A program made the position numbers and the translations under genes. DNA of 64,000 nucleotides from Candidatus Kapaibacterium sp. (lineage in GTDB: Bacteria > Bacteroidota > Ignavibacteria > Kapaibacteriales > UBA2268), in NCBI GenBank assembly GCA_963665665.1, contig OY762428.1:3200001-3264000 (forward strand). Reading direction: 5' to 3'. Every line of letters starts with the position of its first letter. Positions within the stretch are counted from its first letter, which is position 1. Shown one piece after another: positions 1 through 64,000 of the stretch. The notes below the pieces were generated by a model, which saw only the letters and a program-made list of their open reading frames with translations, had not been told where the DNA came from and searched no databases.

Positions 1-198
1 GATAATCTTATTGCCGACCTGACAGATAAACTAAATGTTACTTCCCTTGTTATTACGCATGATATGTTCTCGGTTGAAAAAATTGCTGATTCTGTTGTTA
101 TGCTGAATAATGGCAAAGTACATTTTCAGGGCAGTTATAAAGAACTGCAAAATACAGACAATAAGGTAATCCGTGAATTTATGGAACGCTACGAGTAG
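1..198 (+). CDS. ABC transporter ATP-binding protein (MlaF/Mkl-like), C-terminal fragment
   Basis: Frame 1 reads DNLIADLTDKLNVTSLVITHDMFSVEKIADSVVMLNNGKV...FMERYE*; H-loop ITHD; truncated by the window edge. Confidence 0.8.
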   Translation, partial: DNLIADLTDKLNVTSLVITHDMFSVEKIADSVVMLNNGKVHFQGSYKELQNTDNKVIREFMERYE

Positions 199-276
199 GG
201 ATTTGCAAAAGTCCGGCTTAGAATTTTTTACAGACATATAATATAAATGTTTTCTGAAAAAGAAATCAGGCATAAA

Positions 277-329
277 ACAGCCCCGTCGGCGCTGTATTTA
301 TCCTGGTACAAATATTCCTTCGGGGCTGT
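277..329. repeat. REP-like inverted repeat between convergent genes
   Basis: ACAGCCCCG(277-285)...CGGGGCTGT(321-329). Confidence 0.5.
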
Positions 330-341
330 AAATCAATAATA

Positions 342-1241
342 TTACTCGAAATTAAATTCTTCCTCCGCATCTTCTTTCAGAATGTACTCATCGAATAGTA
401 CATTAGTGTTCGGAAGGCATTTAATGATATTTGCAATTTTTTCAAATGGAATTTTGTTGTTCCTGATATTCAGAATTTTCAGGTTTTTCATTTCGCATAT
501 TCCGGGAGGCAGATCTTTCAGCCTGTTGTCTGACAGGTCCAGTTCCCAAAGTTTATCCAGCTTTCCAATCCCGTTGGGAATAGTTTTCAGCCTGTTTTCG
601 CTAAGGTCAAGCCAGTGGAGATTTTTTAGCAGGTAAATATTATCCGGAACACTTTTTATTCTGTTACCGGATATATCAATATGCTTCAGGCCGGGATAAC
701 TTAAAAGTCCCGAGGGGAATTCGTTGAAGCGGTTGTCCGCAAGGCTAAGATTTTCAATATCAGCGGGGATATCCGGTGGAAGGTTTTTTAGCTTTTGTTT
801 ATCGAAGTTTAGAATATTTTTTGCGTCCGGTGTATTTCTTTTGCTCATTCCGGAAAGTTGGTCTTCGATAGCTTTCAGGCTGTTCATTGCTGATTCAACG
901 GCTACCTGGCTACCGTCAGCCATAGATATCAGGTTGGAATACTGCTGCTTAGCTTCTTTCAGATATGCTTCGGCTTCCTCAAGCATTCCAATATCACGGA
1001 AAAGATAACCGAAAAATTCATTTGCAGCAGCTGTCCAGTATTTTCCTTCCCAGCTTTTCACGTTATTCAGAAGTTTACGCCCCTTGTTCAGGTAGTCAGC
1101 GGCTTTTTCGTAATGTCCGGCCTCGCGGTATGTGTTTCCAAGCTTCAGGTAGCGGGTGCCGAGCGATACATTATCCTCCGAAAAGGAAAGCAGCATCAAT
1201 GTTACGATAAATATAGTCAGTGTTTTTATAATATTTTTCAT
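342..1241 (-). CDS. Secreted TPR + leucine-rich-repeat protein
   Basis: Signal peptide; TPR-like LGNTYREAGHYEKAADYL; about six LxxLDLSxNxL repeats. Confidence 0.85.
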   Translation of the reverse strand: MKNIIKTLTIFIVTLMLLSFSEDNVSLGTRYLKLGNTYREAGHYEKAADYLNKGRKLLNNVKSWEGKYWTAAANEFFGYLFRDIGMLEEAEAYLKEAKQQYSNLISMADGSQVAVESAMNSLKAIEDQLSGMSKRNTPDAKNILNFDKQKLKNLPPDIPADIENLSLADNRFNEFPSGLLSYPGLKHIDISGNRIKSVPDNIYLLKNLHWLDLSENRLKTIPNGIGKLDKLWELDLSDNRLKDLPPGICEMKNLKILNIRNNKIPFEKIANIIKCLPNTNVLFDEYILKEDAEEEFNFE

Positions 1242-1243
1242 TT

Positions 1244-2356
1244 CTATCCTCTTATCCGATTAATAAGCTGTTTCCAGAAATTATACTTTACGCCGAGATT
1301 CAATGCAATATGTGTTCTGCCCACATTCAACGGGGGAATTCCAAGATTCTCGTGCCCTGTGCTGAATACCAGGTCGTCCTCGAAAGAGTGGTACAGCGAG
1401 AAACCAAGGGTGAATTCGAGTGGTACACGCCCCGCTGGCTGCCCGGCAAAATATCCGAAATCGAATTTAAGGCCTTTCCAGTCGAAACTGCCAAGATCAC
1501 GGTTGTAAATATTACCCTTGCCCCAGAAATAGCCGAGCCCTACCCTGAAACCGTCGTGATAATCACCACTGCCGAATATTGGTTTTATAGTGCTGCTGAG
1601 CCCCATGGAATTTATATGGCTTTCCCATTTTTCGCTTATGTTATCCCTTGTACCGGGAAAATAGGACAATGTTGTAATTTTAGGTGCGGAATATTCATAC
1701 CAGAAGTCAAGCCCGGGCCAGAATCCGAGAAGCTTATATGCATTTACGTTAAGCCTCAGGCTAAGCCAGGGATCGTTTTCAACCACGTTATCACCATTCG
1801 ATATAAACATGTTTTCACTAACAACCACCGACATAACAGTAATTTTTTCTTCTTCGGGCGCATTGTATTCTTCCTCGAGTCTTTTCAAGCGTTTATTGCA
1901 AAGCCTTTCACTTTCGTTGATCAGCCTTGCCTGCTCTTCAATGCAATTGTGCTTGATCTGCCAGCATGTATCAATATAATACTTAACGGTATCAGCCAGA
2001 AGTTTCCTGTAATAACTTGCCGGATGTTCCGGCAGGGATATTATCTGTTCTTCAAGTTTTTTTGAAATGAAGTGGTATCGTTTAATATATTTGATATCAA
2101 GATCCTCAAGCTGGTCGAAAGTAGGGGCTGAAAATTTTATTACAGGTTCATAACCAAGAAATACCAGCTGGTTCTTTAATTCCATGGCAGTGTTATAGTA
2201 ATCCATAATTAACTTTGTAAAAAGGCCCTCGCTGTCCTCGTAGAGTTCAAGTTCAGAATCAGGCGGGAGTGGCGGAGTTTCTACAACAGGTTCGGCAGCA
2301 TTTATCAGCCAGGCTGATAAAAAGCTTGTGATCAATATAAGGATAAGTTTTCTCAT
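1244..2356 (-). CDS. Secreted/outer-membrane hypothetical protein (helical N-terminus, beta-barrel-like C-terminus)
   Basis: Signal peptide; amphipathic beta-strands ending LNLGVKYNF; 2 bp from the LRR gene. Confidence 0.65.
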   Translation of the reverse strand: MRKLILILITSFLSAWLINAAEPVVETPPLPPDSELELYEDSEGLFTKLIMDYYNTAMELKNQLVFLGYEPVIKFSAPTFDQLEDLDIKYIKRYHFISKKLEEQIISLPEHPASYYRKLLADTVKYYIDTCWQIKHNCIEEQARLINESERLCNKRLKRLEEEYNAPEEEKITVMSVVVSENMFISNGDNVVENDPWLSLRLNVNAYKLLGFWPGLDFWYEYSAPKITTLSYFPGTRDNISEKWESHINSMGLSSTIKPIFGSGDYHDGFRVGLGYFWGKGNIYNRDLGSFDWKGLKFDFGYFAGQPAGRVPLEFTLGFSLYHSFEDDLVFSTGHENLGIPPLNVGRTHIALNLGVKYNFWKQLINRIRG

Positions 2357-2411
2357 TTTATCACCATTAAATTATGAAATTATTAATTTTCAATATCTTA
2401 GGGTGTTTTAT

Positions 2412-2428
2412 TGCAACAATTGTGCCAA
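2412..2428 (-). promoter_or_regulatory. sigma54 (-24/-12) promoter
   Basis: Minus strand reads TTGGCACAATTGTTGCA (TGGCAC-N5-TTGCA), about 55 nt upstream of the 2356 start. Confidence 0.7.
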
Positions 2429-2993
2429 TAGAAAGCACAATCAGTTATCTGTATTGATACGACCCGGAATACATGTTGGAATAATGAAGAACTGAGAGGT
2501 GCGAACTACATTTTGTGAATTCTGACAGAAAGTTTTATGGAAGAAAATCGAAGAAAAAAAGACAAATATTTCACCTTCGAAAAGCAAAATAGAAATATAT
2601 GTAACCATTGTGTGGTTGAAAAATAAAAAAAATTTGTGCTTATATTAAAAAAATTGCTTTGAATAAATATCTAATAAAAATTTAAGAATTTGCGAAAAAT
2701 AGTAATAGCCTTGGCGAAAAATAAAGATTGTTGTAACATAATATTGATTTATGCTGCTTATGTCTTTGTTAAATAATAAATATAGATAATATTGCCACAT
2801 TGAAATAGAATTTGCCGGGATAGAAACATTTGCAGAATATGTGTTAGGCAAGCCTAAATATACCATGATTTTAGGTTAGCAACACTTTGTTTACATAAAT
2901 TTCAAAAAAATTGCGTTTTCAGGGTCTCAGTCATATACTTGTACTCGCAAATTGAATTTTCGTAATCCACTCAGAGTTATTCGGAGATAGACA

Positions 2994-4220
2994 ATGTCAA
3001 CAAAACTTATCAGCCCACACGGAAGCCCGGAATTAATCGAATTGTTACTTTCCGGCGACGAACTTAAGGCAGAGCAGGAAAAAGCTGCCGGTTTAATGAA
3101 AGTAAACGTCACAAGCCGTGAAGCGGGTGACCTTATCATGCTTGGAATCGGTGGTTTTACACCTCTAACAGGCTTCATGGGTAAGGAAGACTGGAAGAGC
3201 GTATGCTCAGATATGAAAATGCCGAGCAAAGATGGTTTGTTCTGGCCGATCCCGGTTACTCTTTCAGTAACGAAAGAAGAAGCCGACAAAATGAACATTG
3301 GTGATGAAATCGCATTGTATTCAGAAGAATATGGCGAGATCATGGCAACAATGAAAGTTGAAGAAAAATACTCGATCGACAAAGAATTCGAATGTCAGCA
3401 TGTTTACAAAACAGCTGAAATGGAACACCCCGGTGTAAAAATGGTTATGGAACAAAAAGAAGTTAACCTGGCCGGCCCGGTTAAAGTTCTTTCCGAAGGC
3501 CCGTTCCCGACAGAATTCAAAGGTATCTATCAGAGGCCGAGCGAATCAAGAGCAGTTTTCGAGAAAAAAGGATGGAAAACAATCGCAGCTCTTCAGCTCA
3601 GAAACCCGATGCACCGCAGCCACGAATTCCTGGCAAAGATAGCTTTGGAAGTTTCAGACGGCCTTTATATTCACCAGCTGGTTGGTAAACTGAAACCAGG
3701 TGATATACCCGCAGACGTCAGGGTGAACTGTATAAATACCCTTGTTGATTACTATTTCGTAAAAGATTCAGTGCTTACAGGCGGTTATCCTCTGGATATG
3801 CGTTATGCAGGCCCGCGCGAAGGCCTTCTTCACGCTCTCTTCCGCCAGAACTTTGGCTGTACTCACATGATTATTGGCCGCGACCATGCCGGTGTTGGCA
3901 ACTATTACGGCCCGTTTGACGCACAGGATATTTTTGACGAGCTTTGGGAAGGCGCACTTCTTTGCAAGCCATTGAAAATTGACTGGACATTCTGGTGCTA
4001 CAAATGCGGCGGTATGGCTTCAATGAAAACCTGCCCGCACTCAAAAGAAGACAGGCTTCTGCTTTCCGGTACAATGCTGCGTAAAGGCCTTTCGGAAGGT
4101 GCAGATATTCCGGCAGAATTCAGCCGTCCTGAAGTACTCAAGATATTGAGGGAATACTATGGCGGACTGAAAGAAAAAGTTGAAGTGAAACTTCACCGCG
4201 GCGCCACAGGCGAAGGCTGA
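2994..4220 (+). CDS. sat: Dissimilatory sulfate adenylyltransferase
   Basis: [19 protein letters not shown] and GRDHAGVG motifs; Zn-site CYKC...CPH; upstream of aprBA. Confidence 0.97.
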
Positions 4221-4321
4221 TAGACTTTAGTAGTAAAGTTATAAACAGGAAATTAATTATATCCTGGCTATATAAATAATATTTCAATTAACCTAGTTAA
4301 ATCACAAACAGGAGAACAAAC

Positions 4322-4759
4322 ATGCCAAGTTATGTTATCCAGGAAAAATGCGACGGATGTAAAGCGCTTGACAAAACTGCATGCCAGTACATCTGCCCTA
4401 ATGACCTCATGGTACTTAACAAAGAAGCAATGAAGGCTTTCAATCTTGAGCCTGAAATGTGCTGGGAATGCTACAACTGCGTAAAAATTTGCCCTCAGCA
4501 GGCTATTGAAGTTCGCGGTTATGCAGACTTTATGCCCCTCGGTGGCGTAGTAACACCGATGAGAAGCTCCGATTCTATCATGTGGACAATTAAATTCCGT
4601 AATGGAACTCTTAAACGCTTCAAATTCCCGATCCGTACAACACCGGAAGGTTCTGCCGTTCCTAATGGCGGTTGGGATACTTGTAAAGAAGATGATGTAT
4701 CCAGCCCGTTCCTTTATACAGAGCCGGATTCACTTCGTACAGAGTTGTTCACGAAATAA
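4322..4759 (+). CDS. aprB: Adenylylsulfate reductase beta subunit
   Basis: MPSYV..CDGC..ACQYICP, CWECYNCVKIC, RGYADF, KRFKFPIRTT. Confidence 0.97.
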   Translation: MPSYVIQEKCDGCKALDKTACQYICPNDLMVLNKEAMKAFNLEPEMCWECYNCVKICPQQAIEVRGYADFMPLGGVVTPMRSSDSIMWTIKFRNGTLKRFKFPIRTTPEGSAVPNGGWDTCKEDDVSSPFLYTEPDSLRTELFTK

Positions 4760-4797
4760 TTGATTGTAATTAATTAAATAGATTAGGAGAAATTCAC

Positions 4798-6669
4798 ATG
4801 GCTAATTTCGAAACTGTAGAAGTCACCACTGATTTTCTAATCATTGGTGGTGGTATGTCAGCTTGCGGTGTTGCCGTTGAAGCAGCATACTGGGCAAAGA
4901 AACACAACCTTAAGGTTACAATGGTTGACAAAGCTGCTGTTGACCGCTCTGGCGCTGTTGCTATGGGCCTCTCAGCTATCAACCAGTACGTTGATCTGAA
5001 AAGTGGAAACAACACAATTAAAGATTATGTAGATTACGTTCGCAATGACCTCATGGGCATTACCCGTGAAGATCTCGTTGCTAATATCGCTCGTCACGTT
5101 GACGGTTCGGTTCACCTTTTTGAAAAATGGGGACTTCCGATCTGGACAGACGAAAATGGCGATTACGTTCATGAAGGCCGCTGGCAGCTCATGATCAATG
5201 GCGAATCATATAAAGTTATCGTTGCTGAAGCAGCTAAAAATGCTCTTGGTATCGAAAACATTTACGAAAGAGTATTTATCGTAGAACCTCTGATGGATGG
5301 CGACAAAGTTTCTGGCGCCGTTGGTTTCAGTGTTCGCGAAAATAAATTCTATGTATTCAAAGCCAAAGCCGTTTATATCGGTGCTGGTGGCGCTGTTCAC
5401 GTATTCAAACCAAGGTCAACTGGTGAAGGTCTCGGCCGTGCATGGTATCCGCCGTGGAACTCAGGTTCTTCAGCATACTTCACAATCAAAGCCGGTGCTG
5501 AAATGACATGTCAGGAAGTTCGTTTTATTCCTGTACGTTTCAAAGATGCTTATGGCCCGGTTGGTGCATGGTTCCTTCTCTTCAAATCAAGAGCTATTTC
5601 AGCTGTTGGCGGCGAGTACATGGCCGAAAGAAGAGACGAACTTGAAAAATGGCTTCCCTACGGTAAAGTTAAACCAATGCCTGCTAACTTGCGTAACTGG
5701 CTTGGTATGATGGATACTATGGAAGGTAAGGGTCCGGTTTATATGAAGACTGAAGAAGCTATCCAGAATATTGCAAATGCATACAAAGATGATCCTAAGG
5801 GATACAAGAAGAAAATGAAAGAACTTGAAGCCGAAGCATGGGAAGACTTCCTTGATATGACTATCTCCCAGGCTCTCCTTTGGGCTTCCACAGATATCTT
5901 CCCCGAAAAAGAACCATCAGAAATCGCAGCTGCAGAACCATACTTTATCGGTTCTCACTCCGGTGCTTCCGGCGCTTGGGTATCAGGCCCGAAAGACCTT
6001 GCTCCTGCAGAATATTTCTGGGGCTATCCGAACATGACAACAACTAAAGGCCTTTTTGCTGCCGGTGATGCTTCCGGTGCATCAAGCCATAAGTTCTCAT
6101 CAGGTTCACACGCTGAAGGCCGTATTGCCGGTAAAGGCGCTATCGAATACATCGTTAAAGAAAATCCGACTCACAACTATGACGATGCTGCTATCACAGC
6201 ACTGCAGGAAAAAATCCTGAAACCTTTGGATATTTACGAACAGTTTGGTAAAGAAACAACTGATCCTAACATCAACCCGAACTATATACGTCCGAAGATG
6301 TTTATGTTCCGTCTTCAGAAAATTATGGATGAATACGCAGGTGGTGTATCAGCTCAGTTCATGACTAACCAGTTCTTACTTGAAAAAGGCCTCCATCTTC
6401 TCAACTTCCTTAAAGAAGATGCAGAAAAACTCGCTGCTGAAGATATTCACGAACTCATGAGGGTTTGGGAAAATGTTCACAGGATGTGGCAGGCTGAAGC
6501 TCACGTTCGCACAATCCTCTTCCGCGACGAAACTCGCTGGCCGGGTTACTACTACAGAGCAGACAAACCCGAAATTAAAGAAGATTGGGAAAAATTCGTG
6601 AACCTGACTTATGATGAAAAAGAAGACAAATGGAATATGTTCACAAAAGACATCCATCACATCTTCTAA
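4798..6669 (+). CDS. aprA: Adenylylsulfate reductase alpha subunit
   Basis: RSGAVAMGLSAIN, WQLMINGESYK, HKFSSGSHAEGR, ETRWPGYYYRAD. Confidence 0.98.
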   Translation: MANFETVEVTTDFLIIGGGMSACGVAVEAAYWAKKHNLKVTMVDKAAVDRSGAVAMGLSAINQYVDLKSGNNTIKDYVDYVRNDLMGITREDLVANIARHVDGSVHLFEKWGLPIWTDENGDYVHEGRWQLMINGESYKVIVAEAAKNALGIENIYERVFIVEPLMDGDKVSGAVGFSVRENKFYVFKAKAVYIGAGGAVHVFKPRSTGEGLGRAWYPPWNSGSSAYFTIKAGAEMTCQEVRFIPVRFKDAYGPVGAWFLLFKSRAISAVGGEYMAERRDELEKWLPYGKVKPMPANLRNWLGMMDTMEGKGPVYMKTEEAIQNIANAYKDDPKGYKKKMKELEAEAWEDFLDMTISQALLWASTDIFPEKEPSEIAAAEPYFIGSHSGASGAWVSGPKDLAPAEYFWGYPNMTTTKGLFAAGDASGASSHKFSSGSHAEGRIAGKGAIEYIVKENPTHNYDDAAITALQEKILKPLDIYEQFGKETTDPNINPNYIRPKMFMFRLQKIMDEYAGGVSAQFMTNQFLLEKGLHLLNFLKEDAEKLAAEDIHELMRVWENVHRMWQAEAHVRTILFRDETRWPGYYYRADKPEIKEDWEKFVNLTYDEKEDKWNMFTKDIHHIF

Positions 6670-6685
6670 TTCACACGATTAATTT

Positions 6686-6716
6686 CGGCAATCCCGGGCA
6701 TTTGCCCGGGATGCCG
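6686..6716 (+). terminator. GC-rich stem-loop after aprA (terminator or mRNA stabiliser)
   Basis: CGGCAATCCCGGGCA-TT-TGCCCGGGATGCCG; no strong U-tract. Confidence 0.55.
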
Positions 6717-6765
6717 TAATATTTTAGCTCTTTGAATAATTTGATTACTTAATACGCGAGGAAAT

Positions 6766-6839
6766 AATACAAAATTCAGTCGCGATAGCCAGGTTAATTG
6801 AAATCATAGTAGTGATTAGCCGCGTCTGAATTTTGTATT
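6766..6839. repeat. Long inverted repeat / possible structured RNA
   Basis: Perfect 14-bp arms AATACAAAATTCAG / CTGAATTTTGTATT with inner CGCG pairing. Confidence 0.6.
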
Positions 6840-6964
6840 TGAACCCCGCAGAAATCCCTATACGAACCAGAAGCTATTTCTTATAAATGATTATGGCATG
6901 TTACTTATTTGTTTTAGTGTAATGGTTCTTCAAGGGTATCTGTAAATAAACGATAGGAATTGAA

Positions 6965-7234
6965 ATGGAAAAACTTATATGCAAGCATTGCGGCGCCGAA
7001 CTTAGCAAAGTTCTTATGCCCAAGGAATCCGACTGGGGGGTTGAATACTTCTTTATTTGTATGAATGATGAATGCTCCTATTTCGTAAGGGGTTGGGACT
7101 GGATGATGGAACGTTTCAGCGTAAAGTCATCCTACAGGTTCAAAATCGATCCTGAAACTGGTGCCTCAGGGCCCATTCCGGTTACATCCCCCGACGATAT
7201 GAAAAATTGGGTAGTACACAAATTTGAAGAATAG
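6965..7234 (+). CDS. Small Zn-ribbon-like hypothetical protein
   Basis: CKHC...CMNDEC; AGGA RBS; 5 bp from the next gene. Confidence 0.75.
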   Translation: MEKLICKHCGAELSKVLMPKESDWGVEYFFICMNDECSYFVRGWDWMMERFSVKSSYRFKIDPETGASGPIPVTSPDDMKNWVVHKFEE

Positions 7235-7239
7235 GAGTA

Positions 7240-8064
7240 ATGATGAAAAAACAATATGATATGAATGCAAAGAAGGCTTTACAGGAAAAAATTCTTGAAG
7301 ATTTTCCCAGAATGAAAAAAACTGACAAGTTTCGGTTTGCCTGCAATCCTTCTGTTGAATGCTTTAATAAATGCTGTAATGATGTTAATATTTTTCTTAC
7401 CCCTTATGATATTATCAGGCTTAAAAACAGGCTTGGTATATCATCAACTGAATTTTTAAGAAAATATACTCTTCTTCCGCTTGATGAAAATCTTCAGCAT
7501 CCGGTGGTTATGTTCAGAATGCAGGACGACACACTGAATTGCCATTTTGTTTCGGACAAAGGCTGCACAGTGTATGAAGACAGGCCCTGGGCCTGCCGTA
7601 TGTTCCCCGTTGGTATTGCATCGCCGAAGGATGGTAATGAAGATCTGGACGAGGAATTCTATTTTCTGCTGAAGGAAGATGTCTGCCAGGGATTCGACCA
7701 GGGGAAAGAATGGACTATTGAAGAATGGATGAATGACCAGCAGGTTGAGGATTATATAGAAATCGGCGACCTTTTTAAAGAAATATCATTACACGAGAGG
7801 TTCAGGAGCAAACGCCCCATGGAACCCGTTAAACTGGAAATGTTCTACACCGTCTGCTACGATATTGATAAGTTCAGGGATTTGGTATTTAACAGCACGT
7901 TTTTTAAGAGATTCAAAGTTAGCGGCGAGATGAAAGATAAGATGATGAACGACGACGTGGAACTGCTCAGGTACGGTTTTAAATTCCTCAGGTTCAGCCT
8001 TTTTGGCGAAAAAACGCTTGACCTGCAGGATGAGTACCAAAAGAAAGTGATGAACGAGAAATAA
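7240..8064 (+). CDS. YkgJ/UPF0153 family cysteine-cluster protein
   Basis: C-x5-CFNKCC and CHF...GCTVYEDRPWACRMFP motifs. Confidence 0.85.
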   Translation: MMKKQYDMNAKKALQEKILEDFPRMKKTDKFRFACNPSVECFNKCCNDVNIFLTPYDIIRLKNRLGISSTEFLRKYTLLPLDENLQHPVVMFRMQDDTLNCHFVSDKGCTVYEDRPWACRMFPVGIASPKDGNEDLDEEFYFLLKEDVCQGFDQGKEWTIEEWMNDQQVEDYIEIGDLFKEISLHERFRSKRPMEPVKLEMFYTVCYDIDKFRDLVFNSTFFKRFKVSGEMKDKMMNDDVELLRYGFKFLRFSLFGEKTLDLQDEYQKKVMNEK

Positions 8065-8096
8065 AAACCTTTATAAATTTTTAAAGGGACAATAAA

Positions 8097-9368
8097 TTGA
8101 GCGAAAGAAAAAACGTCGGAACAGACCTTGAATTTATCAGGTATCTGAAGGAACATGGCGGCGAAACAATGAAAAAGTGCTATCAATGCGCTACTTGTTC
8201 CGTTGTATGTGAACTTTCACCAAAAGAATACGCTTTTCCGAGAAAAGAAATGATCCAGGCTGCCTGGGGACAAAAGGAAAAACTAATTTCCGACCCGGAC
8301 ATCTGGCTATGCCATGGCTGTATGGATTGCAGCCAGCAGTGCCCGCGCGGTGCAAGGCCGGCCGATTTGATGTCGGCGCTGCGCTCTTATATCTATCGTT
8401 TTTATGCAATACCATCATTTATGGGTAAAGCATTATCATCACCAAAATATCTTCCGGCATTATTTTTTATACCGGTAATTCTTATATTTATACTGATGAT
8501 GATAACCCAGGGTGGTAATCTGTCCAATATTGATATGAGCATACATCAGTTCAAGTACATGGACTTTATTGCTCACGGGCCAATTGAAATACTTTTCATT
8601 GCAGGTAATTTGCTGATTTTTGCCCTGGCTTTCATGGGGTTTAAAAATTATTGGGACGATTTGAGCAAGAGCTATAACAAACCCGCCGAAAAGCCTTTTT
8701 TGGCTTCAGCGTGGCAGGTATTTGTTGATTTCATGCTGCACCGTAAATTCAGTAAATGCCCGACAAATTCAAACAGGCACATGGGGCATTTGTTTGTATT
8801 CTATGGTTTTATGGGCGCTTTAATTGCCACAGCTATTGTGGTTGTAGATCTCTTCGGGCACAAACTTGGAATCTTACCTAAGTTTTTGCCGGAGCATATG
8901 AACCTGCCTTTCCATCTGCTCGGAACATTCGACCCTTCGAATACCGGGAGCCTGATAGAAATGGCCGGATTGATTACCAAACTTATAGGGGTTGCAGGCG
9001 GATTTGGCATGGTGATCGGCGGGCTGATGCTGATTGTCAAAAGATATAACACTCCCGAGAGAGAAGCAAAATCTGCTTATTCAGATATGCTTTTCCTCTG
9101 GATACTATGGCTTGTTGCTGCAACAGGTATGCTTTGCGTTGTATTCAGGCTGGTTGATCTGCCGGCAGCAGGATACCCGATATATTTCGTTCACCTTGTT
9201 CTTGTATATTTCTTATTATGGTACATGCCGTATTCAAAGTTCGCGCACATGATTTACAGGTTTATCGGCCTTACATTCCTGAAGATGCACGGACGCGAGA
9301 ACAGGCCAGAAGTATTTTCACCTAAAGGTTTTAAAAATGTAGTTACTAAGCAAGTAACAGTTTCATGA
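8097..9368 (+). CDS. qmoC: Quinone-interacting membrane-bound oxidoreductase subunit C
   Basis: HdrC-like CYQCATCSVVC..FPRKEM..WG..CHGCMDCSQQCPRGA followed by a heme b membrane domain ending PYSKFAH; TTG start. Confidence 0.93.
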   Translation: MSERKNVGTDLEFIRYLKEHGGETMKKCYQCATCSVVCELSPKEYAFPRKEMIQAAWGQKEKLISDPDIWLCHGCMDCSQQCPRGARPADLMSALRSYIYRFYAIPSFMGKALSSPKYLPALFFIPVILIFILMMITQGGNLSNIDMSIHQFKYMDFIAHGPIEILFIAGNLLIFALAFMGFKNYWDDLSKSYNKPAEKPFLASAWQVFVDFMLHRKFSKCPTNSNRHMGHLFVFYGFMGALIATAIVVVDLFGHKLGILPKFLPEHMNLPFHLLGTFDPSNTGSLIEMAGLITKLIGVAGGFGMVIGGLMLIVKRYNTPEREAKSAYSDMLFLWILWLVAATGMLCVVFRLVDLPAAGYPIYFVHLVLVYFLLWYMPYSKFAHMIYRFIGLTFLKMHGRENRPEVFSPKGFKNVVTKQVTVS

Positions 9369-9394
9369 TCTTATCATTCAAATTATAAGGAGCT

Positions 9395-10630
9395 ATGATG
9401 GCTGACAAAAAGTATGAAACCCCGATGCTGGACGAACTCGAAAAGGGGGGATGGCCAAGTTTCATAACCGAAATTAAATTGGCTGCTGAAACGAATGCCA
9501 TGTCCAACGACCTCCTTGGATTGCTCGAACAGTCCTACGACGAGGGAATTGGCCACTGGAAACATGGCGGTATTGTTGGCGTTATGGGCTATGGCGGCGG
9601 TGTAATTGGCCGTTATACAGACCTGGCCGAGAAATACCCGAATATTTCTCACTTCCATACGATGCGTATTAATCAGCCCGCCGGCTGGTATTATACCGCA
9701 GACGTTTTAGATAAAATATGTGATGTTTGGGACGAACACGGTTCCGGGCTTACAAACATGCACGGTTCCACTGGTGATATCGTTTTACTTGGTACGACAA
9801 CAGACAATCTGGAACCAACATTCCAGAAATTAGCGCAGATGGGTTTTGACCTTGGCGGTTCAGGTTCAAATGTTAGAACTCCGAGCTGCTGCTGTGGTAA
9901 ATCACGCTGCGAATGGGCATGCTATGATACAATGGCACTGACTCACTATATTACTAATAAATACCAGGATGAGCTTCACAGGCCTCAGTTCCCGTACAAA
10001 TTTAAATTTAAAATGTCCGGTTGCCCGAACGACTGCGTAGCATCAGTTGCAAGATCCGATATGTCTATTATCGGTACATGGCGCGATGAAATCCAGGTTG
10101 ATGAAGCAGCCGTTCTTGAATATGCTAATAACGGCACGGATATTTTCCACGAAATAGTACTTAATTGCCCCGGTAAATGTATGCATTGGGACGGTAAGAA
10201 ACTTGATATTGATAATTCAAGCTGCCGCCACTGTATGCACTGTATCAATGTGATGCCAAAAGCACTTGCACCAGGCAAAGACCGCGGTGCTACAATTCTT
10301 ATGGGTGCAAAGGCTCCTATTATCGAAGGCGCTCTCTTGTCATCAGTATTTATTCCCTTCCTGAAAATCGAAGAACCATTTGATGATATAATGGTTAACG
10401 AAGAAATGACTCTTTGGGATATGGTCGATAATATTTGGGACATCTGGTCGGACGAAGGTAAGAACCGCGAAAGAGTCGGCGAATTCATTCAAAGAGTCGG
10501 CTTAGGTAACTTCCTGGAAGAAATCGGACTTGACCCGACGCCTGAAATGGTTGCTCATCCGAGAGAAAACCCGTATATCTTCTACGAAGATTATTTCGAA
10601 GAAGGCGACGAGGACGAGGAAGAAGAATAA
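9395..10630 (+). CDS. dsrA: Dissimilatory sulfite reductase alpha subunit
   Basis: TPMLDELEKGGWPSF, HWKHGGIVGV, FPYKFKFKMSGCPNDC. Confidence 0.98.
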   Translation: MMADKKYETPMLDELEKGGWPSFITEIKLAAETNAMSNDLLGLLEQSYDEGIGHWKHGGIVGVMGYGGGVIGRYTDLAEKYPNISHFHTMRINQPAGWYYTADVLDKICDVWDEHGSGLTNMHGSTGDIVLLGTTTDNLEPTFQKLAQMGFDLGGSGSNVRTPSCCCGKSRCEWACYDTMALTHYITNKYQDELHRPQFPYKFKFKMSGCPNDCVASVARSDMSIIGTWRDEIQVDEAAVLEYANNGTDIFHEIVLNCPGKCMHWDGKKLDIDNSSCRHCMHCINVMPKALAPGKDRGATILMGAKAPIIEGALLSSVFIPFLKIEEPFDDIMVNEEMTLWDMVDNIWDIWSDEGKNRERVGEFIQRVGLGNFLEEIGLDPTPEMVAHPRENPYIFYEDYFEEGDEDEEEE

Positions 10631-10689
10631 TTTTAAGAAAATTGTTTTTAAAATAACTAAACAACAACAATTTTAAAGGAAGTAATAAA

Positions 10690-11775
10690 ATGGCAGAAGA
10701 TAAACCGAAAAGAATTACCGATATCGGGCCGCCCCATTATGAACAATTTTTGCCGCCCATTATAAAAGAAAATTACGGTAAATGGAAATATCATGAAATT
10801 CCAAGAGCCGGTGTTCTTGTTCACACTGCAGACAATGGTGATAAATTATATTCTGTTCGCGCAGCTACACCACGTATTTTAAGTACTGCAAAAATTCGTA
10901 TGATCACAGGCCTGGCACGTAAATATTGTGACGGGTATCTAAGATTTACATCACGTCATAATATTGAATTCCTTCTTACAAAAGAAGAAAATATCGATCC
11001 GCTTATTGCAGAACTTAAAAAACTCGGGCATCCGGTTGGCGGTACAGGAAATTCCATTTCCAGTATCGTACATACACAGGGCTGGGTACACTGCCACTCG
11101 GCAGCCACTGATGCTTCAGGTATCGTTAAATCTGTTATGGATGACCTTGTAGACCACTTCGAAAATATGGATCTTCCTGCAAAGATCAGAATCGCCCTGG
11201 CATGCTGCCTGAATATGTGCGGTGCTGTTCACTGTTCGGATATTGCTATTCTTGGTGTTCACAGGCGTCCGCCCCAGATTAACCACAATACACTTAACAA
11301 ACAGTGTGAAATTCCTAACCTGGTAGCTTCGTGCCCTACAGCTGCAATTAAACCTACAACAACACCCGATGGTAAACCGTCTGTGGAAGTTAATGACGAG
11401 TTGTGTATGTTCTGTGCAAACTGCTATACTGTTTGTCCGTCCATGCCTCTTGCCGATCCGCTGAATGACGGCGTTTCTATATGGGTTGGCGGTAAGGTAT
11501 CCAATGCAAGGACAGAACCGCAGTTCTCGAAACTCGCTATACCGTTTATCCCGAACGAGCCGCCGCGCTGGCCAAGTGTTGTGAAGGCAGTTCATACTAT
11601 TGTTGATGTATGGTCCAAAAATGCTCACAAGCACGAACGTATTGGCGAATGGATCGACAGAATCGGATGGAAGAAATTCTTTGATATGACTGGTATCGAG
11701 TTCGAAAAAGAACATATTGACGACTTCAAACATGCCGGGCTTACATTCAAGCGTTCGGCACACATGACTTACTAA
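10690..11775 (+). CDS. dsrB: Dissimilatory sulfite reductase beta subunit
   Basis: [42 protein letters not shown]. Confidence 0.98.
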
Positions 11776-11791
11776 TATTTAGGAGGCTATA

Positions 11792-12049
11792 ATGGCTGAT
11801 ATGGTTGCAGTAGAAGAAGTCGCTGAAGCTATGTATAAGATGATAAAAGACACTATGGGTATGAAAAAATGGAAAGCTCCTGATTTACACAAAGCATGTC
11901 TGGAGATTTACGGGCCTGACGGCTATAACAAGAGAAAAAATGGCAAGTTAGCCATTCAGCAACTTGTTGACTCAGGACGCCTGGTTTATACCTACTTTGG
12001 TGGTTCTTATCTTGAAATACCACACGCTGAAGGCGCTTCGAACGATTAG
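11792..12049 (+). CDS. dsrD: DsrD (divergent winged-helix DsrAB activator)
   Basis: 85 aa directly after dsrB; LVDSGRLVYTYFGGS resembles the DsrD C-terminal motif. Confidence 0.8.
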   Translation: MADMVAVEEVAEAMYKMIKDTMGMKKWKAPDLHKACLEIYGPDGYNKRKNGKLAIQQLVDSGRLVYTYFGGSYLEIPHAEGASND

Positions 12050-12079
12050 TCGTTTGTTCTTTGCTTTATAAATATCTTT

Positions 12080-12109
12080 GGATGCCTGCCTTTGTAAAGG
12101 CGGGCATCC
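12080..12109 (+). terminator. Stem-loop between dsrD and dsrN
   Basis: GGATGCCTGCCTTT-GT-AAAGGCGGGCATCC; no U-tract. Confidence 0.5.
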
Positions 12110-12153
12110 GGGATAATAATAATCCGGAATTCAGAAGGAATAAGGAATTATAC

Positions 12154-13542
12154 TTGAAATTACCAAGATTGATTGTTGCCGGCCTTGCAGGCGACTCCGG
12201 AAAAACCATTGTAAGCTGCGGATTGCTGAAAGCAATGTCTGAAATGGGAATGAATTGCGGCCCGTTTAAAAAAGGGCCTGATTACATTGATCCCGAATGG
12301 CTGCAAATAGCTTCCGGAAATACGTGCAGGAATCTTGATACCTGGATGATGGGCAAAGAAAAAACATTGAGTTCTTTTACAAATAACGCTATCAGGTTTG
12401 ATATTAACCTGATTGAAGGAAATCGCGGCCTTTTTGACGGTTTTGACAAACACGGTACTCACAGTACTGCGGAGCTTGCTAAATTACTAAAAGCTCCCGT
12501 AATTTTATCGATAACCGTGAAAAAGGTTACGAGAACGGTCTCTGCTTATGTTCTCGGATGCAAAATGCTTGACCCTGATCTGAATATCGCGGGTGTGATA
12601 CTTAACCAGGTGTCCAACAAAAGGCAGAAGGAACTACTAAAATGCGCGATAGAAGATGATACGGGAGTGCCGGTTCTGGGAACAATTCCCAGGTTTGGCA
12701 ACACTGATATACTTCCTTCAAGGCATCTCGGGCTTGTTACTCCGGGAGAATTTGACCTTTCGAACGATACTATGGCGCAAGTTGGCAAATTGATTGCCGA
12801 TAACTGCGATATGGAAAGAATTATTGAAATTGCAGGCAAGGCTCCTGATATCAATGGAAATGAATCGGCACCGGAAATTAAGAACGAGAGGACAAATGTT
12901 AAGATAGGATATTTCTATGACAGGGCATATTCCTTCTACTACAAAGAAAACCTTGAAGCTCTTGAAAAGCAGGGAGCCGAAATGATGAAAATATCATCCC
13001 TTGATGAGAAGAAATTGCCGGATATCGACGGTTTATATATTGGCGGCGGGTTTCCGGAAACGAACATTGAAAAATTAAGTAAAAACCATGGAATGCTTGA
13101 TTCCGTTAAATTTGCTGCTGGTAAAGGTATGCCAATTTACGGGGAATGCGGCGGGCTGATGTATCTTTGCAGGTCAATAGAAATTGACGGCAGTGTATAT
13201 CCTTTGGCCGATATATTTAATGCCGAATTGAAAATGAGCAGAAAACCCGAAGGGCATGGTTATATGGAGATTATATCCGACAAAGAAAACGGCTGGTTCG
13301 AAAAAAATAAGATAGTAAAAGGACATGAATTCCATTATTCTTATATTGCTGACCGTGGCGATATTGAAACATGTATGGAAGTGAAAAGGGGCAAGGGTAC
13401 GTTTGATAAAAGGGACGGCATGATCTATAAGAATACTTTCGCGGCTTATTTACATCTTCATGCAATTGCTACACCGGCCTGGGCGGAAACATTTGTCAGG
13501 CTGGCGGTAAAGTATAAAAATCAAAAAGATAATGTTTCCTGA
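12154..13542 (+). CDS. dsrN: Siroheme amidase DsrN (CbiA/CobB family)
   Basis: GDSGKT, FKKGPDYIDP, IEGNRGLFDG, YGECGGLMYL, GHEFHYS; probable TTG start at 12154 after AAGGA. Confidence 0.92.
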   Translation: MKLPRLIVAGLAGDSGKTIVSCGLLKAMSEMGMNCGPFKKGPDYIDPEWLQIASGNTCRNLDTWMMGKEKTLSSFTNNAIRFDINLIEGNRGLFDGFDKHGTHSTAELAKLLKAPVILSITVKKVTRTVSAYVLGCKMLDPDLNIAGVILNQVSNKRQKELLKCAIEDDTGVPVLGTIPRFGNTDILPSRHLGLVTPGEFDLSNDTMAQVGKLIADNCDMERIIEIAGKAPDINGNESAPEIKNERTNVKIGYFYDRAYSFYYKENLEALEKQGAEMMKISSLDEKKLPDIDGLYIGGGFPETNIEKLSKNHGMLDSVKFAAGKGMPIYGECGGLMYLCRSIEIDGSVYPLADIFNAELKMSRKPEGHGYMEIISDKENGWFEKNKIVKGHEFHYSYIADRGDIETCMEVKRGKGTFDKRDGMIYKNTFAAYLHLHAIATPAWAETFVRLAVKYKNQKDNVS

Positions 13543-13573
13543 TTTTATTTATTAATATATTGGAGAATACACT

Positions 13574-14011
13574 ATGGGTACCCAAAAAGAAGCTATTGAA
13601 AATCTCGTTGCACTCATGAAAGAATGGCAGACCATTGAGGATGCTTCCATAGCAAATACTACCGAAATTATCAAAAAATCTGATAATCCGCTTATACATA
13701 TCGTAATGGAAATTATCAGGCAGGATTCTGCAATGCACCGCAGGGTTCAGCAGTTGATAATCGACCATTTCGAGAACAAGGCTATCACTCTTTCTCCCGA
13801 TGAACTTGTAGACTTCTGGGATCTGGTGGAAGAGCATGATGAAATTGAACAGAAAACAATTAAATTGGCTGAAAAAGCATTGACAACAACTAATTCTCCG
13901 CTGGCTCAGTACCTGCTTGAATATCTTCTGACCGATGAGAAGAAACATGATAAGCTTCTCGACGAAATGGCAAAGATCAAAAAAGGTATGACGCCTTACG
14001 GTGGATTTTAA
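13574..14011 (+). CDS. Ferritin-like four-helix-bundle protein
   Basis: Duplicated E...DSxxH / E...DExxH pattern; GGAG RBS. Confidence 0.75.
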   Translation: MGTQKEAIENLVALMKEWQTIEDASIANTTEIIKKSDNPLIHIVMEIIRQDSAMHRRVQQLIIDHFENKAITLSPDELVDFWDLVEEHDEIEQKTIKLAEKALTTTNSPLAQYLLEYLLTDEKKHDKLLDEMAKIKKGMTPYGGF

Positions 14012-14059
14012 TAAAGGTTGACAAAATGAAACATAAGGTTTCGAAAGGAGAAAATAGAA

Positions 14060-15817
14060 TTGGCAAAATTAGTTAAAAAGAAAAAGAAAAAAGGGTTGCG
14101 TGCCAGATCCGGCTTTGGTGGCGGCGGTAGTGGCGGCGGAGCACAGGAAACCTCGCCGTTTCGCCCTAAACATACACCGAAAACCCCTCCTTGCATGGGG
14201 AATTGTCCGAGCGGTACAAAGATACGTGAAATTATCATGACAATTGCCCAGACAGAAGACGCGGGGCGTACTTATGAAGAATCATATAACCAGGCTCTGG
14301 AAATGCTGCTCGAAAAGAACCCGTTCCCGGCAGTTTGCGGAAGGGTTTGTCCTCATCCCTGCGAATCAGGATGTAACCGCCAGTATAAGCAGGGCGAGGG
14401 AGAAGGGGCAGTATCAATTAACAATATTGAAAGATTTCTTGGCGACTGGGCTATTGAGCACAATGTGCCTGTACCAAAATTATCTGATGAATCTTTTGAT
14501 GAAAAAATTGCTATTATCGGTGCCGGTCCCGCCGGGCTGTCGGCAGCTTATCAGTTAGCACGCAAAGGATATAAAAATATTACCGTATTCGAAGCATTTA
14601 GCAAGGGTGGCGGTATGATGCGCTATGGAATTCCTGATTACAGGCTTCCCGGCGATGTTCTTGATAATGAAATAAAAAGAATTACCGATCTTGGCGTTGA
14701 AATAAAATACAATACCATTATTGGTAAAGATATTGAGTACACAAAACTCCAGGAAGAATACGATGCAATCTTTGTTGGTATCGGTGCCCACAGGGGCAGG
14801 CTTCTTGGAATTGATGGCGAGAATGCGCCAAATGTATGGACCGGAACAGAATTTCTGAATAAGATAAATTCGGGCGAAACAATTGATGTAGGTGATAAAG
14901 TTCTGGTAATTGGCGGTGGTGATACTGCTATTGATGCTGCTCGTATTTCGCGCAGGCTTGGCGCCGAAGTTACCATAGTTTATCGTCGTACAAGAAATGA
15001 AATGCCCGCAATCGAAGAAGAAATTGTCGGCGCTGAAGAAGAAGACGTTGAATTCCACTTCCTTGCTGCTCCTGTAGAGTTTGCAATGGACGGAGAGAAC
15101 GTAAAATCAATGAAATGCCAGCAGATGGAACTTGGTGAACCCGATGCATCAGGCAGGCGGCGTCCCGTTCCTATCGAAGGTGAATACTTTGATATAGAAG
15201 CCACTACAGTTATTGCTGCTATAAGCCAGGAACCTGACTTTGACGGCCTTGATATGCTTCACGAAGGCCGCGACTGGGTGAAAGCTGATGATAAATTCAA
15301 GGCCCCGCAGGAAAAAACTTATGCCGGCGGTGATGCTTTGGATCTTGGCCTTGTTACTGTTGCAATTTTCCAGGGCAGGATGGCTGCTGATACTATGCAT
15401 AAAAACTTCCGTGGTATCGAACCGGAACCGCTTCCGGAATCTGAAGTGGTTACAAAAGATCAGATAGTATTCAGCTATTACATGGAAAAAGCACGCCACG
15501 AAGCTGAACACCTTCCTCCTTCGGAAAGACTGAAAAGCCTTGAGAAGGAAATCGAATGTACCTTTACAGAAGAAGAGCTTATTGACGAAACCAAACGCTG
15601 CATGAGCTGCGGTTCATGCTTTGATTGCGGAACCTGCTGGAGCCTTTGTCAGGACCAGGTATTTGTTAAGCCGCCTTTGAAAACATTCGAGCCTTACAAA
15701 ATGAAACTTGACCTTTGCAAGGGCTGCAACAAATGTGCTGAAAGTTGCCCCTGCGGATATATTGAAATGATCCACCCGATTACGGGCGAAAAAGCAAAAA
15801 TTGAAAGAGTGAAATAA
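14060..15817 (+). CDS. dsrL: DsrL NAD(P)H:FeS flavoprotein, YRR-containing (DsrL-2 type)
   Basis: NPFPAVCGRVCPHPCE, GAGPAG, GGGDTAID, YRR; C-terminal RCMSCG plus ferredoxin ending CPCGYI; lies in the dsr operon. Confidence 0.93.
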   Translation: MAKLVKKKKKKGLRARSGFGGGGSGGGAQETSPFRPKHTPKTPPCMGNCPSGTKIREIIMTIAQTEDAGRTYEESYNQALEMLLEKNPFPAVCGRVCPHPCESGCNRQYKQGEGEGAVSINNIERFLGDWAIEHNVPVPKLSDESFDEKIAIIGAGPAGLSAAYQLARKGYKNITVFEAFSKGGGMMRYGIPDYRLPGDVLDNEIKRITDLGVEIKYNTIIGKDIEYTKLQEEYDAIFVGIGAHRGRLLGIDGENAPNVWTGTEFLNKINSGETIDVGDKVLVIGGGDTAIDAARISRRLGAEVTIVYRRTRNEMPAIEEEIVGAEEEDVEFHFLAAPVEFAMDGENVKSMKCQQMELGEPDASGRRRPVPIEGEYFDIEATTVIAAISQEPDFDGLDMLHEGRDWVKADDKFKAPQEKTYAGGDALDLGLVTVAIFQGRMAADTMHKNFRGIEPEPLPESEVVTKDQIVFSYYMEKARHEAEHLPPSERLKSLEKEIECTFTEEELIDETKRCMSCGSCFDCGTCWSLCQDQVFVKPPLKTFEPYKMKLDLCKGCNKCAESCPCGYIEMIHPITGEKAKIERVK

Positions 15818-15866
15818 TTTTAAGATTTTTTTTATAACCTTTTTTTTAACAACATTGGGAGATAAC

Positions 15867-16184
15867 ATGCCAGTATTTGAATTTGAAAATGTTAAAATCG
15901 AAGTCGACGAAGACGGTTTCATGGAAAACCCGGAAGAATGGAATGAAGATGTAGCCAAAGCTTTGGCAACAACTGAAGATGTTAATGATCTTACTGAAGA
16001 ACATTGGAAACTTATTAACTATCTTCGTGATTACTACCAGAAATACGGGATTGCACCTATGATCCGTAAACTTTGCAAAGAAACAGGATTCCCGCTGAAA
16101 AAAGTTTATGAACTTTTCCCATCAGGACCTGCCAAGGGTGCTTGTAAAGTTGCCGGACTTGCCAAACCTACCGGTTGCGTTTAA
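15867..16184 (+). CDS. dsrC: Sulfur carrier protein DsrC
   Basis: C-terminus GPAKGACKVAGLAKPTGCV with both conserved Cys. Confidence 0.97.
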   Translation: MPVFEFENVKIEVDEDGFMENPEEWNEDVAKALATTEDVNDLTEEHWKLINYLRDYYQKYGIAPMIRKLCKETGFPLKKVYELFPSGPAKGACKVAGLAKPTGCV

Positions 16185-16206
16185 TCTTAACGCTTTTATT
16201 AAAACC

Positions 16207-16244
16207 GCCACCTCTGATTTATGTATCGGAGGTGGTTTTTTTTT
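16207..16244 (+). terminator. Rho-independent terminator after dsrC
   Basis: CCACCTCTGAT/ATCGGAGGTGG stem followed by a T-run. Confidence 0.85.
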
Positions 16245-16308
16245 ATATAAAATTTAAGTATATTATATTTTATAAATGTAAATACTATCTCAGATCTTAG
16301 GCGGAGCA

Positions 16309-18057
16309 ATGAATAATAATACAAGTAAAAAAAATACAAGTAAAAAATTTAAAGATGATTTTTATAATCTTATTCCATTCAATGTTGCAATAATTGACAA
16401 AAAATTCAATGTAATAGATGCAAACCGGAACTTTATAAATACTTTTGGAGAATTTACAGAAAAGAAATGCTTTCAGATTTGTAAAAAGTCTGAGAAAAAG
16501 TGTTCTTTTTGCAGGATCGAGGAGGTTTTTAAAACAGGTAAATCATTGGTCGCCAACGAAACTGTTTTCGATTCTGATGGTGATTCTATTGAAACTCTCG
16601 TTTATTTTTCACCTGTAAAGAATGAAGAGGGCCGGGTAACAGAAGTTATTGAAATGTCGTACAGGATAGTTGATTCAACCCAATGGCAAAGAGATTACAA
16701 TATTCTGTTCGAAAGAGTACCAAACTATATAACAATTATTGATAAAAATTTTAAAATCGTAAGGGCAAACAAAAAATTCAGGGATACTTTCGGCGAAGCA
16801 CGCGGCCAGCATTGCTACAAAGTATATAAGAACAGGCGTACCCCCTGCAAAAAATGCCCTGCCGCTCATACATTCAGGGATGGTTATGATCATTCCTCGG
16901 CAGAAGTTGGAATCAGCATGGGTGGGGATAATGTGCATTACATGGTTACAACAACGCCAATCGTAAAAAATGACAAGGGTGTTGAACTTGTAATGGAAAT
17001 ATGCAGTGATATTACAGAACTGAATGAACTTGAAAACCAGCTCAGGCAGGCCCATGACTTTTATGCCCGGCTTATTAAAAATTCAGAGGACGGTATTATT
17101 GGTATTGACCAAAAGGGAAAAGTCCAGATATTTAATGATTCTGCCAAAAAAATACTTGACTGGCCTTTCAATCGAAAACCTGTTCTTGCAAGGATAAAGG
17201 AAATGTTCCCCGACGAAATATTTTATCCCTCATCGGATAATGGTACTGTAATATCGCCAGGAGAAGGAAAGATAAAAAATTTCAATGGAAAAGATATACC
17301 TGTCAGGTTAAATGTGATTGAAATAAAAGCTAAGAAAAATGTTCTGGGAAGAGCCGTTTTTATCAGGGATATGCGGGAAATTAAAAATCTTGAAATTAAA
17401 AATTACGAAGCCGAGAATTTGAACGAGCAATCAATGGGTATGTCGCTATTGAATACATCTGTACTTAATGTGATGGACAGTTATGAAAATAAAATATCAT
17501 CACTATTATCTTCAGATGTCAGCCAGTCTGCTAAAGAAAATAATATAAAATCAATAATTGATTCCGCTAAAATAGAAATTAAAAGACTTATGAATAAGTC
17601 CAAAGAGGAATCACTCGGAATGAAAATAATCAGCCCTAATGATTTTATTATTGATTTTGCTAACGAGCATTATACCGGAAAAGCCGATTTAAAATTTAAT
17701 CCCGGAGAAACAAAACCCCGGCCGATAATTATTGAACCGGATGAAGTCAGGGAATGCCTTAATTTGCTGTGTAATATTCTGTGGAGCAATTCCTCTTCAC
17801 CGCATTTTGTACCTGTTATCAATTGCTATGTATCGGATATGGACAATGAGAATCTTGAACTTCAGCTTATGATAGATTCTGAATATATTAAATCCATACC
17901 CCTGGATAGTTTCGAGCTTATTGACGCCAGGAAAATAATCCGTAATCATGGTGGTAATATTAATATTAACATCCATAATGATTCTTTTTCTTTCATTCTG
18001 GAACTTAACCGTCCGCGTTTGGAATTAATTGCAGAGCAAAGAATGAATATAGGCTGA
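16309..18057 (+). CDS. Multi-PAS sensor with Cys-rich PAS domains and a degenerate kinase-like C-terminus
   Basis: Three PAS repeats; C-x10-C-x2-C in PAS1 and PAS2; no recognisable H-box or G-boxes. Confidence 0.8.
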   Translation: MNNNTSKKNTSKKFKDDFYNLIPFNVAIIDKKFNVIDANRNFINTFGEFTEKKCFQICKKSEKKCSFCRIEEVFKTGKSLVANETVFDSDGDSIETLVYFSPVKNEEGRVTEVIEMSYRIVDSTQWQRDYNILFERVPNYITIIDKNFKIVRANKKFRDTFGEARGQHCYKVYKNRRTPCKKCPAAHTFRDGYDHSSAEVGISMGGDNVHYMVTTTPIVKNDKGVELVMEICSDITELNELENQLRQAHDFYARLIKNSEDGIIGIDQKGKVQIFNDSAKKILDWPFNRKPVLARIKEMFPDEIFYPSSDNGTVISPGEGKIKNFNGKDIPVRLNVIEIKAKKNVLGRAVFIRDMREIKNLEIKNYEAENLNEQSMGMSLLNTSVLNVMDSYENKISSLLSSDVSQSAKENNIKSIIDSAKIEIKRLMNKSKEESLGMKIISPNDFIIDFANEHYTGKADLKFNPGETKPRPIIIEPDEVRECLNLLCNILWSNSSSPHFVPVINCYVSDMDNENLELQLMIDSEYIKSIPLDSFELIDARKIIRNHGGNININIHNDSFSFILELNRPRLELIAEQRMNIG

Positions 18058-18294
18058 TTAAGTTAGAATATTTATCTTTCATTTAAAACCAAGAGTCAGA
18101 CAAGCTAAGGCTTGTGCAACAATTCGAACACAAAAAATAAAAATAATAGGCCTCACGGTTGTTGAAGTCATACTTTTATGTTTATTTATAGTTTGATAAT
18201 AAACCTTAAATGCTTGTATGGTATTGGGAAAGACGGTTTAGGCTAATTAAATATTTAGGGCGGATTAAACATCTGCTTTCGGGGGTAAAAGAAC

Positions 18295-18822
18295 ATGAGA
18301 GTAAAAGAAATTCTGGCTTCCAATAAGGGGGCAATAATAGAGAAATGGTTTGAATCCGAGATTGAATTGTATCCTGAAGAAAGTAAGAAATACTTTATCA
18401 GGATGAATAATAAATTTGGTAATCCTGTAGGAGCAAACACTTACAAGTATATAACCCGGATATTTAATGCTTTGGCCGAGGAAAAATACCAGGATACCGA
18501 AAAACCTCTGTCTGATTTGATGCATATAAGGGCTGTACAGGAAATCCGGCCTTCAGTTTCAGCAGGATTGTTCCTGAGGCTGAAAAATATTGTTTCGGAA
18601 TATTTGTCAGCCGGCAGCAAGAAAATCAATGACCTTAAAGATTGGGAGAGTGCATCGGATGAGCTTACGTTAAAAGCTTTTGACAGTTATTTATCATGCC
18701 GCGAGAGACTCTACGAAATAAAAGCTAATGAGATTAAGAACAGAACATTCAGAATGATTGACCGATTGAGCAGGAAATACGACAAGATAGCCCTGGAAGA
18801 AGGCGGTGAAGAAGTAAATTAA
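18295..18822 (+). CDS. dsrT: DsrT (RsbRD N-terminal domain)
   Basis: FGNPVG, IRAVQE, AFDSYLSCRERLYEIKANE; upstream of dsrM. Confidence 0.92.
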   Translation: MRVKEILASNKGAIIEKWFESEIELYPEESKKYFIRMNNKFGNPVGANTYKYITRIFNALAEEKYQDTEKPLSDLMHIRAVQEIRPSVSAGLFLRLKNIVSEYLSAGSKKINDLKDWESASDELTLKAFDSYLSCRERLYEIKANEIKNRTFRMIDRLSRKYDKIALEEGGEEVN

Positions 18823-18858
18823 TACCTGTATAAATAATTAATAATAAGGGTTGTGCCC

Positions 18859-19872
18859 ATGGGTATTCTAATTTCCCTGATAGCGATTGTGGTATTGATG
18901 CTGATCGGATATGCCGGCGGTAGCGTGGAGGCGCTTCATCCTGTATTCGGGATAGCATTGCCATATATTGCTATTGTTGTTTTTATTGTCGGAATAATTG
19001 TCCGTATATTAAAATGGGCCCGCACACCGGTACCGTTTAATATTACAACAACATGCGGGCAGCAGAAATCCCTGGATTTTATCCATCAGAATAAGATCGA
19101 TAATCCATACACGGGATTTCAGGCAACATTGAGAATGGCGTTTGAAATATTGTTTTTCAGGTCGTTGTTCCGAAATACCAAAGCAGAGCTGAACGACAAA
19201 CAAAGGCTGGTTTATGGCGACAGCAAGTGGCTGTGGGCATTTAGCCTTGCTTTCCACTGGTCGTTCCTGATAGTTGTGCTCAGGCATTTCAGATTTTTTA
19301 CTGAACCGGTTCCCGGTTTTGTCCGGTATATTAATTCACTGGACAGCTTCTTCCAGATTGGGCTGCCAATTATAACGATTACCGGATTTGTTCTGGTACT
19401 GGCAGTCGGGTATCTTCTTTTCAGGAGATTTTTCGATCAGAAAGTAAGGTATATTTCACTTGCTTCGGATTATTTCCCCTTATTCCTTATCCTGTCGATA
19501 GGGCTTACAGGTATCTGGATGAAATATATCGACAAAGTTAACCTGGAAGGCATCAAGGAGATGACCGTGAGCATTTTCAGGTTTAATCCTGTAGTTCCGG
19601 AAGCTATCGAGGCTTCTTTCTTCATTCATCTTTTCCTTGTTTGCATTTTGCTGATATATATACCCATGAGCAAACTTGTTCACATGCCCGGTATATTTTT
19701 CACACCAACACGCAATATGGCGAACAATACAAGGGCAAAAAGGCATGTTAATCCCTGGAATGAAGATTTCAAGATGCATCATCATACTTACGAGGAATAC
19801 GAAGACGAGTTCAGGGACTTTATGAGGGGCTGCGATTTACCCCTTGAAAAGGAGGAAAAAGATGGCAAATAA
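18859..19872 (+). CDS. dsrM: DsrM membrane cytochrome b
   Basis: PVPFNITTTCGQQKSL, FRSLFRNT, FHWS, SKLVHMPG, PTRNMANN. Confidence 0.96.
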   Translation: MGILISLIAIVVLMLIGYAGGSVEALHPVFGIALPYIAIVVFIVGIIVRILKWARTPVPFNITTTCGQQKSLDFIHQNKIDNPYTGFQATLRMAFEILFFRSLFRNTKAELNDKQRLVYGDSKWLWAFSLAFHWSFLIVVLRHFRFFTEPVPGFVRYINSLDSFFQIGLPIITITGFVLVLAVGYLLFRRFFDQKVRYISLASDYFPLFLILSIGLTGIWMKYIDKVNLEGIKEMTVSIFRFNPVVPEAIEASFFIHLFLVCILLIYIPMSKLVHMPGIFFTPTRNMANNTRAKRHVNPWNEDFKMHHHTYEEYEDEFRDFMRGCDLPLEKEEKDGK

Positions 19873-21481
19873 AATTACACCTCAGGATTTGGCCAATTCG
19901 GTAAATCACAATATCCCTTCAGAGAACTGGATGGATAAAAAGGTCAATTTTGTGAAAGGTAACTATAATCATGCGGCTGTTCCCGATAGTATAAAATATA
20001 TTGAACAGCCCAACCCCAGGAAATGGCAGCCTTATGAAGATGACTGGCAGCTTCCCGAAGACTGGCAGGAAATTATCCTGAACGGGCTGAGAGAAAGAAT
20101 ACACAAGTTTCGTTCGCTTCAGCTTTTTATGGATATCTGTGTGCGTTGCGGTGCATGCGCCGACAAATGCCACTTCTTCCTTGGTTCAGGCGACCCGAAG
20201 AATATGCCTGTTCTAAGGGCTGAACTTCTAAGGGCTGTTTACAGGAAAGAATATACAACTGCCGGTAAAATTATGGGCAAGATGGTTGGCGCCAAGAAAT
20301 TGGATCTCGAGACATTGCGTCAGTGGTTCTACTATTTCTACCAATGCACTCAGTGCAGGCGCTGCTCTGTATTTTGCCCCTACGGAATAGACACGGCGGA
20401 AATTACATTGATAACGCGTGAATTGATGAATCTTATCGGTGTAAATATCGACTGGGTAATGACTCCGGTTGCAAATTCACACCGGACGGGTAATCACCTT
20501 GGTATTCAGCCTCATGGCTTTGTGGACAGTATTGAATTTGCAGTGGATGACCTTAAAGATATCACGGGCGTACAGGTAGAGGCCCCAATTAATAAAAAAG
20601 GAGCTGAAGTGTTGTTTATAACTCCTTCTGCCGACTATTTTGGCGAGCCTCACTATTTCACGCTTCTTGGCTACCTGGCACTATTCCACGAGATTGGCCT
20701 GGATTATACATGGAGCACTTATGCTTCCGAGGGCGGAAACTTTGGTTCGTTTGTTTCTCATGAACTTATGAAGGTTTTGAATGCGAAGATGTATGCCGAG
20801 GCAAAGAGGCTTGGCGTAAAATGGATACTTGGCGGCGAATGTGGCCACATGTGGCGTGTTGTTCATCAGTATATGGATACTTTGAACGGGCCTGCCGACT
20901 TCCTTGAAACTCCTGTATCGCCGATTACTGGCACGAAATTTAGCAATTCAAATTCTTCGAAAATGGTTCATATCACCGAGTTTACAGCAGACCTTATTCG
21001 AAATAACAAGTTAAAACTGGATCCGAGCAGAAATGACCACTGGCATGCTACTTTCCACGATTCATGCAATCCGAGCCGTGCTTTGGGAATTCTGGAAGAA
21101 CCAAGATATATTATAAACAGCGTTATGAATCAATTTACCGAGATGCCGGATAATACTATCCGGGAGCAGACTTTCTGCTGCGGCAGTGGTGCCGGGCTCG
21201 GAACAGAAGAAAACTTCGAAATGAGAATGCGCGGTGGTATGCCAAGGGCAAATGCCGTTAAACATGTTCAGGAAACCGATGATGTGAATATCCTGCTTTG
21301 CATGTGTGCTATCGACAAAGCTACGCTTGTCCCGCTGATGGATTACTGGATTCCAGGTATGGAGGTTGGCGGTATCCACGAGATGGTGGGCAACGCTCTG
21401 ATAATGGATGGCGAAGCTGAAAGGGAAACTGACATGAGAGGCCAGCCGCTTCAGGGAAAGGAGGGTGAAGAAGATGTATAA
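19862..21481 (+). CDS. dsrK: DsrK FeS/CCG protein
   Basis: CVRCGACADKCH, CTQCRRCSVFC, GECGHMWR, HDSCN, FCCGSG. Confidence 0.96.
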   Translation: MANKITPQDLANSVNHNIPSENWMDKKVNFVKGNYNHAAVPDSIKYIEQPNPRKWQPYEDDWQLPEDWQEIILNGLRERIHKFRSLQLFMDICVRCGACADKCHFFLGSGDPKNMPVLRAELLRAVYRKEYTTAGKIMGKMVGAKKLDLETLRQWFYYFYQCTQCRRCSVFCPYGIDTAEITLITRELMNLIGVNIDWVMTPVANSHRTGNHLGIQPHGFVDSIEFAVDDLKDITGVQVEAPINKKGAEVLFITPSADYFGEPHYFTLLGYLALFHEIGLDYTWSTYASEGGNFGSFVSHELMKVLNAKMYAEAKRLGVKWILGGECGHMWRVVHQYMDTLNGPADFLETPVSPITGTKFSNSNSSKMVHITEFTADLIRNNKLKLDPSRNDHWHATFHDSCNPSRALGILEEPRYIINSVMNQFTEMPDNTIREQTFCCGSGAGLGTEENFEMRMRGGMPRANAVKHVQETDDVNILLCMCAIDKATLVPLMDYWIPGMEVGGIHEMVGNALIMDGEAERETDMRGQPLQGKEGEEDV

Positions 21482-21950
21482 TTCAGGTAAAGTGATTCTT
21501 GGTATTATTGTTTTCCTCGTGCTCTTCGGCGCTCCTGTCTGGCTAACCTTAAGCAGCAGCCAGGCTGACGAAGTCCCCGAACTGAAATACCCTGAAAATT
21601 CCACCGAATGTGTTTATGAAAAAGAACACATGAGGGCTTACCACATGGAAATTCTGAATGACTGGCGGGACAAGGTAGTAAGGGAAAATATCCGCTACGA
21701 AGATATTAATGGCAAAAAAGTGGAAATGAGCCTAACGAAAACATGCATGAAATGCCATGACGACAAGGTGAATTTTTGTGATAAATGCCATGATTATCTT
21801 GGTGTAACTCCTTATTGCTGGGATTGCCACGTTATGCCGCAGGAGATTACTCAGAAACCGGCAGTAACAACTATGTCAGAAAAGCAGCCTTGCTGCGATA
21901 AACATAAAGATGAAGTTAAAATATCCGAGGAGGCAGGAAATGAAAATTGA
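21474..21950 (+). CDS. dsrJ: DsrJ triheme cytochrome c
   Basis: Three CxxCH (CMKCH, CDKCH, CWDCH); ECV..MRAYHM..WRD.VVR. Confidence 0.95.
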   Translation: MYNSGKVILGIIVFLVLFGAPVWLTLSSSQADEVPELKYPENSTECVYEKEHMRAYHMEILNDWRDKVVRENIRYEDINGKKVEMSLTKTCMKCHDDKVNFCDKCHDYLGVTPYCWDCHVMPQEITQKPAVTTMSEKQPCCDKHKDEVKISEEAGNEN

Positions 21951-22716
21951 CAGAAGGAAATTCCTGTCCCTGACCGGTGGAGCAGCATTATTCGGGCTGG
22001 CAGGAAAAGCTTCCTACGAGGCTTTTGCAGCCGGAGAAGTTGACAAAGCCATCGGAGAACATAAGGCCAAAACGCGTTGGGCTATGGTAATTGACCTCAG
22101 GATACTGAAAGACCATCCCGAGGAATATGACAACATTATCAATGCCTGTAACCTGGACCATAATGTTCCGAAAATTGATGATGAAAGGCATGAAATTAAA
22201 TGGGTATGGAAGGAAGACTTCCACCATGCTTTCATCGAGCAGGAAAACTTTTTCTATCCAAATGAAGTGCGTCACATGAATGTTATACTCATGTGCAATC
22301 ATTGCGATAATCCTCCCTGCGTGAATGTATGCCCGACACAGGCCACATGGAAGCGCGAGGAAGACGGAATCGTGATGATGGACTGGCACCGCTGCATAGG
22401 ATGCCGCTATTGTATGGCAGCATGCCCTTACGGCTCCAGGAGCTTCAATTGGGTGGATCCCAAGCCATTGCTAAAAGAAATGAACGGAGACTTTCCGGCA
22501 AGGACAAAAGGTGTTGTTGAAAAATGCACTTTCTGTGCTTCAAGGATTTCACAAGGCAAACAACCTGCCTGCGTAGAAGCCTGCAAAACCGGAGCCTTAA
22601 AATTTGGAAACCTGTATGACAGAGAATCCGAAATCAGGAAAGTTCTCCGCGATAATTATTCAATAAGAAGAAAACCTGAACTTGGCACACAGCCTGAAGT
22701 TTATTATTTAATATAG
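21940..22716 (+). CDS. dsrO: DsrO periplasmic FeS protein
   Basis: Tat signal DRRKFL; CNHCDNPPC, CIGCRYCMAAC, KCTFC. Confidence 0.95.
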   Translation: MKIDRRKFLSLTGGAALFGLAGKASYEAFAAGEVDKAIGEHKAKTRWAMVIDLRILKDHPEEYDNIINACNLDHNVPKIDDERHEIKWVWKEDFHHAFIEQENFFYPNEVRHMNVILMCNHCDNPPCVNVCPTQATWKREEDGIVMMDWHRCIGCRYCMAACPYGSRSFNWVDPKPLLKEMNGDFPARTKGVVEKCTFCASRISQGKQPACVEACKTGALKFGNLYDRESEIRKVLRDNYSIRRKPELGTQPEVYYLI

Positions 22717-22758
22717 GTTTTCCGATAATCCTTTGAAAGTAAATACGAGGGATAAAAA

Positions 22759-23916
22759 ATGTTAGAAAAAGCATTTCAAGGCAGTAAAAAATATTGGACA
22801 TGGGTAATTTTCCTGCTGCTGCTTATTATGACCGGCACTTTGTTCTATCTGAAGCAATTCAGCGAAGGCCTGGGTGTGACGGGTATGAACAGAGATGTAA
22901 CCTGGGGCTTTTATATTGCCCAGTTTACTTTCCTGGTTGGTGTGGCGGCTTCGGCTGTTATGGTGGTTCTGCCATACTACCTTCACAATTATAAGCAATT
23001 CGGGAAGATAACCATTCTCGGCGAATTTCTCGCCATAGGATCAGTGATTATGTGTATGACTTTTATTTTCGTTGATATGGGGCAACCCCTGCGTATTGCG
23101 AATGTATTCATGCACCCGACACCGAACTCACCGATGTTCTGGGATTCGGTGTCGCTGTTCGGCTATCTGATTCTGAACGTGGTAATCAGCCGCGTTGCTC
23201 TTTCTTCGGAAAAGAAAGGTATTGCTCCGCCCCATTGGATAAAACCAATAATTATTTTATCCATTCCCTGGGCTGTTAGTATTCATACTGTAACTGCATT
23301 TCTGTACTCAGGCCTTGCAGCCCGTCCGTTCTGGATGAGTGCCGTTATGGCCCCGAGATTCCTTTCAACTGCTTTTGCAGCAGGCCCGGCACTTCTTGTG
23401 CTTCTGGTGCTGTTGCTCAGGAAGGTTACTAACTTCCAGGTTGGTAAAGAACCGATTCAGAAACTTGCAATTATCATGACTTATGCTATGATGCTGAATA
23501 TCTTCCTGCTTCTTATGGAAGTATTTACCGCTCTTTATAGCGGCATTCCGCACCATGCGCATCATTTCCAGCTTCTATATCTTGGTTTCGAGGGTAATAC
23601 CACACTCGTACCGTGGATGTGGATATCAAGTATCCTGGCAATATTGTCAATAATTATGCTTGCAACTCCGAAATTCAGGAAAAATGAAAAGATACTGCTC
23701 TGGTCTTCAGTGTTTGTATTCTTATCAATCTGGATTGACAAGGGGCTTGGTATGATCGTAACGGGATTCATCCCGACTCCTTTGGGCCACACCGTTGATT
23801 ACTGGCCGACAATTCCCGAGTTTATGATCTCGGTTGGCATATATGCCATAGGCATGCTTATTATTACCGGACTTTATAAGATAGCGCTTTCTGTCAGGAG
23901 ACAGCTGAAAGTTTAA
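22759..23916 (+). CDS. dsrP: DsrP (NrfD/PsrC family)
   Basis: TGMNRDVTWG, FTFLVGVAASA, SIHTVTAFLY, APRFL, WIDKG. Confidence 0.95.
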   Translation: MLEKAFQGSKKYWTWVIFLLLLIMTGTLFYLKQFSEGLGVTGMNRDVTWGFYIAQFTFLVGVAASAVMVVLPYYLHNYKQFGKITILGEFLAIGSVIMCMTFIFVDMGQPLRIANVFMHPTPNSPMFWDSVSLFGYLILNVVISRVALSSEKKGIAPPHWIKPIIILSIPWAVSIHTVTAFLYSGLAARPFWMSAVMAPRFLSTAFAAGPALLVLLVLLLRKVTNFQVGKEPIQKLAIIMTYAMMLNIFLLLMEVFTALYSGIPHHAHHFQLLYLGFEGNTTLVPWMWISSILAILSIIMLATPKFRKNEKILLWSSVFVFLSIWIDKGLGMIVTGFIPTPLGHTVDYWPTIPEFMISVGIYAIGMLIITGLYKIALSVRRQLKV

Positions 23917-23935
23917 ATGTTATTCTATAAATATC

Positions 23936-23980
23936 AATTCCGCCTTCGTTCATCAGAAAGAGGGCGGAATTATTTATTTA
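23936..23980 (+). terminator. Terminator after dsrP
   Basis: AATTCCGCCTTC...GAGGGCGGAATT followed by a T-rich tail. Confidence 0.75.
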
Positions 23981-24324
23981 TGCTTTATATACTTGTTGTT
24001 TTATTGAAATTCAGAACTTCTGTACCGGGAGCGAAATTTCAACGAACCATTGTAACAACTACCTGATGCAATATTTTGTATATATCAACAATTGATACCA
24101 CATAAATATATCTGAAATATCAATATTACGATGAAATTTTTTAACGTGGATTCCTGATGACTGAACATTGTGATTAGCAGGCTTAGGATGAAAGAAAATC
24201 TGCATTGCGAAGTATAAATTCATAAAGAATGTATTCATTCATCTCCAAATACAATTATTTACATTCCAATTCGATAATATAGAATTGAAAAAAAATTTGA
24301 TTATTAAAATTTCAGGATAGCATA

Positions 24325-27300
24325 ATGAAAAGATTTTCTATTGCATTTTTGGTGCTAATTGTTGCAGTGCCGTTCCTCAGATCGGAGGAGACAAGGCTCC
24401 TGCGTTATCCGGCTGTATCTGACAGCCAGATTGCTTTTGTTTATGGCGGAGATATTTATACGGTTGATATAAATGGCGGCCTTGCCAGGAAACTGACAAA
24501 CTCTGACGGATTCGAGATATTTCCGCGTTTTTCTCCTGACGGCAAGCAGATTGCATTTTCGGGAGAATATGACGGCAACCGTGAAGTTTATCTTATGCCG
24601 GCAAATGGCGGCGAACCCAAAAGGCTTACCTACAGCCCGGATATGACAGCTTCACTACCTGAACGCATGGGGCCTGACAAAGTGATAATGGGCTGGACTC
24701 CTGATGGTAAAGACATCCTTTACCGCTCGCGAAAGGCAAGCTGGAATGCTTTCACCGGACGCCTTTACCTTATTGATACAAAGGGCTCGCTGCCTGAGGA
24801 ACTGCCGCTTCCCCGGGGTGGTTTTGCCTCATACTCGCCTGACGGAAAAAAACTGGCGTATAACAGGATATTCCGCGAGTTCCGCACATGGAAACGCTAC
24901 CAGGGAGGTATGGCCGATGATATCTGGATATATGATTTTAACACAAAGAAAACCGAACAGATAACTGACAACAAAGCCCAGGATATTATTCCTATGTGGG
25001 CAGGAAACAAAGTCTATTTCCTTTCCGACAGAACAAAACGCATGAACCTGTATTCCTACAATATTAATACAAAAGAAACAAAACAGCTTACAAATTATAC
25101 AGATTTTGATATTAAATTCCCGTCTTTGGGTAAAAATCATATCGTATTCGAAAAGGGCGGATATATTTATCTTCTTGACCTTAGCGATGATAAAGTCAGC
25201 AGGGTAAATATTGAGGTAGCGCAGGATTTTCCCTATGCCAGAACTGAAATAGTAAATGTAAAGAATAAGATCAATTCTTATGAAATATCACCGGAAGGAA
25301 ACAGGGCACTGTTCACTGCACGCGGTGATATATTTACCGTTCCGAGAGAAAAGGGCAGAACATATAACCTGACTGAAAGTTCCGGTGCTCACGATAGAAA
25401 TGCCGTTTGGTCTCCCGATGGGAAGTGGATTGCATTTATAAGCGACAGAAGCGGCGAAGATGAAGTATATATGATGAAACCCGATGGCTCGGATGTTATT
25501 AAGCTTACTGATGACGCAGAATCATACAGATTTTCTTTAAAATGGTCGCCGGACAGCAAATACCTGCTTTGCTCGGATAAAGCAATGAAACTGTATTATA
25601 TAGATATAAGTTCGAAGAAGGTTACGCAGGTGGCAAAATCAAAACAGTGGGAAATTCGGGATTATACATGGTCACCGGACAGTAAATGGATTGCATATTC
25701 TGATGGAGCGGATAATGGATTCTCAGTTGTTTATTTACATTCGATAGAGAAAAATGAAACATACCCGCTGACTTCCGAATTTTTCGAGAGCCGCAGCCCC
25801 GAATTTTCTGAGGATGGGAAGTACTTGTTTTTTGTTTCGAACAGAACATTCAATCCTCAGCTTGGCAATTTTGAACTGAGCTATAACTATCGTGATATGA
25901 GTACGATCTTTGGTATTACTCTTCAGTCTGATGAACCGACGCCATTTGCCTACGAAGAAGATAAAGTAGCGGTTAGCGACGGCGATAAGAAGAAAAAGTC
26001 CAAAAAAGATAAAGAAGATGAAAGCAAAGGAATTGATATAGATAATATCAGCCGGCGTATTTTTGAACTTCCGGCTAAATCTGCAAATTATGGCGGACTA
26101 AAATCTATCGGGAATAAACTTTATTATGTTGTTGGCGGAGCCGGCATTAAGCCCGGGCTGAAAGTTTTTGATTTCGATAAAAAAGAAGAATCTGATGTTG
26201 GCAGTATCAGAGGATATGAAATAAGCGCCGACGGCAAATATATCCTGTTCAGGAGCGGAAAAGATTACTATATCGAGAAACTTGGCGCTAAGGTAAAACC
26301 GGGCGAAGGAAAACTCAATCTCGATAATATGGAAATTAAACTAAACCGGCGTGAGGAATGGACTCAGATATTCAACGAAGCATGGCGTCAGATGAAGTAT
26401 TTCCTCTACGATCCTAATCTTCACGGAGTTGACTGGAACGGTGTTAAAAAATCTTACTCCGAACTTCTGCCTTATGTTATTCACCGGGAAGACCTGACTT
26501 ATATTATTGGTGAGATGATAGGCGAGTTGAATGTGGGGCATGCATACTTTGGCGGCGGTGATGCTCCCAAAACAAAGAAGATACCCGTGGGGCTGCTCGG
26601 TGTGGATTTTGAGTTGGATCCCGGAAGTGGTTTTTACAGGATTGCTAAAATTTATCCCGGCAGAAACTGGGAAGAAGGTACACGTTCCCCGCTAACAGAA
26701 CCCGGCATTGATGTAAAAGAAGGGGATTATTTAGTTATGATTGACGGCGATAAACTAAGCGCCGAACTTCATCCTAACAAAGCGCTCGTGAACAAGGCCG
26801 GAAAATTTGTTGAATTGAAAGTTAATTCAAGGCCATCTGTAACCGGTGCAAAGGATATCAACGTGAAAACCATTGCTCATGAAAATGGGCTGCGCTACTT
26901 AGACTGGGTGGAAACAAACCGCCGCAAAGTAGATGAAGCCACGGACGGGCAGGTAGCTTATATTCATATTCCGAATATGATGTTCGAGGGGCTGAATGAA
27001 TTCGTAAAATACTTCTATCCGCAGATTCGCAAAAAAGGCCTGATAGTTGACGACAGGTTCAACGGTGGCGGATTTGTTTCAAAAATGATATTGGAAAGAT
27101 TGAGAAGAATCATGACAATGGTTGGCAATGCCCGAAATCAGGAAGTAGTCTCCACATATCCGGAAGCAGTTTTCACAGGGCCAATGCTTTGCATGACAAA
27201 TGAATATTCTGCCTCCGACGGCGATATTTTTCCTTATAATTTCAGGCAGAACAATCTTGGCAAAACATTGGGCAAACGCACATGGGGAGGCGTTATCGGA

Positions 27301-27555
27301 ATCAGGGGCAGCCTGCCGTTCGTTGACGGCAGCTACCTGAATAAACCGGAGTTCTCGCATTTCAGTGTGGATGGCAAATGGATACTCGAAGGCGAAGGAT
27401 TCACACCGGATATAATTCTGGATAACGACCCGGCACAGGAATATTCCGGAAATGATCAGCAGTTGAATAGAGCTATTGAAATAATACTTGAAGAAGTGAA
27501 AAATTACAAAGGGCCGAAAATCCCAGAAGTGCCTCAGCATCCGATAAGGAACTGA
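24325..27555 (+). CDS. Tricorn protease homolog (S41)
   Basis: Signal peptide, PD40 repeats (FSPDG/WSPD), PDZ, DDRFNGGG, SASDGD, RTWGG. Confidence 0.95.
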   Translation: MKRFSIAFLVLIVAVPFLRSEETRLLRYPAVSDSQIAFVYGGDIYTVDINGGLARKLTNSDGFEIFPRFSPDGKQIAFSGEYDGNREVYLMPANGGEPKRLTYSPDMTASLPERMGPDKVIMGWTPDGKDILYRSRKASWNAFTGRLYLIDTKGSLPEELPLPRGGFASYSPDGKKLAYNRIFREFRTWKRYQGGMADDIWIYDFNTKKTEQITDNKAQDIIPMWAGNKVYFLSDRTKRMNLYSYNINTKETKQLTNYTDFDIKFPSLGKNHIVFEKGGYIYLLDLSDDKVSRVNIEVAQDFPYARTEIVNVKNKINSYEISPEGNRALFTARGDIFTVPREKGRTYNLTESSGAHDRNAVWSPDGKWIAFISDRSGEDEVYMMKPDGSDVIKLTDDAESYRFSLKWSPDSKYLLCSDKAMKLYYIDISSKKVTQVAKSKQWEIRDYTWSPDSKWIAYSDGADNGFSVVYLHSIEKNETYPLTSEFFESRSPEFSEDGKYLFFVSNRTFNPQLGNFELSYNYRDMSTIFGITLQSDEPTPFAYEEDKVAVSDGDKKKKSKKDKEDESKGIDIDNISRRIFELPAKSANYGGLKSIGNKLYYVVGGAGIKPGLKVFDFDKKEESDVGSIRGYEISADGKYILFRSGKDYYIEKLGAKVKPGEGKLNLDNMEIKLNRREEWTQIFNEAWRQMKYFLYDPNLHGVDWNGVKKSYSELLPYVIHREDLTYIIGEMIGELNVGHAYFGGGDAPKTKKIPVGLLGVDFELDPGSGFYRIAKIYPGRNWEEGTRSPLTEPGIDVKEGDYLVMIDGDKLSAELHPNKALVNKAGKFVELKVNSRPSVTGAKDINVKTIAHENGLRYLDWVETNRRKVDEATDGQVAYIHIPNMMFEGLNEFVKYFYPQIRKKGLIVDDRFNGGGFVSKMILERLRRIMTMVGNARNQEVVSTYPEAVFTGPMLCMTNEYSASDGDIFPYNFRQNNLGKTLGKRTWGGVIGIRGSLPFVDGSYLNKPEFSHFSVDGKWILEGEGFTPDIILDNDPAQEYSGNDQQLNRAIEIILEEVKNYKGPKIPEVPQHPIRN

Positions 27556-27591
27556 TAGGCTTTGCTAATTTATATTCAGATGTCTATCTTT

Positions 27592-28090
27592 TTTCTCCTT
27601 CCCAAGCCCTGCTTGGGAAGGAGAAAGTTGTCCTTGGATAAAATATCCGATAGAGTATTAAAATGATATAAAAAAGCTCCGTAGGAGCGACACAATCTTT
27701 TGACTATGTCGCCCCGATGGGGCTTTTGTTTTTACCGGGTTTGCCTTTCTACAAAAATGTCGCGGCTACGCCGCTTTCGATTTGGGAAGATGTAGAGGTA
27801 ATGAATGACTGTTATTTGAGAAGAATCCACCCCCGCCCTTCGGACACCCCCGCCAGCGGGGGACAGTTCTTTTCCTCCTTCCCAAGTTGCACTTGGGAAG
27901 GAATATTTCCTGCAAAGTTATACTTTGCCATACACTGTTTCAACGAATTACAAATAACAGATTCATTTACGAAGCTCATCTTCGTATAAAATTGGCATTA
28001 CCAAGTCTTTCTACAAAAATGTCGCGGCTACGCCGCTTTCGGTTAGGATAGAATGTAGGGGGAAGGAATAACTGTTATCTGAGAAGAATC
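27592..28090. repeat. Mosaic of REP-like hairpins with an ~83-bp direct repeat (27745-27827 / 28007-28090)
   Basis: TTTCTCCTTCCCAAGC/GCTTGGGAAGGAGAAA, GCTCCGTAGGAGC, GCCCCGATGGGGC, CCCCCGCCAGCGGGGG; 35 identical nt CTTTCTACAAAAATGTCGCGGCTACGCCGCTTTCG twice. Confidence 0.85.
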
Positions 28091-28597
28091 AACGCTCGTG
28101 GCGTAGAGATCAAGAACCTGCCGGTACATAACCTTCTCCGATGAACGGATATCACGAATGCGATCTAATAGTTCGCGCCAGTAAGCGCCTCCTCCAAATT
28201 CCTTCAGGCGCTCATCATCCATAGCAAAGCCCTTAACTATATATTCTTTAAGGCGTTCGCTGGCCCAAATACGGAACTGCTTGGCAATTCGTGACTTAAT
28301 GCAGTAGCCAAGAGAAATTATCATATCAAGGTTGTAGAATGGAATGTTTCTTTCCATATTTCTATTGCCTTCGATTTGAACCTGTCGGAATTTCCGACAA
28401 GTTGAATCTTCCTGCAACTCGCCTTCCTCATAGATATGCTTAATATGCTCCACTACATTTGTTCTTGATGAATGATAAAGCTGTGCCATCTGCTGCTGAG
28501 ACAGCCATACTGTCTCATCAGATAAACGGACGTCAATCCTTGTTTTGCCTTGATTGGACTGATAAATCAGTATTTCGCCTTTTTTATCTTCTTTCAT
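28043..28597 (-). pseudogene. Truncated virulence RhuM-family DNA-binding protein
   Basis: ETVWLSQQQMAQL, YNLDMIISLGY, KGFAMDDERLK, IRDIRSSEK...YATSVD, then runs into repeat DNA; about half the usual length. Confidence 0.8.
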
Positions 28598-28634
28598 CCG
28601 TCAAGCCTCCCGGAAATAATAATTTCGTTTCATA

Positions 28635-29990
28635 CTATCTCTCCACAACCAATTTCTCGGAAATACTCTGCCCGTTCATTTCCATATTCACGAAATATAT
28701 TCCTGAAGGAATATCAGATATATCCAATTGAATAGCTGTATTGCCCGAGTTATACCACTTTGAACTAAAATCCTTAACAATAGAGCCGTCAATTCCGGTT
28801 AGCCTGATACTCAAACTTCCGGCATCTATTAAATTTAGTTCAACAGTACAATTGCTTTCTGCCGGATTAGGTATAATGTTGAATTCCAAAGTCTTTTCTT
28901 GCTCTTCAACGCTAACAACTCCGGGCGTCCATTTTGCATTAAGCATGATTAGGCCAGCAAATTTTGAAGGAACACAAATTATTTTATTATCGTTCGGTGA
29001 TAATTCAAATTCTTTGATTGATACATAATATTGTCGGACATTTTCCTTTTTCTCTAAGTTAAATATATTGATTCTTGCAAGCCCTTTTCCATTAATACTT
29101 TTTGACAAAAAGAAATTATTATCTGAAGAAAATTGAAAGTTTTCATTACCATAAAAATCATCATTATTAACAATAATAGTTTCCAGATTTTCAAGTGACG
29201 GCATACTATAAACATCAATCTTTTCATCATAAACTAAGAATAACTTTGTTCCATCTTTTGAAAACTTCATATTCTTTACATTCTTTTCAAGCTCAAAGGA
29301 TTTAATGATATCCCATGTTCCATAATTCATGAGAGCTAAAGAATAATAAAAATCTGTTCCGCTGTAATCCCTGAAATGAATTCTTTCAATAATTATATGC
29401 TTATTATCTGGGGAAATTCTCATTGAATAGCATCCTGTCCTCGTGTCTCCAATTTTCTGTTCATAAAGAATTTCCTGTGTTTCAAAATCCCACGCCATAA
29501 AAAATATTCTATTATAGCTGAATTCCGATGATGCTTGAGCAGAACCTTCAATACAATAACTATCATCATATGACAAATAAGAAATAAAAGGGTATTCGGG
29601 TTCAAATTCAAATGTCTTTATAATCTCCATTGTATTTGGATCTAACAATACCTGTTCTTTTTTATTATGGATAGTAAGATCAAAATATGTAATTAAATAA
29701 TTTCCTGATGGTGACAATTGATAGCCTTTTAAATAATCTTTACCTGTTGAATCTTGAAAACGTTTTGAATTTAAAATAGAACCGTCTTCAATTGATCTTT
29801 TTTCAATGGAATGGGTTGTTTTATTAAAAACAAAAAAAGATTTTCCATCAGGATGAAATTGTAAAGATTCAAATAATGCAATTGGTTCATCTTGTCCAAT
29901 TGTCCACGCAACGTCGGGCAGTTCGTCCTGGGCAATTGTAGGGCTTATTAGTAAAAGTAAAACAAACAGTTTAATGATTGGATTTTTCAT
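28635..29990 (-). CDS. Beta-propeller (WD40/PD40-like) protein with T9SS type A CTD
   Basis: Signal peptide; FHPDG/LSPSG/ISPDN/FSKDG blades; IPNPA...IPSGIYFV...KLVVER. Confidence 0.85.
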   Translation of the reverse strand: MKNPIIKLFVLLLLISPTIAQDELPDVAWTIGQDEPIALFESLQFHPDGKSFFVFNKTTHSIEKRSIEDGSILNSKRFQDSTGKDYLKGYQLSPSGNYLITYFDLTIHNKKEQVLLDPNTMEIIKTFEFEPEYPFISYLSYDDSYCIEGSAQASSEFSYNRIFFMAWDFETQEILYEQKIGDTRTGCYSMRISPDNKHIIIERIHFRDYSGTDFYYSLALMNYGTWDIIKSFELEKNVKNMKFSKDGTKLFLVYDEKIDVYSMPSLENLETIIVNNDDFYGNENFQFSSDNNFFLSKSINGKGLARINIFNLEKKENVRQYYVSIKEFELSPNDNKIICVPSKFAGLIMLNAKWTPGVVSVEEQEKTLEFNIIPNPAESNCTVELNLIDAGSLSIRLTGIDGSIVKDFSSKWYNSGNTAIQLDISDIPSGIYFVNMEMNGQSISEKLVVER

Positions 29991-30025
29991 AATATCTCCA
30001 CTAATTTTAAAAAAGATGAAATCAT

Positions 30026-30155
30026 GGGAATGTCTCTTTATTCGAAATATTTACGATTTGTCATTCTGAACGAAGTGAAGAATCCAGTATTCATGCGGGT
30101 TATGGATTCTTCGCTGCGCTCAGAATGACCGCTTTTCTAACTTCAGAGACAACCC
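30026..30155. mobile_element. MITE-like element with an internal hairpin
   Basis: Imperfect ends GGGAATGTCTCT / AGAGACAACCC enclosing GTCATTCTGAACGAAGTGAAGAATCC...GGATTCTTCGCTGCGCTCAGAATGAC. Confidence 0.55.
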
Positions 30156-30250
30156 AATGAGTTGCTTAATCATAGCAATTTCAATAACACCCAAGATAAG
30201 AAAAAGTCACGAAAAAGGAATATCTTTTCTCCTTCTGGTTAGCTAAGATT

Positions 30251-30326
30251 CCTCCCCCGGCCTAACGGCCACCCCCTCGTTGAGGGGGACAGTTTCTATC
30301 CTCTTTTCCAAGTAGCACTTGGGAAG
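30251..30326. repeat. REP-like composite related to 27830-27900
   Basis: CCCCCGGCCTAACGGCCACCCCCTCGTTGAGGGGGACAG...TTCCAAGTAGCACTTGGGAAG. Confidence 0.7.
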
Positions 30327-30423
30327 AAGCTCCGTGCAAATTCAAATAAAAGTCAATCGCAATATAATATAGTTGTAAAATATATTAATAGTATATACTT
30401 TTGTAGAATAAAGGAGAATTTTT

Positions 30424-30654
30424 ATGAAAAGTATATCGCTGAAATTAGACGAGAGGATATTCTCTGAAATTGAAAAGATCAGGGAACAGAAGAATATTTC
30501 CCGGAACAGGTATATAAATATGGCGCTGGAACAATACAATAAACTGCAACAGCGAAAGATACTTGAAGCCAGGATAAAAGCTGAATCCGAACTTGTAAGG
30601 CAAAACTCAATGGATGTATTGCAGGAATTCGAAAGTATTGAATATGAGGGTTAA
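30424..30654 (+). CDS. RHH-type antitoxin
   Basis: MKSISLKLD...ISRNRYINMAL; overlaps the toxin start. Confidence 0.85.
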   Translation: MKSISLKLDERIFSEIEKIREQKNISRNRYINMALEQYNKLQQRKILEARIKAESELVRQNSMDVLQEFESIEYEG

Positions 30655-30988
30655 GCAATACGAAATCTGGCTTGCAGACCTTAACCCCGCCATAGGTACG
30701 GAACCGGGAAAGATTCGTCCTGTGCTGATTGTTCAGACCAGCCTTCTTAACAACAGCGATCATCCGTCAACAATCACTTGTCCTGTAACAACAAATATTA
30801 TCCCGGGAGCGGAAATATTAAGGGTTAACATTCCTGAAAATATTTCCGGATTGCAGAATCAGTCGAGTATAATAATTGATCAGCTCCGTTCTATCGACAA
30901 CAGACGCCTGATCAGGAAAACCGGCCGCCTTGGTGAAGAAGAGATTGAAAAAGTAAAGGAAAGCCTTTCGATAATTCTGGACTTGTAG
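30644..30988 (+). CDS. mazF: PemK/MazF family type II toxin
   Basis: EIWLADLNPAIGTEPGKIRPVLIVQ, DQLRSIDNRRL. Confidence 0.92.
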   Translation: MRVKQYEIWLADLNPAIGTEPGKIRPVLIVQTSLLNNSDHPSTITCPVTTNIIPGAEILRVNIPENISGLQNQSSIIIDQLRSIDNRRLIRKTGRLGEEEIEKVKESLSIILDL

Positions 30989-31024
30989 GTAAAATCGTTT
31001 TAAATCTCCCCGTTGCTAAGCCCA

Positions 31025-31137
31025 GGCTACGCCGCTTTCGGTTTGGATATATATCGGGAAAACTACATTACCAAGTACAACCTGGTAATGATTGAATTTA
31101 AAATTATCTCCTTGTTGCGAAGCCCCGCTTCGCAATG
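31025..31137. repeat. REP-like mosaic, partial third copy of the 27.7/28.0-kb repeat
   Basis: GGCTACGCCGCTTTCGG; CATTACCAAGTACAACCTGGTAATG; TTGCGAAGCCCCGCTTCGCAA. Confidence 0.7.
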
Positions 31138-31337
31138 CTGTTCCGGTTTAAGCTATACTAAGAGTGGTTTAAGAGTAACTTTGCAGTTGTTACATTGCCA
31201 GGCAGATATTCAGTTTTCCCATACTAATTTACTGTTCACAGAGTATTTTTTTAATCCTTATAAAATACTTTTTTTAATTATCTTCCGGTGCTGCATTACA
31301 TTCATGTTAATGTTTTCAATAATATTGGGAAATCAAA

Positions 31338-31667
31338 ATGGCTGTACAAAAGCAAAGATTCAAAAGGTATTCCGGCAAACTGAATAAATCGATGGATAGT
31401 GGTATTGGAATTATTCTGGAATGTTTTGTTGAAGGCGCGGGTGAGAATCCTGAAAAAGCCCTGAAAATTTTCAGCCAGCTTTTGAAAACTCTTCAGGAAC
31501 TGAATATTTTCAATGCTAATTACAATTCTTTAGGAGAACATATTGATAAAAATGGCTCCGCCGGGCCTGATATACTTGAAATGATACGTTCTGAACCGGA
31601 ACTTTTGAGCATTTCTCAGGGATTGCTCGAAAAATTTTCTTGTTTCAGTAACCATAAGGCAGAATAA
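31338..31667 (+). CDS. Hypothetical protein
   Basis: 109-aa ORF with ATG start; no recognised motif. Confidence 0.5.
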   Translation: MAVQKQRFKRYSGKLNKSMDSGIGIILECFVEGAGENPEKALKIFSQLLKTLQELNIFNANYNSLGEHIDKNGSAGPDILEMIRSEPELLSISQGLLEKFSCFSNHKAE

Positions 31668-31856
31668 AACGTACTATCATAAACACAATTTTTTTATATT
31701 GGGTTATTAATAAAATTCAACGGGATATTGATTGCAGAATGGTAATAACATAGGGAAGTGGAATTCTATATTGACAGTGAAACATCCTAATAGTCCGAAA
31801 AAATCAGCTTTCAGTATCCAGCTAAAAAATTATTATTCGACTAATTTGAATTGCTT

Positions 31857-32435
31857 ATGAAGTACGGGAAAATTTTTTACATAATAATAATTATTGCATC
31901 CTTTGCCATCACAGCAAAGGCTCGTGCGCAATTTGTATTCACGGGATATTACAATTACTATTCTGCTTCCGGAAATGTGGAAGGACATGACGGGGCAGGT
32001 AGTGGTTTTGCCTTTATGATGGAATCTGCAAAATACTGCAATCTTAGATATGGCTTCAGGATCGATAAAATTTCGTTCGAAAGGCCCGAGGATGAGAAAA
32101 AAAAATATTTTGATGATTTCCTGATCCTGTCACCCGAGGTCAGGTATATATTTACAAAAGGGCCTTGCTACGGGGGGAAGTTCGCGCCTTATATACAGGG
32201 GATGCTGAACCTTAGTTCCATTGGTGGCAGCGACAATCTGTCACGAGGAGGAATGGGCGCTTCGCTTGGTGCAGGAATATTCTATCCATTTTCTTTCCTT
32301 AAGCGCTGCTGGAGTGTCGATTTCGGCATTCAGTACTCTGCTCCGAACTTTATTTTCAAGGCCGACGGCAGGCCGTCGCTTGAATCCATTAATATCAATA
32401 TCGGCATCAGTGTTGGCGGGGGAGGTGAAAGATGA
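31857..32435 (+). CDS. Small outer-membrane beta-barrel protein
   Basis: Signal peptide ending AKARA; alternating amphipathic strands. Confidence 0.7.
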   Translation: MKYGKIFYIIIIIASFAITAKARAQFVFTGYYNYYSASGNVEGHDGAGSGFAFMMESAKYCNLRYGFRIDKISFERPEDEKKKYFDDFLILSPEVRYIFTKGPCYGGKFAPYIQGMLNLSSIGGSDNLSRGGMGASLGAGIFYPFSFLKRCWSVDFGIQYSAPNFIFKADGRPSLESININIGISVGGGGER

Positions 32436-33568
32436 TGAAAACCTGCTTATATATTATTGCAATAGTTGGTTTTATAACTGTTCTTTCGTCTTGTTCCAAT
32501 TTTCAAAGACATGACGATGCTTTGAGAATCAAGGATGAAGCTGCAAAAAAATACTACAGGCATCCTACAGAAGAATTCATGCGCGACGGCTCAACGCTAC
32601 ACGGCACAGTTGTGAAAGTTCAGGTTACTTCTATCCCTGATTCATGCCCGGTAACGCCGGAAACACATTTTACAAAGAAAACTTCTGTTGTATTTCTTGA
32701 CCACAAAGCAAAGGCAAAACCGGAGAATTTCGAGATAATTCCAATCGAGGATGTTCAGCTAATTTCAGATTTGTTTGATATGCCGCGGAATGATTACAAC
32801 AATATTAATATATTCGAAAACTTCAACAGCCCGGATGAAATGCGCCCGGCAAGAGAAGTACCGGTTGACACTATAGAAATTGATACATGCTGTCCGTGCA
32901 ATTGCGTACCCTGGGAGTTAAGCCTCGCTTTGGACCTTAATCTGAAGTGCGTGGAAAGGAATTTTAAATGGTATTTCCTTGAGGTCAGAGGAGCCTATGC
33001 AATGTACAGTGATTTTTACAGCCTGACCGATGAAAGAGGACGCGACAGCTATCCATTCGAGATTGCTGCCGGAGTAAGGCTTGGTGAGAATAAAGAATGG
33101 GGTGTTGGCGCTGCTTTTACCACAGGTATCAAAACATACAATTCATTCAAGTCATTGGATTATACACGTCCGGTAATCATGCTTCACGGTCGCTGGCAGT
33201 CCTCGAAAGATAAATTTATGGGATTGTGTATGAGGCCATTTCTTTACGGGCAATTCGGTTTTTCTATTGATAAGCTTTCAATGTCTCTTATGGATTTCAA
33301 TTTCAATACCGGCTGCGACAATTGCAAGAAATATCTGAAGGGTCTGGAAAATAACGGGCAGCTACCCGGTGTGGATTTTTCAGTCCCGCTTTCATTTGGT
33401 ATAGGAGCGGGAATAGATATCCCTATAGTCGAAGACCTTGACCTGTCGTTTGATCTGGGCTTCCGTTCAATTGCCTTTGGCGAAGCTGTAGCTATTGCCG
33501 GTTTCGATAATGTGCCTTCCAACAGGAGGGTTAATATGATGATAATGCGTTTTGGTTTTACTTTATAG
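32432..33568 (+). CDS. Cys-rich lipoprotein with C-terminal beta-barrel-like region
   Basis: Lipobox LSSC; CCPCNC and CDNC; ends RFGFTL. Confidence 0.7.
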   Translation: MMKTCLYIIAIVGFITVLSSCSNFQRHDDALRIKDEAAKKYYRHPTEEFMRDGSTLHGTVVKVQVTSIPDSCPVTPETHFTKKTSVVFLDHKAKAKPENFEIIPIEDVQLISDLFDMPRNDYNNINIFENFNSPDEMRPAREVPVDTIEIDTCCPCNCVPWELSLALDLNLKCVERNFKWYFLEVRGAYAMYSDFYSLTDERGRDSYPFEIAAGVRLGENKEWGVGAAFTTGIKTYNSFKSLDYTRPVIMLHGRWQSSKDKFMGLCMRPFLYGQFGFSIDKLSMSLMDFNFNTGCDNCKKYLKGLENNGQLPGVDFSVPLSFGIGAGIDIPIVEDLDLSFDLGFRSIAFGEAVAIAGFDNVPSNRRVNMMIMRFGFTL

Positions 33569-33577
33569 CAAATAATT

Positions 33578-34459
33578 ATGAAAAGATATATCATCCCAAT
33601 AGTATTTCTGTTTTCCTTCTTTCTTTATTCCTGCGGAGACTGCGACCTGGTAACAGCTGATTATCCGTGCAGGGTTAGAGAAGCAACAATAACGAAATTT
33701 GACCCCCGCCTGATACAGGCAAATGATTCTACTGTATACCCGGTGCCGACATATTCAATTCATACATTTCAGTTTCCATCAACAAATTCAAGCTCCGGTG
33801 TGTTAACTAACGATACCAGGTTTGATCAGGAAAATTACTTAGATCAGTATATTGTTATTGATGAAACTTCTGCTATGGCAGGAGTCCGGGAAGTACGCCT
33901 GCAGCTTGTGGATTATTATCCGGTGAACGAGGATATAACCGGCGATGTGATGCTGATTGATATTGATACTGTCGGGGAGACAGGGGCATACCTGCGTTTT
34001 TACGGCTCACTGGCAAGATTCCCGGAAGATTTTTATTCCGAAGATGCCTATAAATTCTGTGACGAATACCTGAAGAATTATCGTGAGGAAGATGAAGATT
34101 ATGCCGAGATAAGTTCACAGGCTTCGCGTTACGGCGGTGGCCTGGAAAATGCCGACGCAATGAGCTATAACGAGGACAACCTTGTTGTACTCGATGACGA
34201 CGGTGAAGATATAACTAAAACGCATCTTAGCTTAATCGATCAGTCCGTTAAGGACGGCCTTCTGAATAGTTCAAAGGCAAATGCAGCGGACCTGCATGTT
34301 TTCCCCGGCGAGGTTTATTATTACAAAGCGCGGAACGGAAAGGAGTTTGCAATCGTTATTGTAGATATAAACCGAGGGGCATTTGAACCAAATATAAAGC
34401 GCCTTACTTTGAAATTCTCGGAGTTGCGCGGGATGAAGGTTAGCGAATGCCCGGATTGA
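33578..34459 (+). CDS. Acidic lipoprotein, hypothetical
   Basis: Lipobox LYSC; D/E-rich. Confidence 0.7.
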   Translation: MKRYIIPIVFLFSFFLYSCGDCDLVTADYPCRVREATITKFDPRLIQANDSTVYPVPTYSIHTFQFPSTNSSSGVLTNDTRFDQENYLDQYIVIDETSAMAGVREVRLQLVDYYPVNEDITGDVMLIDIDTVGETGAYLRFYGSLARFPEDFYSEDAYKFCDEYLKNYREEDEDYAEISSQASRYGGGLENADAMSYNEDNLVVLDDDGEDITKTHLSLIDQSVKDGLLNSSKANAADLHVFPGEVYYYKARNGKEFAIVIVDINRGAFEPNIKRLTLKFSELRGMKVSECPD

Positions 34460-34485
34460 TCTTTAAAAAATTTCCGGAGAATAGT

Positions 34486-36171
34486 ATGTTTAAGTATTTA
34501 CTTTTTCTAATTATTACGATATCTTTTGCCTCTGCTCAGGATATTCCTGACAGCAGGATATGCGACTGGCAAAGGCCCGCAAAAGAAGCTCAGCCATCCG
34601 ATAATATAATAAATGCTATTGAAGCCGGGCTGAAAACCGGCGGAGCAATTCCAAACGATGAAGCATTGAAGCAGATACTTGATGAAAATGATTCGGTAAC
34701 GGTGTTTTTTCCCGAAGGAGTGTTTCTTTTTGAAAACCCTGTTAACCTGAGATCAAACCAGAATATTATTGGTTCGGGCAGAGAAACACAATTTTTCTTT
34801 AATGGTGACGCAGGTTCGGATTTTATTGTCATCAGAGGAACTAAATACAGGACTCTTATTCAGCTGAATACTGATGTTCAACAAGGGCAGAAATCCCTGC
34901 CTGATCCTGACAGCCGATTATCTGAAAATTACATGTATCTGATAAAAGACAACGACAGCTCGAAAATTACATCTGACTGGGCATCTTTCAGTACCGGGCA
35001 GATGATATCGATAGCGGGGCTTAATGGTGATTCGGCAATTACAGACAGGCAGATAAGACGTTATTTTGATTCAGGCGCTTACATGGAAATGTTCTCACCT
35101 GCCGAAAATATTGTGCTGAAAGGATTTTTAATCTATAACGGAAGCCAGGCCGACGGGCAGTTCGCAAATATCAGGATAATAAATGGCAGGAATATACTGA
35201 TTGAATGTATTGAAAGTTATTTTTGTCATTTTGCTCATATTGCAATAAACGAAAGTAAAGAGATAACTGTTCGCGGGTCGTATTTTAATGATGCACATTC
35301 TTTTGGCGGCGGTGGCAGAGGCTACGGCATTGCAGTTCAGTATTCTTCCGGCGACTGCCTGATTGAGAACAATATCTTTGAAAGGCTAAGGCATTCAATA
35401 CTGCTTCAGGCTGGCGCAAACGGAAATATCATAAGCTATAATTATTCGCATTCCCCATTCTGGACTGAAGAAAATCTTCCGTCGGATGCTGCCGGAGATA
35501 TTGTTCTTCATGGTAATTATCCGTATATGAATTTATTCGAAAGTAATATTTGCCAGAATATTGTAATCGATGATTCTCATGGAATAAACGGCCCTAACAA
35601 TACATTTCTCAGAAATCGTGCTGAAAACTATGGCATTTTTATGAATTTCGCTCCTCCGAGTGATAATCAGAATTTTATCGGGAATGAAATTACAAGCACT
35701 GAATTGCTTCGCGGCCTTTACTTTTTGAACGGCAACGGCCATTTTGAATACGGGAACCGAGTTCAGGGAGAAGTTGAACCTTCGGGAACAGATGTAATTG
35801 ATATTGTCAGTTTATTCGAAAGCGATGAAGATATTATTGAGAAAAGGCTGCCGCTGATAGGCTATCCCGAAGAATACAACAATACCAATATACCGGCAAA
35901 AGAAAGATATGAAAATGGAATTCTGACTGAATGCGGCGAGCCAAGCAGCGTGTTGAATGGTAAAAATGATATTGAAAAAAGTGTTCCTGGAATATTTTCC
36001 AATATAAATTATCTAATATCACTTGTTTCTGATAAGGATTTCCGGTTGTTTAATGCTTGCGGAGAAGTATTACAGATAAATGATATTAATGATATTACCA
36101 GCTGTCCGAACGGATTATATATTGTTATCGCAGATGATGGCTCCAGGTATATGTATCTGAATGTTTGGTAG
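34486..36171 (+). CDS. Right-handed beta-helix (pectin-lyase-like) secreted protein with a degenerate CTD
   Basis: FFPEGVF motif; Asn ladders (LIENNIFERLRH, NLFESN, NTFLRN); tail CPNGLYIV. Confidence 0.8.
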   Translation: MFKYLLFLIITISFASAQDIPDSRICDWQRPAKEAQPSDNIINAIEAGLKTGGAIPNDEALKQILDENDSVTVFFPEGVFLFENPVNLRSNQNIIGSGRETQFFFNGDAGSDFIVIRGTKYRTLIQLNTDVQQGQKSLPDPDSRLSENYMYLIKDNDSSKITSDWASFSTGQMISIAGLNGDSAITDRQIRRYFDSGAYMEMFSPAENIVLKGFLIYNGSQADGQFANIRIINGRNILIECIESYFCHFAHIAINESKEITVRGSYFNDAHSFGGGGRGYGIAVQYSSGDCLIENNIFERLRHSILLQAGANGNIISYNYSHSPFWTEENLPSDAAGDIVLHGNYPYMNLFESNICQNIVIDDSHGINGPNNTFLRNRAENYGIFMNFAPPSDNQNFIGNEITSTELLRGLYFLNGNGHFEYGNRVQGEVEPSGTDVIDIVSLFESDEDIIEKRLPLIGYPEEYNNTNIPAKERYENGILTECGEPSSVLNGKNDIEKSVPGIFSNINYLISLVSDKDFRLFNACGEVLQINDINDITSCPNGLYIVIADDGSRYMYLNVW

Positions 36172-36357
36172 AAAGAATAGTACTGTTATTCAATTTATTT
36201 TGCCGGGGATTTTCAATGCAGATTTTTAAACAGAAGTCCTAATTCCTGACTAAAAATCAAAGGGTTATAAGAACACCGCCGTAAATTAATATGTCGTAAA
36301 TAATAATGATTTTTATCATATCAAAATATCTGAACTGTTAATTATTATCATGACTGA

Positions 36358-36457
36358 CCTCCCCAAACCCCTCCGAAGGAGGGGCTTACTGCAAAGCACT
36401 CCCCTTCGGGGAGGCGCGGCCCCTTACTAGGGTTTCACACTGCGTGTGTTTGGGAGG
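36358..36457. repeat. REP-like nested hairpin element
   Basis: CCTCCCCAAACCCCTCCGAAGGAGGGG...CTCCCCTTCGGGGAG...TTTGGGAGG. Confidence 0.7.
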
Positions 36458-36560
36458 TGTCGGAAACTGAATTGAAATAATCAATAACTGAGATTTCAAC
36501 AATTATGTTGATTCCGTACTTCTAATATGTTTCCCTTTATAAAAAGTAATAAACCCTTTA

Positions 36561-37982
36561 TCAGTAATTCTTCAGAAAGTCTAAAAGCATCCTGATGCCG
36601 TAACCTGTTCCGCCCTTCCCAAGATAGCTTTCCTTTGAAGTGATGAAAGCTGGGCCTGCAATGTCAAGGTGTATGTATGGGGCATCGGTAAATTTCTCTA
36701 AAAATTTCCCGGCAGTTATGGCTCCTGCTATTCTTCCGCCGAGATTTTTCTGATCTGCAATATCAGATTTCATCATTTCGCCAAATTCATCCCAAAAAGG
36801 CATACGAACAAGGCGTTCATAGGTATTCAGCCCGCTTTTCTCCATTTTTGCAAAAACTTTGTCCGGAGCGTTACCCATGTTTACGATGCCATGATGTCCG
36901 AGAATCATCGCTGCTGCTCCGGTTAGCGTGGCAGCATCAATTACAAGTTCCGGTTTGTATCGTTTCGCATAGCTGAGCGCGTCTGCCAGGATAAGCCTGC
37001 CTTCGGCATCAGTATTCAGAACTTCAACTGTAGAGCCGTCGTGCATAGTTATGATATCACCCGGTGCGTAAGCGTTACCTCCGGGGCGGTTGTCAGTTGA
37101 AGGTATCAATGTAATAATATGCAGGGGCAATTCTGCTTTTGCTGCTGCAAAGATTGCTCCTGCAACAGTTGCCGCTCCTGCCATATCGCATTTCATCTCA
37201 TCCATGGAATTTTGCGTTGGTTTAAGGCTGAGCCCGCCTGTATCATAAACGAGGCCTTTGCCCACAAGAACTATCGGCTTTTTATTGCTGTATTCTTCGG
37301 GCTTCCATTCCAGTATAGTAAATGTAGGCGGCACTGGGCTTGCCTGGTTCACAGCAAGAATACCTCCCATACCTTCTTTTTCAATTGCTTTTTTATCAAG
37401 GACTTTAACTTTCAGTCCGGCCTTTTTCGCCATTTTTTTCAGTTCCCTGGCCAGAGTAGGAGAGTCAAGATAAGATACCGGTTCATTTACAAGATCCCTG
37501 GCAAAGAAGACAGGGAATACAATTGATTCAAGATACTTAATTTCATTGGATGAGGCTTGTTCCAGCGAGACAGTTTTCAGGTTGTATTTCTTTCTTTTTT
37601 TATCGCTGATATATTTATCAAATTTATAAGCGGAAAGAGCTAACCCTTCGGTAAAGGCTAATCTTTCTTCTTCTGTTTTCAGTTTATTTATTATACTGAT
37701 ATTTTTTATATCCAGCCTTTTCAAGAGGTCGTAAACGGAACTTCCTGCTTTTCTCAGCTTTTCGTGCTTTTCCCATTTCTTTCCTTTTGTGTTCCCGATT
37801 ACAAATATCAACCGGCGGTTGTATTGGTTTATGCTAACCATTTTCTTATCTTTTGCCGCCATACTTTCAAGGTATTCTTTCTCTTTGTCATCTGTGTAAT
37901 CATTATCGGCAATATCGTTTTTTCCTGTCAGGATTATCAGGTTCTCATCGGGATTTATTTCCCATTTGGTTTTAAATTTCAT
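36561..37982 (-). CDS. pepA: Leucyl aminopeptidase (M17)
   Basis: VGKGLVYDTGG, MKCDMAGAA, NTDAEGRL, HLDIAG. Confidence 0.95.
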   Translation of the reverse strand: MKFKTKWEINPDENLIILTGKNDIADNDYTDDKEKEYLESMAAKDKKMVSINQYNRRLIFVIGNTKGKKWEKHEKLRKAGSSVYDLLKRLDIKNISIINKLKTEEERLAFTEGLALSAYKFDKYISDKKRKKYNLKTVSLEQASSNEIKYLESIVFPVFFARDLVNEPVSYLDSPTLARELKKMAKKAGLKVKVLDKKAIEKEGMGGILAVNQASPVPPTFTILEWKPEEYSNKKPIVLVGKGLVYDTGGLSLKPTQNSMDEMKCDMAGAATVAGAIFAAAKAELPLHIITLIPSTDNRPGGNAYAPGDIITMHDGSTVEVLNTDAEGRLILADALSYAKRYKPELVIDAATLTGAAAMILGHHGIVNMGNAPDKVFAKMEKSGLNTYERLVRMPFWDEFGEMMKSDIADQKNLGGRIAGAITAGKFLEKFTDAPYIHLDIAGPAFITSKESYLGKGGTGYGIRMLLDFLKNY

Positions 37983-38067
37983 TCTATTCTTGCGTGTTTG
38001 TTATTAATCAAATTTTTTCCTTACAATGGGACGTGTGAAACAGCCTTTTCGGGTATTGAATTTCTAA

Positions 38068-38165
38068 GTAGTGGCAATCACTGTGGTTGCCGTGGGTATG
38101 TGTGGTTGTCCTGAATAAATTGATTGCCATGAAATGCAAAGGGCGTTCACAAGCTACGCCCCTAC
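38068..38165. repeat. Inverted doublet of GTAG-type REPs
   Basis: GTAGTGGCAATCACTGTGGTTGCC (38068-38091) and AGGGCGTTCACAAGCTACGCCCCTAC (38140-38165). Confidence 0.7.
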
Positions 38166-38210
38166 TAAAATATCATCCCGAATGTGTCGGGCATTTTAAA
38201 GCACACATAT

Positions 38211-39566
38211 CTATTCTTTAACAAATATTTCGCTAAATGTGCTAAAGCGGAGGGTGTAAATCCCCGCAGGTAAGAAGGATATATCTATTCTATGATTGGA
38301 ACTGGCTTGCCTGTTCAAAATATTTATCACTCTTTTGCCAAGCAGGTTGTAGATTTCTATTTGAGTATCTTGAACAAGGGGTTGCACCCCCTTGACTGCA
38401 TGGTTTATTTCAATAAAATCGGAAGCGGGGTTGGGGAAGATAATTATATTGTCCAACAAATTTTTGTTTTCTACATTTGCTTCAATAATATTAATTTTTA
38501 ATGCAGGATCGCCAAATAAATGAAATTGAAATAAGGCTCTGTTATATTCTTGTGCCGTTACATAGGGGTAATATTTTTTTACAGTTTCAGGCATTTTCTT
38601 ATTATTAATTGCTTTTATAATTACATCACCAAGTCTCTCGTTTTTATTTACTTCCTTGCTGAAACCATACAATAAAGGATTCTGTCCTCTCGACGAAGTA
38701 TTGAAAGCGCCAATAAATGCAACAGCTCCATTTTTAGATGCAAGCATTTTTGTCGCAAAGCAATCTGTTTCAAGAGTATCAATTTTGCCGGTAAATGTCC
38801 CTGTAAGACAAGAAGCTGAAAATACAACAGGATAATATTCAGAATTTGTTAAAAACGGAATCCCAAAAACCCCCATGCCAAAAGACCATTTCTGAATATT
38901 GCCGTGGCCATGATATAGAATATACTTTACATCGTTATTTATTGCCTGCACATCACTTAAAGCATCATTGGGTGTTTCATCAAGCGATGTTTCGTGTCTG
39001 TGCATGTACCCATAGCTTTTAAAAAAGGAATTATACATCTCAAATAATATTTCATCATTAAACTCAAGAACCCAGGGTTCGAGAGGTTCTGTAGGGTTAC
39101 CGCCTGCATGTGTATATATTTTCTTAGGGATATTTTCTAAATTCTTTTCAAATGATATTGTTTTATGAATAATATTACTTAATTCTTCTGTATTATCAGC
39201 AAAGAACAAACCTATCGGAATCTGAATACTGAACAAACTGTCGGTTTGCTCTGAAACCCAGTAATTGTAGGATTCTACAGCGCTGGAATATGGTATTTTT
39301 TTTGAGGGAAAATCGGAATGGCCGCCTACTAAAAGTATGTATTGCGGATTAATGCTTGAAATATAATTCTGAAATTCAGCAATAGTTTTCCCAATATCAT
39401 TATTAAGTTTATGAAAAACCTCGAAATCTATTTCTCGATATTCTACAAATTCTTTTAGTATTTCTGAGTTGTAAAAAGAATCATTTGAAATAATTAGATA
39501 TCTATCTTTCGAATACATATCAAAATACGTAACAAAAAATATCACAATAAGTAAAAGCGCCCTCAT
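38211..39566 (-). CDS. Peptidase C25 (gingipain-like) with T9SS type A CTD
   Basis: YILLVG, catalytic YHGHG and SASCLTG, GAVAFIG, LFGDPAL; FPNPA...LPAGIY CTD. Confidence 0.88.
   Translation of the reverse strand: MRALLLIVIFFVTYFDMYSKDRYLIISNDSFYNSEILKEFVEYREIDFEVFHKLNNDIGKTIAEFQNYISSINPQYILLVGGHSDFPSKKIPYSSAVESYNYWVSEQTDSLFSIQIPIGLFFADNTEELSNIIHKTISFEKNLENIPKKIYTHAGGNPTEPLEPWVLEFNDEILFEMYNSFFKSYGYMHRHETSLDETPNDALSDVQAINNDVKYILYHGHGNIQKWSFGMGVFGIPFLTNSEYYPVVFSASCLTGTFTGKIDTLETDCFATKMLASKNGAVAFIGAFNTSSRGQNPLLYGFSKEVNKNERLGDVIIKAINNKKMPETVKKYYPYVTAQEYNRALFQFHLFGDPALKINIIEANVENKNLLDNIIIFPNPASDFIEINHAVKGVQPLVQDTQIEIYNLLGKRVINILNRQASSNHRIDISFLPAGIYTLRFSTFSEIFVKE
38299..38316. repeat. In-frame palindrome in CTD (encodes NRQASS)
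   Basis: GAACTGGC-TT-GCCTGTTC, one mismatch. Confidence 0.6.
38375..38394. repeat. In-frame palindrome in CTD (encodes VKGVQPLV)
   Basis: CAAGGGG-TTGCAC-CCCCTTG. Confidence 0.7.
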
Positions 39567-40771
39567 CTCATCACCAGAAATTTATCCGAATAATTCCCAA
39601 TTTTAATAAAATATTGCTCTGCGGGAAGACCTGAAATATCTATTCTTTGCATGGAACAGGCTTGCTTGTTCCATGCATTCAACACGCATTCGCCAAGCAG
39701 GTTGTAGATTTCTATTTCTTCGTCATCAACCCAGGGGTTAATCCCTGGGTTGACAATCTTAATTTCAATAAAATCTGAAGCAGGGTTGGGATAGATAGAT
39801 AGTATGGGTTCGTGAATATTATCATCAACTTCTGTTAGCTCTGAATATTTAAGAAGTGTCCTCTCCCCTCCGCAGGCATAAACTATATTTCGTATAGGAA
39901 ATACTTTTCCAAGTGTATTTTTTGTTCCGCTTTCTTCTTTAATCCATGTTTCTCCAAGATCCGTAGATTTTAAGATTGTACCTTTGTTGCCAACTGCCCA
40001 GCCATTGTTCTCATCTAAAAAAAATACGTCATATAGTGTAAGCTCTCCATATACAGGATTTTTCTTCGTTTGCCAGTCCATCCCATTGGTAGTTTTTGAT
40101 ATCATACCTGCATCACCAACGGCAAAACCTGTTTTTGTACCAGGTAAGAAATAAATCCCCACATGATTGTCGTGGGAATAACTTTGGTCCCTTTGGTCAA
40201 CATCGTCAATCAGATGCCTTATTACATATTCACCGCAAATCCAGGCCTCGTTTTCTGAAATCATTGAAACAGCATCAATATCAGAGGCAATATTCAGCTC
40301 AATTTTATTGATTCCGGAATCTGAAATTCTATATACACTCCCATTCTGCCCGGTTAAATATCCGGTTGATTCCATTGTAGGATTGGGTGGGAAGTCAATA
40401 TCGGTAATTGTTCCGTCCCCCATTGTCCCGTGATATTTCCAATCGGCCCCGCCATTAGTTGTTTTATATACTATACCGCTATAACCTGCGCAGAAACCGA
40501 AATTTTCATTAATCATAAAGATTGTTGTTAATTGGGTATTATATTCGGTATCCTGAGGAGTGAAAGTGACGCCGCCGTCATTTGTGAAAAATACTTTCTT
40601 AGCAAGCAAGGTTGTTATCCAACCGGTATTTTCGTCAATAAAGAAAACATCAGTAATCAAATCATTGCTGTCAATAGGGACATTTTCACCAATATCCACC
40701 CAGCCATACTCCTGGGCACTTAAGGGGAAAATAAAGAATATGGCAAGCAAAAGGGATAATATCGTTTTCAT
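39563..40771 (-). CDS. YCF48/BNR-repeat beta-propeller with T9SS type A CTD
   Basis: Repeats FTNDGG/KTTNGG/KSTDLG with DVFF.DE..GW; YPNPA CTD; start at MKTIL. Confidence 0.88.
   Translation of the reverse strand: MKTILSLLLAIFFIFPLSAQEYGWVDIGENVPIDSNDLITDVFFIDENTGWITTLLAKKVFFTNDGGVTFTPQDTEYNTQLTTIFMINENFGFCAGYSGIVYKTTNGGADWKYHGTMGDGTITDIDFPPNPTMESTGYLTGQNGSVYRISDSGINKIELNIASDIDAVSMISENEAWICGEYVIRHLIDDVDQRDQSYSHDNHVGIYFLPGTKTGFAVGDAGMISKTTNGMDWQTKKNPVYGELTLYDVFFLDENNGWAVGNKGTILKSTDLGETWIKEESGTKNTLGKVFPIRNIVYACGGERTLLKYSELTEVDDNIHEPILSIYPNPASDFIEIKIVNPGINPWVDDEEIEIYNLLGECVLNAWNKQACSMQRIDISGLPAEQYFIKIGNYSDKFLVMR
39648..39677. repeat. In-frame palindrome in CTD (encodes AWNKQACSMQ)
   Basis: TGCATGGAACAGGC-TT-GCTTGTTCCATGCA; 14-bp arms with one G-T pair. 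Confidence 0.85.
39726..39753. repeat. In-frame palindrome in CTD (encodes VNPGINPWVD)
   Basis: TCAACCCAGGG-GTTAAT-CCCTGGGTTGA; perfect 11-bp arms. Confidence 0.85.
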
Positions 40772-41144
40772 AGCCTTTAAACCAATGGTGTACAAGTTTT
40801 TATAAATTTATAAAATATCAGATTACTTTCAAAGAATATTTTATAACTGTCCCGATAAGGGAATACTTAAAATGCCTGAAAATTGTATCAATTATATATT
40901 CCATCATTTTTCGATATATTTCAAGTGGCAAATCACAATATATCGGAATAAGCCTAAATTAAAGAATTAGCGATATAATATAACTGAAAGGGCAAAATGT
41001 TGATTTAACTGATGTTCAATTAATGGTCTATCAATTGAACAAGCAGACATAATATATCACATTTAATTCATTTAGTCCCAAAGGTAACACGATTATCGAT
41101 TTTTTGGGGAATGGTAAATCCGATACTATCAAAAAAAGCTATTC

Positions 41145-42449
41145 CTAAATAATACCATAAGATTTCAGCTTGCGCCAAAGTGTGGTACGGTGCATTCCAA
41201 GTTCAATTGCTGCTTTGGATTTATTTCCGCCGTTTCTTATCAGTGCGTACATTATCTGTTCCTTTTCGCTGCTCCCGTTATTTGTATCAGGTTTTGTTTT
41301 CAGGCTGTCGCGTATATTTCTCGGAAGGTTATCTGCCTGGATTTCATTTCCCCGGCACATAACAAAAGCGTGCTCGATAGCATTTTCCAATTCACGAACA
41401 TTTCCGGGGAAAGGATAGCGGCGCAGCATTGCCATTGCTTCGGGTGATATGGATTTTATCTTCTTTTTAAATTTCTTCTTAAATGATTTAATGAAGAAAT
41501 CAGCGAGCAGCGGTATATCTTCCGGCCTGTCGTGCAGGGCGGGAACGTTAATATCCACAACATTGATCCTGTAATACAGGTCTTCGCGAAAATTACCGTT
41601 GGCAATTTCTTTCTTCAGGTCGGCGTTGGTTGCCGCAATAATCCGGGCATCTGATCTCATTGTTTTTGACGAACCAAGAGGCATGTATTCTCCGTTGTTA
41701 AGTACCCTTAGCAGTTTTACCTGCAGAGAAGTATCCATTTCGCTTATTTCGTCAAGCAGCAGAGTACCGCCATTTGCCATACAAAAAAGCCCCGGCTTAT
41801 CTCTCTTAGCATCTGTGAAGGCTCCTTTCTCGTACCCAAAAAGTTCCGATTCAAGCAATGTGGCCGGCAAAGCGGCACAATTAATTTTAATATACGGGCC
41901 ATACTGCCGGGGGCTCAGGTTATGAATTACCTGGGAAAATAGTTCCTTACCCGAGCCGCTGGGCCCCTGTACCAGCACGTTACAATCCGATTCCGCGATG
42001 TTCGGCAGCAGATGGATAAGTTGTTTCATTGCCGGGTTGACACTAACGATATCCTCGAGCTGCCTTTTTTGCTCAACATGTTTTTTAAGTTGTTCCAATT
42101 CTGATATATCGCTGAAAAATTCCACAGCCCCTACAACTTTGCCAACCTCGTCTTTTAGCAGGGTTGTGGTTACATTGATAGGAATTTCACATCCATTCTG
42201 AGAAATAATAGTTACCCTGACATTATCAATAGGAGCTTCGGTTTTCAGGGTATCCTTCAGCGCACACCTTTTATTACAAATTTCTGTGCGAAAAATATCA
42301 AAACAATGTTTTCCCAGAGCATCCTCGGCACTAAAACCGGTTATTTCCTCTGCCGCTTTATTGAACGAGGTAATGCGGCAACTCCTGTCAACAGTAAAAA
42401 CACCATCGCTAATACTATTGAATATTATCTTGCTAATTTTATCCGGCAT
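41145..42449 (-). CDS. PAS-domain sigma54-dependent enhancer-binding protein (Fis HTH)
   Basis: PAS; GPSGSGKE; ESELFGYEKGAFTDA; FREDLYYRIN; HTH LGMHRTTLWRKL. Confidence 0.95.
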   Translation of the reverse strand: MPDKISKIIFNSISDGVFTVDRSCRITSFNKAAEEITGFSAEDALGKHCFDIFRTEICNKRCALKDTLKTEAPIDNVRVTIISQNGCEIPINVTTTLLKDEVGKVVGAVEFFSDISELEQLKKHVEQKRQLEDIVSVNPAMKQLIHLLPNIAESDCNVLVQGPSGSGKELFSQVIHNLSPRQYGPYIKINCAALPATLLESELFGYEKGAFTDAKRDKPGLFCMANGGTLLLDEISEMDTSLQVKLLRVLNNGEYMPLGSSKTMRSDARIIAATNADLKKEIANGNFREDLYYRINVVDINVPALHDRPEDIPLLADFFIKSFKKKFKKKIKSISPEAMAMLRRYPFPGNVRELENAIEHAFVMCRGNEIQADNLPRNIRDSLKTKPDTNNGSSEKEQIMYALIRNGGNKSKAAIELGMHRTTLWRKLKSYGII

Positions 42450-42620
42450 CCTTTTCCATTCCGAGTGTTCATAAATATTCCAGTATGCTTATTACAATAA
42501 TAACAAGCTTTGGATAAAAATCAACCGTAAATATTTTTCCGTAATAATAAAGTTGTTGTTCTTATCTGTCAGAAACCATTTTATATTATAAGGCCTGAAA
42601 TAAAAGTATTTACTCGTACT

Positions 42621-43157
42621 TTACGCTGAGCAAAGCTCAATTTTTTTCCATTTGTCGCTTTCAATATTCAGTTTGTCGATAATAAGTGCAGCCTGGGAAT
42701 TCAAGGTAAACTGATCCGGCCTGTCCGGACCTACAAGAATAACCGGAGAAATAAAATTCCTGGCAAAATCCTCGATCGGCCTTCCTGAAAAGATTGCATT
42801 TTTATGCGGGTAAGCCAGCACAAGCATCTGAAACTCCCTGATCAGCAGGCAGCGATGCAGTTCTGTCCAGCTTTTATCATAGCATACCCTGAATCCAACG
42901 TTCAGGTAATCGCCTGCTTTCTCGTCATAGAAAAGTCGAAGATCTTTTTCTTTTCCTATCGCTATTCTGTCTAATTCATCTTTATCAACAGATTTTAAAT
43001 TTTCGTCAACTTCTTCGTAAGGATTCTGAAGAAATTCAAATACATTAAGCTGTTTGTCGGCGCTGGCTGCAAACCTCAGGGCATAATCGAAAGCCCAGTC
43101 GCCTTGCAGGGAATAGTTAGCACAAAATCCCACTGCATTGAAAGTTGGTATAGCCAT
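42621..43157 (-). CDS. Universal-stress-protein-like
   Basis: VGFCANYS..GDWAFDYALRFA; C-terminal SPVILVGP. Confidence 0.65.
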   Translation of the reverse strand: MAIPTFNAVGFCANYSLQGDWAFDYALRFAASADKQLNVFEFLQNPYEEVDENLKSVDKDELDRIAIGKEKDLRLFYDEKAGDYLNVGFRVCYDKSWTELHRCLLIREFQMLVLAYPHKNAIFSGRPIEDFARNFISPVILVGPDRPDQFTLNSQAALIIDKLNIESDKWKKIELCSA

Positions 43158-43193
43158 TGTAATATCTCCAATAAAAGTATTGTAAAAACCTAT

Positions 43194-44144
43194 TTATAAT
43201 TTCATGTTCTCAGTAGCTTCCTTCAGGTAATAATCCGAGTACAAAGCTCCGATAGGATTGTTTGCAAGGGATTTATCTTTAACAAACAAAGTTGTAACCG
43301 GAGCCTCGCTGTCCTGATTAAATATACAGTCCGAACCGATACACAGCCCCACCGATATATTCATGTCCGTCCCGATTAAATTCAATATTTTGGCCTGCCC
43401 TGCCGGATTGCATGGAGGAGATTCTTTTTCGTAATCCTCATCAGGATTGAAATTGTTTATCTTGCAGCACACCGGGAAAACCTGGAAAAAGCGTTTTAAT
43501 ACAGAAACAAGGATCTCTGTTGCCTCCTGCAGGTCAGTGCAATAAGCAACGCCGATTTTCCTGTAATTCATTTCCAAAGCGAAATATACCAGCTCGGACA
43601 AACGGCAAAGTTTTCGTTCATATTCGTAAGATATATCCCTGCTGATATCAATAATTTTCTTTCTGTCTTTCTTGTAGTCAGGAATATCAATTCCTGATAT
43701 TCCCTTGCACGGATTTCCTGCGAGGCAGGATTTTTCTTTGCAGTTCAGGCAGTTTATATAATAAACACCCTCTTCTTCAATATCATTTTCCTGAATATTA
43801 TCTACGGTTTTCACAGCGCTGAAACCAAAGCCCGGCCTTAAAGTATTGTTCTGTATTGCAACAGTCAGTTCGTCAATGGAACATGCAACATTATCAATTA
43901 TTCTGATGCCAAGCGAGCGGGCATAATTTTTATCGTCGTTATTGATTCCGCCGCATACAAGGAAATCAACCCTGTGCGAAGTAATTAATTTTAGTATATC
44001 CATCCATCCGGAACCACGGGATTCAATAGTATTAGTAAGAATTGTACCCTTACTGTCGGCAGCAATTTTTATGATCATTATGCTGTCGGCTATTGTGCAT
44101 CTCGGCGCTACTCTGCCGCTAAAAACCGGAACGGCGTATTTCAT
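43194..44144 (-). CDS. NifB/NifX-type cofactor-binding domain fused to a DUF1847-like Cys-rich domain
   Basis: YAVPVFSGRVAPRC...LVCGGI; KIGVAYC, VCCK, CNPAGQA, GLCIGSD, PVTTLFVKD; start 44144 after AGGAG. Confidence 0.8.
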   Translation of the reverse strand: MKYAVPVFSGRVAPRCTIADSIMIIKIAADSKGTILTNTIESRGSGWMDILKLITSHRVDFLVCGGINNDDKNYARSLGIRIIDNVACSIDELTVAIQNNTLRPGFGFSAVKTVDNIQENDIEEEGVYYINCLNCKEKSCLAGNPCKGISGIDIPDYKKDRKKIIDISRDISYEYERKLCRLSELVYFALEMNYRKIGVAYCTDLQEATEILVSVLKRFFQVFPVCCKINNFNPDEDYEKESPPCNPAGQAKILNLIGTDMNISVGLCIGSDCIFNQDSEAPVTTLFVKDKSLANNPIGALYSDYYLKEATENMKL

Positions 44145-44174
44145 GTTTCTTTCTCCTTTCTGCAACATAAAAAC

Positions 44175-44189
44175 ACAAGTTATGTGCCA
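44175..44189 (-). promoter_or_regulatory. sigma54-type promoter (leftward)
   Basis: TGGCACATAACTTGT about 30 nt upstream of 44144; -12 element is TTGT. Confidence 0.6.
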
Positions 44190-44319
44190 AGAGAAATCCA
44201 TGCTGTGATTATTCATTAAGCAAGCACCTGGTTTTCAAATTAAATGTATCTTTGTAACTATCAATATTATTATTATCTTAGTATGTGGGTAAAGTTATAT
44301 TTTATTGTTTTAAAGTTTT

Positions 44320-44410
44320 TTTTGCAACAGTGCAACAGGGGTATTCGAATACTGCAATAATACGTTGCATTAATGTTGCGATGCAATATAATGTTGCAAC
44401 AACTGCAACG
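44320..44410. promoter_or_regulatory. Cluster of TGCAACA/TGTTGCA half-sites, probable activator UAS
   Basis: About eight TGCAA(C/T) or reverse copies, e.g. TGTTGCA-ACAAC-TGCAACG at 44392-44410. Confidence 0.55.
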
Positions 44411-44605
44411 GTTTTGTTCTGACTAAATCCTTGAATTCGAGCAGCTACAAATTTTTTAATAAATATTTTGGGGACAAGCAGCAGCAAAAAATCAACAGTA
44501 TAATAAATACATGTAAATAAACAAATTATGTAATTACCAACAGGCCGTTGTTACAGCTCCGTCTGCTATTGCCAATACCCTTTAACTATTAAGCCAATTT
44601 TCCTT

Positions 44606-44620
44606 TGGTATGGTAATTGT
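44606..44620 (+). promoter_or_regulatory. sigma54-type promoter (rightward)
   Basis: TGGTATGGTAATTGT with -24/-12 spacing, about 43 nt upstream of ATG 44663. Confidence 0.5.
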
Positions 44621-44662
44621 AAAATTCCGGATAAAAATTAATTCATATCATTGGAGCTTAAC

Positions 44663-46093
44663 ATGACTGAAAATGTATCTTCCGCACAGGGACAAAAGGA
44701 AATTGAAAAATTTCCTTACTACATTGAAAAGAAAAACTTCGGCCCGCGTGTAGCGCAATTTTTAGAAGCTTTCGCGGCTGTATTATCCTACACAGACTAT
44801 AAGTCCCTGCTTGATTCTTATTGCAGGACTTCAGCAAAATGCAACAGGTGTGCCGTTGCCTGTCCGATTTTTATCACAACCCAGGATCCTAAAGATATAC
44901 CATGCTACAAAACAAATATTCTTTTGGACATTTATAAAAGATACTTTACTCTTGGGGGATGGTTCGGATCAAGGTTCAAAGCCGAAAGATTTGAACTTAC
45001 CGAGGAAATGATTGACGAGATGCTTGACCTTTTCTACAGGTGTACTGCATGCCGCAGGTGCACACGTGAATGCCCCATGGGAGTTGACCACGGGTTGCTT
45101 ACAAGGCTTGGCAGGTATATTCTAAGCCTTATCGGTATAGTGCCAAAAGCCTTGCAGGTAAGTACTCGTGAACAGCTTGAAGGAGAAACACACAATACCT
45201 CGAAAATTCCAAAAGCTGCTTTGCTGAATACGCTTGAATTTCTGTCCGAGGAAATTGAGGAGATGACAGACGTAAAACTTGAATTCCCTACCGACAAGGA
45301 AAACAGGGATTATGTTTTCTTTTGTGCGGTAAGCGATTATTTGCTGGAACCGGACACATTGATGGGTAATGCTGCTGTATTATATGCTGCCGGTGATTGG
45401 GACAATTGGACTATTGGTACCTGCAATTACGACGGAATCAATTACGGGCTATTCTATAGCGACTGGCATTTAGAAAATATTATTAAGCAGTTGATTGGAG
45501 AAGTGGACAGGCTGAATGGAAAGAACATACTTATTGGCGAATGTGGCCATGCTTCACGTTCCGCTCATGATTTTGTACCCGTTTACGGTGGCAAGAATCC
45601 TTACCCGGTATTCAATTTCATGGAATATACCCTTGATTGCCTTAGGAAAGGCAAAATCACACTGGACCCGAACATTATCACCAAGAAAGTAACATACCAC
45701 GATCCGTGCAATATTGCCCGTTCAGGATGGATAGTGGACCAACCGAGGGAAATAATCAAGTCGTTCTGCAAAGATTATGTTGAAATGACTCCTTACGGAC
45801 AGGACAACTTCTGTTGCGGCGGCGGCGGAGGGCTTGTTTCCATAGATGAAATTCACAAATACAGAATGGAAGTCGGAGGCAGGGTTAAAGCTGAACAAAT
45901 AATTAAAACGGGAGCTGAAATCGTTATTTCGCCCTGTGCCAACTGCAAGAAACAGCTTAAGGAACTTGTAGAATATTACGAGTTGCCATGTAAGGTGGTT
46001 GGCCTCCACGACCTGATATTTCAGGCTATACACCTTCCCGGCGGAAAATCCCCCGCGGAACGAAAAGAAGAAAGAGAAATGTTTGAAATGTAA
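44663..46093 (+). CDS. HmcF/TmcB/DsrK-like FeS-CCG oxidoreductase
   Basis: SAKCNRCAVACP, CTACRRCTRECP, GECGH, TYHDPCN, FCCGGGGG, PCANC. Confidence 0.88.
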   Translation: MTENVSSAQGQKEIEKFPYYIEKKNFGPRVAQFLEAFAAVLSYTDYKSLLDSYCRTSAKCNRCAVACPIFITTQDPKDIPCYKTNILLDIYKRYFTLGGWFGSRFKAERFELTEEMIDEMLDLFYRCTACRRCTRECPMGVDHGLLTRLGRYILSLIGIVPKALQVSTREQLEGETHNTSKIPKAALLNTLEFLSEEIEEMTDVKLEFPTDKENRDYVFFCAVSDYLLEPDTLMGNAAVLYAAGDWDNWTIGTCNYDGINYGLFYSDWHLENIIKQLIGEVDRLNGKNILIGECGHASRSAHDFVPVYGGKNPYPVFNFMEYTLDCLRKGKITLDPNIITKKVTYHDPCNIARSGWIVDQPREIIKSFCKDYVEMTPYGQDNFCCGGGGGLVSIDEIHKYRMEVGGRVKAEQIIKTGAEIVISPCANCKKQLKELVEYYELPCKVVGLHDLIFQAIHLPGGKSPAERKEEREMFEM

Positions 46094-46110
46094 ATAAATT
46101 TGGATGTACT

Positions 46111-46809
46111 ATGGAATGGTGGATTGATTTTGCAAAAGGGCCATTGTTTGCTCTTACTTTCCTGATAATGATTCTTGGCCTTGCCAGGCACGTTGTTTTG
46201 CAGATATATAACCTGTTTGTCAGCAAGGGTGGAAGGCTGAAGAATGTTTCATGGAAAAGTATATTTTCTGATATGGCCGGCTGGGCACTACCTGTAAAGC
46301 ACATGATAAAAGGAACGGTAGTATTTTCAAGCCTGTCGATTATTTTTCATGCGGCATTGATCCTGGTGGCTCTGCTGCTTACTGATCATATTGTGCTGTG
46401 GGAAGGCTTCCTTGGTATTGGCCTGCCCGAAATAGGGCGTGCTTTTGCAGACGCTCTGACGATAATCGTTATGGCTTCTATTCTGGGCCTGTTGGCGTGC
46501 AGAATATTTATCAAAAGGCTCAGGGCCATGAGTATGAAAAGCGACTATTATCTGCTTATACTCATATTTCTGCCTGTTATGTTTGGTTTCATGGCAGGTC
46601 ACCCCGGCGTTAATCCCTTTACATGGGAACTTGCAATGCTTTTGCATCTGCTAAGCGCCGAATTACTATTCGTGGTAATTCCTTTCTGCAAGCTGGCCCA
46701 TATCGTTCTTTATTTCTTCGATCGTCTTTCGCCTATCCACTGGCAGCTTAAGCCTGGTGCCGGCGATAAAGTAGCACACGCTTTGTTCGGAAAGGAGGCT
46801 AAAGTATAA
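46111..46809 (+). CDS. HmcE/NarI-like membrane cytochrome b
   Basis: About five TM helices; IFH...H, HLLSAE..IPFCKLAH. Confidence 0.88.
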   Translation: MEWWIDFAKGPLFALTFLIMILGLARHVVLQIYNLFVSKGGRLKNVSWKSIFSDMAGWALPVKHMIKGTVVFSSLSIIFHAALILVALLLTDHIVLWEGFLGIGLPEIGRAFADALTIIVMASILGLLACRIFIKRLRAMSMKSDYYLLILIFLPVMFGFMAGHPGVNPFTWELAMLLHLLSAELLFVVIPFCKLAHIVLYFFDRLSPIHWQLKPGAGDKVAHALFGKEAKV

Positions 46810-47573
46810 TGTATTCTATTCTTGTTGATATAACTAAATGTACGGGCTGTGAAAAATGTGTTTCAGCCTGCGTTAAAACTAATAATCTTGATCCTGCAAG
46901 GGCAGATTATGACAGGGTTGTTTCCAAGGACGGGCTTTCTTCTTCGAAATATTTAAGCATTATTGATATGCAGGATGACAGATACGCACGTAAAAGCTGT
47001 ATGCATTGCCTGGAACCGGGCTGTGTTACTGCCTGCCTGGTTGGCGGCCTTACAAAATCACCCGAGGGGCCTGTAGTTTATGATCCTGACAAATGCATCG
47101 GGTGCAGGTACTGTATGCTGTCCTGCAATTTTCATATTCCGAGATATGAATGGGAAAAAACCAAGCCGCTTATGAGAAAGTGCGAGATGTGCTATTCCAA
47201 AGTAAAGGGCGGCGAAATACCGGCTTGCGTTGCCAATTGCCCGAACGGGGCTCTGGCTTTTGGCGAGCGGGATGGATTACTTAAAAAAGCAAAGAATATT
47301 ATTAATGCTTCCGGCGGACGCTATATTAATAAAGTCTGGGGCGAGCACGAAATGGGTGGAACCTGCGTGCTTTATATTTCTGATGTTGACCTGGAAAAAA
47401 TCGGATGGCCGGCTTCACATGACGAGTCTGTTGCCGAAGTTACCGAGCCACTGATAGAAAAAACTCCTGTAATTGGTTTGTCCGTGGCTACAAGCCTTTT
47501 CGGAATTAGCTGGATAGTTAACAGGAGAAATAAAATTGCATCGGAGAAAAAGAAGGAGAATAAAGATGGATAA
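46809..47573 (+). CDS. HybA/HmcB/FdnH-like 4x[4Fe-4S] protein with C-terminal anchor
   Basis: CTGCEKCVSAC, CMHCLEPGCVTAC, CIGCRYCMLSC, KCEMC..PACVANC; WGEHEMGGT; C-terminal TM. Confidence 0.9.
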   Translation: MYSILVDITKCTGCEKCVSACVKTNNLDPARADYDRVVSKDGLSSSKYLSIIDMQDDRYARKSCMHCLEPGCVTACLVGGLTKSPEGPVVYDPDKCIGCRYCMLSCNFHIPRYEWEKTKPLMRKCEMCYSKVKGGEIPACVANCPNGALAFGERDGLLKKAKNIINASGGRYINKVWGEHEMGGTCVLYISDVDLEKIGWPASHDESVAEVTEPLIEKTPVIGLSVATSLFGISWIVNRRNKIASEKKKENKDG

Positions 47574-49491
47574 AAAAAGATATATCAAGGATTTATTGTG
47601 GTTCCTGGTATTCTGGGGCGCAGTAGCAGCTATCTTTCGTCTTGTTTTCGGGCTTGGAGCCACAACAAACCTTAGCGATGAACTTCCCTGGGGGCTTTGG
47701 AAAATATTGAATATGATTGCGGGTGTTGCATTGTCAACATGCGGTTTTTCAGTTGGGTTTCTTGTTTACGTGCTGAAAATCGAGAGATTCAAACCACTGA
47801 TGAAGCCTGCTATTCTTGTAGCATTCCTGGGTTATGGATCATCCTGTGCGGCATTGCTGTTCGATATCGGGCTTCCTCATCGTTTCTGGCATCCATTTGT
47901 GTTCTGGAATCTTACTTCATTCCTTTTTGAAGTATTCTGGTGCGTGATATTATACTTTACCGTAACGGTGCTTGAACTTTCTCCGAGTATCCTGGAGAAA
48001 TACAAGATAGAAAAATTAGCTCACAAACTGCATAAAGCTTCGCCGGTGATAGTGATTATTGGCATCTCACTGTCATCACTTCATCATTCATCACTCGGGT
48101 CGCTTTTCCTGACAGCCCCGTTAAGGCTTCACGAATTGTGGTACACACCGTGGATTCCGCTGATGTTTATAATATCGGCAATTGGCGGGGGTATGTTCTT
48201 CCTGATAATTGCTAAAATGTTCTATGCCAGGTTCTACGATCCTGAATCTGTTTTCGGAAAGGATTTCTTCAGTGAGGGGCAGAATGTATGCTCGCTTGAC
48301 GGAACTCCGGTTAAAATGAAAACAAAAATTTTCGGCGAAGATATGAATATGCTTGGCGGCCTTGCCGTTATTGCTTCCTGGATTATGGGGATTTACCTCG
48401 TGCTTAAAATCTATGACCTTTTTGCATCGGGTTCAATTAACTCGCTTCTTTCAGGAACCTGGGAGTCATGGTTCTATATTGTTGAATTGGCTCTTACTGC
48501 AATAGTTCCAATAATTCTGGTATCAATCAGAAAGGTCAGGAAATCACCTCGCGGATTGGGACTGGCTGCATTGTCCGGAGCTTTTGGGGTAGTATTCAAC
48601 AGGTTAAATGCCGGTTTATTCGGATTTTTCAGGGATGCTTCTGATGTTTATATCCCGTCTCTTGCAGAAATAGCCCTGAGTGCCGGAGTAGTGGCAGCTG
48701 CAGCTTTGGCATTTCTGTATATTTCTTCCAACTTCACTATTTTCGATGAACATTGGAAAGAAAGAACAGTTGATAAAGGAATTTTCAGGTCTGCATTCGA
48801 TTCAATATCAAGAGTATGGCTGTCGGTGCTTCACAACGGACTTTACAGGGTGAGCCTGATAGGGATTGTTGTTTTGCCGGTGGCATTTGTATTTATGTAC
48901 CCGCCTTATGGCAATGATACTGATGATACTATCAAGCCCGCTGCAGGAGTTGATACCGAGAGAAAAGTATTGCTGATTGACGGTAATAATTCCGGAGTAA
49001 AAGCTGTTTTTGCCCATGCTGATCACCAGGAACGGCTCGGTGGCAAGCAGTCCTGCACTTCCTGCCATCATATTAATATGCCGAATGATAATTCCACTCC
49101 ATGCTATCGTTGTCATACTTCAATGACCGAGAAAACAAAAATATTCGATCATTCCTACCATACTATCGCCGTGGCAGAGGATAAGGGGATAGGCGGCCTT
49201 CATCCGGAAAACAATTCATGCAATATATGCCATTCAAAGAATGAAGCAAAAACTCCTTATAATACAATAAAATGTGAGGAATGCCACGAACAGGATATGA
49301 ACCTTAGTGCCGATATGATGAAAAATCCGAATTTCCTTTACGCTTCGGGATATATGGATGCCATGCACGGTACATGTGTTAAATGTCATGAAAAGAATGA
49401 TAAAATGATGGATCCGATTGCTAAAAGAAAATTAAGCGATTGTTCTACCTGCCACAAAGAGAACGAAAGTACGAAACTATCAGCACGATAA
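47566..49491 (+). CDS. HybB/HmcC (NrfD family) membrane protein fused to a hexaheme cytochrome c3-like domain
   Basis: GLGATTNLSDELPWGLW, DIGLPHRFW, SFLFEVFWC, LHHSSLGSL; six CxxCH; probable start at MDKKRY. Confidence 0.88.
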   Translation: MDKKRYIKDLLWFLVFWGAVAAIFRLVFGLGATTNLSDELPWGLWKILNMIAGVALSTCGFSVGFLVYVLKIERFKPLMKPAILVAFLGYGSSCAALLFDIGLPHRFWHPFVFWNLTSFLFEVFWCVILYFTVTVLELSPSILEKYKIEKLAHKLHKASPVIVIIGISLSSLHHSSLGSLFLTAPLRLHELWYTPWIPLMFIISAIGGGMFFLIIAKMFYARFYDPESVFGKDFFSEGQNVCSLDGTPVKMKTKIFGEDMNMLGGLAVIASWIMGIYLVLKIYDLFASGSINSLLSGTWESWFYIVELALTAIVPIILVSIRKVRKSPRGLGLAALSGAFGVVFNRLNAGLFGFFRDASDVYIPSLAEIALSAGVVAAAALAFLYISSNFTIFDEHWKERTVDKGIFRSAFDSISRVWLSVLHNGLYRVSLIGIVVLPVAFVFMYPPYGNDTDDTIKPAAGVDTERKVLLIDGNNSGVKAVFAHADHQERLGGKQSCTSCHHINMPNDNSTPCYRCHTSMTEKTKIFDHSYHTIAVAEDKGIGGLHPENNSCNICHSKNEAKTPYNTIKCEECHEQDMNLSADMMKNPNFLYASGYMDAMHGTCVKCHEKNDKMMDPIAKRKLSDCSTCHKENESTKLSAR

Positions 49492-49503
49492 ATCGGATCT
49501 CCC

Positions 49504-49546
49504 AAAAAAAAAGGGCTGTTCCCGGAAACAGGGCAGCCCTTTTTTT
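49504..49546. terminator. Bidirectional terminator
   Basis: A-run, GGGCTGTTC...GGGCAGCCC, T-run, between convergent genes. Confidence 0.85.
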
Positions 49547-49562
49547 GATATTTTTACAAAAA

Positions 49563-50657
49563 TTAATAATGTACCTGCATTGTAAATTTAAGAAGGTCGA
49601 TACTTTCTTTATCATCGTTTTCAAAGAATGCAGTATCATAATCCACCAAAATAATATTTCTGTCTCCGAGGTCGTAACCAATGCCTGCAATAATTCTTTT
49701 CTTGATGTTCATATCGATATCTTTATCAGGGTCGAAATCATCATAACGGAAGAAAGCACGCCATTTTTTTGTTGGTCTCAATTCCCCGAAAACTGAGAAG
49801 CCGGAATAATCCGATGCATCTTTATTTGCAATATTAACCAGTTTACCGAGTTTGTCGCCTTTTCCGGTAACAAATTGCCCCGCCAAAGTGAAATACTGAT
49901 GCTCGTAGGAAGCCATGAATGTATTTGTCTGCCAGTCCGGGCTTATTCCTATACTGTCATTGGGATTTCCTTTTCCGCTAATATTTAAAACTGAAAACTG
50001 CAAACCGGGAATTATATAAGGAAGAGGCCTTAATGTCAGCCTGCCCTGCATTACTTTGTTAGTATTCAATTCTGCATCGTGGTAGCCCGGGCCGTTATAA
50101 ATACCAAGGCCGACGGAACCATACAACCCGGCATTTTTCTTGTTAACTTTTTTCTTATATTCGGCGTTCATTTCGCCACCAAGGTCGGTGAAAAATGACA
50201 CACCCATATCAGCGCTGTTGAAAATTTTATTTCTTTCCATGAACATCGTTCCCTGCATCCGGTAGTAGTTTATATGTTCCTCGAAATCCAGCCAGCAGGT
50301 ATGCACAATACCGAACTCAATGTTCGGTTTATGAAAAATTGCAAAGTTCGGCATTATGAAATTTGCGTAAAGATATTTCAGCCTTTCTTCAACGCCGTCG
50401 TCATCATCATATATATCAAGAGTTATCCTGAATTTAAACCAGTCGGCAAATTTCTTTTTCATAGTGAAATATGCCCTGCCAACCCTGAAACGGTCTTTAG
50501 TATCAGGATCGTGATTCAGGTCCTTTTCGTAGTAAAGATATGCAAGGCCATGCAAATTAAAATCTTTAAGCCATTCGGGAAGCTCGCCTTCTTCTTCAGC
50601 TTTTAATGCCGGCAGGCAAAAAAAGAAAATCAGCAACAGGGTAATTACTTTTTTCAT
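49563..50657 (-). CDS. Outer-membrane porin (OprO/P-like)
   Basis: Signal peptide; FRVGRAYF, FRITLD, GRLTLRP, FRYDDFDP; ends in an aromatic residue. Confidence 0.75.
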   Translation of the reverse strand: MKKVITLLLIFFFCLPALKAEEEGELPEWLKDFNLHGLAYLYYEKDLNHDPDTKDRFRVGRAYFTMKKKFADWFKFRITLDIYDDDDGVEERLKYLYANFIMPNFAIFHKPNIEFGIVHTCWLDFEEHINYYRMQGTMFMERNKIFNSADMGVSFFTDLGGEMNAEYKKKVNKKNAGLYGSVGLGIYNGPGYHDAELNTNKVMQGRLTLRPLPYIIPGLQFSVLNISGKGNPNDSIGISPDWQTNTFMASYEHQYFTLAGQFVTGKGDKLGKLVNIANKDASDYSGFSVFGELRPTKKWRAFFRYDDFDPDKDIDMNIKKRIIAGIGYDLGDRNIILVDYDTAFFENDDKESIDLLKFTMQVHY

Positions 50658-50741
50658 GTCATTCCTTAAATTGTAAAAAATATTATAAGTGGTTGATTTC
50701 CAGTTTAATATTTGAAACTTAAAATTTAAAATATTTTTGTA

Positions 50742-51845
50742 TTAGAAAAATTTATCCGGGAACATTGCTTTAATACTATCTTCATCAGCTTTGCAAATTC
50801 CCCGCTCGGTAATCAGCCCGTCAACAAGCCTTGCAGGAGTAACATCAAAGGCATAATTAGCAGCTTTAGTCATTTCCGAAGTTATTCTTACATTGTGAAC
50901 TTTTCCATTGGCCACGCCGTCGACAAATAAAACTTCATCCTGGCTTCTTTGTTCGATCGGGATTTCAGTAATGCCGTCTTGTATTTTGAAATCTATGGAA
51001 CTTGATGGCAATGCTACATAAAATGGAATGCTATTATCTTTGGATGCAAGAGCCTTAAGATAGGTTCCGATTTTATTTGCCACATCACCGGTGGCTGTGG
51101 TGCGGTCGCTGCCAACGATAACAATATCCACCATGCCGTGCTGCATCAGATGACCGCCTGCATTATCAACAATTAGTGTATTGGGCACATTCTCCTGGCT
51201 AAGTTCCCAGGCAGTAAGTTTGGCTCCCTGGTTTCTGGGCCGGGTTTCATCAACCCACACATGCAGGTCGATTCCGTTTTTATGTGCAGTGTAGATAGGT
51301 GCAGTGGCAGTGCCCCAGTCAACTGTGGCAAGCCATCCGGCGTTGCAATGAGTCAGGATATTGACGGTTTTCCCGCCTTTTTTAATTGCAATATCTTCGA
51401 TAAGCCTGGCACCATTAGTTCCAATTTTCCTGCTGAAACCCACATCTTCCTCGCAAATTCTTCGGGCAATATCCTGGCTTATCTGAACAACATCGCTTTT
51501 ACGGTCGAATCCGTTCACAGATCGCAGGATTTCATCTACAGCCCAATTCAGGTTGATTGCTGTTGGCCTTGCCTGCTTCAAAATATTTCCCTGTTCTGTC
51601 ATGTAGTCGGAAATTTTTTTTTCAGGCCCCTGCTTTGCAGCTATGTGCATTGCATAAGCGGCCGTGGCACCAATCAGCGGAGCTCCGCGAACATACATAT
51701 CCCTGATAATTTCAACAGCATGATCAAGGGATTCTATTACAACTGTTTTAAATTCATGGGGAAGAATGCGCTGATCGATAATTGTTATATCGCCTGTTTC
51801 AAAATCTTCCCATATTGTACGGTAGTGTTTATTGTCAATTTTCAT
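50742..51845 (-). CDS. mtnA: Methylthioribose-1-phosphate isomerase
   Basis: VRGAPLIG, ARPTAINL, LTHCNAG, DETRP, NKIGTY, AFDVTP. Confidence 0.95.
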   Translation of the reverse strand: MKIDNKHYRTIWEDFETGDITIIDQRILPHEFKTVVIESLDHAVEIIRDMYVRGAPLIGATAAYAMHIAAKQGPEKKISDYMTEQGNILKQARPTAINLNWAVDEILRSVNGFDRKSDVVQISQDIARRICEEDVGFSRKIGTNGARLIEDIAIKKGGKTVNILTHCNAGWLATVDWGTATAPIYTAHKNGIDLHVWVDETRPRNQGAKLTAWELSQENVPNTLIVDNAGGHLMQHGMVDIVIVGSDRTTATGDVANKIGTYLKALASKDNSIPFYVALPSSSIDFKIQDGITEIPIEQRSQDEVLFVDGVANGKVHNVRITSEMTKAANYAFDVTPARLVDGLITERGICKADEDSIKAMFPDKFF

Positions 51846-52319
51846 CAAACAAAATCAAATATTAAAAAAATAATCACAATAATATTAAGTAAATTTATAT
51901 AAAATTCAATGGAATTTTTTGTTTTTCGTTACGAATTTGTAATGTCATTATATTTTATAATAAAAATATTTGATAATTAAAAATAGTTTATATTTTAGGA
52001 TCAAATACATTTATCAGGCAATATCTTTCTGTGCGTAACAGCAAAATATCAACATTTAAGAACAATTGGTCGGTTAAAGATTTAACTCCTGCACTGAATC
52101 TTTACTAATTGCAATATTTAGCATGGCAAGAATGCAAGAAAATATTAAAATAAGTTAATAATACGTATTGCTAAAACAATTGCTGTTTTTTAAGGCTATA
52201 ATATACAATGCTTTAAGGAGATGTTAAAAAAAAAAAGAGTTTGCTTCATTTTTTTTTGAAATTTCCGTATTTTTGTAAATTCGAAAGTAACTGTAAAAAT
52301 TTGAGTTAAATGACAGATA

Positions 52320-53792
52320 ATGGCAAAACCTTTAAGTATCCTTTTCGTTGCGAGTGAAGTTTATCCCTTCGCGAAAGTTGGCGGTGTGGCAGATGTAGCA
52401 TATTCTCTACCCCTGGCATTGAGGGATTTGGGGCATGATGTAAGAGTTATGTTTCCTAAATACGGTTCAGTTTCCGAAAGAAAAAACAGAATACATGAAA
52501 TAAACAGGCTGAAGGACATTCCCATCCCTTTGGGGGATGAAGAATACCCGGCCACAGTAAAATCATCATCAATGAATAATCCCAGAACGAAAGTTCAGGC
52601 TTATATCACCACAAATGAAAATTTCTTTGATTCAAAGAAAGGAATCTATCGCGATCCTAAAACCTGGGAAGAGTATGAAGACAATGCGGACCGTTTTGCA
52701 TATTTCAACAGGTCTGTAATCGAAACCTGTATGATACTCGGGTGGTATCCTGATGTTATTCATATTAACGACTGGCCGGCGGGACTTATCCCTGCCTATG
52801 TCAAGCTCAAATTCCCAAAGGAATTCAAGAAAACAAAAATTGTTCTTACAATACACAATTTCGGGGAACAGGGCCACGGGAACTTCAAGTTTGAGAAGAC
52901 AGGGCTTCCTGAAGAAGCGAAATCAAATTACAGGTTCAAGAACAAATTCAATTTCCTGAAGGGAGCGATTTACTATTCAGACTATATCACTACGGTTAGC
53001 GAAACTTATGCAGACCAGATGCTGAACGACCGCGATCATGGAAATGGTCTCAGCGTTCGCCTGAAGGAAAAAGCAGATGTTTTCAAAGGTATTCTGAACG
53101 GGATTGATCCATGGAACTGGAATCCTGAAACAGACCCCTACCTTGAAAACAAGCTCAGCGGTGATTTCGAAAACTTCAAGTATAATAATAAAGTTGCAGT
53201 GGTAAATGCCTTCGAACTTGAGTTCAAACCTTTGACCCCGCTGATCAGCTTCATTGCAAGGCTGGACGAACAAAAGGGAATTGACCTGGTTCTTAAAGCA
53301 GCCGATAAGTTATTGAACGAAGACGTCCAGATGGTTGTGCTTGCCAGGGGTGAAGAAAAATATCAGAAAGCACTTAAAAAACTGGTTAAAAAGTATCCCG
53401 AAAAAATTGCAGTTAAATTCGAGCAGGACAACCCGCTGGCTCATCTGATTGAAGCAGGTTCCGATATATTCCTTATGCCTTCGAAATATGAACCCTGCGG
53501 TTTGAACCTGATGTATTCTCACAGATATGGAACCATTCCCGTGGTTCATGAAACAGGCGGAATTAAAGATATTGCTATTGAATACAGTGATGAAAATATT
53601 GAAGGGGACACATTCGTCTTCCGGAATTACGATCCTGAAGAGCTTTTCGCTGCAATCAAAAGAGCAACCGATCTTTTCAGGGATGAAGAAAAATGGGAAA
53701 AAATAATACGTAATTGCAGGAACAGGGATCATACATGGAAGCAATCTGCTCCGAAGTACGTTGAAATTTACAAAGAACTCATGAAAGATTAA
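52320..53792 (+). CDS. glgA: Glycogen synthase
   Basis: SEVYPFAKVGGVADV, HINDW, QKG, PSKYEPCGL. Confidence 0.93.
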   Translation: MAKPLSILFVASEVYPFAKVGGVADVAYSLPLALRDLGHDVRVMFPKYGSVSERKNRIHEINRLKDIPIPLGDEEYPATVKSSSMNNPRTKVQAYITTNENFFDSKKGIYRDPKTWEEYEDNADRFAYFNRSVIETCMILGWYPDVIHINDWPAGLIPAYVKLKFPKEFKKTKIVLTIHNFGEQGHGNFKFEKTGLPEEAKSNYRFKNKFNFLKGAIYYSDYITTVSETYADQMLNDRDHGNGLSVRLKEKADVFKGILNGIDPWNWNPETDPYLENKLSGDFENFKYNNKVAVVNAFELEFKPLTPLISFIARLDEQKGIDLVLKAADKLLNEDVQMVVLARGEEKYQKALKKLVKKYPEKIAVKFEQDNPLAHLIEAGSDIFLMPSKYEPCGLNLMYSHRYGTIPVVHETGGIKDIAIEYSDENIEGDTFVFRNYDPEELFAAIKRATDLFRDEEKWEKIIRNCRNRDHTWKQSAPKYVEIYKELMKD

Positions 53793-53883
53793 CGGTTCAT
53801 TACCGTCTTAATTTATTATACATTTTTTCAGGCGTGCTTTGGCACGCCGAAATTATTAAAGGGACAAAGTACGGCGAAAAATT

Positions 53884-55185
53884 ATGAAAAAAATACGCCC
53901 GGCAAATTTTATCAAAAAGCTCTCGTTTTTTTCTGTTGTTATAATTGTCGGTATCCTTTATTCTGCTTGTAATGAGGAACCTACCGAACTTGGCTATTCG
54001 CTTGTGCAGGATACGCTGATAGTAACACCACTAACATCAGATGAAGTTGAACTGATTACCCGATATGAAAATTATATCTATCGCCTTCCTACACCACCGT
54101 CACGCCCGACTTTCAACTCTATCAGGCTACAGGTTGGGAAATTCGATGATTTCAAATCAATAAGTTTTCTCAGGTTTGGCTATTGGCCGGATTCGCTTGC
54201 TCATTTGAATGAAGATAATATTTTATCCGCGAAATTGAAGATGTTCCCAAAGCAATATGCTTTCGGGGATACCAACTCTCAGGATTTCGGTTTTAAAATC
54301 TACAAACTTCAAAGGCTGTTCAGGCTGGAAACTGACTGGGATACACTTTTCCCCGGCGGTTCTGAAATCTCTCCTTTTATTGACTACAGCAGGGAATTCG
54401 GAAGTTTTTCCGGGCAGGTTAATTATGAATATTATCCGGACAGTATTGAAGTTGATATGTCGAAAGATTATATTATTGAAATGCTGAGAATGAAAGCCGA
54501 TTCCAATCTTCGCGAACAGATGTACGGGATAGCTCTCCTGCCTGATGAAAATATAAATGTTATACGTCAGTTTTGGGGCAATTCCGGATATGATGAAGAT
54601 TCAACAGGATACCTTCCATTGCTGACTTTTATTTACCAGGAAGATGATGCTGAAGAACCGGATACCGTATCGATTACACCGGCAATTGATATTTCCTATA
54701 CTGACGGTGATATTCCAGACGAAAATCTTTTGTTTATCCAGGGGATGATATCACTGAGAAGCGACTTATGGTTTGACGTTAGCGAGATACCTCCTTTCTC
54801 GGGTATTCACAGTGCCATTCTCGACCTGCATTACAGCCCGGAATTTTCAATTTGGGGCAATCTGGGGCCTGATTCGTTAGCAATATTGTCACTTGCAGTT
54901 GATACACTTGAGAACAAAGACATTATTTCAAGAGATTATTACGGCGGTATGGATACTACCATGGAAAATGTATTCCGGTTTCCGCGGCTATCTTCTGTTG
55001 TGGAAATATGGAACAGAAGCGGGGGCATTGGCAGGCTGATTCTTAGAACACAGGACTATTACGAGTTTTACAGAATGAACAGAAGTGCCTTTTATACGCC
55101 AGACGCCGAGGATCCTGCGAAAAGGCCCTCACTTAAAATAGTTTATTCCACCAGGCCTGATTTTAACCGTGAGGGGAGTAAATAA
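53884..55185 (+). CDS. Lipoprotein (DUF4270-like)
   Basis: Lipobox YSAC followed by PTELG; C-terminal RPSLKIVYS; follows glgA. Confidence 0.65.
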   Translation: MKKIRPANFIKKLSFFSVVIIVGILYSACNEEPTELGYSLVQDTLIVTPLTSDEVELITRYENYIYRLPTPPSRPTFNSIRLQVGKFDDFKSISFLRFGYWPDSLAHLNEDNILSAKLKMFPKQYAFGDTNSQDFGFKIYKLQRLFRLETDWDTLFPGGSEISPFIDYSREFGSFSGQVNYEYYPDSIEVDMSKDYIIEMLRMKADSNLREQMYGIALLPDENINVIRQFWGNSGYDEDSTGYLPLLTFIYQEDDAEEPDTVSITPAIDISYTDGDIPDENLLFIQGMISLRSDLWFDVSEIPPFSGIHSAILDLHYSPEFSIWGNLGPDSLAILSLAVDTLENKDIISRDYYGGMDTTMENVFRFPRLSSVVEIWNRSGGIGRLILRTQDYYEFYRMNRSAFYTPDAEDPAKRPSLKIVYSTRPDFNREGSK

Positions 55186-55186
55186 A

Positions 55187-56440
55187 ATGAAAAATATAAA
55201 AAATAATATCAGCATATTATTATTAACCCTTGCCTGCAGCCAGTTTGCTATGGCTCAGGGCGGATCTAATTACTCATTGTTTGGTATCGGAGATATGACA
55301 CCGGCAATCGGAGCTCAATTCAAGGGATTGAACGGCACAAGCATTGCATTCCCCGAGGAACTTGGAATTAATACAGTCAATCCTGCAATGTGGTCAACAG
55401 TTGTTTCAACAAGGCTTCAGATTGGTTATTCATTCAATCAGCATCTGAATACTACAGAAGGTAAGGATCTTTTGCAGAACAACGGGAAATTAAGCGGTAT
55501 TCAGGGAATTTTCTCAATTGATACTTCAATGGGTATTGCTGCAAGCTTTGGGATAATTCCTTTCAGCAATGTGAATTTCAAAGTTGCCAACCCCTTTGTT
55601 ATCAACAATGCAAATATCAGTTTCTCCGGCAGGACTGTCTACAGCGGTATCGGCGGGTTGAACAAAGCTTATATTGGCGGGGCATCCAATATTTACGGAG
55701 GCCTTTCGGTGGGCGCTTCGCTCTTTGCCGTGTTCGGGAAAACCGAATATAACAGCGAAACATATTTTTTCGATGAATATTACTATACTGCAAATAATAA
55801 TACAAAGGAAAAGTATTCGGGCGCGGGTTATAGCTTGGGAATGTATTTTGAAGGCCCTTACAACTTGAATTTTGGTGCATATTACGAAACTTTCAACAGC
55901 GTATCTGTTACCAGCGACCTTACATATACATCCGATCTTGTTGCCGATACTTCCTTCCGGGATGTATTCGATTTTAATTTGCCGGCAGCATACGGATTTG
56001 GCCTTTCTCATAAAACAGGGAAATTTATTCTTGGAGCTGATGTTGCCTTCCGGAATTTCAGTGACCTGGAATACAGAAAATTTGATAATTCTGAATTCGG
56101 AGAGAATACAAGGATAAGTGTTGGCGTTTCCCGCTTAGGAAATAAAAGCGCCGGCGCGGATTTCCTTGATGAGATAACATATCGCGTTGGAGCCGGTTAC
56201 CAAAATATGTATTATAAAGTTAACCAAAGAAACGGTACTGGTAAAACAGCTATCAGCGAATATTCACTGAGTTTTGGTATGTCCATGCCGCTTCCGGGCA
56301 CTGCCTTTATGGATGCAGCGCTTCAGATAGGTTCCAGGGGAACAACGGAAAATGGACTTATCCGTGAATATTTTGCCAGGCTGAGCGTAGATTTAAGTAT
56401 TGGCGAAACATGGTTTAAACCATTTCGCAGGGGATTTTAA
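55187..56440 (+). CDS. Outer-membrane beta-barrel protein (FadL/PorV-like)
   Basis: Signal peptide; SNYSLFGIGD, NPA motif, GETWF C-terminus. Confidence 0.75.
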   Translation: MKNIKNNISILLLTLACSQFAMAQGGSNYSLFGIGDMTPAIGAQFKGLNGTSIAFPEELGINTVNPAMWSTVVSTRLQIGYSFNQHLNTTEGKDLLQNNGKLSGIQGIFSIDTSMGIAASFGIIPFSNVNFKVANPFVINNANISFSGRTVYSGIGGLNKAYIGGASNIYGGLSVGASLFAVFGKTEYNSETYFFDEYYYTANNNTKEKYSGAGYSLGMYFEGPYNLNFGAYYETFNSVSVTSDLTYTSDLVADTSFRDVFDFNLPAAYGFGLSHKTGKFILGADVAFRNFSDLEYRKFDNSEFGENTRISVGVSRLGNKSAGADFLDEITYRVGAGYQNMYYKVNQRNGTGKTAISEYSLSFGMSMPLPGTAFMDAALQIGSRGTTENGLIREYFARLSVDLSIGETWFKPFRRGF

Positions 56441-56465
56441 CTGATCCGTATATTATGGAGAAATA

Positions 56466-57026
56466 ATGATGAAAAGCAGGAAAAATGATTTTTACCCGGA
56501 AGTCAGATCGACTACTGTAATCGGGATATTAAAAGACGGCAAGGCAGCCATGGGCTCTGACGGCCAGGTATCATTCAATAATACCGTTATGAAACATTCG
56601 GCAAGAAAAGTCAGGAAATTATATAACGATTCCATTATGGTGGGATTTGCCGGAGCCACGGCAGATGCATTTACTTTGTTGCAGAGATTTGAAGATAAAC
56701 TTCAGGCTCATGGCGGGAACCTTCACAGAGCTTCGATAGAACTGGCTAAAGACTGGCGTACCGACCGTTACCTTCGCAGGCTTGAAGCTATGCTTACGGT
56801 AATGGATAAAAACCAGGCATTACTTATAAGCGGTACGGGCGATGTGATAGAGCCCGACGATAATATCATTGCTATCGGTTCGGGTGGTTCTTATGCTCTT
56901 TCCGCAGCGAGGGCTTTGCTAAAGCATACTGAAATGACGGCAAAGGAAATAGTTCAGGAATCGCTGAACATTGCAGCCAATATTTGTATTTATACTAACT
57001 CAGACCTGACTATCGAGGAATTATAA
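56466..57026 (+). CDS. hslV: ATP-dependent protease peptidase subunit
   Basis: [34 protein letters not shown]. Confidence 0.97.
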
Positions 57027-57048
57027 GTTAAGAAAGGAATTCTTTACA

Positions 57049-58479
57049 ATGGACAACAATGAATCAATTAGTCTGACAGATGAACAAAAAGAGAAAATAA
57101 TAAATTTCGTGCATTCGGGAAATAATATAGATAAACCCCTGACACCAAGGCAAATAGTTGATGCTTTGGATAAATTTGTTATCGGCCAGGGCGACGCCAA
57201 GAAAGCTGTTGCTATTGCTCTCAGAAATCGTTGGCGACGGCAGCAGGTAAGCAGTGTGATAAAAGATGAGATTATGCCGAATAATATTATACTCATCGGC
57301 CCTACAGGTGTTGGTAAAACCGAGATTGCACGTAGATTGGCAAAGCTGTCAAATGCTCCGTTTATCAAAGTGGAAGCTACAAAATTTACCGAAGTAGGCT
57401 ACGTGGGGCGCGATGTTGAATCGATGATTCGCGACCTGATGGAAAGAGCTGTTTCAATTGTTCATGACGAACAGACAGCAAGGAAAAAGAAAAAAGCGAA
57501 AATTGCTGCCGAGGACAGAATTATTGATATTCTTATTCCTCCTGTAAAACGCGGCCCTTCGTTTGATACTTTGAGCGATGAAGAAATTGAATCCAATTCA
57601 CGAACAAGGGAAAAATTTCGGGATATGCTGCGCGAAGGCAAACTTGATGACAGGGAAATTGAAATTGATATTACAGTTGATGCTATGCCCATGCAGGTTC
57701 TTGGTCCTATCGGCCTTGATGAAATGGGTATGAACCTTCAGGATCTTTTCGGCAATATGATGCCAAAGAAGCACAAGAAACGCAAAATGAAGATCAAGGA
57801 TGCTATCAAGGTAATTGAAAAACAGGAAGTTGAAAAACTGATAGATATGGATGCTGTTGTAAAGGAAGCACTCCATCGTACTGAAAACTCAGGTATTGTT
57901 TTTATTGACGAGGTTGATAAAATTACGTCCCGTGCAAACTCAGGCTCAGGCCCGGAAGTTTCCCGCGAAGGAGTTCAACGGGACTTGTTGCCCATAGTTG
58001 AAGGAAGTACCGTCAATACAAAGCATGGTATGGTTCATACGGACCATATTCTGTTTATAGCATCGGGCGCCTTTCACGTGGCTAAGCCCTCTGATCTTAT
58101 TCCCGAGCTTCAGGGACGTTTTCCTATCAGGGTAGAATTAAAAAGCCTTACCGAAGAAGATTTTGTAAAGATACTAACCCTGCCGGAAAATGCATTGATA
58201 AAACAATACAAAGCATTGATGGAAACTGAAGAAATTGAACTTGATTTCGACGAAGAATCCATTAAGGAAATTGCGGCAAATGCTGCCAAGGTAAATGCCG
58301 AGGTAACAAATATCGGTGCCAGAAGGTTGCACACTATTCTTACAACTTTGTTGGAAGAATTGCTATTTAATGCTCCCGATAATGTTGAAGAAAAGAAGAT
58401 TACAGTTACAAAGGAAATGGTAAACGAGAATCTTGGTGCAATTGCCAGAAATATTGATGTAAGCAAATTTATTCTGTAA
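57049..58479 (+). CDS. hslU: ATP-dependent protease ATPase subunit
   Basis: ALRNRWRR, GPTGVGKT, FTEVGYVGRDVES, EGVQRDLLP, NIGARRL. Confidence 0.97.
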   Translation: MDNNESISLTDEQKEKIINFVHSGNNIDKPLTPRQIVDALDKFVIGQGDAKKAVAIALRNRWRRQQVSSVIKDEIMPNNIILIGPTGVGKTEIARRLAKLSNAPFIKVEATKFTEVGYVGRDVESMIRDLMERAVSIVHDEQTARKKKKAKIAAEDRIIDILIPPVKRGPSFDTLSDEEIESNSRTREKFRDMLREGKLDDREIEIDITVDAMPMQVLGPIGLDEMGMNLQDLFGNMMPKKHKKRKMKIKDAIKVIEKQEVEKLIDMDAVVKEALHRTENSGIVFIDEVDKITSRANSGSGPEVSREGVQRDLLPIVEGSTVNTKHGMVHTDHILFIASGAFHVAKPSDLIPELQGRFPIRVELKSLTEEDFVKILTLPENALIKQYKALMETEEIELDFDEESIKEIAANAAKVNAEVTNIGARRLHTILTTLLEELLFNAPDNVEEKKITVTKEMVNENLGAIARNIDVSKFIL

Positions 58480-58515
58480 TCTGAACATTTGTTTTATCAG
58501 CAAATTTTATAATAC

Positions 58516-58548
58516 ATCCGTTCACATCAGGTGAGCGGATATTTTTTT
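58516..58548 (+). terminator. Terminator after hslU
   Basis: ATCCGTTCAC/GTGAGCGGAT stem followed by a T-run. Confidence 0.8.
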
Positions 58549-58693
58549 GCCATGTATCAGGCCTGCAGCGAGGATGGAATGGAATATATGGCAATTTTTT
58601 GATGCCTGATACTGCTTCGAAATAAAATTTTTACCTTTTATTTTCGTGCTTAGCTAATATTTGATTTTGGCATGATTAAATTTTTACTTATAT

Positions 58694-58711
58694 TAGTTGC
58701 TATTACAACTA
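58694..58711. promoter_or_regulatory. Probable MarR operator palindrome
   Basis: TAGTTG-N6-CAACTA directly before the probable MarR ATG. Confidence 0.55.
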
Positions 58712-58713
58712 TT

Positions 58714-59187
58714 ATGATGAAAAAAGAAAAAATAGAAACGATTTTAATACATCAGATAGGATATACTTCCCGGCTGATGAGCAACTGTATCAACAGGATA
58801 GCCTCTGTTCGCGGGCTGGATGTTTCTTACGGGCAGATGCCGATAATGATGATGCTCCGCGCCCGTGAAACTTGTCCGCAAAATGATATTGTAAAGGCAG
58901 TAATGAAAGAAAAGGCTACTGTTACCAGGCTGATAAACAGCATGGAGAAAAAGGGCCTGGTATCAAAGAGAAAGAATCCTGACGACAAAAGAAATAACCT
59001 GATATCCCTTACGCAAAAAGGTAAAGCCCTGATGGATGACCTCCAGCCGCTGCTGGAAAATTTCAACAAACAGGTAAGAACAGGGCTGCCGGAGGAGGAT
59101 ATTCAGTATTTCGACAGAATTATCAGGAAAGTACAGCAGAATATATTTTCCTGCCACAGATTATTTGAAAAGAATATTGATGAATAA
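58714..59187 (+). CDS. MarR family regulator
   Basis: KATVTRLINSMEKKGLV...DKR...LTQKG. Confidence 0.92.
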   Translation: MMKKEKIETILIHQIGYTSRLMSNCINRIASVRGLDVSYGQMPIMMMLRARETCPQNDIVKAVMKEKATVTRLINSMEKKGLVSKRKNPDDKRNNLISLTQKGKALMDDLQPLLENFNKQVRTGLPEEDIQYFDRIIRKVQQNIFSCHRLFEKNIDE

Positions 59188-59202
59188 ATTTAAAGTACTG
59201 AA

Positions 59203-60315
59203 ATGAGAAAATTTATCGTTGTAGGAACAGCACTGGCAATTTTGGTATTGTCGTTTGTTGTGTTCAAAGTTTTTTCCGGTATGGAAAAGCCGCCGGAACC
59301 TGCCAAAGCTTATGAATCGGTGAAATATGTTAATGCTGAAAAAGTTGTATACAGCGACCACAGGGCAGGCATAAGTGCTAATGGCAGGGTCAGATCTTCG
59401 GAAAGGATTGAAATCTATCCTGAAGTGAACGGATTGATGATGGATACTAAGCCTGATTTTAAAACCGGTTCATTTTTCCCGAAAGGCAGCAGCATCATAA
59501 AAATTGATGACAGGGAAATCCGGCTTACGATAAAATCCTTAAGGGCTGATTTCTTAAATGCCATTACACAAATGATGCCTGATATTAAATCTGATTTTCC
59601 GGGTGAATTTAGCAAGTGGAAGTCATTTCTTGATAAGATTGAGATAGACTCGCCACTGCCTGAAATGCCTTCGGTGTCGGGTGAGAAAGAAAAATATTTC
59701 ATTGCCGGAAGAAATATTCTGAAGCTTTATTATAATATTAAAAATCAGGAATTAAGGCTTGAAAAGCATGAAATAAAAGCTCCCTTCGACGGAGTAGTTA
59801 TTCAAAGCATGGCAGAGCCTGGCACATTTCTCCGCGTGGGAATGAAGGCCGGTGAATTTGCCGGAATCGGTAATTATGAAATTGAACTGCCTATTCCGGA
59901 AACCGAAATTGCATTTATAGATAAAAGCAGCCCGATAATACTTTTTGATGACAGTAACGGCAAATCTGCGAAAGCTTTTATAAAGAGAATCAGTAAGCAT
60001 ATCGATCCCGGTACGCAGACAATTACCATTTTTGCCGGAGCCAGCGCGTCCTGGATAAAAGACGGTATGTATCTGCGGGCCGAAATCGGAGGCAAGGATA
60101 TTAGTAATTCCGTAATAGTCCCGAGAAGCGCTATCTACAACAACAGCTATGTGCATCTGATTGAAAACAGCAAGCTTACAAGGAAAAAAGTTGAGGTTGT
60201 ATATAGCGGTGAGAATAAAACCTATATCAGGGGCATTGAAGAAGGCGCAATGGTTATAACCGATGCTCTTGTAAATGCGGCGCTGGGGATAAAAGTTAAG
60301 GCAATTGAGAAATAA
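59203..60315 (+). CDS. RND efflux periplasmic adaptor
   Basis: N-terminal TM; EVNG, IKAPFDG, IDPGTQT, VPRSA. Confidence 0.9.
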   Translation: MRKFIVVGTALAILVLSFVVFKVFSGMEKPPEPAKAYESVKYVNAEKVVYSDHRAGISANGRVRSSERIEIYPEVNGLMMDTKPDFKTGSFFPKGSSIIKIDDREIRLTIKSLRADFLNAITQMMPDIKSDFPGEFSKWKSFLDKIEIDSPLPEMPSVSGEKEKYFIAGRNILKLYYNIKNQELRLEKHEIKAPFDGVVIQSMAEPGTFLRVGMKAGEFAGIGNYEIELPIPETEIAFIDKSSPIILFDDSNGKSAKAFIKRISKHIDPGTQTITIFAGASASWIKDGMYLRAEIGGKDISNSVIVPRSAIYNNSYVHLIENSKLTRKKVEVVYSGENKTYIRGIEEGAMVITDALVNAALGIKVKAIEK

Positions 60316-60330
60316 AAGAATTGAGAAAAA

Positions 60331-63300
60331 ATGAAAAACATTGTTAATTTCTTTATTAAATATCCTTCCTGGGCTACTGTTATCAAGATTTTGATAATGG
60401 GATTTGGCCTTGCTGCCGTTTTCAGCATGAAATCCTCTTTCTTTCCGGAAATGGATTCAAAAACAATATCCATCCAGATAACCTACCCGGGCGCTTCGCC
60501 GCTTGAAATAGAAAAAGGTATTATCCAGAAGATAGAAGATAACCTGAAGGGAGTTCAGGGAATTGAACGATACACATCACAGTCCAGGGAAAATATCGGA
60601 ACAATATCAATAGAAACACTGAAAAGCCATGATGTTGATGAGGTTCTCCAGGATGTAAAAAATGCCGTTGACAGGATAAATTCTTTCCCTACAGGTATGG
60701 AACCTCCGGTTGTATTCAAGAATCCCGCAACTGAATTCGCAATTAATTTCTCTGTTACGGGCGATGTGGATATTAAATCACTAAAAACAATTGCGCGTGA
60801 TGTTGAAAATGATCTGCGTGGTATCAAGGGGATATCCCAGGTTAGTATTGGCGGATACCCGGACGAGGAAATTCTTATTGCCGTGAAAGAAGATCAAATG
60901 CGGGCTTACGGTGTCAGTTTCGATCAGATATCAAATGCCGTAAGGATGGCAAATATAGATATTTCTGCCGGATCGATAAAATCAAGAAACGAGGAAATCC
61001 TGATTCGTTTTGAAGGTAAGGAATATTTTGCAGAGGAAATGCAGGACATTGTAATCAAATCAATGCCAGACGGCAGGCTTGTTCTGCTTAGCGATGTGGC
61101 GGAAGTCAGCAATACATGGGCGGAATCACCGCAAAGCACACATATTAACGGCCAGAGATCGGTTATAATAACTATAAATAAAATTTATGGCGAGGATATT
61201 TTATTCATTACCAGCCGTGTCCGGGAGTATGTTGACGAATTCAACAAAGAGAACGAAGTTGTCAAAGCCGCAGTACTTGACGATTTCACGATAAACCTGC
61301 GCGACAGGCTGGATATGCTTGTTGATAACGGAGCTCTTGGTATTATCCTTGTACTGATATCACTATCTTTCTTTCTGAAATTCCGGCTGGCATTCTGGGT
61401 TGCAATGGCAATACCATTCTCATTTCTCGGGATGTTCCTCACGGGATATATTTTCGGATTAACGATAAACGTAATATCTCTCTTTGGCTGTATCCTGGTT
61501 GTCGGTATCCTTGTTGATGACGGGATAGTTATCGCCGAGCAGATATATCAGAACTACGAGCGCGGCAGAAGGCCCTTCTCGGCTGCAATCAGGGGAACTA
61601 TGGAGGTTATGCCTTCTGTTACATTTGCCATACTTACAACAATTGTTGCTTTCCTGCCATTCTTCTTCTTTGACGGACGCCAGGGAGAAATGATGACTGA
61701 TATGGCATTTGTGGTAATATTCACGATAGCATTTTCGCTCGTGGAGGCCTTTATAATATTACCCGCACACCTGGCACACTCAAAAGCCATCAGGCAGACC
61801 AAAAAAGAAAATAAATTCCGGAAAAAACTTGATCAATGGCTTTACTGGCCAAGGGATAAATTCTATGCTCCGTCATTGAAATTTTTCCTTGATAATAAAA
61901 TTATTATCGCCGCCAGCGCAATTTTCATGACTATGGCTACAATCGGGGCATTCAAAGGCGGTGTAATAGGGCTTACTTTCTTTCCATTCATTGATATGGA
62001 TTCATTCGAGATCACTCTTCAAATGCCCGCCGGAACAAGGGAATATGAAACAGAAAAATACCTTGACAAAATAGAAAAAGCAGTATGGGAAGCTAACGAG
62101 GAAATTAAAAAGCAGCGCCCGGACGGCAAAGATGTTATTATCAGGGTGGTAAAAAATATGGCTCAGGGCCAGACAGGGCTTTGGGGAGCAGTAAACACCG
62201 GGGGTTCCAATATCGGAACGCTGAAAGTTGTGATGCTTAAGGGCGAAGAAAGAAACATGGAAAGTTTTAAAATTTCCAATGTTATCCGAGAAAAAGTCGG
62301 CCCGATAAAAGAAGCTGAAAAACTTTCCTATGGTACCGGTTCCCGTTTCGGCAAGCCGATATCAATACCGCTTATAAGCCCGGATTTTGAAGAACTGGAA
62401 GGAGCCAGGCAGGAACTGAAAGCCCGTTTGAACGAGATAAGCGAGCTCAGGGATGTATCTGATAATTCCCCGAGCGGCTTAAGGGAAATAAAGATCAGGC
62501 TAAAGGAAAATGCAAGAATACTCGGCCTTACAGGTCTTGGAATTGCCAGCCAGATAAGACAGGGATTTTTCGGCGAGGAAATCCAAAGGCTTCAGAGGGG
62601 GCAGGATGAAATAAAAGTTTGGGTCAGGTTCGTGCCTGAGGACAGGTCGAGCATGAAAAAATGGGAGGATATGAGAATCCGGACTCAAAATGGCGAGGAG
62701 TTTCCCTTATCCCAACTAATAAGCTATGAAATTAAAAGAGAAAATGAAGTAATAAACCACCTTGACGGGAACAGGGAAATTACAATCGAAGCAGATATGG
62801 TTGACCAGAATGCTGAAGTTCCTCCTGTTTTAAACAGGGTAACCGGAGAGATTCTTCCTGAAATTCTGGCAAAATATCCAAGTGTTAAAACTGCTGAAAG
62901 CGGCCAGAAAAGGGAAATATTCAAAACAGCACGTTCTGCAAGGGTTGCCATGCCCGTGGCTTTCATCATTATGTTCTTCCTTGTGCTGCTTAGTTTCAGG
63001 TCAACAATGCAGGCTGTATTGGTATTCTCATTATTACCTCTTGGTTTTATCGGAGCTGCATGGGGGCATTTCTTCCAGGATATGCCGGTAAATATGATGT
63101 CGGCTTATGGTATAATCGCATTAACCGGTATTATTGTGAATGATGCCATTGTATTTATAAATACATTTAATCAATACATGAGGGACGGAAGGCAGTTTAA
63201 GCAGGCCCTTTTCGATGCAGGAATTAACAGGTTCAGGCCGATATTGCTAACAACATTGACAACCGTTCTGGGCCTATTGCCATTACTTTCCGAAACAAGT

Positions 63301-63516
63301 ATGCAGGCTCAGTTCCTTAAACCAATGGCAATATCGGTGGCGTTCGGCTTAACACTGGCTTCATTTTGTACGCTCGTATTCCTGCCGGTATACATGATGA
63401 TTTTCAATAAAATGAAAATTTATGCCAAATATATCTGGACAGGCCAAAAACCGACTCCCGAAGAAGTGGAACCGGCAGTAATTGAAATGAGAAAAATTCA
63501 GGAAAATGCAGAGTAA
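60331..63516 (+). CDS. RND efflux permease
   Basis: YPGASP, GILVDDGIV, GIIVNDAIV, RFRPILLTTLTT. Confidence 0.95.
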   Translation: MKNIVNFFIKYPSWATVIKILIMGFGLAAVFSMKSSFFPEMDSKTISIQITYPGASPLEIEKGIIQKIEDNLKGVQGIERYTSQSRENIGTISIETLKSHDVDEVLQDVKNAVDRINSFPTGMEPPVVFKNPATEFAINFSVTGDVDIKSLKTIARDVENDLRGIKGISQVSIGGYPDEEILIAVKEDQMRAYGVSFDQISNAVRMANIDISAGSIKSRNEEILIRFEGKEYFAEEMQDIVIKSMPDGRLVLLSDVAEVSNTWAESPQSTHINGQRSVIITINKIYGEDILFITSRVREYVDEFNKENEVVKAAVLDDFTINLRDRLDMLVDNGALGIILVLISLSFFLKFRLAFWVAMAIPFSFLGMFLTGYIFGLTINVISLFGCILVVGILVDDGIVIAEQIYQNYERGRRPFSAAIRGTMEVMPSVTFAILTTIVAFLPFFFFDGRQGEMMTDMAFVVIFTIAFSLVEAFIILPAHLAHSKAIRQTKKENKFRKKLDQWLYWPRDKFYAPSLKFFLDNKIIIAASAIFMTMATIGAFKGGVIGLTFFPFIDMDSFEITLQMPAGTREYETEKYLDKIEKAVWEANEEIKKQRPDGKDVIIRVVKNMAQGQTGLWGAVNTGGSNIGTLKVVMLKGEERNMESFKISNVIREKVGPIKEAEKLSYGTGSRFGKPISIPLISPDFEELEGARQELKARLNEISELRDVSDNSPSGLREIKIRLKENARILGLTGLGIASQIRQGFFGEEIQRLQRGQDEIKVWVRFVPEDRSSMKKWEDMRIRTQNGEEFPLSQLISYEIKRENEVINHLDGNREITIEADMVDQNAEVPPVLNRVTGEILPEILAKYPSVKTAESGQKREIFKTARSARVAMPVAFIIMFFLVLLSFRSTMQAVLVFSLLPLGFIGAAWGHFFQDMPVNMMSAYGIIALTGIIVNDAIVFINTFNQYMRDGRQFKQALFDAGINRFRPILLTTLTTVLGLLPLLSETSMQAQFLKPMAISVAFGLTLASFCTLVFLPVYMMIFNKMKIYAKYIWTGQKPTPEEVEPAVIEMRKIQENAE

Positions 63517-63519
63517 GTT

Positions 63520-64000
63520 ATGAAATCAAATATTGAAACAAATATCAGGAAAATGCATAGCAGAAGCGGTAAGATTGCCGATTACCCGTGGGTATTGTCA
63601 TTATTGATTATCGTTTTTTCTGCTGTTTTTTCGACAACAGCTATTTCAAAGGATATTATGACCCTTGAAGAAGCTGTGAAAATTACCCTGGCAAACAATT
63701 ACTCGGTTATAATGTCGAAGAAAAGCGCCGAAATAGCTGATAATAACAGGGGTGCCGGAAATGCCGGAATGTTGCCAAAACTTGACATTACTGCCGGCTA
63801 CCAGTATAATAACAAAGATATTGACCTGGAACTGGCCGGAGGTAACAGAATCAAACAGGACGGCAACACGGACAGGGCTTATAATTATGCTGCACAGCTT
63901 AGCTGGACTTTATTCGACGGCATGGCAATGTTCATTACATACGATAAAAACGAAGCCCTGAAAGAGAAATCCGATATTGAACTCCAGGTGGCAATGGAAA
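63520..64000 (+). CDS. TolC family outer-membrane factor, N-terminal fragment
   Basis: Read manually: ..MTLEEAVKITLANNYS..GNAGMLPKL..LSWTLFDG; runs off the window end. Confidence 0.88.
   Translation, partial: MKSNIETNIRKMHSRSGKIADYPWVLSLLIIVFSAVFSTTAISKDIMTLEEAVKITLANNYSVIMSKKSAEIADNNRGAGNAGMLPKLDITAGYQYNNKDIDLELAGGNRIKQDGNTDRAYNYAAQLSWTLFDGMAMFITYDKNEALKEKSDIELQVAME

Follow-up and report, generated by a model that had tools for sequence, protein, structure and literature searches.

Two loops of a T9SS type A secretion-tag subfamily as probable sites of in-frame REP-type palindromic repeats

Two adjacent genes in a 64,000-nucleotide stretch of a Candidatus Kapaibacterium sp. genome (contig OY762428.1, positions 3,200,001 to 3,264,000; hereafter the window) end in a T9SS type A C-terminal domain (CTD), and DNA palindromes that are translated in frame had been noted at the same two positions of both domains. 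The locus raises the question of what these palindromes are and how they came to lie within a protein secretion tag. The four sites are probably in-frame REP-type palindromic repeats, situated in two structurally tolerant places of one T9SS type A CTD subfamily. The genes and domains concerned are the following.

38211..39566, minus strand: gene 1 (P0001, 451 aa), Peptidase_C25-like protein with a T9SS type A CTD
38214..38447, minus strand: CTD of gene 1, last 78 codons (PF18962 47.2 bits, TIGR04183 37.4 bits)
39563..40795, minus strand: gene 2 (P0002), Ycf48/BNR-like beta-propeller protein with a T9SS type A CTD
39566..39799, minus strand: CTD of gene 2, last 78 codons (PF18962 41.4 bits, TIGR04183 29.8 bits; AF2 pLDDT 83)
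28644..28877, minus strand: third CTD of the window, from a different CTD subfamily and without a loop palindrome; internal control

The stop codon of gene 2 and the ATG of gene 1 overlap (ATGA), and gene 2 itself likely starts at the ATG at 40771, which by eye is followed by a signal-peptide-like stretch. P0001 and P0002 both exceed the Por_Secre_tail cut-offs of 27 (PF18962) and 23 (TIGR04183), and in both proteins the domain ends 6-7 residues ahead of the stop codon, i.e. at the extreme C-terminus. The AF2 model of the gene 2 CTD has seven strands, as in the seven-stranded Ig-like β-sandwich fold. Its best Foldseek matches, all with E-values of 3.6e-3 or weaker, include the CTD of mirolase (8qb1, TM 0.72), the CTDs of NucA and RemA in T9SS complexes, and the RgpB CTD. 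T9SS CTDs are cleaved off by the PorU sortase after export; going by what is known of the family, both proteins would be exported by the T9SS and their domains removed by PorU. Mapped onto the predicted CTD, as had been proposed, the palindromes fall in a low-confidence loop (residues 23-32; loop 1) and at the tip of a β-hairpin (residues 47-57; loop 2). In the model, the DNA dyad at loop 2 would coincide with the turn of the β-hairpin.

The palindromes, for which no strand is given, are as follows.

38375..38394: gene 1 loop-1 palindrome, peptide KGVQPL; 7-bp perfect stem (10+10 with 1 mismatch)
38299..38316: gene 1 loop-2 relic, peptide NRQASS; 8+2+8 nt with a mismatch
39726..39753: gene 2 loop-1 palindrome, 28 nt, peptide VNPGINPWVD; 14+14 with 1 mismatch, or an 11-bp perfect stem
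39648..39677: gene 2 loop-2 palindrome, 30 nt, peptide NAWNKQACSMQ; 14+2+14 with 1 mismatch

All four sequences quoted in the initial annotation are found where it placed them on the minus-strand genes. It was also right that site 1 holds different palindromes in the two genes, between flanks that are near-identical, and that the third CTD is palindrome-free, as its loops are. The two domains form a mosaic, in which backbone segments are identical at 28/33, 30/33 and 13/15 nt, loop 1 at 21/45, loop 2 at 25/36 and the 3' third at 24/63 nt. The loop-1 palindrome of gene 1, with a degenerate left arm and an intact right arm, is the worn form of a palindrome that measures 28 nt in relatives, where it encodes VNKGLQPLVH, and the loop-2 relic of gene 1 has the same core as loop 2 of gene 2, decayed in gene 1. 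The loop-1 palindrome of gene 2 is a member of a dispersed TCAACC-N6-TTAA-N6-GGTTGA repeat family. The loop-2 palindrome of gene 2 derives from a GTAG-tagged REP with the core GGAACAGGC-NN-GCCTGTTCC, in which the outer GTAG/CTAC now reads GCAT/ATGC, both arms being altered. The other window palindromes have no tag, so that none of the window copies ends in GTAG, whereas related copies elsewhere have the form GTAG...CTAC. With lengths of 20-30 nt the window palindromes fit the REP size of 20-40 nt. The two palindromes within each CTD belong to different families and are spaced by ~76 nt, and thus do not form the inverted doublet of one REP that defines a REPIN.

Symmetry may also arise by chance in a short, oddly composed coding stretch. 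In controls in which the codons were resampled with the amino acids kept (n=2000), site 1 of gene 2 is equalled in 2/2000 cases and site 2 in 22/2000, and 0/2000 equal the two jointly; site 1 of gene 1 is equalled in 35/2000. Site 2 of gene 1 is not significant, since 646/2000 controls reach it. The claim that both CTDs carry two palindromes therefore stands for gene 2, where both are real, but for gene 1 it weakens to a marginal site 1 and a site 2 that by itself does not surpass chance. RNA folding against shuffles gives a corresponding picture, with z = -3.78 for the gene 2 CTD (0/200 shuffles as good) and a weaker z = -1.70 for that of gene 1 (11/200). Among the 362 CTDs of the window's own genome (G000), gene 2 alone has a GC-rich hairpin score of 11; no other CTD scores above 8, the value of the runner-up, and score 7 is shared by 20 CTDs, gene 1 among them. 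In addition, both palindromes of gene 2 have homologues among repeat families elsewhere. Chance is thus refuted for gene 2, and as an account of the locus it retains hardly any probability.

Loop palindromes are found in 2/362 CTDs of G000, those of these two genes, as well as in one broken CTD, which lies 2.2 kb outside the window and has a frameshift within its palindrome. A genome-wide property of CTDs was rejected as an explanation, because CTDs are not enriched in perfect 7-8 bp stems relative to gene bodies, and so was a link to the abundant hairpin repeats of G000 (the CCCCTCCT family, with 117 hairpins, and the CCTTCCCAAG family), 0 of which lie in any CTD. The site-2 core has 2 copies in G000, the further one at G000:1014385, and the site-1 family has 3 copies, two of them intergenic, plus one in the broken CTD. 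The many dispersed extragenic copies per genome that are expected of a REP are absent from G000 and present in relatives. The best RAYT score in G000 is 34.8 bits, against an NCBIfam cut-off of 80, and its RAYT-like gene is linked to a different REP sequence. The exact window variants of both patterns gave 0 matches in the metagenome collection.

The relation to intergenic repeats, on which the initial annotation had hinged its proposal, is borne out in relatives, where the loop sequences recur as repeats that are dispersed and lie mostly between genes. The site-2 family occurs in 13/254 genomes of the order, all within the taxonomic family of the window's genome, with up to 12 copies per genome (0 for the reversed-pattern control). 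These copies are mostly intergenic and of the form GTAG...CTAC, and the family is also present in CTD loop 1 (locus L097) and, in another reading frame, in loop 2 (L096, L107). At L106 a site-2 REP lies upstream of a RAYT-like ORF and also in frame inside the same ORF, which encodes 209 aa with HUH and Tyr motifs and scores 58.3 bits against the NCBIfam cut-off of 80; RAYT matches above the cut-off are present in 5/41 related genomes. The site-1 family (TCAACC-N6-TTAA-N6-GGTTGA), from which the GTAG tag is absent altogether, is found in 43/130 genomes of the taxonomic family, with up to 28 copies (control 0). Its copies lie outside CTDs in genomes G133 (11/11) and G127 (7/7 examined of 12), and in G007 5/10 are within CTDs.

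The CTD subfamily to which both window genes belong is frequent among related genomes. Across 71 loci of other genomes, picked by CTD similarity to gene 2 in a way that may favour similar loops, 94 subfamily CTDs were anchored, 31/125 having been dropped by the motif anchors. GC-rich palindromes are present in 58/94 of these CTDs (loop 1 in 46, loop 2 in 32, both in 20, neither in 36), and 0 occur elsewhere in the domain. Palindromes that are GC-rich and have a perfect stem of at least 9 bp number 77 in 30.0 kb of subfamily CTD; the 500 kb made up by other long ORFs contain 13, the 104 kb that lie outside long ORFs contain 44, and the 5.8 kb of other CTDs contain 0. The density in subfamily CTDs is thus ~100 times that in other coding DNA of the same loci, and that in the loops about six-fold over the intergenic density of the sampled loci. 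Many elements carry an unpaired GTAG before the stem or CTAC after it, and both orientations therefore occur. Site-specific palindrome classes, with the GTAG type solely in loop 2, were discarded, since GTAG types and the GGGCGGGTT family are found in both loops. In relatives, the proposed role of CTD loops as insertion hotspots of REP-type elements consequently holds, given that the palindromes are restricted to two loops, reach a high density and also occur between genes and next to a RAYT-like gene. As an active process it does not hold in G000, where two CTDs carry imperfect copies and no CTD contains the hairpin repeats that abound in this genome.

Because the loop density exceeds that of intergenic DNA, tolerance alone is insufficient as an explanation. 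It is conceivable, though rather unlikely, that the two loops are an actively preferred REP harbour, in which elements are aimed or refreshed from intergenic master copies. The agent would be a RAYT-type Y1 enzyme or hairpin-directed patch conversion. Such a preference would explain both the perfect palindromes amid diverging coding flanks and the density above intergenic DNA, and secretion-tag genes would then offer a natural read-out of REP mobility.

The median loop lengths with and without a palindrome are 14 versus 13 aa and 16 versus 17 aa. As a consequence, simple insertion fails for most cases, and one has to assume either replacement or that older copies have decayed. The similar lengths, as well as the symmetric differences on both arms of related palindromes, would also suit an origin in place, in which template switching within a strand perfects imperfect inverted repeats in weakly constrained loops, without a mobile element. 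However, identical 28-nt sequences are found in intergenic DNA, beside RAYT-like genes and in either of the loops, with two reading frames used, many elements carry the unpaired GTAG tag, and donor copies outside CTDs are seen for both families tested. An origin in place is accordingly very improbable.

Among 62 same-family pairs with flanks less than 90% identical (pairs of different palindromes, with flanks out of register, being left out), the flanks average 73% identity and the palindromes are 100% identical in 28. A true orthologue pair of an empty and a filled site was not found for gene 1 and gene 2, G000 being alone of its genus among the compared genomes. The identity of the palindromes amid such flanks might reflect selection of the hairpins in the CTD gene, either as a 3'-end RNA structure that stabilises the mRNA or pauses translation, or as a DNA site for tag exchange or diversification. 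The loop density above the intergenic level, the matched changes on both arms by which the outer stem of site 2 departs from the GTAG form, and the folding of the gene 2 CTD, far better than that of its shuffles, are in keeping with this idea. It is at odds, on the other hand, with the 36 palindrome-free subfamily CTDs, with the lack of palindromes in all but two of the CTDs of G000 and with the wide variation in length, loop, sequence and orientation. In addition, the same sequences occur between genes as ordinary repeats, and the window copies are decaying. An RNA-level wobble bias was looked for and rejected, as the single palindrome mismatches on the sense strand, a small and partly related sample, comprise 6 G-T and 6 A-C. 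Selection of the hairpins is thus improbable. As for the suggestion that they act as DNA sites by which the tag is diversified or mobilised, it is left unsupported by the palindrome-free CTDs, by elements lying in either orientation and in different frames, and by the lack of G-U bias.

In the favoured explanation by in-frame REP-type repeats, elements of this kind would rarely enter the loops, in either orientation and in any stop-free frame, and would be tolerated there because PorU removes the CTD after export. They would then spread among cargo genes together with pieces of the CTD, via patchy recombination. G000 would have no live population of these REP families, so that its copies would drift. 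The decay would run from gene 2, with one mismatch per palindrome, via the half-erased palindromes of gene 1, to a third CTD, outside the window, that is frameshifted in its palindrome.

Relevant passages of Di Nocera, De Gregorio and Rocco (2013; PMC3733652) describe GTAG REPs as dispersed, mostly extragenic palindromes of 20-40 nt with GTAG at one end, associated with Y1 (RAYT-type) transposase genes, and with some units that are intragenic and translated. The elements studied here resemble them in the short palindrome, GTAG in related copies, the dispersal, a possible link to RAYT-type genes and the translated intragenic units. The intragenic REPs treated in these passages of PMC3733652 lie in many unrelated genes, notably for replication and repair, whereas those described here lie in two fixed loops of one secretion-tag domain. 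Furthermore, the loop density exceeds that of intergenic DNA, and the window copies are without GTAG. Rickettsia palindromic elements (RPE) are also mentioned there, as palindromic repeats in frame within coding genes that are translated as an extra peptide (PMC3733652). The window elements are like the Rickettsia RPE in behaviour alone, as in-frame, translated palindromic repeats; the latter belong to another lineage and have many target genes, and are not known from a recurrent site in a cleaved sorting signal. RPE-1 is also much longer than the window elements. The REPIN/RAYT system, attributed to Bertels and Rainey (2011), reportedly comprises a palindromic repeat population with genome-specific master sequences and a single-copy Y1 transposase. 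The likeness would lie in such a population with master sequences and a possible link to a Y1 transposase; REPINs, however, are inverted doublets, whereas each window element is a single palindrome, and the families differ. Intragenic REPs are thus already known, but a recurrent T9SS-tag target was not found in the literature on T9SS/Por_Secre_tail and REP palindromes.

To our knowledge, the movement of REPs has yet to be observed directly, and those within genes have hitherto been regarded as scattered accidents. If one domain gathers in-frame REPs at two fixed loops throughout a bacterial family, it would provide a defined target for the study of insertion, upkeep of symmetry and decay. The window copies would represent the end of this story, i.e. 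REP-type elements after the loss of their parent repeat population. The two loops of the T9SS sorting signal seem to accept almost any insert of 7-12 residues, which may be useful for tag engineering, and for annotation, odd recurring peptides such as VGNRHACSL and INP.VNP.VD would find an explanation as translated REP-type palindromes.

Two adjacent genes of the window encode T9SS cargo proteins with a type A C-terminal sorting domain (CTD), both scoring above the curated thresholds of PF18962 (Pfam) and TIGR04183 (NCBIfam). Each CTD bears palindromes at two places, here termed loops or sites 1 and 2:

39563-40795, minus strand: gene 2, Ycf48/BNR-like protein with T9SS type A CTD
39726-39753: gene 2 loop-1 palindrome, 28 nt, one mismatch
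39648-39677: gene 2 loop-2 palindrome, 30 nt, one mismatch
38211-39566, minus strand: gene 1, Peptidase_C25-like protein with T9SS type A CTD
38375-38394: gene 1 loop-1 palindrome, 7-bp stem only
38299-38316: gene 1 loop-2 palindrome, 8-bp interrupted stem

Every palindrome quoted in the initial annotation from the sequence alone was found at these genes, and the third CTD of the window lacks palindromes, as claimed. The gene 2 stop codon overlaps the gene 1 start codon (ATGA, 39563-39566), and the two cargo genes are therefore probably co-transcribed and translationally coupled.

As a control, the CTD amino acids were kept fixed and the codons were redrawn from the genome's usage in 2000 runs. 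The scores of gene 2 sites 1 and 2 were matched in 2 and 22 runs, respectively, and jointly in none, and those of gene 1 in 35 (site 1) and 646 (site 2). RNA folding gave z = -3.78 for the gene 2 CTD, with both hairpins formed, and z = -1.70 for that of gene 1. The proposal of coding palindromes at both sites of both genes thus withstands codon-preserving shuffling only in part: the gene 2 palindromes are solidly beyond chance and that of gene 1 site 1 is marginally so, but gene 1 site 2 fails, and counts as a palindrome only because it is homologous to the gene 2 core.

An iterated profile search of the window's genome (5.46 Mb) yielded 362 C-terminal sorting domains; of 375 candidates, 150 received a score from the Pfam model, each above its cut-off. 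The best GC-rich hairpin score per CTD is 11 in one domain, 8 in one, 7 in 20 and lower in 340. Strong GC-rich hairpins are confined to gene 2, and palindromes as a general property of the genome's tags were consequently rejected. Within this genome the CTDs of genes 1 and 2 are mutual nearest relatives (E = 8e-23; next CTD 1.9e-12). A stand-alone broken CTD fragment of the same subfamily lies 2.2 kb past the window's right end (G000:C1:3266150-3266420); its loop-1 palindrome, of the TCAACC...GGTTGA family, lacks a single base of a perfect 28-mer, which causes a frameshift that is followed by a stop.

CTDs of this subfamily are numerous in other genomes of the same family, and the first ones read showed perfect 28-nt palindromes at both places, with ~77 nt between their starts. 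Scanning species-representative genomes gave 71 loci with 125 subfamily CTDs, in records under labels such as Candidatus Kapaibacterium and Ignavibacteria; 94 of these CTDs were anchored by motifs and 31, being unanchorable, were dropped. Among the 94, palindromes occur in loop 1 of 46, in loop 2 of 32, in both loops of 20 and in neither of 36; none lies outside these loops of the domain. The 71 loci were selected on CTD similarity and not on palindromes, although the ranking against gene 2 may have left a bias towards similar loops. Counted in them as perfect GC-rich stems of 9 bp or more, palindromes reach 2.57 per kb in subfamily CTDs, 0.03 in other long ORFs and 0.42 outside long ORFs. Other CTDs of the sampled loci contain no such stems. 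Many third-party MAG records with these cargo genes (loci L015-L085) are titled 'uncultured Hyphomicrobiales', a poor fit to their content and to the Kapaibacterium or Ignavibacteria labels of sister records.

The supposed kinship with repetitive extragenic palindromes (REPs) is borne out in that both families tested recur as intergenic copies. An unpaired GTAG ahead of the stem, or CTAC behind it, is seen in many of the loop palindromes, and both orientations are present. Of 254 genomes of the order, 13 contain the site-2 core GGAACAGGC-NN-GCCTGTTCC, common to genes 1 and 2; all belong to the window's family and have at most 12 copies each; a reversed-pattern control gave no matches in the 254 genomes. 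Copies in the loci read are mostly intergenic and of the form GTAG...CTAC, and the family also occupies CTD loop 1 (locus L097) and, in another reading frame, loop 2 (L096, L107). One further copy lies at G000:1014385 in the window's genome. In gene 2 loop 2 the outer stem has gone from GTAG/CTAC to GCAT/ATGC, with matched changes on both arms. At locus L106 a site-2 REP stands directly upstream of a 209-aa ORF with HUH and tyrosine motifs (58.3 bits with the model of the REP-associated Y1 transposase, RAYT, below the cut-off of 80), and another copy lies in frame inside it.

Among 130 genomes of the window's family, 43 contain the gene 2 site-1 repeat, of the form TCAACC-N6-TTAA-N6-GGTTGA, in at most 28 copies and with genome-specific, symmetrical variants; a control pattern had no matches in these 130. 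CTDs contain none of the 11 copies in relative G133, none of the 7 that were examined among the 12 in G127, and 5 of 10 in G007; the window's genome has two intergenic copies. The gene 1 loop-1 element is a worn copy of a palindrome encoding VNKGLQPLVH in relatives.

An AlphaFold2 model of the last 84 residues of gene 2, with 72 aligned CTDs as input, has seven strands (pLDDT 83); the best Foldseek rows include solved T9SS CTDs, with weak E-values. The loop-1 palindrome corresponds to residues 22-31, a low-confidence loop, and the loop-2 palindrome to residues 47-57, comprising a strand end, a turn that coincides with the DNA dyad, and the first part of the following strand.

The CTDs of genes 1 and 2 are mosaics. 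Backbone segments are identical at 28/33, 30/33 and 13/15 nt, the middle one at 9/9 third positions, and identity is 21/45 in loop 1, 25/36 in loop 2 and 24/63 in the 3' third. In same-family pairs across genomes, palindromes are identical in 28 of 62 and flanks average 73% identity, of which only the flank value is unbiased because the pairs were preselected at at least 85% palindrome identity. Loop lengths are alike with and without palindromes in the relatives' subfamily CTDs. Most cases can be described as replacement and decay, not as simple insertion. REP-type elements would enter CTD loops rarely, may spread along with CTD pieces through recombination, and would be refreshed from repeat populations where such populations exist. 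The window's genome has no repeat populations of the loop-palindrome families, consistent with how worn the copies in the window are.

Passages of PMC3733652 already describe translated REPs within genes, and argue that REP units at a protein COOH-terminus are possibly harmless; recurrent use of two T9SS sorting-domain loops by palindromes was not found in literature searches. Tolerance alone explains neither the excess of loop density over intergenic density nor the better preservation of palindromes relative to their flanks. On these two grounds the initial suggestion of CTD loops as insertion hotspots may extend, with low probability, to a targeted harbour of REP-type elements. Nothing points to the other suggestion, a role of the hairpins themselves, since many subfamily CTDs lack palindromes, orientation, frame and length are all variable, and no wobble bias was seen among the palindrome mismatches.

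Exact variants of the window's palindromes had no matches elsewhere in the metagenome collection. The abundant repeats of the window's genome are unrelated hairpin families, none of them inside CTDs. One is a composite of GC-rich hairpins, CCCCCTCCTT...AAGGAGGGGG and TCCCCTCCT...AGGAGGGGA, ~27 nt apart with conserved flanks (for example C1:547021-547095), which occurs genome-wide with no copy in the window; of its 117 hairpins with stems of at least 9 bp, 0 are GTAG-tagged and 0 lie in a CTD. Two copies of another genome-wide family, TCCTTCCCAAG...CTTGGGAAGGA (window 27592-27626 and 27876-27902), adjoin the gene bearing the third CTD. A perfect palindrome of 28 nt, with CAAGGGGGCATGCCCCCTTG as its core (G000:C1:2725197-2725224, locus L014), sits in a low-complexity stretch adjoining a transposase remnant, a degenerate Y1_Tnp match; in another genome this core occupies loop 1 of a CTD (L074, peptide SKGACPLV). 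HUH and Tyr motifs are also present in an intact RAYT-like ORF of the window's genome (G000:C1:2248464-2249348, minus strand; best 34.8 bits), in which a different REP, a tandem half-REP array plus one perfect 32-nt GTAG palindrome (peptide VETHG...), lies in frame and separates one half of the transposase fold from the other. The RAYT model match is likewise split at positions ~68-70 in many relatives, and the L106 REPs lie at the same place.
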